From the NCBI RefSeq assembly GCF_009914755.1, contig NC_060929.1: a DNA stretch of 64,000 nucleotides. One strand, written 5' to 3'. A program made the position numbers and the translations under genes. The stretch comes from the human T2T-CHM13v2.0 reference genome, Homo sapiens. How positions within the stretch are numbered: the stretch's first letter is position 1; each line of letters begins with the position of its first letter. Positions 1 through 64,000 of the stretch are shown piece by piece. The notes under the pieces were generated by a model that saw only the letters and a list, made by a program, of their open reading frames with translations, had not been told where the DNA came from and made no database searches.

Positions 1-305
<305 letters not shown>

Positions 306-767
306 TAAAATGGTTGGACTAGTTGATTTTTTCAGTCTTCCCAGCTCTAACCTTCTATGAGTAAATGAGTTTGTGGGCAGGCCTGGGGACACACCCATCT
401 CATTTCTCTGGGAAAGTGCAGTACAAATCCAAACAGGCTCAATAAATGGACTTCTGGAACATAATCCATTAAAGTTGGGACTAACTAAATAGAAATGAAA
501 CATATATAGGCTTTGGAAGACAATATATTGTGTCCATATTTGGCAGAGCCCCCGGAGACTTTGCTACTCCAACTGCTAAAGTAAACATTGCATGCCACAC
601 TTCAGTATGTCTGGTATATAACTAGGGCTGTGTTTTGAATTTTCTGTCTGCATTACCCCCTCTCCCTGACTAGTATTGCAGTAATAAGCCAATATGTTTT
701 AGGCAGGAAAAGAAAATCGTAATAACCAGTATACTATTTGAAAAGATAATGCATTTGGGAAGAATAA

Positions 768-1067
<300 letters not shown>

Positions 1068-1819
1068 GGGAAGAACAATTCTTGGAAGCAGACTAGTAGA
1101 AAAATATTTCCTTTTCTAGATATAAAACTTTGGTTATTCTGGTTTCCATATAAAATACCTCATTTCCGACATATACTTAGACCCCTATTTCTTTTTTTTG
1201 AGTGTGTAATTCAGCTAACAATTGGATCCTCCTGGTCTGGGAGTAAAGCATGACCTTCAACAAGATTTTTACTAATTCTCAGACCTTATTCTATTCTGAT
1301 GTTGTTTGGATCTGTTTGCTGGTACTATTTGAAGTGGATAATTGGGTTTTAGCAAAACCCTCCTTCTATATAACAAAATGTTTTAAATACCAATCATAAA
1401 ATTAATAAGCCAATAGGACCAGTGGCCAGAAAAAAAAAGACAATGAGAATTCCCAGTTACTGCACTTCACACAAGTACAAATTATGTCACTAAAAAAACA
1501 TGAAAAATAAAATAAAGGTAACAGCATAGAAAGGAAGAATAATGGGCTAATACTTCTAAATTTTATTGGTGCATTTTCTAAAACAAAGGAAATGAAAACT
1601 TAACCACATATTGATCTGTCACAGTAATGAATAAGACTGTTATTATTAGTGTCTGTTTCATCCTTAATTTCTGAAAATTGGAAAGAATTACTAATTAAGA
1701 AAACTTATTCTTTGTGTATTCATATTTAATGGATAGCATAGTCACATTTGTTCATTAATACCTGTTCATAATTGATCAAAGAACAACTTTTAGTAATTTT
1801 AAATAAAAAAAATTTAACA

Positions 1820-2110
1820 GGCCAGCAAAGTGGCTCAAGCCTGTAATCCCCACACTCTGGGAGGCCGAGGCAGGTGGATAACGAAGTCAGGAGTTCAAGA
1901 CCAGCCTGGCCAACATGTTTAAACCCCTTCTCTGCTAAAAATACAAAAAATTAGCCAGGCATCGTGACATGACTTGTAGTCCCAGCTACTTAGGAGGCTG
2001 AGGCAGAAGAATCGCTTGAACCCGGGAGGCGGAGGTTGCAGTGAGCCAAAATGTTCCACTGCACTCCAGCCTGGGCGACAGAGTGAGACTTTGTCTCAAA
2101 AAATAAAAAA
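1820..2110 (+). mobile_element. AluS (Sg-like)
   Basis: Full Alu with A tail; TSD aaaaaatttaaca on both sides. Confidence 0.95.
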
Positions 2111-2169
2111 AAATAAAAAAATTTAACATGCACCAACAGTTATATGAAAAGAATTTCTAAAGCATTTTA

Positions 2170-2706
<537 letters not shown>

Positions 2707-3636
2707 AGTTAAAAGATTAGTCAGATATCTGTAACAATTCCATTTCACAGTATATTCAGGAAATTGTAAAACTGTCATGTCTGTTTGGATTGATTCCAAT
2801 GGCTGTCAAATGATATGTTTTGCTATGGTTTGGAATAGTTTAAAATCACCTCTGGCATTACATATTCCAGCATTTGAACAACAGATTTGACATGATCAAC
2901 ATCATGTTGATCATGATACACATGATCATGATTGTAAAATTAAAGAAACAGAAATTGAGTTCTTAGTCTTGAATGAATGCATGACACAGTCTAAATGTGT
3001 TAGGGTGCTGATGGTTTAACGTGCTTTCTCCAAATTAATTTCCATGTAGAACACAATGTTTATTAAAGGAGAAGTGCTAAAATTTTGCCAATTTGTAGCT
3101 TACTTGTGCATTATTAGATTTCAACAGAAATCAAGGCAGTTGTTTAGATTTAGAACTTAGACCACCACCCAAAAGCTGTTTTCAGGGAGGAGCATTTTAT
3201 CACTGATGTGGAAAATTGCCAGCTAAGGCAGACAGACCTTGAGTTGATTTCATTATTGTCTTTATGCTTCTAAATTTTTATTTTAAAAGTTTTTGGGTTA
3301 CACGTGCTGTTTGGTTACATGGATAAGTTCTTTAGTGGTGATTTCTGAGATTTTAGTGCACCCATCACCTGAGCAGTGTACACTGTACCCAATATGTAGT
3401 ATTTTATACTTCACCTCTCTCCCAACTTCCCCCACTAGTCCCCAAAGTCCATTATATCATTCTTATGCCTCTGCATCCTCGTAGCTTAGCTCCCGCTTAT
3501 AAGTAAGAACATGTAATATTTGTTTTTCCATTCCTGAGTTACTTAGAATAATGACCTCCAGCCCCATTATTGCTGCAAAACATATTACACAACATGAATG
3601 CTACTCAGCCATAAAAGGAACAAAAGATATTATTTC

Positions 3637-3868
3637 ACAGGTGACAAGAAAGAGAGAAGAGAGAAGGAGAGAAGAGCTGCAGCCCTTTGGAGGACCCAGA
3701 CCTGAGAGCTCCCCAAACCAGGGCTGTGACTCCCCTTTTGAGGCCTCGTGGTTCCTGGAGTCTCCAAGCTCCCGGGCACCACCACATTCCCCAGTGCCAG
3801 CAGTGGAGGCAGCTTGCAGTGTGCCTGGTCCAGCCACAGCCTTACAGTGAGCCAGCACCTGTGCTAGT
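3637..3868 (+). mobile_element. Isolated internal fragment of a MER52-type LTR
   Basis: Reverse-complement homologue of 5335-5515 (nearly identical spurious translations NQGCDS...WFLESPSSR...ATALQ); no LTR termini. Confidence 0.85.
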
Positions 3869-3870
3869 AA

Positions 3871-4299
<429 letters not shown>

Positions 4300-5069
4300 T
4301 GATGGGCACTTAGATTGGTTCCATATTTTTGCAATTGTGAATTGTGCTACTATAAACATGCATGTGCATGTGTCTTTTTCATATAACGGCTTATTTTCCT
4401 TTGGATAGATACTTTGCAGTGGGATTAAATAGTAGTTCTACTTTTAGCTCTTTAAGGAATCTCCACACTGTTTCCACAGTTGTACTAATTTACATTCCCA
4501 TCAGCAGTGTAAAAGTGTTCCCATTTTATCTTATCCATGCCAAAATTTTTTTTATGGTAATTCTTGCAGTAGTAAGGTGGTATCTCATTTTGGTTTTAAT
4601 TTGCATTTCCTTGATAATTGCATGTGATGTTGGGCATTTTCTTGTACGTTTCTGGGATGTCTGTATAGCTTCCTACAGACAATCTCCCTCCCCTGGTTAA
4701 CTGCACCCACTGCAGACCACTCTCACCACCCACCTCTCTGTACTTGGTATTTCATTGGGTCAGTCTCCACCGCTCCTTAGATGCAAGTCTTAGCTTCCCT
4801 CAACTATTTTCACAAGAAATCTCTTTACATCAACCTAAGCAAGCGTTTTGAGAAGTTTTAAAAAACGTACGGATGATGTGATATGTTACCAGCACAGGAC
4901 ACACGGTTTGGTCTCTTGTTTTCTCTCTAACACACCCCTACCCCTATTCATTTTTTTCTCCTTCCTCCTCTTGTCACTGTATCCACTCTAAGGCCCCTAC
5001 ATCCTTTTTCTTCTCCACAGTCAAAATTATCAATACAGTTCTTAACCAATGTTTGTCTCTCCATACAAG

Positions 5070-6810
5070 TGTTATGGGATCTTTGATGGTGTTGCTTTTC
5101 GGGCTGAAAGCCTCTGTGGCCAATGACACATTTGCCCAAATTTTGCTCTGGTCCACTGGGCCCACTCGTCCTGGTAGGCTGTGCTTGGCTCACACTACTG
5201 TCCTGGATCCTATGCTTCTGAAGAGACTGGAAAGGAGTGGCGAGGGGTGTGAAAATGAGCAAGTGTGGGGTCCGGGCACTGTGCACAGTCAGGTATGCCA
5301 GCTGCTGCAGCAGGGCGGGCAGTTCCAGATGCTCGCACAGGTGCTGGCTCATTGCAAGGCTGTGGCTTGACCAGGTGCACTGCAAGGTGCTTCTACTGCT
5401 GGCACCAGGGGACTTGGTGGTGTCCGGGAGCTTGGAGACTCTAGGAACCACAGGGCCCCAAAGTGGGAGTCACAGCCCTGGTTCAGGGAGCTCACAGCTC
5501 TTCTCTCCTTCTTGTAGCCTTCAAGGTGGTGAGCAAGGAGCATGTTTCAGCCCTGTTTGTGTTACCACTCTTTTAGCCTCACCATTTGGTGGGTCCTGAG
5601 TTCTCATCCTGTGACCAGGAAGAATGAGGAATGCAGACAAGTAGAGGGCGAGCAAGACGAAGAGGAGTCTGAGTTTATTGAGCAATAGAACAGCTTGGAG
5701 GAGACCTGCAATGGCAGCTCCTTTTCATAGCCAGGGTGTCCTGACTAGTGTTCAGCTCTCAGCAGAGAGGGCAGGTCCTCTCTGCAGCTGGTCATCCCTT
5801 CATCTCTTCAGCTCTCAGCAGAGAGGGTAGCTCTTCTTTTCTAGGCAGGTCATCCCGATAAGCATCCAGCTCTCATCAGAGAGGGTAGTTCCTCTCTGCA
5901 GCTGGCCATCCCATCGTCTCCCCTTTGTCTCTCCATCCTCTCCGCCCTTTGCTCAAGGCTGGCTGAGTCCGGGGTTTTCATGGGCCTCAGAGGGGAGGAA
6001 GTGTGTGCTAATTGGTCCATGGGTGGCCATGGACAGGACTAGGGAAAAACACCACAAATTCACTCTCTGGTTCATGGAACTGGAGGCCCGGCCCCCAGGC
6101 TTCTGGCCTCCCTGGCTTGAAGGTGGGGCTTCACAGGGGACTTGCCCCCTTCCACCCGGAAGCCTGTCTACCTCCTGCTGCTGTTTATGTCAACCAAACT
6201 GTTCATGCCAAGGGGTGCCTGCAGTCCAGTGCCAGGTTGTCCTCAGCCTCCCTCGGCCTTCTCCCCATGCTTGTTGGTGCCCAAAGGCAGCACAGGGCTG
6301 GCATGTCAGTGCTACCCTGCATGTGTGCACATCTAGCTGGGCTTTGACAATACCTGGGCTTGTCCTGAGTTTGCTCCAAGAATGGAGTGAGCTCTGAGAG
6401 TGGGGAGAAGCCAGGCAGTGGGAGCAGGCATTTCTCAGCCTGCGGGAGGAGGAGGCCATTCCCAGGACCCCAAGAGCACAGAGATCCCCAGGTCCAGAGC
6501 CATGGCAGGGAGGCTGCAGTTGCACCCAGGGAGCTCCTGCCCACCAAGTTGGAAGGGACAGGGCTCCTGTTTGTCCCCGGCTCCCACCAGCTCCATGAAG
6601 CATGTAGCCCTGGCTGTACCTCCTCACAGCCTGGGGCAGGGGCTCCAGGTCTTCGCTGAGCCCCTCTCTGCCCATTCCTCTGTGCCCACCCAACTGCACT
6701 GCTCTCCTGCTGGCAGGTGGCTTGGCATGGCGCCATTGTGGCTGCTCCCAGGGTGGCGGGTTCTGGGGGGCTCCCAAGGGTGGGCTCTTGACGGCCTGCC
6801 ACTACCATCA
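5070..6810 (-). mobile_element. MER52-family ERV1 solo LTR (~1.74 kb)
   Basis: TG...CA termini; 4-bp TSD caag (5066-5069, 6811-6814); GC-rich body with ~60-bp internal repeats at 5745-5905. Confidence 0.88.
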
Positions 6811-7674
6811 CAAGGAATCCTCACTGGGCCTGCGAAGAGAGGGCATTTAATCTATTTTGTCACATAAATGATCAGGCCATATGTAATTTTTTTCATAGAG
6901 TAATTTTCCCAATCGTATTCTACCTTCTAGAATAAACGATATTGGTAGTTGTTATTAGTTGTTTGTGTTTTGTAGCTATAAAAACATCAAAATTAAGATG
7001 TGAAATGGCTCCTCCTTCCTAGAAAGATTCATTGTAAACCTAATTGTATAGTGAGTCTCAGATGCTTAAAAACCGTTGCACCTAAAGCTTTATCATTGAT
7101 TAAATCCCTTAACTAACATTTTTGTGAATGCAAAGGAAAGGTAGGTATTCATTTAGAAGTTCTTTGCATGTTTACAAGCAATTAATAAGTGCCTGGCTGA
7201 CTTTTAACGAGATTGTGCTAATTCCATTTGTCTAACTTTCCTCCTAGTTTTGATTTTGCAAACTTTAATCATTTCCCTTACTGTTTTCTTAACTTTTCTG
7301 CATTTCTTAACATTAATTTTACTTACTTAATTGTGATTAAATGGTGAACATATAACCAAGTATTTTGAATTTTTTTTACTGTATGTAACATTTAATAAAT
7401 GTATTTTGGTCCTGATCACATTAATTTAGTGGGTTCTAATCTTACATAAGTACTTTAAATGTCTTCCATACTTAAATTTTGGTTATTTCCTTTACATGAC
7501 CCATTTCCTGGTTTTGCTCAATGTAGAAGAGGATGTTTTCTATTTTTATTTTGAATTTTACTGTTCCCCAAGGCCTTCTTAATTATGTTTTTCTTGGGTA
7601 GGCAACATCTTGTCTCTTGATTTTTAAGCCATGACTAAAGTATACCCAGATAGCATGTGATTTGCTAAATGACT

Positions 7675-7980
7675 TTTTTTTTTTTTTTTTTTTTTTTTTG
7701 ACAGAGTCTTGCTTTGTTGCCCAGGCTGGAATGCAGTGGTGTGATCTCGGCTCACCGCAACCTCTGCCTCCTGAGTTCAAGCGATTCTGCTGTCTGAGCT
7801 TCCTGAGTAACTGGGATTATAGGCCAGCACCACCACGCTATACTAAATTTTACTATTTTTGGTAGAGATGGGGTTTTACCAAGTTAGTCAGACTGGTCTT
7901 GAACTCCTGACCTCAAGTGATCCACCTGCCTCAGCCTCCCAAAGTACCGGAATTACAGGTGTGAGCAACCATGCTCAGAC
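7675..7980 (-). mobile_element. AluS
   Basis: Full Alu; TSD taaatga(c/a)tttttt. Confidence 0.93.
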
Positions 7981-8544
7981 TTAAATGAATTTTTTTAAAT
8001 GAAAAATTGGGTTAACGGGTAACAAAAACACTTTACAGTACATCACCCCACAGCCTAGTATCTAGAGTTTTCTCAGTGAAACATAATTTTAGAAATTATC
8101 TCTTTTCGTATTTGTTACTTAATTTGTCATACTGCAAATTTCAAGGGCTGGTAGTAGTAGCCAGTGAAATGCCATGCCCAAAGAGGAAGGTAAATAATGT
8201 TTTTAAATGCATTTGCTAGTTTTATGCTTTACAGAAAATATTTTATTTTCTGTAAAATAAATTAGTTCCAATTTAGAGATGAGGATATTAGGGTTCATAA
8301 ATGTTCAAAAACTTGGTCAAGGTCAAATTAGTGAGTAGTAGTGCTCCTTTCACTTACTACTCAAGCATCTGTTTTCTAATTTTTGCACAGCCCTTGAATT
8401 CAGAGACTATAATTTATTAGTCTATTAAGGTGTAAATTTTAAAGAAGAATAATGTGCCAAATATTGTTATCAAAAAGATTTTCATATGAGACCATTTCTA
8501 CAGAAACTTTTTGTTGTTGTTCCTTTTTCTTATTCAATCTTATT

Positions 8545-9062
8545 GCAGTGATGACTGCAGTAACATGTTGTATCTCTCCTCTTCTTACAACTTAACTTTG
8601 ACACTGCTCCCATCCAGTAATGGGAACTATGTACTCTCCACTTGCATGTACTTGTCAATAATGTTAATACTTTGTGGTTTTTGAGGCTGAGTTATAAAAG
8701 GTGATTTTTAACCTTGTTCTCTTGGGACACTCTCTCAATTCAGCAACCATACTGTTAGGTAGTCCAAGCAGCTTGCAGATAGGTCCATATGGGGAGAATC
8801 AGGGTCTGGTCATGAACAGGAACCACTGAACTGCCAGTCAATAGTGAGCCCCAACTAGCCAGCCATGTGAATGAGTCATCCTGGGAGTAATCCTGCAATA
8901 CCAGTTGAACTGCCCAGCTGATGCTATGTGGAGCAGAGGTAAAACCTTCACAAGGATCCCTGTGAAAACTGAAGTTTTATAAGTGAAATTAACTATTTAT
9001 TGCTGTTGTTTTAAGCCACAGCATTTTATAGTGATTTGCTATTCGGCAATAAGCAAGTGTCA
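8545..9062 (+). mobile_element. MLT1 (MaLR) LTR, MLT1G/H-like
   Basis: cagccatgtgaatgag..., 3' end tgttgttttaagccac...tttgctatt..gcaata. Confidence 0.7.
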
Positions 9063-9944
9063 CATGTTCTTCTGGGTTAATGGAAAACTTACTTTTGAAA
9101 ACCATTTTCATTGCACTACATTTCTGAATGTTTTCTTCCTGTTGTATGAACTAAAAATAATCCAAGAAAAGTTGCCCAACTCCTGAGAGACTTGGACAAA
9201 CCTGAAATAATTTTTGTTTTGTAGTTTCATTCTTATGCTGCTCTATTAAAAAATCTTGCTTGTCTGTTTTGACCAGAAATATCCAGGAAAAAGGCAGTTA
9301 CATTCGTTTACTCTGGACTTGCTGCAAGAGTATGAACAGGCAAAGTAACCTTTGCACTATAGTTAATGTTTTCCACGGAATCTATCTGAACATCAGACTG
9401 CTTCATTGCTACAAGTTATTCAACTTCTATTAATTCTATAATTGAATAGAAGTTTGATTTAACTTGTGGAATTTTGCTTCTAAGAAACCTGCTTCTTTTA
9501 TTTGGAGCACATCTCGTTTCAGTCTTTCTTTGTGTGTCATATTAATAGATTTTTTAAACATTTGTTTTAAACATTTTCCTTAAAAATATATTTTTTTTCT
9601 TCATTCTTCTTATTCTTGCCATGTTCCTGGTCATAAATATCAAGGTGATGGTTTCTAGTTATCCAGGCTTATGTAGCTATTTAACAAGCTCATAAGAATA
9701 TCAACTACATTGTCCACCTGCATATTTTGTCATGGCATAAATAAGCCATATCCTGCAATGGCATTAAATCATAGATATGATAGGATTCATATTAACTATT
9801 TGAAAGAAGCATGTGGACAGGAACTCAAGGAAGTCACACAGGTGAGTTATTCTTTATTGACAATACGGATAAGTAATTGACATTATTACTTTCTGTATCT
9901 GGGAACACTAAACCCTAGTGTCTAGTGTCACAACTGCCTTTACC

Positions 9945-10680
9945 TTGGCTTCCCCAACCCAATTCCCAGAAAACAAAGCTTGTAACAGGGGCTTGTGTGT
10001 GGGTGACTTATTTAGGAAGTGACCCTAGGTAACTGAGATGGGGACTGGAATAGAGTAACATGGAAGGAAGGAAAGCCATGAGTAGTAGTCTGTTTTCAGG
10101 CTGCTGATAAAGACATACCCGAGACTGGGTAATTTATAAGTAAAAATAAGTTTAATGGATTCAACAGTTCCATGTGGCTGGTGAGGCCTGACAGTCATGG
10201 TGGAAGGTGAAAGGCACGTCTTATATAGTGGCAGACAAGAAAGAATGAGAGCCAAGTGAAAGGGATTTCCATTTATAAAACCATCAGATCTTGTGAGACT
10301 TATTCACTACCACAAGAACAGTATGGGGAAAAGCATCCCCATGATTCAATTATCTCCCAACAAGTCCCTCCCACAACACATGGGAATTATGGGAGCTACC
10401 ATTCAAGATGAGATTTGGGTGGGGACACAGCTAAACCATATCACCATGGTAAGAGTTATTTATCAAATTGGTCCCCACTATAGCTACAGGAGCTCAATTC
10501 CTCTGGGAACTTCTCACGAGAAAGTGTCTCAAGGATGAGAAGACAGGGCACTTATCTCTTGACCCCTCCTCCATTGGCCAAGGGTAGCCTGTGGTTTATT
10601 AACTCCTTGGGGCTTCTATGTCTCTTGTGTCTAAGCACGAAGTGGTCTTTGTAAGCCTCCTTTGTTGCTGCATCAGAGGA
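9945..10680 (-). mobile_element. LTR33-like ERVL LTR split by THE1B
   Basis: ttcccagaaaacaaagc...tatttaggaagtgaccctagg; resumes after 10448 (ggagctcaattcctctggg...ccattggccaaggg). Confidence 0.6.
10081..10443 (-). mobile_element. THE1B-like MaLR solo LTR
   Basis: gctgctgataaagacatacccgagactggg...ggggacacagctaaaccatatca; 5-bp TSD ccatg (10076-10080, 10444-10448). Confidence 0.9.
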
Positions 10681-11104
10681 GTACTAGAAAAGGGAGAGGA
10701 GTATGTTATGTGTGCAGTCGAGATAATTATTTTCTAGTAATGCCTATGCAAAGGCAGCTTTTATTATGGTAGCCAGGATCTAAGGTAGCCTGAGAAGATA
10801 TACAGCAAAATACCAAAGACATTCAATATAATTCTCATGACAAAAAGAAAAATAAAGAGAGGAGAAAATTTGTTGACATGTTAAAGGTCCCTTTCAAAGC
10901 GACTTTTAATGTCCAGTGTACAAAGAATAGAAGTACTAGATCCTATTAGTAATAAGTCAGAATCTTGTAAGAGTAGGATTTGGCATATTAAATATCAAAG
11001 TTATTTGAGAATTTTAAAATTATATATATATATAAAGAAACTATATGAAAACAAAGGGCTCTTAAAGGATTTTTTCATTATACCTGGAATATTTAAAAAA
11101 TGTA

Positions 11105-11606
<502 letters not shown>

Positions 11607-11650
11607 CTATGAGGATTACTAGGAAAAACTGAGAAACTGTTACTTGTAAT

Positions 11651-12265
11651 CAAGGATGGCTGCATAAGTTGCAGACGCCGGTGTCAAGTGAAAATACATG
11701 GCCTATTTTTTTTTAAAGCAGGAAAAATTTGTGGTTATAGTACACAAAACTTTTGATTTGTTCCCGCAGTCCTGCTCTCAAATTGATTTTTTAAATTTGT
11801 TTTAATATTACTCTAAAGAAGAAAAAATTAAAATGTCAATCATTAGCTTAAATTTTACCTTTTGTCCTTGTGTTGTACAACGCCAATTCTAAAGGCAAAT
11901 AGCATGTTTAATTCATGTGATATCACGACCAGGACAATTTCTATTTCATGGCTTGTCCCTGGAGGGTGTGTCAAGCTGGCTACAGAAACAAATATGAGCT
12001 GAATCTGGGAAGATTGGAAGAAGGCACCTTGAGCATGGGGAATCTCACTGGGTAAGTGCAGACCTTCACGGGGACCTGGAGTCCTACCCAGTGGACCAGC
12101 CGCTGGATTGATTCACTTGACTTCAGCTAGAGGAGGGGTCTGGGTTTAGGGGGTGAGGCTTCTACCCTTTTCATAGCCCACTGACCCAACCTATGGCAGA
12201 CAGGTGACCCCCAGGGATCTTCAGACTTCTCCACCAGGATGCACTCAGTATCTGAATCAGGTGTC
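11651..12265 (+). mobile_element. MER45-like hAT DNA transposon relic
   Basis: Start caaggatggctgcataagttgcag...gtgaaaat resembles the MER45 terminus; internal aagtgcagaccttcac block. Confidence 0.55.
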
Positions 12266-12283
12266 CTATATTATTAGTTTATA

Positions 12284-12330
12284 TTAGGTTGGTGCAAAAG
12301 TAAGTGCGATTTTTGCCATTAAAATTAATA
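12284..12330 (+). mobile_element. MADE1 (Mariner MITE) partial
   Basis: ta-ttaggttggtgcaaaagtaagtgcgatttttgccatt matches the Hsmar1/MADE1 TIR. Confidence 0.85.
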
Positions 12331-12699
12331 TTTTAAAGTCCTGAAGGCTGGGTTGGCTATTGTTTGATTTGATCCATCTTTCTAACTTGCTGTGATACTT
12401 TGGATCCTTATTGTATGGGGTAGGTATTTATTCAGTTGTTTTCTCACGGACCTCTCTACACTTTTTAGGAACTAGCTATCTTCCTGTTTTATATGGAAAA
12501 ATTGATGGGCTCCAAAATTTGCTCTTATCGCAAATCTATCACAGTGAAAATTACAATAAATGGTTCTTCCAATTGTAAAGATCTACCCTAGTTGACAGGC
12601 AGTTTGGGCTATAATAGTAATTTTTTTTCTGTTTTAGAAGAGGTATCCATGACAACCAAGGAGCTGGCTCCAGCTCTCATTTGCTCTAAGGAGTTGATG

Positions 12700-13070
12700 C
12701 CATGAGTTTGGCATTCAATTCTCAATGCTGTACTTAGAAGGACACAAATTCACTGACATCTGTCTAATAGGAATGGTAGATGATTTTGAAAGCGAAATCT
12801 GTGAGGAACAATTTAAATTCTTAGAAGAAAAGGAGTTGTGGGAGCCATCTAGCTGATTTGAAATATTTAAAGACCTGTCATATGGAAGAGGAATGTGATT
12901 AATCCTGAGTGTCCTCAAAGACAGAACTAGTATTAATGGATAGATGTGAGGTGAACGCAAATTAGTTTAACAGAAAGAAATTGTGGACAGCCACACTTGT
13001 GCAAAAGTGATTCATAACTTAGGACACTTTTCCTCATTGGAGGTATTCAGGCTGGAGAATACTCTGTACC
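12700..13070 (+). mobile_element. L3/CR1 LINE fragment
   Basis: tgtgaggaacaatttaa...tttgaaatatttaaagacctgtcatatggaagagg...tcattggaggtattcagg. Confidence 0.6.
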
Positions 13071-13220
13071 AAGGCCACTGCCCCAGATTGAATTTGTCCT
13101 ACTGTAGTGGAATTGAGAATGAATAACAGGGAATGGTTCCTAGAGCGTGAAGGACCATTTGCTGCTCTGAGAAGTATTATTTCTTGTTATAAACTGTTGT
13201 GTTAAGGAGCACACAGTGCC

Positions 13221-13636
13221 TATATTAATTTTTAAGGGCTGCTGTAACAAAGTATCACAAACAGGGTGGCTTCAAATGACAGAAACTTATTGTTTCACAG
13301 TTCTAGAGGTTGGATGTCCAAAGTCAAGTTGTTGGTGGGGCCATGCTCCCGAAACCTGTACAGAAGAATTCTTCCTTGCCTGTTCCTAGCTTCTGAAAAT
13401 TGCCATCAACCTTTGTCATTCCTTGGCTTTCAACTGTATCACTCCAATCTCTACCTCTGTTGTTACATGCCTTTCCTCTTGTCATAAGGACACTAGTCAT
13501 GTTTGATTAGGGTCTCCCCTAATGATTTCATCTTGACTACATCTACAAAGACCCTATGTCCAAATAGGATCACCTTCACAGATACCAGTGTTAAGACTTC
13601 AACATATCTTTTTGGAGGACACAATTCAACCTATAA
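13221..13636 (-). mobile_element. MLT1C-like MaLR LTR
   Basis: gggctgctgtaacaaagtatcacaaac...ttttggaggacacaattcaacc. Confidence 0.85.
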
Positions 13637-14096
13637 GTGTTCCAAGGAGAGTGACAATTCTGCACTTTGATTCTCCACCTGGCTCTGTCTCTGCCATACT
13701 TAATTATCTAAGGAAGACAACTCACCTCTTGGAACTTCAGTTGCTGTTTCTGTAAGATGAGAGCAATGCCTTTCTTTGGCTTTGGATCTATGTGAACATA
13801 CAAAGCATTAACAAATGGACATGAACTCTGAAAAACTCTCATATGTGGATGCCTTCAATGCAGTTCACTCTGTATATGTACATCTCCAAATTATAACTCT
13901 TTTTTCTTTTGAGCAAATTAAAGCAAGAAGTGCTTTATTTCTAACACATAGGAAAGTCTCGGTCACCACAGGCCAAAAGGCGGGATTGACAGTAAGAACA
14001 TGAAAAACAGCACAGATGTATTTCATTTTGGAGGAGTCTGGGAAAATGAACTAACTTAGTCAACATGATCTACTCAGTCCATATGAGGAAAAGAAA

Positions 14097-14122
14097 ACAC
14101 ACACACACACAAACACACACAC
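14097..14122. repeat. Interrupted (CA)n microsatellite
   Basis: acacacacacacacaaacacacacac. Confidence 0.8.
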
Positions 14123-14868
14123 AAAATTACAATTTACTCTAAAATTTGTGATCAATTTGTCGCTGTGCAGTCACTTTGTTCCCACAATATCTTATTCAAA
14201 GACTTTCTGGTGACCTAAATCTGTCATTTTCTCCTAAGAGTACCTGTTTTCTATCTTGTCTTTGGGCTCCAGCTACTCTTTACGTTCACTGTTGATTACC
14301 ATCGGTGATAATTTGGGGTGACAAGCAACATGTTTCCAAACAAAGGGGATGAATGGCTCGGCATTTGAGAAAGACTAAAAAAAAAATAGGTCTGAAACGA
14401 TGCAAACTGGGATAATGTATTCTCAAAGGCTTAAAGTAATGGATACGAATCAAGAGTGGCAACAGAAATCTTGAAAATGAACAAAGAAGAACTCATATTT
14501 TCTGATTTTGAAGTGTATTTCAAAGCTAAAGCAATCAAGACAGTGTGGAACTGGCATAAAGACAGACATAGAGATCAATGAAATTGAATTGAGAGGCCAG
14601 AAATAGACTCTTACATTAATAGCCAATTGATTTCCAACAAAGCTGCTAAGATAATATGAAGAGAGAAATAATGGTCTTTTTAACAAATGGTGCTGGGACA
14701 GTGGAATAGTCACATGCAAAAGAGTGAAATTGGACATCTGGTTCATGTCATATACAAAAATTAAGTAAAAATGGATCACAGACCTAAATGTTAAAAAGCT
14801 AACTCTATAAAACTGTTAGAAGAAAGCATGGGATGAAACCTCTGTGACTTTGGGTTAGGAAATGGTTT

Positions 14869-15412
14869 TATTTATTTATTTATTTATTCATTTATAATAA
14901 TTATTAATATTTTTAAGTGACAAATCATAATTTATACATTTACAGGGTAGAATGTGATGTTTTGATATAGGTACCCAATGTGGCATGATTAAATCCTATC
15001 TATCACCTCAACTACCTGTCATTTTTTATGGTGAAACATTTGAAATTTAGTTTCTCAATTATTTTGAAATATATAACACATTATTATTGATAATAGCCAC
15101 ACTGATGTGCACTAGACATTAAAATCTATTGCACTTGTCTATCCAAAACCTTGTACCCTTTGATCAAGAACTCCCCATTCCCTCTCTCTCCACCAGCCCA
15201 TCCCCAAGCCTCTGGTAATCATTGTTCTACTCTCTACTTCTATAAATTCAGCTTTATTAGATTCCACATATAAATGAGTCATGTGATATTTGTCTTTCTG
15301 TGCCTAACTTATTTCCCTTAGCATAATGTCCTTCAGATTCATCCATATTGTCACGAATGACAGGTTCCCCACCTCCTTTTTAAGGCTAAATAATATTCCA
15401 TTTATATATATA
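14869..15412 (-). mobile_element. L1MA-like 3' end nested in L1MB
   Basis: (ttta)n tail, L1MA 3'UTR; TSD aggaaatggttt on both sides. Confidence 0.8.
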
Positions 15413-15889
15413 AGGAAATGGTTTCTTTGATAATATACCAGAAGAACAAGTGACAAAAGAGAAAAGTAGATAAACTGGGCTTTAAAATGTTTTGTGCTGC
15501 AAATTATACCATTAAGAAAATGAAAGGGCAAGCTTCAGAATGGAAGACAATATTTGCAAATCATGTATCTGATAAGAGACTTGTATCCAGAATACATAAA
15601 GAACTCTGACAATTTAATAATGTAAGACAAATAGCCCTATTTTAAAAGGAAAAATTTCCAATAGACCTTTATCCTAAGTCGATATAAAAATGGCAAATAA
15701 GCACATGAAAAACTGCTTAACTTCATTAGTCATTAGGGGAATGTAAATCAAAATTACAATGAAGTTCCACTTTATACTCACTAAAATGGCTATAATAAAA
15801 AAGGTGACAGCAGCAAGTGTTGACAAGTTTGTGGAGAAATTGAAACCCTTATATACATGGCTGGTGGGACTGTAAAATGGTACAGGCAT

Positions 15890-16189
<300 letters not shown>

Positions 16190-16449
16190 GTACAGGTGCT
16201 TTGGAAAATGATTTGACAGTTTTTCATGATGTTAAACATAGAATTACTATTTGAGTTAATAATTATACTCTTCTAAATATACCCAAGTGAATTGAAAACA
16301 TATGTCCACACAAAAACTATGCATGAATGTTCACAGCAAAAACCTCAAACTGGAAATAACCCAAAAGGTCTATTAAATGATGAATGAATAAGTCAAGTGT
16401 GGTATATCTATATAATGGAATTCTTATTGGCAATAAATAGGAATGAAGT

Positions 16450-16667
16450 GAAGCTGACGTTTGAACAACACAGGTTTGAACTGCATGGGTCCACTTATAA
16501 AAGGATTTTTTTCAATTAAATGCACATTGAAAAATACAGTATTTTTGGGATGTGGAACTTGCATATATGGAGGGCTGACTTTTCATATATTCAGGTTCTG
16601 CAGAGCTGACTGTCTGTTGCAAGGAGCTCCTGAAACCAATCCCTGTGCATAGGAATGGGTAACTGTA
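16450..16667 (+). mobile_element. Tigger-family MITE (MER2B/Tigger1-like)
   Basis: ttgaacaacacaggtttgaactgcatgggtccacttata; ends gggtaactg-ta. Confidence 0.7.
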
Positions 16668-17206
16668 TTGACACAGGTTACAACCGGGATGAAGCTTGAA
16701 AACATGATGCGAAATTAAATAAGCCAGTCACATAAAACCATAAATTGTATGCTTCTGCTTGTGTGAAAGGTCCAGGGCAGGTAAATCTATAGGGGCAGAA
16801 AGTAGATTAGTAGTTACCTAGGGCTGGTGGGAGAGAGGCAAGGACAATGACTGCTAATGGGTATGGACCTTCTTTTTGGGCAAATGGAAATGTTCTAAAA
16901 TTAGATCATGATGTTGGTTGCACAACTCTGTGAATATCCTAAAATCCACTTAATTTTACACTTTACATGGGTGAACTGTATGGTATATGAATTATATCTC
17001 AGTGAAGCTGTTAAAATATGGTATAGGAGAAAGTACCAGATGGACATGTCCTTTCAATAGAATAGTCAGCAAAGGAGAATATGAAGAAGTAATATGTAAA
17101 GTGAGTTCCTAAAGATGTTTAGGAATTAGCCAGGTGAAAAGTGAGAAGAATCTAACAGAGACAACAAGGTGGACAAAAGTAAGAAAGGTGTTTTTTATTA
17201 AAGGCT

Positions 17207-17430
17207 TGTGGTAGGCAGAATGCTGCGAAGGCCCCCACTATCTGCCCACTGACGTTCATGTGCTGAATAATCTCCTTCACTTGAGTGTGGGGGAGACCTG
17301 CCACTTGCTTCCAGCCAGTAGAATGTGGCACAGATGAACAGATTTTCCAGGTGTGATTCAAGTCCCTTGAGTATGTCTCAAGTGATTTGAATCAGTTAAT
17401 TTTGAGTCAGTCACAGTGAGATCATCCTAC
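17207..17430 (+). mobile_element. MLT1E/F-like LTR 5' part
   Basis: tgtggtaggcagaat...ggccccc...ttgagtgtgggggagacctg. Confidence 0.65.
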
Positions 17431-18359
17431 TATATCTCCTATTCAAAGTGTATTTATCCTTTAAGGTCTAGTTCAGGTTTCTTCCAAGAATCCGCATCAC
17501 CTAAAGCAGAAAGTCCCCTTGTCTGTGCCATGTATAATGTTACATCTTCTTTATTGGAGACTTTGTGTGCATGCATGTGTGTTTGTCTTTGTTCTGGTAC
17601 ATTCCAATCTCGTAGAGGCTCATCGCACATTGCACCTTTGTATTGCCTTTGTAGCTGGAATAGAGCCTTGCAGAAATTAAAATATGATTTAAAGGTGATT
17701 TAAGAATCATATGTTATAGGTTTGGAAGAAAAATGATTTCACTATACTTGTAAAGTTGCATTTATTCACTTCTTCAGGATCAAATGGGGTAACAGATATA
17801 ATCCTGTATTATAATTTACTTCTACATTTTTACTGACACTCAGTAAATACTTATAATAGGAGTTAATAGGAGTGAAAGAATGCCATAGTAGTCATAGGCA
17901 GAATGGTCTATGTATTTTTCCAAGTGTGCTAAATTCTCATATCCTTGAACAAGAAACATGTTTGAATTGCTTTTCATTTGGAAGACTACACTGTGTAAAA
18001 TAATTCATCACTTATGAACCTCCCACTGTAAATAATGAAACTATAAAACTGTATCTATCTTAATGTAATACGTATTTATTTTAAGAGTTCTCTCCAGTGC
18101 TCTCACAAGGCTTTATCAGTATTATGCTGACAAGGAAATTGTATAGCTTGTTACAAACACACTTAGGAAATTAGAATTGATTTTACCTCAAGGCCTTTGC
18201 AAACTCATTTTCCAAGAGCTACTATAATTTTGATTCTCCAAAGTAATTCAAGTAACTTTTTACCCACTTTCTCTTTTTGTTTTTTATCTTGTTCTTGTTC
18301 CTTTTTCTTTTCTTTCAAATTTTGAGTTTTTTTTGTTTGTTGCTTTTAAAAAATATGTA

Positions 18360-19042
18360 CAGCTGTCCTCCTTTATCCAGTGGGGGGATATGTTGCAAGA
18401 CCCCAGTGGATGTCTGAATCTGTGGATAGTACTGAGCCTCACTGCTGTCAGTCCAAACATGTTTTTTGTTACTGTCTTCTATCCACAAATTTAATACCTT
18501 TTCCATCTTAACTAAGCACGCTATCACACAGTGTGACCATAATGTGGACAGCAAAACTCTCGTACGTCTTTCTCCTTCTTCACAATTTCATGGATAGAAG
18601 ATTCGTTCTTACCATAGATCTTAGCAACCTTAGCATATTATTTTTAATTTTCTTATTAAGTTGAAACATTCACTTTTCACTTATAGGGAAGCACTTTTTG
18701 GCTTCTCTTTGGCATATCTGAATTGCCAGCATCACTACTCCTGGGCTTTGAGGCCACTGTGACACCAATACCAGGACAGTCAATCTGATAACTGAGATGG
18801 CTACTAAGTGCTTCATGGGTGGACAGCATCTATACTGTGGATAAGCTGAACAAAGGAAATCATTCTTGTCCTGGGAGGAACAGAGTGACACAGCATGAGA
18901 TTTCATAACGCTACTTAGAACAGTGTGCAAATTAAAGCTCAGAAATGGTTATTTCTGGAATTTTTTATTTAATATTTTTGGATCACCATGGGCCTCAACT
19001 GAAATCACTGAAAGTGAAACTGTGGATAAGGCAAGGATTACT
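18360..19042 (-). mobile_element. MER44/Tigger7-like DNA transposon
   Basis: TIR-like ends cagctgtcctcctttatcc and ggataaggcaaggattac; caagaccccagtggatgtctgaa. Confidence 0.8.
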
Positions 19043-19538
19043 ACATTAATTTTAAAGCTGAAAATTATGATATAGTTCCATATTTGTTAATATGCATAAA
19101 ATAATATTAACTGAAACACAGAGACACAGATTAAAGAATATGACACCAAAATGATAATAATGTTTTTATGTGAATGGTGTTTTTATCATATCATAAAATA
19201 TCATAATTTTAATTGTCATGCTGTATTTCTTTGCATGCTTGTGCATACTTTACTTAATCAGCTCCTATTGTAAGGACCATATTTCTGGTTTCAAAAGGAA
19301 CTCGTATCTTCCACCAACAGATGCTTCCATGAAATAATTTTGCAAGAAATGTTGAGCACTTAAGGATGCCACAGAACCCACCAAAGTAACCGGTGCAGAA
19401 TTCATACTACAACACTTTGATAAATAATCACATCTCTTTTATTTTGAAGAGAATGCAAGTTTATCTTAAACCTGGGGGAAAGTGTGTAATTTGTTCTAGA
19501 ATCTTTTGATTTGTCAAATCTATTTTCATGCATATCAC

Positions 19539-19959
19539 TGTGATGGTTAATTTTATGTGTCAAGTAGATTGGGCTGAGGCATGCCCACATATCTGGTAAA
19601 ACATTACTTCTGCATGCTTCTGTGAGAAAGATCTGTCCTCGCAAATGCGGGCAGGCATCCTCCAATCCACTGAGAAGCAGAGTAGAACAAAAAGGCAGAG
19701 GAAAGGTAAATTCTTTATCTCTCCTTGAGCTGGGACATCCATCTTCTGTCCACAGACATTGGAGCTCTTGATTCTCAGGCCATAGGACACTGAATTATAC
19801 CACTGGCTTTCCTGATTCTCCAGCTTGCAGACAGCAAATAGTGGGACTTCTTGGCCTTTCTAATCACATGAGCCAATTCCTATAATTATATATCTCTTTA
19901 TTTATATATTTCTATATGTCCTATTTGCTCTGCTTATCTGGAGAATCCTGACTAACACA
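19539..19959 (+). mobile_element. MLT2 (ERVL) LTR
   Basis: tgtgatggttaattttatgtgtcaa...ctggagaatcctgactaacaca. Confidence 0.85.
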
Positions 19960-21829
19960 GCCAACTATCCCTAGGTAGTTTCTGAGAATCAAGTTTAATG
20001 CTATTGAATGGTTTGAAAAGATAGTTTTTTTAATAGATACTTGTCTTTTTTTATTTTTTTTATTTTTATTTTTTACTTGAGTACACGCCACAGTGATCAA
20101 CTTGAAGGCTCAAAGCTCTTGGGAATACATAGGCCTACGGAATGTTTATTATTGATGGAGAGTTTTGATAATGCAGTATTCTGGAGTAGTTGAACTAAAG
20201 TTAATGTGGACCTCCTTCGAGAGAGGCCAAAAGTTAGGAAAGGGAGGAAAACAGGAAAGATGTGGATTTTACTATCACGTATGAGTTACTGAATTAAATT
20301 TTGATATAAATAGCTCTTCAAAGTTGTAGGGATAGCTAAGAAGAATATTTTTATTTTTTATTTCATCAGGGCTATAGAAATAAATGAAACTATGTCTTTG
20401 TGCAAACTACAAAGCACAAAAACTCTAAAAACATCCAAAAAAGGTGACTTTCATTGAAATAAAATCTACAGAAATTAATGTTTTAATTTGGACATTGACA
20501 AATTAAAGGCAGCAGTGCCTCACAGGCACATTGATTTCTTTAGATCTTTCTTTTCTTGCATTAAAATAATCACACATAAAATGATTGTAGGATAATAAAT
20601 AATGAACTACTTTGAAATAAAAGGAAAACTTTTATCTTTGAATTAATATTTTCTCAATTCTCTAATGCCAAGAATATTTGAATGTTGAATAGAATCTTAA
20701 AACAAATTGTCATAAAAAAAGCAATAAGACACATTACTGCTCTTAAGAGTATGTGAAACAAGCTAGGAGCAGGGAAATAAATCAATGTTATTGATTTTTT
20801 TCAACTAATTATTACTGTGTTTATTTAAATTCAGATAAGGGTATTATAGAACATACCTCACAGAAAATTGTTCAATGCTATTATTTTGCTTTTGTTTAAA
20901 TTTTATGAACAATCATCACAAATTGGAAAATCCTGTCTGATGCCATTTAATGATGGTGATGAACATATTTTACATGTTTCAGTTTTGAATTATTTGTGTT
21001 TAGTCCATAAAGATCTCACATTGTTGCTAAGGCACAATTTATTGTGATAGCAACTATTCCCTAACCAAAACTTTGAATATTTTGACAGTAGGCAGTCTTA
21101 TAATTTAATGCAAATGATACATTAAAAATGAACAGGATAATTCAGACAACTGTGGAAGTTTTCAATATCTAGAAATTTGACAGCATATGGATAGGATGCT
21201 CAGATAATTATTTTTTTATGTTCTTATGGGTTTTTTAAATGTTGAGATAACAATTAGGTATAAAGTTATATTTCCTCTCCCCAAAAAGTAAATGCCCTTT
21301 TAGTTGATGGGTTTGCTTTAGATAATGATACCTCATAAACATGATATATTTGCATAAGATATTAAGGTTCAGACAATTAAAGGCACCTGAACTATGCACT
21401 GGGCTCACAAAATGATTTGTAAAACTATAAAAATAGAAGAGGCAAAAGAAGAGTTATAAATAAACCGAATTTCCAAATTCATCACTAGGATCAATCAGCC
21501 TGTCATTTTTCCTGGATATGTTTAGGCCAAACAGATATGAAATGGTGGGATTAGACTGAAAAATGTTCTCTTTTAATCCTAAAAACACATATATCAGTTA
21601 AATAATTTAGTTATGACCATTACATCATTAGCTTCAGGGAATTGTTATTTTTTGTTCCAGTCCTATTCTAGTCTGAGTTACACAATTATTGTACTGTGTT
21701 GAAGCAATTTTAATTTCAACAAGTGTATGTAAAAGTTTTGTTTTAGACTTAAATATAATCTTTATTTTGCATTGCATATGATAGTGGGTGGAGGGAAGCT
21801 ATGAAATAATATATTAAGCAAACCCAATT

Positions 21830-22110
21830 TCAGTTTGTGATAAGAAGATGTGAACTGCAGCCAGAAGCTTGGACTTCTAGCTTAAAGTCTGCCTCATTCT
21901 ACTTGTGTGGCTATGGAAATCATGTACCCTCACATGTTTCTGTTACTTCATCTATCAGAGGGAAATAATATTACCTACCCACTCATAGATTACAAATTGC
22001 TTGAGGGCAGAGACGATTTTATCTTGAAGAATTTTTCCTTAGCACCTTTTACAGTGCTGAGCACTGGTAAGTATGAAAACAATTGGTTAAGCATTTAATA
22101 CATAAATAAA
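21830..22110 (+). mobile_element. MIR fragment followed by L2 3' end
   Basis: tctgcctcattctacttgtgtggct...; gattacaaattgcttgagggcagagac...acagtgctgagcac. Confidence 0.55.
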
Positions 22111-22275
22111 ACTGAGGTACTAGGTATATAAATTACTTTAAAATATAAGTATTAAATAATGATAATATTATCAAAAGTCATGTATATATATTACAGAGAT
22201 AGTTATCAAATAAGTTTGATTCCTTGGATGAAATTTGAGAAGTTAGCAGTATGATTTAGCAGAAATATCACTGTA

Positions 22276-22556
22276 CAGTCATACCTCAGTATCCATGGGA
22301 GATTGGTTCCAGAACCCCATGGGTACCAAAATCCAAGGATGCTCAAATCCCTTATATAAAATGGTGTAGTATTTGCATATAACCTGTGCACATCCTCCTG
22401 TATACTTTAAATCATCTCTAAATCACTTATAATACCTAGTATAAACGCTATGTAAATGTTTGATATGCTGTATTGTTTTTAAATTTGTATTTTTTATTGT
22501 TGTGGTTTTTAAAACTTTTTTTCAAATATTTTCAATCAGCTGTTGGTTGAAGCTGA
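22276..22556 (+). mobile_element. MER2 (Tigger) element, 3'-truncated
   Basis: ta-cagtcatacctcagtatccatgggagattggttccag...ggatgctcaaatcccttatataaaatgg. Confidence 0.85.
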
Positions 22557-23679
22557 GTTTCCTGGATGAACATATTCTACAATGCATTATAATTTATCTT
22601 TGTCATTTTATGGGAGAGTAAATGATTTTTCCATAATTCTGGAGCTCCTAATACCCATGTCTCCTGCTTCCTTCTCCAAGCTCTCCCTTCCCTTACTTGG
22701 CCAAGACCCTAATGAGAATAACTGGATGTCTTCTTCTTTTGGAGCTTGAGTTAGGTGCTCACTAGAATTTCTTAGTATTATGGTTAACAGAAAATTTAAA
22801 GAGAAAAAAATCTCTTTCTTTGTTGGTTTTTACTTATTCATATCTCTAGTAAATTAAACCAAGATTTAACTCAATACATGGATGGATGGATGCTTGTTTT
22901 CATCTTGCTAGTACACTATTTCTCCATAAACAAATGAACAACAAAACAACTCCATGATACATTTAAAGTAAGAAATAGAACATTTGATTCTGATTAAATG
23001 ACTTTCCAACAGATTTGTTAGTTTCTCAGGTTTGGACCCACCCTGATCTTTTCACAAGGGCCTTGGTTTTCTGAGAAATACATGTTGTGTACTGATGTAT
23101 ATTTTAGTGAGGTGGTAGGAGGCTTACTTATTATTTTCTGTTTTCTCATTTATTTGTGCAGCTGGGAAGGCAATAAATGGAAAGGTGAGTCAGAATGACA
23201 GGGCCTTAATCACTGTTAAATCTTACTTGGTGACATTAAGCAAGAAGCTCTCTAGGCTGGTTTTATTACCTATTCTGAACCTCAATTTGGGGTCCCCAAG
23301 CCTCTTTGACTTCTTTAGGACATAAGGAGAATCTGAACACTTTATTACATTTTAAATAAAGCTTAATTGAGGTCAGTTATGCCTCCCTCTATTAGGACAC
23401 ATGGTCTGAAATAAAATGTTCTTTACTTTTTATGACAATAATAGCAGCTTAATGTAGGCCCACAAGTTGTCTCATGCTGAGGAACTATTCTGATTGAAAG
23501 CCATTATATGCATTAACTTATTTAGTTAATAAATATAGTTTGTTAATAATTACAAAACAATCTTTTAAAGTGAAAGGCTTTAGGAGAAAAAAGGAAGTAC
23601 TATATTTCTGGTGGGATAAAAGATGAGAACCCTTGCACTAGATCATTTCTAGAGTGTTTCCAGCTCTAGGATTCTAAGC

Positions 23680-23902
23680 TAGGGATTGGTGAACTTTTTC
23701 TGTAAGGGTCAGATAGTAAGCATTTTAGATTCTGTGGGTCAAATTGGCTCTGTCACAACTGTTCAGTTTTGCTGTTGTAGTGTGAAGGCAGCCACAGAGA
23801 ATATGTACATGCATGGGTTTGTTTGTGTTCTAATAAAACTTTATTTACAAGAACAAGTAGTAGGCCAAAATTGGACAGCAGATTACAGTTTATTGACCCC
23901 TG
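23680..23902 (+). mobile_element. MER58A (hAT-Charlie)
   Basis: agggattggtgaactttttctgtaagggtcagatagtaa...tttattgacccctg. Confidence 0.85.
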
Positions 23903-24319
23903 TTTTTGGTGATCCCTGAAATTCTGGGATTGTTTACTCATCAAGCAAAGGAATGTAGAGACAGAAGGAAAGATAAACAGGAAGAAGTCCGTTTTGTGTC
24001 TGTTAAAAGCTTATGTGTCCACTTCCTATTCCAGGTACAGAGATAATAAAATGACTCACTATCAATCATATTTTAAGGTTTTTATAAAATATTTTAAATA
24101 ATTGAGGTTCTCATGTTATTCTATTTGTCATAAAGTCAAGCCTAGATTCATACTGGCCGTTGTTGAGGATACCGGTTGGGTACAGAATGAGTCATGGCAG
24201 CTTTATTCCAAAGAGCATGTTGCAGGGCTCCAAGCTCAGCTGTCCTTTTGAGATTCCTAACTGAGGCAAGTAGAAGACTCAGTACTATGGAGAGAATGTC
24301 CCAGAAGACTGTTTTTGCT

Positions 24320-24792
24320 TTCTATGGCAGAAGCTCCTAGTTGTGACTAAATATGTAGGTTCTCTTTCTTCATGTTTATCCGAACTTCTCATTTGCCACT
24401 GCAATCCCGGCCACCTGGATTACATATTTATTTTCTGGTCTTTTGCAGCTAGTTATGGTTCTGTGTCTAAACTTTGGCCAGTGGGATTTGAAGAGAAGTG
24501 TTATGTATAAGTTTAGAGAAGTGTTCTGGAAGGGGGGTGGGGTGCTTTTCTTTTCTCCTTCTTCCTATTGGTTGAAATGTGACATGATGGCTGGAGTTCC
24601 AGCAGCTACACTGGACCACGAGGAGAAAGCCACATGTTGAGGATGACAGAGTTGCAAGGTGACAGGAGCCAGCATCCCTGGTGATTAGTGAAGCTCAAGC
24701 CTTCTTTTAAGTGAAAGAAAAAACAGTGTCTAGTTTTAAAAAATCATTATTTTAGATTTTCTTGCTTTAGAACAGAATTCTAACAGAAACAT
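24320..24792 (+). mobile_element. MLT1J/I-like LTR
   Basis: tgatggctggagttccagcagctacactggaccacgagg...aacagaattctaac. Confidence 0.65.
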
Positions 24793-25579
24793 CCACTTTC
24801 CCTCAAAAAAAAAAAAAAGTCAGTTGAGGCTTCACTTTAGAAATTAACATTCATCTGGACCTGGAGAAGCCCCTACATCTGTTCTGATTTGCATAGCACT
24901 AGAAGTTTTGGTTCAGTTCTAAGTCATTAGAATAGGTCAGGGACTTTTCAGCAGTCAGCCTTGTGACTGGGGATAGAGGCAGGACGAAGAAGAGACTGGT
25001 CTACTTCAGCATGTGTCTCAGTGGCATTAACTTATTTCATGACATCTAGAGGGTTAGGCTGGATTGGGATAAAATATGTGAAGTAAGGCCTTTGCATTCT
25101 CCTTGTGCAGACATTTATCCAGCCACAGGGTTTTAAAAGAAGGTCAAGCCATCCCTTCTATGGATTCTGTGAGATTTCTTCCTCAGTTTGCTTGATATCT
25201 TAGTTTTTCCCAGTTTTAATAAATATCTTCTTTGGTATGCAAATGTTGGTATTTTTTCCCTGAAGAAGCTCTCAATTTCCTGATGCTTTAGTCCAATAAT
25301 TACACATAGTGGGCAGGCCATTAAAAACATATGGGTCAACATCCTGCTGTCTATTTCTGTTGGTATCACAAATGGACTGCTCTTCTTTATTAATTCAACA
25401 AATATTTATTGAGTACTACATGTTAGTGCCTGATGTTGTAGCAATAAAATGGTAGACAACACAAAATAAATTTCATTGATTCATGCCTTTTATACTTTTT
25501 TTGTGAGAAAAATGCTTTTTTTCCTCATTTTTTAATTTGAACTCTTGACTCATGATGTTTTCTATCTTTCTTGTTTTTC

Positions 25580-26328
25580 TATAGTCCATGGTTTTGGTGT
25601 GCTATGCAAACAAAGAGGATTTTTCACTTCTAATGGGATCCCCATTAAAAATATACCCCAAGTGTACGGGCTTCTTTCTGTTACTTTGTTGCCCTCACAA
25701 GTTGCTATTAGTAAAATTGAAGCTTTTTATAAAACTGAAACTGAATATCAAGAAAATGCTCTACCCGACTTCCATTTTCAATTAATAAGTAATACGGTAT
25801 GCAATCTAAAGAATTCCATAAGATTGATTCCAATCAAATAACCACCTATGATAATTTATTCAATAATTGATGCTGTGCACCTGAATTAGAAAAGAAAAGA
25901 AAATTGACACTTAAAAGATTCAAATTTAACACTAAATGTGAACTCACTGAGAGCCCAGATGGACACCTTGTCATCACTGAGTCTTCAAAATAGCCACTAT
26001 TAAAAGATCTACACTACATAACTCACCATAATATAGTCAAAATGGTCCAGATTATGAAAAAGTATGGGGGTTATTGTTCTAAAGTTGCAAAAAAGGTTTA
26101 TAACTAGTGTCTGATTTGTCATATTCCTAATTTGAGAAAAGCCATTAAGGTTCCAGGTGGTACATGTTTAGTATCTGCAAGATCATTTTCACCCCTACAA
26201 ATAAACTTCATTTATCTGCTATCCTCCATGGCTTATCAGTATGTTATGTAACTGTATGCCTGTTCTCAGGATAGATTGGAGCCTTTCCATGCAGGAAGGT
26301 TGATGCCACAACAGTGGCAAATTATCTG

Positions 26329-26369
<41 letters not shown>

Positions 26370-27110
26370 ATCTATCTATCCATCTGTATATACTAGAAAA
26401 TGTATTTCCTTCATGAAGTGTCCTTGGAGAGATTTCCAATGATAGGAGAACTCATTTTACTGGACAAATTATTAAACAATTAAATAAAGTTTTACAAACA
26501 AGATGACATTCTCATTGTCTTTACCATCCTAGTCTTCTGTAAAGGTTGAATGGACAAATGGTATCCTAAAACTAAATTTGGCTATATTAACGGAATTCAT
26601 TGGATTGCCGTCACCAAAAGTTTTACCACTGACTTTAATGATAATTAAATCTACCCCTACTGCAATGCGCAAGCTGACACCTTTATAAAATAGTAACTGG
26701 AATACCTGTGCCCTTCATGATAAAACCTCATGTATTTCTTATATTTGTAATCGCTGACATGACTCAATATTGTGAGGCTTTGATACATTATGCCAATGCA
26801 TATTTTCATTAGGTTAAATAAGCTTCTGTGACTCACTGATTCATGATCAGATTTTCCACCATCTAGAACCTGGAGACTGGGTCTTTTGGAAACGATATCA
26901 AAGAAAGACTACCCTTGAACCTTGTTGAAAGGGAACATACTAAGTTTTTCTCATAATTCACACTCCAGCAAAACTTCAAGGCCTTGAATCTTAGATCTAT
27001 GTCTCTCAACTGGAGGGGGGCCCCCTCAATTTATGGAACTACATGCCAGTTGGTAATCTAAAGATAAAGCTGACCAGAAAGATCTTTCTCCAGAAGCAGA
27101 TGACATCTTA
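25580..27110 (+). pseudogene. Decayed ERV1 pol (RNase H plus integrase)
   Basis: Translations VHGFGVLCKQRGFFTSNGIPIKN...ENALPDF (RNase H), PLQINFI, AFPCRKVDATTVA, EISNDRRTHFTGQII, KVEWTNGILK, HLEPGDWVFWKRYQRKTTLEP (integrase); multiple stops and frameshifts. Confidence 0.9.
26322..26388. repeat. (TATC/GATA)n tetranucleotide STR inside the integrase
   Basis: tatctgtctatctatctatctatc... about 16 units with interruptions. Confidence 0.95.
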
Positions 27111-27177
27111 AATGTAAACAGCTTTCCCAAGAACCTCCTCTCTCCATCATGAACCCCCTATTTCTTTTCCTCTCCTA

Positions 27178-27563
<386 letters not shown>

Positions 27564-28159
27564 CTAACAGTCAATAATAGCTTTCACAGAAAATTTAACT
27601 GAATGCTGGATTTACACACTAAGCCAAAATCTTTGCATGACTTTAGAGATCCTTTCCTCCACATTGTAACTGAAATAACTAGAATCCCAAATGCAACCAT
27701 CTGTTTAGATTGCACAGCTGGTTTCTTCTTTAGTTAAGCTTCTGGACCCATTTATTTTTAACCCTTGTTTTAATATAACCCCAATAATGGATTGGGCTGA
27801 CCAGGTCTGCTCATATTGGAAGAATGTTATGATATATACATATGAACATAAATAGATATATCTGCAAGAATGCCTATGTACCTATGTCTTTTGACAGGCT
27901 TTCAGTATATAATAACTTAACATCAGTCTCTTGGTTAAACTAGAAACTGCCAATGCCTCTATTCCAACTAATGGTTGTATAAAAGAAATCACCCAAGGTA
28001 GAGGCTTATGCCCACCCCCTGGGTATATCTTTATCTCTTGAGAATTTACCTCTCAGCCATATATTTGGACCACCCTATGTCTTTACAGATGGAGAATTAA
28101 AGGCCAATGAAACCTAGACATTTTATTCATTCATCTATTTGTTCTTGCTGAGTAAATAA

Positions 28160-28930
28160 TTTTATTTTTTTTCAGCTTTTATTTTAGGTTCAGTGGGTAT
28201 ATGTGCAGGTTTGTTACATGGGTAAATAGCATGTCATTGAGGTTTGGTGCACAAATGATTCCATCACCCAGGTAATGAGCACAATACCTAGTAGTTTTTC
28301 AACCCATTCCTCCCTCCAACATCCCATATTAGTCCCTAATATCTACCGTTGTCATTTTTATGTCCATGTTTACCCAATATTCAGCTCCTCCTTATAAGTG
28401 AGAACATGTGACATTTGGTGTTTTGTTCCTGCATTAATTTGCTTAGGATAATGGCCTGCAGCTGCATCCATGTTGTTGCAAAGGACATGGTCTTGCTCTT
28501 TTTTATATCTGTATAGTATTCCATGGTGTATATGTACCACATTTTCTTTATCTGGTACACTGTTGATGGGCACCTAGGTTCATTCCATGTGTTTGCTATT
28601 GTGAATAGTGCTGCAATGAACATATAAGTGCATGTGTCTTGTCTGTAGAATAATTATTTTCCATTAAGTATATATCCAGTAGTGATATTGAAGAAACTAT
28701 CAGCAGAGTAAACAGACAACCTACAGAATGGGAGAAAATATTCACAAACTATGCATCTGACAAAGGTCTGATTTCCAGAATCTATAAGAAACAAACAATT
28801 CAACAAGCAAAAATCAAACAACCCCATTAAAAAATGGGCAAAGGACGTGAACAGACACTTCTCAAAAGAAGACATCCATGTGGTCAACAGATACATTAAA
28901 AAATGCTCAACATCACTAATCATTAGAAAT
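28160..28930 (-). mobile_element. L1PA (old primate) with 5' inversion
   Basis: 28160-28690 is minus-strand 3'UTR/ORF2 end (ORF MFIAALFTIA..WN.PRCPS); 28691-28930 is plus-strand ORF2 (gagtaaacagacaacctacagaatgggag). Confidence 0.88.
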
Positions 28931-29021
28931 TTTAATAGTGCATTGTTTCTCCCTATCCAATCAGAAGCTAAACATTGGTCTACCCCTCTAAATATATTAT
29001 AGATTAAGCAAAAACATACCA

Positions 29022-29346
29022 GCAGATGTATAGAGAGGTCAAGAAGAATCTGGACAGGCCTTGATAGATTTTTTCACTCAGTCTATTACTGTTAGCTCGT
29101 ACATTTTTTTTGTTTGTTTGTTTAACCATATTTCTACATGACTGTCCCTACTTCAGTGAATGGAAGCATAAAATCAGATAGTTTCCCCTGTATCTTTGAG
29201 TCTTCATTCTGAAGGCTCCCATGTCATGAAAAACTGATGAATTAAATTTGTTATGCTTTTCTCTTGTTAATCTGCCTTTTGTTATAGGGGTGTTGGCCAA
29301 GACCCTTAAGATGGGGAGGAAAGGAATCACCCCCTCTCCACCCCAA
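29022..29346 (+). mobile_element. MER34/MER39-like ERV1 LTR, 3' portion
   Basis: gaatctggacaggccttg...tcttcattctgaaggctcccatgtcatgaaaaact...ttctcttgttaatctgcc. Confidence 0.65.
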
Positions 29347-29471
29347 TATGACAATGCTGCATCACAGCACTCTGAATCTTTTTTTGATTCAAAGTACTAT
29401 CCAATTTATGAATTGTTCTTTGCTCAAATAAACTTTATTAAATTTATTTTGCCTAAAGATTTTTTTCAATA
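29347..29471 (+). mobile_element. LTR37-like LTR 3' end
   Basis: gaattgttctttgctcaaataaactttattaaatttattttgcctaaag. Confidence 0.5.
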
Positions 29472-29479
29472 GTATTCTA

Positions 29480-29965
29480 CTATGAAAATCTTTTCCATGG
29501 TTCTTCATCACCTACAAGATGAAGTTCAAACTCTTTACCTGTGAATATCTCATCCTTCATGAATTGAACCTATTTACCTCTCCAACGTTATCGTCCACCA
29601 CTTCCTTGCCTGTCCTTTATAATCCTGAAGTTCTACACTGTTTTAAATGCTACATACATCTAATAATGTTTTTCAAGTCTATATTTTGACCATGCTATTA
29701 TTTTTCCTGGGATCCCCTCCTTACTTCACCCCTGCATAGGAAGTACCTGGATATTTTACAAGGCAGCTCAGATACTATCTCTTTTATGATGACATCCCTA
29801 ACATATTCTTCCTGTATGGGGCCCAGAATCTTGAGCATGTTTCCATATCTGCATTTATAATAAATTACCTACTTATGTGTCTTTCTTTTCCTTTGAAATG
29901 TAAGCTTTCTATGAGCAAAATACTGCTTTCCTCTTTATTCAATATATTTGACCAAACTTGTTTAT
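29480..29965 (+). mobile_element. L2 fragment
   Basis: ttccatggttcttcatcacctacaagatgaagttcaaactc...aatgtaagctttctatgagc. Confidence 0.6.
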
Positions 29966-30651
29966 TATTTGCTGATTTTGAGTGCTGAACTCTTTTGGTG
30001 TTTTCTCCTTTATGGCAGTCACCTTGTCTTGGGTCTGGAAGAAAGCAAAATCTCAAGAACAAATGTTGAACTATAATGAGACTAACTTTTCCCTCTTAAC
30101 TTAGGCCCTTGTGTTCTTTAACCAAATTTGAGTGTTTTGTCCCTCTTTCTTGTGATAAGCCTTTTTAAAAAGAGTCTTCTATTGATTAAAAAAAATTATT
30201 TGTGACTTATCTGCACTCTATACTTCAGATGCCCTCCTATGGCAAGAAAAATAAAAGAAACATGGGTCTCACAGGGCTTGAGGTGTCCCAACCTACACGG
30301 AGCCAAAGAACAGATACCGGAAGTTGTATTAGGTACTATATAGATTAGGCACTACACATTTCAGTTCTTGTTTTAACTTCTGTCTTAATGGGACAAAAGG
30401 AGCACACAATTCTTTATCCTTATAGGGAAAGCCAGTTAAGCTTGAGAGATGTGACTATATAATTTACAACAGAGAAGATGGATCTCAGAACAAACCTAAA
30501 GTTATTGTACAGTTTCCAAAACATAAAGACAATGTAAGATCAAGTGGAAAGAGTGTGGGTTTAGAGTCAGATAGAAATGAATTTAAATCTATTATTCTTA
30601 TATTTTATCAATTCATCCTAACATTCTTTCAACAAGTAATGATTGTGCATT

Positions 30652-31003
30652 TGATATGATTTGGCTCTGTGTCCCCACCTAAATCTCATCTTGAATTGTA
30701 ATCCCCACATGTCAACGGAGATATCTGGTAGGAGGCAATTGGATCATGGGGGCTGATTTCCCCCATCCTGTTCTTGTGATAGTGAGTGAGTTTTCACCAC
30801 ATCTGGTGGTTTAAAAGTGTGGCACTTCTCCCCTCACTCTCTCTCCTGCTGCCATGTAAGACATGCCTTGCTTCCCCTTCGCCTTCCGCCATGATTATAA
30901 ATTTCCTGAGGCCTTCCCCGCTTTGTGGAACTGTGAGTAAATTAAACCTCTTTTCTTTATAAATTATCAAGTATCAGGTAGTTCTTTATAGCAGTGTGAA
31001 AAT
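30652..31003 (+). mobile_element. MSTA-like MaLR LTR
   Basis: tgatatgatttggctctgtgtccccacctaaatctcatcttgaattgtaatcccc...tctttatagcagtgtgaaaa. Confidence 0.88.
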
Positions 31004-31049
31004 CACGAGTAGATGATGTTTGAGGGGAGAATTGAATGGCAAGAAATAC

Positions 31050-31340
31050 CCCACCTAGAACTGTTAGTGCATAGACTCTGAGAAAAGTGGGTTGGAGGAC
31101 TGAAAAATGAATCAGGGTGGCTGTGGAGCAGTGAGGGAGAGGAGAGTGGTAGGCAGGAAGTCAGAAATGTAGAGGAGAGACAGAATATATAGAAACTTGA
31201 AGCCCATGGAAAGAAATCTGAACTTTATTTTAAGAACAATGATAGCTTTTAGAGCACTTTTAGTAGATAACTAATACTTGACATTATAACAGATCATTCT
31301 GGTGGTCATGTGAAAAATGGAATATAAATGATGAGAATGC
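31050..31340 (-). mobile_element. L2 fragment
   Basis: gggtggctgtggagcagtgaggg...gaactttattttaag...agatcattctggtgg. Confidence 0.55.
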
Positions 31341-32344
31341 TTAAATGTAAAATTGGACATTTTGGAAGTACTTTATTAGAGTAAGTTTTTGTTCATATTA
31401 GACAACCTAAAGGAAGACTGACTTATTAACAAAGCAGCAATTTCTCATGTTAATTTACTTTAAAAACAAATAAACTAATGAAATAAAATGAAATAAAGTA
31501 ATGAAGTAATGAAAGTTAATTTACTGTAAATACAAAATAAATAAAGTAATGAATAAGTAAAGTAATTTTAGGTTAATATTTATTAACCTAAAAATTAAAA
31601 CGTGTTAGAAAGTTCAGGCCACTTTAGACTCATTATTTCTGGCTCAGGAGGGCCTACAACAAGATTGTATTCAAAATCAAAGATGGCTCAAAATGCTTTG
31701 GCAAACTTGATTAACACAATAAAAAAGGCAAAGGACATGTATCAGTGTTCCAAGAAAATGAAGATATTTTCTGTAATAAATAAGGTACAATTAAATATAA
31801 TAGTAATAAAAATAAGAGAAATGGTTTTGATGTATGTTTCCTTTTCAAAAGAAGAGATTTATGATAGAAAACTAAGCAAATGATAAATTTCCCTGTTTAA
31901 GAAAGAGGTGTCTACCTTGCCCCATTTGACAAATGACCAGGTGGTATAAAGGAGAGAGACTCCCTAAAACACTGTCCACATTCACAAGGTAGAATAGGAG
32001 AGACTGAAGGGAAAACGTAAAACTTACTGAATTTCAGGTTTTTTCAGGCTACATGTCATGCCTGAAAAATTTTTGCCAGCTTAATCACACTGAACTTCAA
32101 TTGTATAAATTGGAAATAATACTGCCTTCCTGAACATAATTATAGAACTCTTCTGTGTACCAGATGAGGTAATGGTGTTCTAAAATTCACGTAGCTTTAG
32201 AAAATGTAGTATATCATTACTATTACACAGTTGATTATCTTCTTGGAAGGAAAGATCCACAACGACATGAAATTTGTTTTATGACATGTCAAAACATTTT
32301 AAAATATAGCATTAAAGAAGTACTGCCTGGAGAATAGGAGATAA

Positions 32345-32592
32345 AAATGATAACAGCTTATATAAATCAAGCATTTTCTTTATGCCAGGCACTAGGTTAA
32401 ATAGTTTTCATGATTATATAATCACGTCCTCACAATATGGGCTATTATTGTTCTTCATTAGGAGGAAATTGCAGCTTAGAGAAGTTATGCAACTTGCCTA
32501 GGGTAAAAGTAAGTGTTGGTAATACATGGTGGCTCTTGAATTTAAGCCAAGGTTAGTTTGACTCCAGAACTTGAGCCCTTCTACTATACTGT
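32345..32592 (-). mobile_element. MIR
   Basis: tatgccaggcact...gaggaaattgcagcttagagaagttatgcaacttgcctaggg...tgactccagaac. Confidence 0.7.
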
Positions 32593-33096
32593 CCTACTAC
32601 TTCTCCAATTTCAAATCTGAAATTTGATTAAACTAATTGTATAAAAATCATGGAATTGGCCATTGGTGTCGCTTTGAAAAAGAATTGTTAGCTCCATATA
32701 ACAAAAAATTAAGAAATGTTATTGCCTATCACAACAGTGCCTCAAATCTGACTCAGATATGTATAAGCACATTCTTTCTGGGTGTAGGGGAGGCAAGGAC
32801 ATAGATTGAGCCTCATGGCTACATGTAGATTTTTGTCAAGGGCCTTGCTTTGGTTGGAAGTTGTTGGTTCTCAGGCTTGTTATATTATTACAAATAATTC
32901 ATTCAATAACTGACTAAAAGCAAGCCTTGCCTTAAATGCAGCAGCAATGACTATGTCACGAACCACTGATTATGACTAATCTAAAATCCAATTCTTTGTA
33001 CTTAATGCCAGCAAAATAAAGAAAATAAAAGAGAAAATTAAATCTGAGAGTTCCCAGTTCAAGAACTTTTAAAAACACCCTTCTAGAAGCATCTGA

Positions 33097-33514
<418 letters not shown>

Positions 33515-33635
33515 TAGTCTTTTTGTGAGAGGTCAGTGGTGAAGTTTCTTTCTAAAATAGAAAATGTCTAGCACATTATTTTATTAAAAAACTTTGAAGA
33601 GAATTTAGGTAACTGGATTTGTGAGGAAGTTTTGA

Positions 33636-33949
<314 letters not shown>

Positions 33950-34336
33950 TGAATGATCAGGTTTTAAACATAGAGAGAAAACTAAGTAAAGGGGAGACAC
34001 AATGGCCATGGATCAACCCTCTTGGCGGAAGTAGGACGAAAGCTCCTATACTAATTGACTAAATGTAGGGTATGGTTGCTGGCATGTGGCCCTTCCTCCT
34101 AACCGGCAGTCAGCAAACCTGAACTTTTGTTTTCACCTTTCTTTGAACTAACTCTGTGAGTTAGAAAATGATAAACAATCTGAGTTTAGGTTTTCCTTAT
34201 CTTTAAAATCAAGAAGTTTGAGCAGATGATAGCTTAGCTTCTTTTTTTCACAGAGGAGAGAGAGAGAGAGAGATTCTTAAAGTACTTTAGAATATTGAAT
34301 TATGGGCTGATTTTATATAAAACTATTTTCACTTTG

Positions 34337-34414
34337 CATATTGTTGAATATGGTACATACATATTCATATGTATACATATTGTTGAATATGTATGTGCCA
34401 TATTCAACAATATG
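34337..34414. repeat. Near-perfect inverted repeat (31-bp arms, 16-nt spacer)
   Basis: catattgttgaatatggtacatacatattca / tgaatatgtatgtgccatattcaacaatatg; one mismatch. Confidence 0.95.
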
Positions 34415-34919
34415 ATTTGGGTGAATACTGAACACCCATAAGATGTATGACTGAATCTCACATGAAGACAGACTTTCTGCTTTGAGGGTTTATACTACAA
34501 AAGTCCTCCCTAAATAAGTTGCTGTATACGTGAATCAAATGCACATTCACAAATATCTTTTGTTCAACTGGGTTCCCTAGGCTCTCTGAATATGCCTCAT
34601 CCCTGTCCTTTTCTGTTTCTGTTTTCACTCACTTCACTCCTTTCTAACTCCCCTTTACACCTCCTTAGAATATTGCAAATGTGAGTCCTTGTTCACTCAA
34701 CTTGCTTGAAGCAAGATGACTGAACATAAACTGTAGTCAGTTGGCTTTATTCTTTATTCTCATTCCATGTGATTCCTCTGCCCTGATTGAGGGCTGAAGG
34801 AGATGTGGAATGCTTCCATTTAAACAAAAGATGTGTTTTTGTTTTAGATTTTGCAGCCAGTATGACTCATGGTGGTCATAATGGAAAATATATGTCTGTA
34901 AGACTCAAAATAAGCAAGA

Positions 34920-35112
34920 TAATTTATGGCTTATGTTTAACATTAATTGCTTCCTTTTTTGCAATAACAATGTGAGAAAGATTATTAAGATATTTATTTT
35001 ATAAGTGAGAAAACCGAGGCTCAATGAGTTAAATAAGTTGGCCATGGTTGCACTGTAAGTGAATAGCTAAACCAGAATTATGGCCAAGTGGGTGCATACC
35101 ACACCCTCTGCT
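34920..35112 (-). mobile_element. MIR
   Basis: attttataagtgagaaaaccgaggctcaatgagttaaataagttggccatgg. Confidence 0.7.
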
Positions 35113-35939
35113 TCTTGAAGTTTGTTATCAAATTCCCTATACATGTCTTAGATTAGTGATCAGAAATAGAACACATCTAAGCCTCCAATGAACCCTCATG
35201 CTCCCCAATCAAAACAAAAGATTTTAGAAAGACAACTTATTTTTACTGTTGAATTATCAGAAGAAAATTGTTTGCATTATTTATTTGACTAATATCCTAA
35301 CTTGGTTTCCCTACATAGTTGATGAAACTACTTCCTGAAGCATTTCATTGAATTTAGTGTTATGATTATGTAAATGAATCACTTTTCATGTCTCACTAAT
35401 ATCAGTAGCAGGGTGAATTCATCATAATCATAAAAAATTCTAAAGCCAAATGGCATGCTAAGAGAATTGAACATAACCATTTTTTAGACCTTTATTGCTT
35501 TTACCTTTAATAATGATTTATCTATGAATAAAAACATATATGCTTTATGTATTTCAAGTAGTAAAAACTCAAATTAATGGGGGCAAAGACAGCAACAAAA
35601 TAATGCCCTAGAAGACTTTTTTTTCTTTTTTTGAGAAATATCTAAATATAGTTTCAAGATAACTTCTTTACTATGGTTTTGGCCCAAATTACCAGTTATT
35701 AATTGTTCTTAACTTTCCTTTCTGTTTTGTATTATTTCCTTATTTTGAACTCTAATTCCTCAAGGGATGAACTTAGATATATATCATGAATGTTCAGTTA
35801 TACCTGCATCAGTCTTTTGGGCAACTATTCTAATGTGAAACTAATGGTACATGATAGTACCAGGAAGATGAAGATTACCATAATTAGTGCTGTATATTAT
35901 CAAAGTATAAATGCATAAGAATCAAATGGGATTCCTACA

Positions 35940-36178
35940 AGACTGGAATGCAGTGGTGTAATCATGGCTTACTGCAGCCTTGAACTCGTGGGCTCAGGCA
36001 ATCCTCCTGAACTGGTATTACAGGTGCACAACAGCATGCCTGGCTAATTTTTATTTTTATTTTTAGTAGAGATGTCTTGCTATGTTGCCCAGGCTGGTCT
36101 CAAACTCCTGGCCTCAAGCTATCCTCCTTTCCTGCCAAAGTGCTGGGATTAAAGGAATGTAATCCATTGTACTCAGCC
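35940..36178 (-). mobile_element. AluJ, degraded and truncated
   Basis: atcatggcttactgcagccttgaactc...ctatgttgcccaggctggtctcaaactcctggcctcaagc. Confidence 0.85.
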
Positions 36179-36581
36179 AATAATGTGTTAATATTGACTT
36201 TTAATACAAGATCAATAGGCTTGGATAAAAAGCTACTGATCCTTTTACGGAATCCTTTGGTTTCACAGATGAGAAAAACTGTAATCTGTCAGTCTTCTGA
36301 TTCTCACTAGCATGTTCTTTTATTCTACCCTCCCTCTGCTTAGCACCTTCAACATACTCTAGGTTAACTGTTTATTTGATGTTGTAAGTCAGTAACTGCC
36401 TATGTCTTGCCCAACCAAGATGATTGTGATGGCCATGTGAAAGAGTTGCACAGATATGGAAGAGTTGCACAGCTCTCCTGCTTGTGTCTAACTACTGACG
36501 ACAAAACTCTCTAAAATAAACAAACTGCTTACTCAAAAGCTATGAGTGCTAGAATTACATATTTGTTATGTATAATAGTAA

Positions 36582-37513
36582 TGTGTCTAGAATTTATTCC
36601 TTCCGGTGGGTTCTTCGTCTTGCTAACTTCAAGAATGAAGCTTCGGAACCTCGAGGTCAGTGTCACAGCTCTTAAAGATGGTGTGTCCAGAGTTTATTCC
36701 TTCAGGTGTTCAGATGTGTCCAGAGTTTCTTCCCTCTGGTGCGTTTGTGGTCTTGCTGACTTCAGGAGTGAAGCTGCAGACCTTCTCAGTGAGTGTTACA
36801 GCTCTTAAAAGTGGTGCACCCAAAGTTGTTTGTTCCTCCCAGTGGGTTCGTGGTCTCGCTAACTTCAGGAATGAAGCTGCAGATCCTTGTGGTGAGTGTT
36901 ACAGCTCATAAAGGTAATGCGGCCCCAAAGGGTGAGCAGCAGCAAGATTTATTGTGAAGAGTGAAAGAACAAAGCTTCCACAGCCTGGAAGGGGACCCGA
37001 GTGGGTTGACACTGCTGGCTGGGGTGGCCAGCTTTTATTCCCTTATTTGTCCCTGCCTACCTCCTGCTAATTAGTCCATTTTACAGAGCACTGATTGGTC
37101 TATTTTGCAGAGTGCTGACTGGTCCATTTTACAGAACGCTGATTGGTCCATTTTGCAGAGTGCTGATTGGTCCATTTTACAGAGTGCTGTTTGGTGCATT
37201 TACAATCCTTTAGCTGGACCCAGAGCGCTGATTGGTGTGTTTTTACAGAGTGCTGACTGGTGCACTTACAATCCTTTAGCTAGACACAGAATGCTGATTG
37301 GTGCATTTTTAGAGTGCTGATTGGTGCATTTATAATCATTTAGCTAGACACAGAGTGCTGATTGGTGTGTTTTCACAGAGTGCTGATTGGTGCATTTACA
37401 ATCCTTTAGCTAGACACAGAGCACTGATTGGTGTGTTTACAATCCTCTAGCTAGACAGAAAAGTTCTCCAAGACCCCACTCGACCCAGGAAGTCCAGCTG
37501 GCTTCACCTCTCA
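36582..37513 (-). mobile_element. LTR12-family (ERV9) solo LTR
   Basis: TG...CA termini; 4-bp TSD gtaa (36578-36581, 37514-37517); tandem gctgattgg repeats; acagctcttaaag U5 repeats. Confidence 0.93.
37085..37455 (-). promoter_or_regulatory. LTR12 U3 CCAAT (NF-Y) repeat array
   Basis: About nine intact gattgg (CCAATC) motifs in ~23-41-bp repeats; TATA-like aataaaag on the minus strand near 37032-37039. Confidence 0.7.
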
Positions 37514-37649
37514 GTAACACGTTTTAGAAAAAGAAAAAAATTTTAGGTAGCCTCAAATACCACTCCACTGGGTTAGACGGACTTTTTCTATTTTATGTCT
37601 GCTCATCTTAGACATTTAAAATTTAAAATTTAACAGTGTTTTCCTATGA

Positions 37650-39739
37650 CATGAAAATCCTGTTCAAAACCAAATTTTACCCTTGTGTTAGTTTGTTAAT
37701 ATTAACCCCAATTTGTTTAAATGAAACATTATAGATCATACCGTTTTATCTTAACCAATTTGACCATGAAGTGAAATCTTTACAAACCTTTTATAACCCT
37801 TTTATTAAAGGGCAGATTAGTGTCTTAAGATCTCCTTGCTATGCTTTTATTTCAATTCTCAATTTATGAAAAGACCATATAGATACTATGGGAGAAGATG
37901 GTGTAGTGCTTCTACCATGCGCTTCATTGCAAGACAATCCAAAGCCAATTGGCTTATTTTGTAATCAGCTCATCCCTGCCTTTGAGCAGGATTTTCATGT
38001 CATAGTATAGGCTAATGAAAGGTTTTTGCCTTTTGAGTCATCATTTTGGCAAAGTAATTTATGGCAATCTGGAAATTGTCTTTCCTGATGCTTGGCTTTT
38101 TGGATGGTTCAGAGGGCCCCTGAAACATTCAGAAAAGAGGTAAACATGATTATTTGACATGTTTAGTCACATAAGATTGCCAAAATGATGTCTAAGTTAT
38201 ATTTTGGTGAATAATACTAATATATGTTCAAAAATTGAATGGGATTTCTAAAATTCTAATGTCTAAGTATATGCTATCAATCATAATTAAGGGTAAAGTT
38301 ATTGTAAGCCACAGAGATAAACTTCTTTGTCAGTCATGTTTTTAACTGTAACTATCCTGGAAATGTTGCCATTTGCAGACAATTATTGTCTTGCTATGTT
38401 ACTTCTCAAAGGATGGTTTATCATCAAGCTATATTAAGGACTTTAACAGGTGTTTTCAAATGCAGGTTTTTAATAGCTTTGAAGATTGTAACATTGGAAT
38501 AGAAAAAGAACGCAGGGGACTCCTAAAAAACTGACATGTTCACAAATACCAAGCAAAACAAAAGTGAACTAAGTGGACTGCACTCAGAAAGTTTAAGCAA
38601 CCTTTTTAACTTTTGCTTGGAATATTGCCAATCCTTGTTTTGTTTTTCAGAGTGAAGGAAACTTATTTTAAGCTATTTATGGCCTTTAATAATTAAGTAA
38701 GGTATACTACTGTGAACAAAATTTGGAGCATGTTCATTTTTCTCCACCTGGCTCCTCTAGAATTTGGAGAGTATCTGAGTCAAGCTTGACATGCAGAGCC
38801 AATAAAGCCCCTTTATTGGGAGAACTGGCCTCATACATTGTCCACACAGTCCCTGCACAGGGTTCCTAACCTGTAACCAGTAAAGAATGTCACTTTCTAA
38901 CAGGTCTGGAAGTTCCGAGTTTATCTTGGGACCTCGAGAGGAGAGGATCACCCAACTCACAGAAGCAATCAAACTCCAAATGGCGCTGCAGACTGAACCA
39001 CACATGCACATGCCATTCTTCCAAGGACCCTTAAGTTGACCCTAGGAGGATCCCTAGCTGCGGTTCCTCATTCAATGCCCCTTTTCAGCAGGAAGTAGTC
39101 AGAAAGAGTCATTGCCCAATACCCCCTAACAGCAGTTAGTGTGACATCTCCACAGTGGAGAATGTTGAAGGAGTTATTAAGAAATTATTTTAGGCAGACA
39201 GAGAGGAAAAGGGGCCGTTGGGAAGTTTTCATTTTTAGAGCTGCTGCAGAAGACTTTCTTATAAAGCCCTGGCATGCAAATGCAGGGCATTAGAAACTGG
39301 ATCCACATAGTGATTCCCGTTGTCTTCTTGCCCTTGCCCCACATGTTCCTGGCAACATGGTTGCCCCCACATAGCCCCTTGTGTGTGGAACATCATGGCG
39401 CCCTGCATTTGCATATTAAAATGCTAGGGTGAGAGGGCCAGCTTTTCCTGCTATGTGAATGACATGCCTAGTAAAACCAATCCCCTAAGTCCTGTGTAAA
39501 TCAGACACTGCCTCCTCCAGCCTTTGTATATATACCTGGCTGGTATCCATGGCAGGTGGGGTTCCCTCTCTCCACTTTGGAGAACCCCCTCCCTTTGTCT
39601 CTGTACAGGGGAGCTTCTTCCTTCTCCTTTTCTTCTTGCCCCTTCTAGAATATTAAACTCTCCTGTCCTAAAAACCAAAAAAAAATAAAAAAAAAAAACA
39701 AAAACGAAAGAAAACAAAACAAACAAAAAACCACCAAAA
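37650..39739 (+). mobile_element. L1-retrotransposed ERV1 (MER4-group) transcript: inverted internal segment (37650-~37978), sense internal segment, U3-R LTR, poly(A)
   Basis: TSD aacagtgttttcct(a/g)tga (37632-37649, 39740-39757); LTR from 39163 ends ~20 nt after attaaa in an A-rich tail; env-end EAIKLQM and a PPT-like tract precede the LTR. Confidence 0.85.
39163..39676 (+). mobile_element. MER4-group LTR (MER50/MER84-like), U3-R only
   Basis: tgttgaaggagttattaagaaattattttaggcag...ccctgcatttgcatattaaaa...tattaaactc; no U5 before poly(A). Confidence 0.8.
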
Positions 39740-40892
39740 AACAGTGTTTTCCTGTGATAACTTCATTATATTTAATAATAACACTCTAACACTGTTTCAC
39801 ACTTGAAAGCTCTATATAATGCATTTTGGACTTAAGAGACTCTTAAAACTAAAAATATATTGCATGAGTAAATAATAAAATACAAAACAAATCTACTAAC
39901 ATACACTTCTCTGTTTGATGTCATACCCATTAACAACTAATAACTTTCCAATGAAGAAACGCACTTTTTAGTGGTATATGACAAAGACAGCCCATTTTAA
40001 AATGCCATTCAATATGTACTCAGTACCAAATCAAAAATGAAGGACTTCAATTTCACGGCTGTCCATTTCCCATATTCTATTATGTTCTTGATTATTTTAA
40101 AAAGAACGGTTTGTTTTTCTCAGTCTAAAAATACTACATTTACTTTGAACTCTTACTGTTTTAGAAAAACAGACAAAAGAGATAACTGGGCTTTGTTTAT
40201 AAGAGTACTTTCCAGGTAAATGCACTACCCACCAATTTGTAAAAGGTAATTATCTTCTAAGCTGTTTCTCTCACACTTTTTAGTATACAAAGCAACTTTT
40301 CTGTGTAGCATCAGGAAAACATGAGACACATGCATGAAAAACAGTAGATCCCCACATGGTAGGATGCACATAAATAGAATCAGACAAAGGAAAATGAGGG
40401 AAGGGGCACATTTTGTCCTGAGTACCCACTGCTTCCTGCTTTGTAAGCTTCTTGTCTAGGTCAGTTGAAGCTCCAGTCATCACAGACTTTTCCTTGGAGC
40501 ATCCTGACCAAGACAATTATCACAGGCAGTGCCTCCTTCTCCTAGTAAGCCTGCCATTTGCTCACTCCTTCCCTCCTTCACCCATCCGCTATACTCAGGT
40601 CTTCTTTATGGCTCTTCTCTCAGCTAACTTCCAGAATAAATTACACTGGGACAGAGTTTTTCATAAGAAACCATTTGAGACTGACGAGAAAGGCCTTTTA
40701 TAAATATCACTTGATTGAGTGCCTTGGAGAGGCAATGCTTTAATGTTGGAATGTTAAGCTTCATCAGGAGGAAGTAAGAGAGATGACTTTTAAAACACAG
40801 GGTTTCCTGATTTCTCTGCTCAAATGATATAGGTAACTATCACATCAAGCTGATCAATTCCAATGATATGAATCTCCCAGGCAGTTTGCATT

Positions 40893-41150
40893 TTATTAAT
40901 TCATTCAGCAAATATTTGCTGAATGGTAAGTGCCAGGCACTGTCCTAGATGTTGGCAAAACAACAGTGAATAAGATAGGTGTGATTCTTGCCTTTGTGGA
41001 ATTTATAGTCTGACAAGGTAGATATTAAACAAGTAAGATACATGTGATGCATGCATTGAAATATGAAGTACAGGTTTCTATGGGAACATATGACATGGAG
41101 TGTTAACCTATCTGGACAGGCAAAGAATGTTGCTGGGATAAAGTAAGAGC
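40893..41150 (-). mobile_element. L2 3' end
   Basis: attcattcagcaaatatttgctgaatg...gtgccaggcactgtcctagatg...tgcctttgtggaatttatagtct. Confidence 0.75.
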
Positions 41151-42469
41151 CCAAAACAAGGACTGACTAGGTAACTTAGCCACCCAACTGTGTCCCAAAT
41201 GACTGCCATCTAACTGGCCAAAGGTATTCCCCCGGCTTTCTGCCTGGCTCTTCTGTCATCCCAGCCTAAATGATGGTTGGCACAAAAACTAGAGAAGCCA
41301 TTATCTTTTGCTAAAGACTAACATTTAGTTTTCATTTTTAATTACTTATCTGGCTGCTTTGGCTTGTGCTTTATTAAGAATAGAGACTTATGGCATTATT
41401 TTTAAGTGTAGCCTTCTTCCGATCACAATTTTCATTAGTTTGATTGACATGAAGCTGAAGGTTTGGGAAATAAATGAGTACTTAAAATTATTAAAGATTA
41501 ATATGCAGTGACTGAGACAGAAAGAATGCTTCAAAGAAAAAGAGGAATTAGAATATTTACTCAAAACATAACTAAATATTCAGCAACCGAAATTCAGAAG
41601 AAAAAGGACTTTAAATGACCTGGTAAGAATTATAATTCACTTTATGTTGGACACTCCACTTTAAAACACACGCACCTGCCCCCTGCAACTATCTCAATGG
41701 CTTTGTGTATTTCTCAAGGTTAGAAGAGTGCTTTAAAAACAGGAATATTTTAAACTTTGTGCTGTTAGAAATTTTTGTTTCAAAACAAAAGCAATATTCC
41801 TTAAATGATACTTTCTGGATAGCCATGAGCTAGGTACTCTGCTGCTCTTTAGGAAAAACAAAATATACATGACAGAAGGAGCTGTGCCTCTGTGCTGCTT
41901 GTGCTCATTTTTATTGCTTTGTTCACTCTCCAAGTGTTTTCACTGCTCTAAAATCTTCCATATAGGCTATTTTTGTTACAAGCCTGCTTCAAAATATTAT
42001 TTGAAAATAATAGCACACACAACTTTATGACCTATTTAATCTTAAATATGTCATAAGATTCCCTAAATCAGTTAAGCATGGTTTTCATTTGGCCACTCCA
42101 GCCAACACTCATTATTTCATAGTCGCATAGAAAACATACATCATTTAAAAAATATTTATATTGAGAAGTGAAAGTAGGTACTATTGATAAGACTTTTATA
42201 TATTCTCAGAATTTATTTCATTAATGTTTTTTAAAGTTAAAATTAGGCAAACATTAATGTACTTAGTAAAAATGTTAGAAATGTAAGAAGCATACGGATG
42301 ACTCAACCACAAAACCACTGGGAAACCAGAGAAGAGCACCTGAAACATCAAAAACCAAATAAACCAGGAAATGAAAAAGAAACTATTATAGTAAAATGAA
42401 CAGAAAACATAAAAGAGAAAAAATGATTGAAAGTGAGAAGAATAAAATGCTTTATGATTAATGTTACTA

Positions 42470-43988
<1,519 letters not shown>

Positions 43989-45109
43989 ACCATACCACCT
44001 AATAAAAGCTATTAGGATAAGCCAAGACAGCGTGTATGGCACCGGAAAAATTAGTTTCTCTATGAAGTACGTGCTCATGTGGAGATCTAGCAACCGAGAG
44101 AAACACAAAACAAAATGAAGTTACACAATCTAAGCCTTTAAAACTCAGTTACTATGACTATGATGCTTATAATGGAAGCAAAATGGGTAATTCAAGCCTT
44201 CGTGTAAGAAAAATTAAATGTTTCTTTGCTGGGGAAGTGCATTTAAGTGTTCTTTTCTTTAAGTTCAAAGTCTGCCCATCATAGTTATTTGAGTTGTTAA
44301 AGGAACTCTTCTGGAAAAAAAAGCATTTAATAAGAGTCAGGATTATAATACTCATTATAATCCTGCTCAGTCCTGGCAGGTTCTGATCTAAATACCAAGT
44401 CCAAGCTCCCACACAGCCAATTAGGAAAGCTTTTCTCAATATCCAAAGAGAGGTGCCAAAGAGATTAAGTGTGAGATGCCACTGACAGCTTCTTCCCATA
44501 AGAAGACATTATTTTGACAACATTAAAGATTCTTAGTGGGTTTATTTTAAAGTTGCTGAATCGTCTTGGTGTAGTAGGATGTCTACATCCTAGAAAGTGT
44601 TATCAAAATTGAAAATGAGTAATGTAAATTTTTAAAATTAATTTTTACATGAAAATTTTGTACATTTATATTGAATATAATATGAAAATATGGTAGTGTA
44701 AAATATAAAATATGGAAAATATGGCTCAATGTCTGATTTATCTAAATAGTTGTAAGAAAATGTGTTTAGAAAAATACGTAGTGACAGTCAATTCAGATAT
44801 CACCTTTGGTAAAAATGGAATATTTTGAGTGTGATAAAAATGAAAGGAAGTAACAAAAATAAAACAGAGGTAAAATTAAAAAGGCTAAAATGCACAGATT
44901 ACATGTATCTGAAATTAGGTATGTTATCTTCCATTTCCATAATATTAAAAAGAATCTCTTCTGCAGCAATTATTTAAAAATCTGTGGAAAACGTTGTGTT
45001 AAAAAATATTCGCATTGGAAGCCTGAGAGACTGTCTGCTAGATTATTTTTTATATGACTGTATCATCATTGGATTTTCAGTTTATCTTCTCTTTTGGCCT
45101 ATTAGTTCT

Positions 45110-60808: not shown

Positions 60809-61999
60809 TAGGTATCAGAGAAACAAATATATTCTTAGCAGGGATTAACGTTCATTTTTGTGGAATGGCATGCATACAGGGCAATCTAAGTAAGATTACA
60901 ACATATTTCAAGAAGACCTTAACTATTAAAAAATTAAGTGAGAAATTTGTTTTATATAATATTATATAATGAAACAAAGCCAGATAAAATAATTTGGCAG
61001 TAATAAGAGGTATGCAATCATTCACATTTCTAGATTCTAATAACTGAAAGTTTAAATTTCTGTCTTTGTTTTTTTTTTTTTGTATTGAAAATTATTAGAA
61101 GATTAGGGACTTTTTCAAATTATTCAATGTTGTTTCAGAGTTTTTATATTGTACAAGAAAATATAAGAAGCAGTGCATTTCAGTGGAAGATTATAACAAT
61201 TTATTCTCTTTTTCCTCATAATAAAGCCAAATGCACTCATTAAATTCACATTTAATTCTCATTTCTTCATCTCACAATCAGTCATCTGATCTATGGCTGA
61301 AAAACCCGTTCACACTGCATGTTGTAGTAGTATCAACTTTACTTAGGAAGCTCCATCCTCATTTGGTCCCACTACTTATACTTTTAGTACCTTCTATTAA
61401 TTCAAAATAGAAAACATTTAAAATGTGAGCATGCACTGTATTGGAATAAACGCTAAGGAATCAATATGTGCTAATTACCTTGGAATATCATGCTGATTAT
61501 GCAATCTGTTCAGAAAAAAAGAACTGGCATAATGTACATTTATTTAGTTTGTATTTTTAGCAAGAGATCTTTAGTGACAAATTTTACTCATTCCCAATTC
61601 ATTCGTTGCCTTGAGAGATTTGTCTTAGATCACTTGAGACCAAATCTCTCAACCTTATAAATAGTCTGTCTTAGACTTTCATTCTAAAACACTCTTAAGA
61701 CTCTATCTTGTTGTGACTCTTCCCATCTGTAGTTGAGTCTGATGAACTTAGCTGATTTATGAATAGTTTGTTTCAGTGGCCTTTGGAGAGTTGAGAGTAG
61801 ATATAATGAAGTCATGTCATTAACAGTGGTTGTCCGTAAATATGTTGAAAATCCAGATTCTGTTTTTACCAGAGGAGTAACCTGGTCAAGCAATACTATT
61901 ATTTTTTTATGATGGACAAAATATCTACTAAACCCTATGTATGTGCCTTTACATAGATTACCTTTTTAAATTGTTTCAAATGCCTATCAAGTTTGTAGG

Positions 62000-62312
62000 T
62001 TTTTTGTTTGTTTCTGTTTTCTTTTCTTTTTCTTTCTTTTTTCTTTCTTTTTCTTGAGACAGAGTCTCGCTCATGTTACCTCGGCTCACTGCAACCTCCA
62101 CCTACCGGGTTCAAGTGATTCTCTTGCCTCAGCCTCCGAAGTAGCTGGTATTACAGGAGCCTGCCACTATGCCCAGCTAATTTTTGTATTTTTGGTAGAG
62201 ACGGGGTTTCACCATGTTGGCCAGACTGGTCTCAAACTCCTGACCTCAGGTGATTTGCCCACCTCGGCCTCCTGAAGTGCTGGGATTACAGGCGTGAGCT
62301 ACTGCACCCAGC
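62000..62312 (-). mobile_element. AluSx-like with small deletion
   Basis: tcctgacctcaggtgatttgccc; lacks the cccaggctggagtgcagtgg segment. Confidence 0.9.
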
Positions 62313-62319
62313 TGTTTCT

Positions 62320-62356
<37 letters not shown>

Positions 62357-62639
62357 AGACAGGGTCTCACTCTATTGCCCAGGCTGGAGTGAAGTGGAGC
62401 AATCCCAGCTTACTGCAGCCTTGACCTCCCAGGCTTAGGTGATCTTCCAGCCTTAGCCTCCCAAGTAGCTGTGACTACAGGCCTGTGCTACCGTGCCCAG
62501 CTAATTTTTGTATTTTTTTGTAGTGACGGGGTTTTGCCATGATACCCAGGCTGGTCGCGAATTCTTTGCTTAAGCGATCTGGCTGCCTCAGCCTCCCAAA
62601 TTACTGGGATTACAGGCATGTGAGGTGCCACGCCTGGCC
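62320..62639 (-). mobile_element. AluJ
   Basis: gagacagggtctcactctattgcccagg...actgcagccttgacctccc; long poly(T). Confidence 0.9.
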
Positions 62640-63444
62640 AAGTTCATAGTTTTAATAGCTCCATTTTATTGTAAGGAAACCAAGGCAAAATAAAGTTAAT
62701 TATTTTTCTCAGTTATGCAGACAGTGAATTTCAGAACCACTTAGGAAATTCAATCCAGACACAAAGGCTCCAGATTACTAAATATAGGTTTGTAGGAAAC
62801 AAAAAAATGGGGCTAAGGTGTTCCAGCTAGACTCAGATTTCCCCATGTCCCATAGCGGTCACTACAGCCTGAGATGGGGCTCAGCTTAAGGCTATGGGGA
62901 CTAAAGAGATAAAAGGATTTGTATTTTAGCCTCATTCTTAGTCAAGATTGCCACTCCCTTCCTGTGCTCCTGGCTGCAAACTTACTTCTTAAAAACTGGT
63001 AGGACTTGTCTCCCAGGAATGTTTTCAATCATAATTTTTAAAAATCTCATTAGAACATCTAATATTTTATTATTGTTTTTCAGGTTTTCATAGGATAGCT
63101 GTTCAAAGGAAAAAAAATATACAATGCTTGTTTCCCTGAGTTAACAGGAAGACCAGATTTTTCACTAAACTGACCAACATTGCTGTCTGTATGTTATGGA
63201 GTTGTCAACCCACTGTTTAGTCCCTAAGAAGAGAGGATTTGTCACACTGGCTCACACTCACAGACTCAGTCCATGTTTTATAGCCAACAAAGCCTTCAAG
63301 GGACAAACAACATATCTGATATATAGTCTCTTAAAATTTTTGTTGCTATCAATTTTCTATTTATAAACTCACTGCTTGTGTAAATATTTTGTTGTGATTT
63401 TTTCCAAAGATTTGTTATTATTATTCACATCCATGATGGGGGAG

Positions 63445-63498
63445 GAGAAAGAGATAGAGAAAGAGAGAGAGAGAGAGAGAGATTGAGAGACAGAGAGA
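63445..63498. repeat. (GA)n-rich microsatellite
   Basis: gagaaagagatagagaaagagagagagagagagagaga. Confidence 0.85.
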
Positions 63499-63540
63499 AT
63501 ACTCACATTTCAGCCCTTTGAAATCATGCCAGTTATTTTC

Positions 63541-63985
63541 TGCATAGGATCCCGCTGTTTGTGCCTCCACCTCCATTATTCACCCTGCTCGAACCCCCTC
63601 AGTGCCCCCAGGAAGCCACCAGCATATGACAGGCTTGCTGGGTCCTCTGATTTACTGCTGGCTTCCATTAGCTAGGAGCCCACTGGGTAGGAGATTGGAA
63701 AGAGAGTCAGGTGAGAGTATTTATTTCCTGAGCTTCCTCCCTGCCAGGTGCCTTGGGGTAACCCTTTACCAATGGTCACTGATCTTTGCAACACAGAGGA
63801 ATTTCTGCTACTCTCTTCTCTCTAACTGTTAGTTGCCCCCTCCCTCCACTCATCTCTCCCTGACTAGGAATAGTAACAACTCACTTATCATAAGCCCCAG
63901 ATTAGTATCCTTTGTGGCTCCCCTGTGTTAACAACCACTCTGAAAATTAACCCTCCTCTGATTATCCTATTTTGATTTTTCCAAA
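63541..63985 (+). mobile_element. LTR16-like ERVL LTR
   Basis: ctgctggcttccatt...ggagattggaaagagag...gtatttatttcctgagcttcctccctgcc. Confidence 0.55.
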
Positions 63986-64000
63986 TACAGCTGGTCCGTT

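What the first reader, a model, noticed from the sequence alone, without database searches (positions are those of the whole stretch)
37632..39757. Endogenous retroviral RNA integrated by L1 machinery (ERV processed pseudogene) with a twin-priming 5' inversion
Seen in the sequence: an 18-bp TSD (37632-37649 / 39740-39757, one mismatch) at a ttt|aaca site; an LTR that stops ~20 nt after ATTAAA (39652) and runs into a ~60-nt A-rich tail; no 5' LTR. The start of the insert (ctatgacatgaaaatcctgttcaaa, 37644-37668) is the reverse complement of 37981-38005 (tttgagcaggattttcatgtcatag, one mismatch), so the first ~330 bp are inverted with a ~25-bp overlap. The left TSD end ctatga overlaps the inverted segment, and the TSD mismatch falls in this overlap. 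Established: retroviral integrase gives 4-6-bp TSDs and complete LTRs, whereas long TSD, poly(A) and 5' inversion are hallmarks of L1 TPRT with twin priming. Inference: a non-coding MER4-group ERV RNA was mobilised by L1 ORF2p in the germline or early embryo. This is documented for HERV-W but, to my knowledge, rarely described for this family.
Basis: partly seen in the sequence, partly recalled or inferred. Interest (0 to 1): 0.85.

Follow-up and report, generated by a model that had tools for sequence, protein, structure and literature searches.

The report
L1-made copy of spliced ERV RNA
This 2.1-kb stretch is an old, dead copy of a spliced, non-coding endogenous-retrovirus RNA that the LINE-1 machinery pasted into the genome with its front end flipped, and many sister copies of the same retrovirus family were made the same way.

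Summary
Window 37632-39757 is an insert bracketed by a 14-18-bp target-site duplication. Its LTR stops 19 nt after ATTAAA and runs into a 63-nt A-rich tail. It has no U5 and no 5' LTR.

- **Inversion.** In 37 of 39 other genomic copies, the first ~335 bp lie in the opposite orientation and colinear with the rest. Only the window copy is inverted, and the 25-mer is single-copy in the four copies read. This is the anatomy of twin priming.
- **Splicing (new).** The source RNA was doubly spliced. Two introns present in 8 of 8 fuller copies (about 130 bp and about 1 kb, GT...AG) are missing exactly at 38776|38777 and 38962|38963.
- **Family pattern (new).** The event is not isolated. All 26 internal-bearing family elements examined start at R and/or end at R plus poly(A). 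Several are alternatively spliced isoforms. Solo LTRs of the same family keep U5 and have 4-bp duplications.
- **Family traits.** The primer-binding site matches tRNA-Gly. The interior has no gag/pol hit and only an env-TM relic. The name "MER4 group" could not be tested.

The mechanism is known (HERV-W processed pseudogenes, twin priming). The mildly novel part is a second HERV family mobilised this way.

The parts
37632..37649 (+). Left target-site duplication. It is 14 bp exact (AACAGTGTTTTCCT), or 18 bp with one mismatch. The flank/TSD boundary reads TTT|AACA.
   Evidence: (D10)
37645..37978 (-). Inverted 5' segment. It is antisense copy of the ERV internal region that lies directly upstream of the direct part in the source RNA. 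Its first bases overlap the TSD end.
   Evidence: minus-strand hits for query 1-329 in 37 of 39 other loci; 8 of 8 fuller copies..
37644..37668 (-). Inverted copy of the duplicated 25-mer, copied by both cDNAs. It keeps the A seen in three of the four copies read.
   Evidence: (I1)
37979..37980 (.). Inversion junction. 0-2 nt are of uncertain assignment between the end of the inverted piece (37978) and the start of the direct piece (37977-37981).
37981..38776 (+). Direct internal segment ('exon A'). It begins with the direct copy of the 25-mer (37981-38005). It contains an unused splice acceptor at 38651|38652 that a sibling retrocopy used.
38776..38777 (+). Exon-exon junction 1. A 128-138-bp intron (..CTATCT|GTGAGT...TTTAAG|GAATCAAGC in parents) is missing.
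   Evidence: 8 of 8 parents carry it. L066 lacks it at the same point.
38777..38962 (+). Internal segment ('exon B').
38962..38963 (+). Exon-exon junction 2. An intron of 723-3369 bp (mostly ~1.04 kb), reading ..CTCACAG|GTATTTGAGG...CCTAG|AAGCAATC in parents, is missing. That intron holds the env-TM relic.
   Evidence: The acceptor was also used in L029, L031, L067, L068 and L070.
38963..39162 (+). 3'-most internal segment, up to the purine-rich tract before the LTR.
39163..39557 (+). LTR U3. It starts TGTTGAAGG. TATATATA lies at 39527-39534.
   Evidence: solo LTR hits start at this base..
39558..39676 (+). LTR R. Its start is defined by the first base of 18 sibling retrocopies. ATTAAA lies at 39652-39657. 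R ends ..CCTAAAAACC where the siblings also end. U5 is absent.
39677..39739 (+). Decayed poly(A) tail, 63 nt with 51 A.
39740..39757 (+). Right target-site duplication.

Best explanation
A polyadenylated, doubly spliced, non-coding transcript of a gamma-like (class I) endogenous retrovirus was reverse-transcribed and inserted by the LINE-1 machinery through target-primed reverse transcription, in the germline or early embryo.

Step 1: the bottom strand was nicked at TTT|AACA, and the first cDNA was primed on the poly(A) tail added at the end of R.

Step 2: the top strand was nicked 14-18 nt downstream. Its 3' end (..TTTTCCTGTGA) annealed to a complementary internal site of the same RNA (UCAUAGUAAA). 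It primed a second cDNA running a further ~335 nt towards the RNA 5' end. This is twin priming.

Step 3: the first cDNA overran the internal priming site by ~25 nt, and the two cDNA ends were joined. The result is the order TSD, inverted 335 bp, direct 1.7 kb, A tail, TSD.

The copy has no promoter at its 5' end and no coding capacity, so it is an inert pseudogene. Its age is roughly 20-35 million years.

Shown here: the anatomy, the orientation relative to the family, the loss of U5, the intron loss and the sibling copies. Inferred: the enzyme (L1 ORF2p), the order of events and the cell type.
For: - **TSD.** 17 of 18 (or 14 of 14), exactly bracketing the insert, 0 expected by chance.
- **LTR end.** The LTR ends 19 nt after ATTAAA and is followed by 63 nt with 51 A. 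18 of 18 solo-type LTRs of the family continue there into a shared U5 ending ..TATCA.
- **Contrast with integrase products.** Solo LTRs have 4-bp duplications, exact in 6 of 18 and 3 of 4 bases in 5 more.
- **Inversion.** In 37 of 39 other loci the homolog of 37650-37978 lies on the opposite strand, directly abutting the homolog of 37980-38777. The other 2 have no listed partner and 0 share the window's arrangement. Sequence confirmed this in 8 of 8 fuller copies.
- **25-mer.** The four parents read carry it once.
- **Internal priming site.** The target 3' end can pair with the RNA at 9 of 10 positions, including one G.U (my reading of the printed sequences).
- **Splicing.** Two stretches with canonical GT...AG ends are present in 8 of 8 fuller copies and absent in the window at 38776|38777 and 38962|38963. 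Independent retrocopies use the same sites: L066 for intron 1, and L029, L031, L067, L068 and L070 for the second acceptor.
- **Sibling ends.** 18 of 18 5' ends start at R with unrelated DNA upstream. 18 of 18 3' ends stop at R plus an A-rich tail.
- **Sibling TSDs.** Long duplications are seen in L051 (15 of 16), L067 (14 of 16) and L055 (10 exact).
- **Literature on twin priming.** 5' inversion was found in 13% (3 of 23) of processed pseudogenes. The two cDNAs overlapped in 42% of germline L1 inversions (PMC12016303, passages read).
- **Tree.** The tree of 20 copies is star-like, as expected for dead-on-arrival retrocopies.
Against: - The nick site TTT|AACA is one base off the TT|AAAA consensus.
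- The 25-nt overlap is longer than the upper quartile (17 bp) reported for L1 inversions (PMC12016303).
- No orthologous empty site could be inspected.
- No source provirus (U3 at the 5' end next to internal sequence) was found among the copies sampled.
- The samples are the best-scoring 40 candidates of each search, not a census.
- The TSD mismatch has two equally good readings. One is a later substitution. The other is a 14-bp TSD followed by 4 nt copied from the RNA.
Confidence: 0.93

Rival explanations
1. An ordinary integrase-made provirus that later lost its 5' LTR, its interior and U5 by deletions. The A-rich run and the 18-bp repeat would be coincidental.
For: Solo LTRs of the same family with 4-bp duplications show that the family did integrate as proviruses.
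Against: The LTR stops at the same base as 18 of 18 sibling 3' ends, each followed by an A-rich tail. The 18-mer pair has 0 chance expectation. The two internal gaps fall exactly on GT...AG boundaries.
Confidence: 0.01
2. L1-mediated retrocopy as above, but the inversion arose after insertion, by a later rearrangement such as replication-based template switching, rather than by twin priming.
For: The inverted and direct 25-mers differ at one base. No ortholog series was available to time the inversion.
Against: The left inversion breakpoint coincides with the TSD boundary. The inverted piece is exactly the RNA stretch adjoining the direct piece, and it overlaps that piece by 25 nt. The target end is complementary to the RNA at that point. 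A later inversion would have to hit the insert's 5' end to the base and create the duplication. The single difference is a change in the direct copy away from the A that three of the four copies read carry, as expected from later decay.
Confidence: 0.04
3. The retrocopied RNA was a host transcript (lncRNA or read-through) that merely ended in a solo LTR, not a transcript of the ERV itself.
For: The window copy lacks the R-U5-PBS 5' end, so its own start site cannot be seen. It is non-coding: 0 Pfam hits for the 12 tested of the 31 listed ORFs.
Against: The whole insert from 37645 to 39676 is colinear, after undoing the inversion and the splices, with the interior-plus-LTR of 8 of 8 fuller family copies. 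Those copies start at R-U5-PBS. No non-family sequence lies inside the insert.
Confidence: 0.02

Closest known systems
HERV-W (HERV17/LTR17) processed pseudogenes made by LINE-1
   Same: The anatomy is the same: R-U5...U3-R followed by poly(A), long TSDs, a TT/AAAA-like site and frequent 5' truncation. Some copies lack an intron (the pre-gag region). Sources: PMC5537654 and PMC5016936 (passages) and PMC6995185 (passages).
   Different: This is a different family. The PBS matches tRNA-Gly, not Trp. The interior has no gag/pol hits. At least four splice patterns were captured. Among the copies sampled, 0 were proviral, against about one third for HERV-W. This particular copy adds a 5' inversion. 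My term search of two HERV-W papers found no mention of 'inversion', nor of 'inverted' or 'twin priming'.
Twin-priming 5' inversions of L1 insertions and processed pseudogenes (Ostertag & Kazazian 2001, seen only as a reference; data from PMC12016303)
   Same: The inverted 5' piece and direct 3' piece come from adjoining parts of one RNA. They sit inside one TSD pair, and the two cDNAs overlap.
   Different: The template is an ERV transcript. The overlap (25 nt) is above the reported upper quartile of 17 bp.
Mouse VL30 elements
   Same: Both are LTR elements without functional coding capacity whose PBS is complementary to tRNA-Gly (PMC9450689, passages).
   Different: VL30 spreads by packaging into MLV particles and keeps two LTRs. 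The copies here were spread by the L1 route. No sequence relation was tested.

Membership tests
L1-mediated processed pseudogene (retrocopy) | 3' end at the RNA's polyadenylation site, followed by a poly(A) tail | tested here: met
   The LTR ends 19 nt after ATTAAA, followed by 63 nt with 51 A. 18 of 18 siblings end at the same point.
L1-mediated processed pseudogene (retrocopy) | Target-site duplication of about 7-20 bp flanking the whole insert | tested here: met
   14 exact or 17 of 18, with 0 expected by chance.
L1-mediated processed pseudogene (retrocopy) | Insertion at an L1 endonuclease-type site (TT|AAAA) | tested here: inconclusive
   The site is TTT|AACA, one base off the consensus. 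The consensus itself is taken from PMC5537654.
L1-mediated processed pseudogene (retrocopy) | Loss of introns relative to the source | tested here: met
   Two GT...AG intervals present in 8 of 8 fuller copies are absent here.
L1-mediated processed pseudogene (retrocopy) | Empty orthologous or pre-integration site with one TSD copy | not testable with these tools
   No other primate genome is held. The tool states the genome has no relatives here.
Twin-priming 5' inversion | 5' part inverted relative to the source, 3' part direct, both inside one TSD pair | tested here: met
   37 of 39 loci and 8 of 8 fuller copies.
Twin-priming 5' inversion | The inverted and direct parts adjoin, or slightly overlap or gap, in the source RNA | tested here: met
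   25-nt overlap. The parents carry the 25-mer once.
Twin-priming 5' inversion | Complementarity between the target 3' end and the internal priming site | tested here: met
   9 of 10 positions can pair, including one G.U, read from the printed sequences.
HERV-W group | LTR17/HERV17 sequence and a tRNA-Trp primer-binding site | tested here: not met
   The PBS core is the reverse complement of the 3' end of tRNA-Gly genes. That HERV-W uses tRNA-Trp is recalled. No LTR17 sequence was available for comparison.
MER4 group (Repbase/Dfam ERV1) | Alignment to MER4-type LTR and MER4-int consensus sequences | not testable with these tools
   No repeat library is held. Only class-level support is available: the env-TM relic hits TLV_coat and, among solved structures, syncytin-2.
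Integrase-made provirus or solo LTR | Complete U3-R-U5 LTR(s) and a 4-6-bp duplication | tested here: not met
   U5 is absent and there is no 5' LTR. The TSD is 14-18 bp, whereas the family's solo LTRs show 4 bp.

The most novel reading that the evidence does not exclude
This family has a tRNA-Gly PBS and a ~6-kb interior with no gag/pol hit and only an env-TM relic. It may be a second human ERV group whose internal-region copies are mostly or wholly LINE-1-made processed pseudogenes. They would derive from one or a few long-lived source proviruses and include at least four alternatively spliced RNA isoforms preserved as 'fossil cDNAs'. That would contradict the published statement that HERV-W is the sole HERV group mobilised by L1. 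It would also give a DNA record of the splicing pattern of an extinct retrovirus-like RNA.
Probability: 0.35. Interest if true: 0.6.

Novelty: new member of a known kind. Interest (0 to 1): 0.45.

Why it matters
For this locus alone, not much: it is an inert pseudogene made by two well-described processes.

The wider point is that the HERV literature I could read treats L1 mobilisation as a peculiarity of HERV-W. Large HERV catalogues do not separate proviruses from processed pseudogenes (PMC4724089). A second family dominated by retrocopies would change three things:

- Copy numbers, ages taken from LTR pairs and 'provirus' counts for that family would need re-reading.
- It would show that L1 capture of ERV RNA was not a one-off.
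- It would preserve the family's splice donors and acceptors as a ready-made map.

Tried and rejected
- **Naming the family.** No Dfam or Repbase library is available. Paper searches for MER4 with processed pseudogenes gave only incidental co-occurrences (listings only, plus passages of PMC5753468). 'MER4 group' therefore stays untested.
- **Pavlicek et al. 2002 (PMC155283).** Not held. What I say of it is recalled or taken from PMC5016936.
- **Whole-frame translation of a full copy for Pfam.** I scanned stop-free pieces instead, so short or frameshifted gag/pol relics could have been missed. The pieces were 37 of the 48 of at least 50 aa listed for L055 and L051, and 53 of 28-49 aa from L055.
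- **Search for a source provirus.** None was seen among the sampled copies, but each genome search scored only 40 of 479-2756 candidates. Nine hits that begin inside R were not fetched. L054, a tenth such hit, was read.
- **TSDs of siblings.** Clear in L051, L067 and L055, probable by eye in L024, and not clear in L029, L031, L068 and L070.
- **Chance explanations.** Chance as the origin of the TSD or the 25-mer is rejected.
- **Hairpin in the family.** The idea that the family itself carries the inverted repeat is rejected.
Full report
**1. The observation**

Reading 37400-40000 and the repeat scan confirm every item.
- An 18-bp direct repeat lies at 37632-37649 and 39740-39757, with 17 of 18 bases matching.
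- A 25-nt inverted repeat lies at 37644-37668 and 37981-38005, with 24 of 25 matching.
- ATTAAA lies at 39652-39657.
- An A-rich run lies at 39677-39739, 63 nt with 51 A.
- Each repeat has exactly two matches in the 64-kb window at up to 2 or 3 mismatches, with 0 expected in 100 shuffles.

**2. What the insert is made of**

A search of the window's own genome with 37650-39676 found 39 other loci, among 40 scored of 2756 candidates.
- In 37 of them, query 1-329 matches on the strand opposite to query ~328-1128. It lies directly upstream of that part in its sense, with a ~23-nt overlap.
- Two loci have no listed partner, and none has the window's arrangement.
- Eight fuller copies (L051-L058) show the same by direct alignment, 8 of 8.
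- The four parent copies read carry the 25-mer once, inside a continuous stretch.

So the window copy is the odd one out. Its first ~335 bp are flipped, and 25 nt at the flip point are present twice.

**3. The LTR**

Solo-type LTR hits begin at window 39163. At the 3' side, 18 of 18 solo-type LTRs (L032-L034, L036-L050) continue past the window's last LTR base. They run into a shared ~85-nt stretch, which in 17 of them could be followed to its end at ..TATCA. In L042 an Alu interrupts it soon after its start. The window lacks this U5.

Solo LTRs have 4-bp duplications. They are exact in 6 of 18, match at 3 of 4 bases in 5 more, and are unclear in the rest. That is the integrase signature, and it contrasts with the 14-18 bp here.

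No other family sequence lies in the window. Only Alu cross-hits from Alus inside the reference copy were found.

**4.

All 8 fuller copies carry extra DNA at two points of the window copy: 128-138 bp at 38776|38777, and 723-3369 bp (mostly ~1.04 kb) at 38962|38963.
- The first interval has canonical splice ends in 7 of 8 copies. The second has both ends canonical in 6 of 8. L057 differs at both ends of the second interval, and in L051 the acceptor reads CCTCA rather than CCTAG.
- The first interval reads ..CTATCT|GTGAGTAC...CCCTTTAAG|GAATCAAGC in most copies.
- The second reads ..CTCACAG|GTATTTGAGG...TTCTCGCCTAG|AAGCAATC.
- The window reads TATCT|GAGTCAAGC and CTCACAG|AAGCAATC.

The second intron contains the only protein relic of the family, the C-terminal part of a gamma-type env TM.
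- Pfam TLV_coat: 2e-10 in L055 and 2e-5 in L051.
- Closest solved structure: syncytin-2, 6.5e-10.

The window insert itself has no Pfam hit in the 12 ORFs tested of the 31 listed.

**5. The siblings**

- **5' ends.** Every copy with internal sequence whose 5' end I could read starts at the same G-run. That run corresponds to window ~39558, which is 24-31 nt after TATATATA. Unrelated DNA lies upstream. The counts are L051, L055, L024, L029 and L031, L059-L065, 7 of 7, L066-L070 and L054. That makes 18 of 18.
- **3' ends.** Every 3' end read stops at ..TTAAAAC(C) followed by an A-rich tail. The counts are 11 of 11, L053-L056 and L067, L068 and L070. That makes 18 of 18.
- **Total.** These ends belong to 26 distinct elements. 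None shows U3 at the 5' end or U5 at the 3' end next to internal sequence.
- **TSDs.** Long TSDs are clear in L051 (15 of 16), L067 (14 of 16) and L055 (10 exact). They are unclear in four others.

After U5 comes a PBS (TGGTGCATTGGCCAGGAA in L051). The reverse complement of its core is the 3' end of tRNA-Gly genes. About 45 nt further on lies a strong donor, CAGACTG|GTGAGT.

Retrocopies record this donor joined to three different acceptors:
- window 38652 (L024, L066);
- window ~38905 (L069);
- window 38963 (L029, L031, L067, L068, L070).

L066 also lacks intron 1 at the window's junction. In one search, 7 of 40 hits end exactly at the leader donor.

No gag or pol domain was found. The pieces scanned were 37 of the 48 of at least 50 aa listed for L055 and L051, and 53 pieces of 28-49 aa from L055.

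**6. Mechanism**

The anatomy is that of LINE-1 target-primed reverse transcription with twin priming.
- The target's top-strand 3' end (..TTTTCCTGTGA) can pair with the RNA at UCAUAGUAAA in 9 of 10 positions, including one G.U. This is exactly where the inverted cDNA starts.
- The TSD 'mismatch' has two readings I cannot separate. It may be a later G-to-A change in an 18-bp TSD. Or the TSD may be a perfect 14 bp, with the next four bases (ATGA) copied from the RNA and resembling the downstream flank GTGA by chance.
- The single difference between the two 25-mers is in the direct copy. The inverted copy keeps the A that three of the four copies read carry, so it is later decay.
- Published long-read data give 5' inversions in 18.4% of germline L1 insertions and 3 of 23 processed pseudogenes. 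They give cDNA overlap in 42% of germline inversions, median 12 bp, quartiles 4-17 (PMC12016303, passages). The 25-nt overlap here is on the long side.

**7. Age**

A tree of 20 copies over 810 columns is star-like: 12 of 17 inner forks are unresolved. The window's end branch is 0.047, against a median of 0.053. With primate neutral rates of 0.13-0.22% per million years (recalled, not from a call), this is about 20-35 million years. That is an upper bound, because the branch includes change in the source.

**8. Comparison with print**

HERV-W processed pseudogenes have the same hallmarks (PMC5537654, PMC5016936; passages). A minority of them lack a spliced-out pre-gag intron (PMC6995185). [quoted passage not shown] Five searches found no paper in the held library that reports processed pseudogenes for another HERV family. 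The library lacks most subscription journals and all repeat-database notes, so this is not proof of absence.

The non-coding interior plus a tRNA-Gly PBS recalls mouse VL30 (PMC9450689). That is an analogy only.

**9. Verdict**

It is strengthened by the intron loss and the sibling copies. The mechanism is known, so the locus is a new member of a known kind. The family-wide pattern is the part worth a specialist's look.

Noticed in passing
L022-L031, L035, L051-L070 (26 elements on many chromosomes): Every internal-bearing copy of this ERV family that was examined has processed-pseudogene ends: it starts at R and/or ends at R plus an A-tail. None has a proviral end. The tree of 20 copies is star-like.
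   Followed up: partly
L024:1091-2257; L029:952-2240; L031:1286-2219; L066; L067; L068; L069; L070: Retrocopies of alternatively spliced RNAs. The leader donor, ~45 nt after the PBS, is joined to acceptors equivalent to window 38652, ~38905 or 38963. Several are only ~0.95 kb long (R-U5-leader|3' end-U3-R-An).
   Followed up: partly
L051:531-548 and equivalents; L071, L072, L075: The family's primer-binding site is complementary to the 3' end of tRNA-Gly genes. ARAGORN calls tRNA-Gly (CCC) at the loci that carry the 15-mer. Together with the interior without gag/pol hits, this recalls mouse VL30.
   Followed up: yes
window 37311-37441 (inside the masked stretch 37108-37548): Two 65-66-bp tandem units (92% alike), with further 23-nt sub-repeats, lie just upstream of the insertion site. 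They belong to a different repeat. It was not identified here. By recall it resembles the repeated U3 units of LTR12.
   Followed up: no
L029:1046-1375; L070:620-930; L051:2915-3167 and 4079-4381: Secondary insertions inside sibling copies. L029 has an Alu within U5. L070 has a ~310-bp piece with its own A-tail inside U3. L051 has two Alus inside its interior.
   Followed up: no
L058:3850-4135: One copy (C23) has ~140 bp of LTR start joined directly to mid-internal sequence. This may be a rearranged or recombinant element. It was not resolved.
   Followed up: no

What the first reader, a model, noticed from the sequence alone, without database searches (positions are those of the whole stretch)
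38761..38990. Two probable splice junctions inside the ERV retrocopy, preserving a multiply spliced ERV isoform
Seen: abrupt joins at 38776/38777 (gagtatct|gagtcaagcttgac) and 38962/38963 (cccaactcacag|aagcaatcaaactccaaatg; EAIKLQM is an env cytoplasmic-tail relic). From my recollection of MER4-group internal consensus, the first left side continues into GTGAGT and its right side follows tttcctttaag, and the second left side continues into GTATTT. That would make the missing segments GT-AG bounded. Inference: the template was a spliced RNA, so this copy records the exon structure of an ancient ERV transcript. The consensus context is recalled, not verified.
Basis: inference. Interest (0 to 1): 0.72.

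Follow-up and report, generated by a model that had tools for sequence, protein, structure and literature searches.

The report
Spliced retrovirus RNA fossilised by LINE-1
This 2.1-kb human insertion is a poly(A)-tailed DNA copy of an ancient retrovirus-like element. It lacks two stretches bounded exactly by GT and AG splice signals, so it was most likely copied from a spliced RNA by LINE-1; sister copies elsewhere keep other splice forms, a pattern already described for other endogenous retroviruses but not found in print for this family.

Summary
Confirmed. Both joins are real. In unspliced relatives the missing pieces are a ~139-nt GT..AG segment at 38776/7 (GT in 12 of 13 copies, AG in 13 of 13) and a ~1-kb GT..AG segment at 38962/3 (GT 9 of 11, AG 9 of 11). 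About 0.6% of random deletions can be placed GT..AG. The insertion (37646-39739) has L1 hallmarks: A tail, 14-nt target duplication, 5' inversion. Nine other loci carry exact joins in other combinations: 3 donors, 5 acceptors, 7 junction types, one a +3 tandem acceptor. Copies sharing junction 2 are rejected as one clade (AU p=0.003). Of 40 family elements inspected, 24 end in an A tail and 5 run into U5, so L1 was a major route for this MER61-int-like group, although reviews call HERV-W the sole such group. Spliced ERV retrocopies are known (HERV-W, HML-2 rec), so this is a new member of a known kind. Against a clean picture: one copy has a near-junction-1 deletion that is not GT..AG, junction-1 copies are not rejected as a clade, and confinement of splicing to A-tailed copies is not significant (p=0.21).

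The parts
37632..37645 (+). 5' target-site duplication (14 nt), preceded by TT as at L1 endonuclease sites; its last bases overlap the inverted segment
37646..37978 (-). inverted 5' segment of ERV internal sequence, with about 30 nt duplicated at the breakpoint (twin-priming type, inferred)
   Evidence: (I24)
37977..38776 (+). first retained block; holds an unused acceptor at 38650/38651 (A0) that L029 and L031 join to the leader donor D0
38776..38777 (+). junction 1 (D1>A1): ~139-nt GT..AG intron missing; same join in L029
38777..38962 (+). internal exon, 186 nt; holds an alternative acceptor at 38903/38904 (A1b) used by L031 and L069
38962..38963 (+). junction 2 (D2>A2): ~1-kb GT..AG intron missing, which holds the env TM remnant; same join in L027 and L028, and at +3 in L031
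38887..39039 (+). 50-codon open frame across junction 2 (25 codons of the internal exon in phase with the env tail); function not shown
38963..39162 (+). env cytoplasmic-tail relic and purine tract before the LTR
39163..39677 (+). U3-R of the 3' LTR, ending at the family's poly(A) site (ATTAAA at 39652-39657), no U5; a 28-nt deletion at 39273/39274 that is not GT..AG
39678..39739 (+). decayed poly(A) tail
39740..39753 (+). 3' target-site duplication

Best explanation
The insertion is a poly(A)-tailed, target-duplication-flanked copy of a MER61-int-like endogenous retrovirus that lacks two exact GT..AG segments, most likely because the host spliceosome removed them from the RNA before LINE-1 likely reverse-transcribed it into this site. 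Shown: the two boundaries, the A tail at the family's poly(A) site, the 14-nt duplication, the 5' inversion, and other loci with other exact joins. Inferred: (1) proviruses of this family, in which no RT or integrase was detected, were transcribed in the germ line or early embryo; (2) their RNA was spliced inefficiently and variably, mostly at opportunistic sites (about 0.75) rather than by a conserved viral programme; (3) L1 ORF2p took these RNAs in trans and twin priming inverted the 5' end; (4) age roughly 25-45 million years, from 89% mean identity to 11 unspliced copies and a recalled neutral rate. The copy has no 5' LTR and is probably inert.
For: Exact GT..AG bounds at both joins against 0.6% by chance each. 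L1 hallmarks. Ten loci with 14 joins of 7 types: window D1>A1 and D2>A2; L029 D0>A0 and D1>A1 but not junction 2; L027 and L028 D2>A2; L031 D0>A0, D1>A1b, D2>A2+3; L034, L054, L056, L068 D0>A2; L069 D0>A1b. All ten show a retrocopy-type end (R start and/or A tail). Junction-2 copies as one clade rejected, p-AU 0.0034 (0.014 with L031); all 8 spliced rows in the tree rejected, 0.006. PURPL's 161-nt exon 2 (length from PMC12934665) fits an AG..GTGAGT pair in the homologous stretch, which suggests this sequence is spliced in cells today at neighbouring sites.
Against: L032 has a deletion that starts at or within 2 nt of donor 1 but keeps the last bases of the intron, is not GT..AG, and lies in a copy without an A tail; unexplained. 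Junction 2 has a 2-nt and junction 1 a 1-nt microhomology. The junction-1 pair (p-AU 0.165) and the three D0>A2 rows (0.154) are not rejected as clades; the tree is star-like, its bootstrap had not settled, and 4 rows are under half filled. Splicing at A2 in 7 of 23 A-tailed against 0 of 5 U5-ending copies gives p=0.21, and most spliced copies were found by junction-biased searches. Deletions that are not splices also occur: L033 leader with a 7-nt microhomology, L042, and the window's 28-nt LTR gap.
Confidence: 0.88

Rival explanations
1. The splices happened once, earlier: a spliced RNA was first integrated by retroviral reverse transcriptase as a shortened provirus, and the window is a later L1 copy of that master's transcript.
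For: A retrovirally reintegrated spliced HML-2 RNA is proposed in PMC3590776 (passages). The window and L029 are not rejected as a clade. Only 5 U5-ending copies were seen, and 20 of 58 anchored loci were not examined.
Against: No U3-starting or U5-ending copy seen has either join. L029 has junction 1 without 2 and L027 has junction 2 with acceptor 1 unspliced, so several masters would be needed. Junction-2 clade rejected.
Confidence: 0.07
2. Ordinary DNA deletions in a source provirus, inherited by descendants, happen to fall on GT and AG.
For: The family has deletions that are not splices (L032, L033, L042, window 39273/4).
Against: About 3e-5 for two of two; reuse of the same donor with different acceptors and the same acceptor with different donors; a +3 tandem-acceptor variant.
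Confidence: 0.03
3. L1 reverse transcriptase jumped between short repeats on an unspliced RNA.
For: L033 is an A-tailed copy with a leader deletion at a 7-nt microhomology near D0 and A0.
Against: The window's joins have only 1-2 nt of homology and recur to the base at other loci.
Confidence: 0.02

Closest known systems
[quoted passage not shown]
   Same: L1-made R-U5..U3-R copies with A tail and 5-15-nt duplication; a minority lack a GT..AG segment that proviruses keep; about two thirds of internal copies are retrocopies.
   Different: Different family, with no RT or integrase hit in Pfam; 7 junction types from 3 donors and 5 acceptors here against one pre-gag intron in the passages read. Those papers state that L1 mobilisation is limited to HERV-W.
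HERV-K(HML-2) rec retrocopies ERVK-30 and ERVK-31 (PMC3590776, PMC4351823; passages read)
   Same: Doubly spliced ERV RNA copied by L1, last acceptor in the 3' part of env, A tail and duplication.
   Different: Those follow a known coding mRNA, and two loci are described; here no protein product is known and ten spliced loci were found in a partial survey.
Retrotransposed HERV-H elements (Goodchild 1995; seen only as cited in PMC3590776)
   Same: ERV RNA returned to the genome; a spliced form is recalled from the paper's title.
   Different: Paper not read; different family.
PURPL/LINC01021, a MER61C LTR plus MER61-int lncRNA (PMC5732690, PMC12934665)
   Same: Internal region about 75% identical across the window's junction region; spliced, with intron retention.
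   Different: A living proviral gene with a different LTR (no BLAST hit; local score 61 against a shuffle maximum of 47). Its fitted exon 2 uses an acceptor inside the window family's intron 1 and a donor inside its internal exon; the position of donor 1 is not intact in PURPL.

Membership tests
L1-made ERV processed pseudogene | 3' LTR cut to U3-R, followed by a poly(A) tail | tested here: met
   homology ends at 39677, A-rich tail to 39739
L1-made ERV processed pseudogene | target-site duplication of 5-15 nt at a TT/AAAA-like site | tested here: met
   14 nt, TT then AACA
L1-made ERV processed pseudogene | 5' end at R-U5, or truncated or inverted | tested here: met
   truncated, with a 333-nt inversion
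Major-spliceosome intron loss | missing segments begin GT and end AG behind a pyrimidine tract, to the base | tested here: met
Major-spliceosome intron loss | the same joins seen in RNA | not testable with these tools
   no RNA data; PURPL's fitted exon uses neighbouring, different sites
MER61-int internal sequence | similarity to sequence annotated as MER61 internal | tested here: inconclusive
   73-77% identical to the PURPL 5' region, which PMC5732690 describes as MER61 LTR and internal; no repeat library here, and related MER4-group internals may score as well
MER61C LTR | alignable to the MER61C LTR of PURPL with its p53 site | tested here: not met
   no BLAST hit, weak patchy local alignment; another MER61/LTR9-type subfamily is my recall only
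Rec/Np9-like accessory mRNA | splice joins an upstream frame to a frame in the 3' part of env | tested here: inconclusive
   in phase with the env-tail frame in the window, L027 and L031; one in three by chance, and it is the env frame itself
Rec/Np9-like accessory mRNA | protein made, or purifying selection on the frame | not tested
   many copies have stops in the tail frame, as decay would give; no selection test run
Autonomous class I provirus | recognisable gag, pro, pol and env | tested here: not met
   three long copies, three plus frames each: only TLV_coat C-terminus plus weak GP41 and Betaherpes_U91 hits; frameshifts lower sensitivity

The most novel reading that the evidence does not exclude
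This MER61-type group is a second, undescribed HERV-W-like case: most of its surviving internal copies were made by LINE-1, not by retroviral integration. They form a fossil library of at least seven splice junctions of a germ-line RNA from tens of millions of years ago, with a SINE-like class of ~120-nt R-only, A-tailed copies beside them. A further step (about 0.07) is that junction 2 made a small env-tail accessory peptide.
Probability: 0.5. Interest if true: 0.65.

Novelty: new member of a known kind. Interest (0 to 1): 0.5.

Why it matters
It corrects the repeated statement that LINE-1 mobilisation of ERV RNA is special to HERV-W, and gives a second group in which to ask what makes an ERV RNA an L1 substrate. 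The retrocopies record splice-site choice in ancient germ-line RNA and can be set against the sites that PURPL uses today in the homologous sequence. In practice, such promoterless copies inflate LTR-based enhancer counts and can mimic spliced reads in RNA-seq or RT-PCR. The window copy itself probably does nothing.

Tried and rejected
The third hit of the junction-1 pattern (C12:46.23 Mb, L026/L030) is a chance match with no ERV around it. The 28-nt LTR gap at 39273/4 is not a splice. L033's leader deletion first looked like D0>A0 but sits on a 7-nt microhomology. A first tree (19 of 41 rows kept; 22 dropped for lacking the exon start or a nearby R end) was star-like, with 5 changes for 5 spliced rows. 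The second used 31 of 41 rows; L032, L037, L040, L047, L052, L055, L061, L062, L063 and L065 were left out. I first read the 67 A-tailed R ends as internal-bearing retrocopies; 5 of 5 sampled away from known loci were LTR-only, so that reading was dropped. Identity of the LTR with MER61C was tested and not met. One literature search was swamped by 'hepsin'. Pavlicek 2002 is not held. Earlier scan findings were not available.

Full report
Anatomy. The element runs from 37646 to 39739 between two copies of a 14-nt duplication at 37632-37645 and 39740-39753. Against related loci its first 333 nt are inverted, with about 30 nt duplicated at the breakpoint; three forward blocks follow (37977-38776, 38777-38962, 38963 on), then U3-R and an A-rich tail where full LTRs go on into U5. 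This matches the description of L1-made ERV processed pseudogenes in PMC5537654 (passages). Reading the inversion as twin priming is from established L1 biology, recalled.

The two joins. A genome search with 38650-39160 gave 55 matches from 40 scored of 1445 candidates, most breaking at 38777 and 38962. In 13 unspliced copies the first gap is 129-156 nt (139 in 9), begins GT in 12 and ends AG in 13, behind a pyrimidine run. In 11 distinct elements mapped on both sides the second gap is 971-1377 nt, begins GT in 9 and ends AG in 9. Only one of the 2 or 3 equivalent placements of each is GT..AG, and random deletions can be so placed in 0.52-0.64% of trials. The second intron holds the only clear Pfam match in three long copies, the C-terminus of TLV_coat; the acceptor lies at its end, so the splice leaves just the env tail.

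Other spliced copies. Junction patterns found junction 2 at two more loci (3 matches) and junction 1 at one more (3 matches, one by chance). Comparison with a two-LTR copy (L041) showed a leader donor D0 and further acceptors. In all, ten loci hold 14 joins of 7 types: D0>A0 (L029, L031), D0>A1b (L069), D0>A2 (L034, L054, L056, L068), D1>A1 (window, L029), D1>A1b (L031), D2>A2 (window, L027, L028) and D2>A2+3 (L031). Duplications of 13-17 nt are clear for the window, L027, L028 and L029, weak for L031 and not found for L034; for the other four only one end was seen. Most were found by junction-biased routes. Among 20 loci taken in list order from an anchor just before the LTR, 2 of the 17 with a visible acceptor context were spliced there.

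Independence. In a tree of 31 of 41 rows over columns present in the window, spliced rows are scattered (8 changes for 8 rows). Junction-2 copies (p-AU 0.0034; 0.014 with L031) and all spliced rows (0.006) are rejected as clades; the junction-1 pair (0.165) and the D0>A2 trio (0.154) are not. The tree is star-like and its support rough.

Family-level picture. The anchor gave 58 sites; 38 were examined and 20 were not. Of 40 elements inspected in all, 21 show an A tail at the poly(A) site directly and 3 more by a pattern hit just beyond the fetched stretch; 5 run into U5, 2 are ambiguous and 9 are not visible. In the 20 taken in list order the figures are 9, 3, 1 and 7. Genome-wide, 67 sites read R into an A run and 237 read R into U5, controls 0; the A pattern caught 11 of the 21 directly seen tails, so 67 is a lower bound. 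Five sampled sites away from known loci were LTR-only: four begin at or near the R start and one about 60 nt upstream; a duplication of 8-14 nt was called by script in three. Proviruses decay to solo LTRs, so the share of retrocopies among internal copies overstates their share of all insertions (inference).

Against. L032 has a deletion at or within 2 nt of donor 1 that is not GT..AG, in a copy without an A tail; I cannot explain it. L033, L042 and the window's 28-nt LTR gap show that other deletions occur. Splicing at A2 in 7 of 23 A-tailed and 0 of 5 U5-ending copies is not significant (p=0.21).

Function. Junction 2 puts 25 codons from an ATG at 38887 in phase with the env tail, giving 50 codons in the window. 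The 25-codon part has no stop in 18 of 19 copies read, one of them frameshifted and several without the ATG; the tail frame has stops in many copies. Phase is a one-in-three chance, so this is weak. The homologous stretch in PURPL (about 75% identity) holds a 161-nt AG..GTGAGT pair that fits the published exon 2 length and would give a 194-nt product with the published primers; one other 161-nt AG..GT pair exists, with weaker signals. Its sites differ from the window family's, which favours opportunistic splicing.

Family name and age. The internal region resembles sequence that PMC5732690 calls MER61 internal; the LTR is not PURPL's MER61C. A MER61/LTR9-type LTR and a tRNA-Gly-like primer site are my recall, from no call. 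Mean identity to 11 unspliced copies is 89.4%; 25-45 million years is an estimate from a recalled rate.

Literature. Passages read: PMC5753468, PMC5537654, PMC6995185, PMC3590776, PMC5016936, PMC5732690 (supplement search 53, files 2 and 4 whole in 56, 57), PMC4351823, PMC4724089, PMC12934665 (supplement passages 62), PMC12129084, PMC2853125, PMC11359688, PMC5775608. Spliced ERV retrocopies are described for HERV-W and HML-2. PMC5537654 and PMC5775608 state that L1 mobilisation is specific to HERV-W, while PMC3590776 already names HERV-H and HML-2 cases. Ten searches (listings only beyond the papers named) showed no report of spliced or L1-made copies in the MER61 group. The library lacks most subscription papers, Pavlicek 2002 was not held, Goodchild 1995 was not read, and repeat-database notes or unseen supplements may hold this.

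Verdict. Observation confirmed, interpretation supported, new member of a known kind; the family-level result is the part worth following up. Interest 0.5.

Noticed in passing
L070-L074 (C1:238.47 Mb, C3:24.04 Mb, C7:47.19 Mb, C15:25.27 Mb, C18:65.06 Mb): LTR-only elements with an A tail; four of five are just the ~120-nt R region starting at or near the family's transcript start. Either short RNAs ended in the 5' LTR and copied like a SINE, or R-R recombination products of full retrocopies.
   Followed up: partly
L067 3546-3706 (C5:27,581,195-27,581,355): Candidate PURPL exon 2 (161 nt) lies in the stretch homologous to the window's junction region but uses different splice sites.
   Followed up: partly
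L032 (C9:35.207 Mb), oriented position about 4407: Deletion at or within 2 nt of donor 1 that keeps the last bases of the intron; different LTR, no A tail. Unexplained.
   Followed up: partly
L033 (C5:141.984 Mb), leader: A-tailed copy lacking about 4 kb between two copies of a 7-nt word close to D0 and A0; looks like a template jump or DNA deletion, not a splice.
   Followed up: partly
window 36581-37514, minus strand: A solitary LTR with 24-, 41- and 66-nt tandem repeats, about 120 nt upstream of the retrocopy; LTR12 by recall. Its minus orientation is inferred from the recalled terminus.
   Followed up: no
window 39274-39420: ATGCAAAT and ATTTGCAT octamer words and CATG-centred p53-like half sites in U3; motif names recalled, binding untested.
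   Followed up: no
L028 (C1:244.697 Mb): Another 5'-inverted retrocopy, with junction 2 inside the inverted piece.
   Followed up: yes
C19 and others: Eight of 22 matches to the D0 donor context are on chromosome 19, several with a shared variant, probably a related ERV family with the same leader donor.
   Followed up: no
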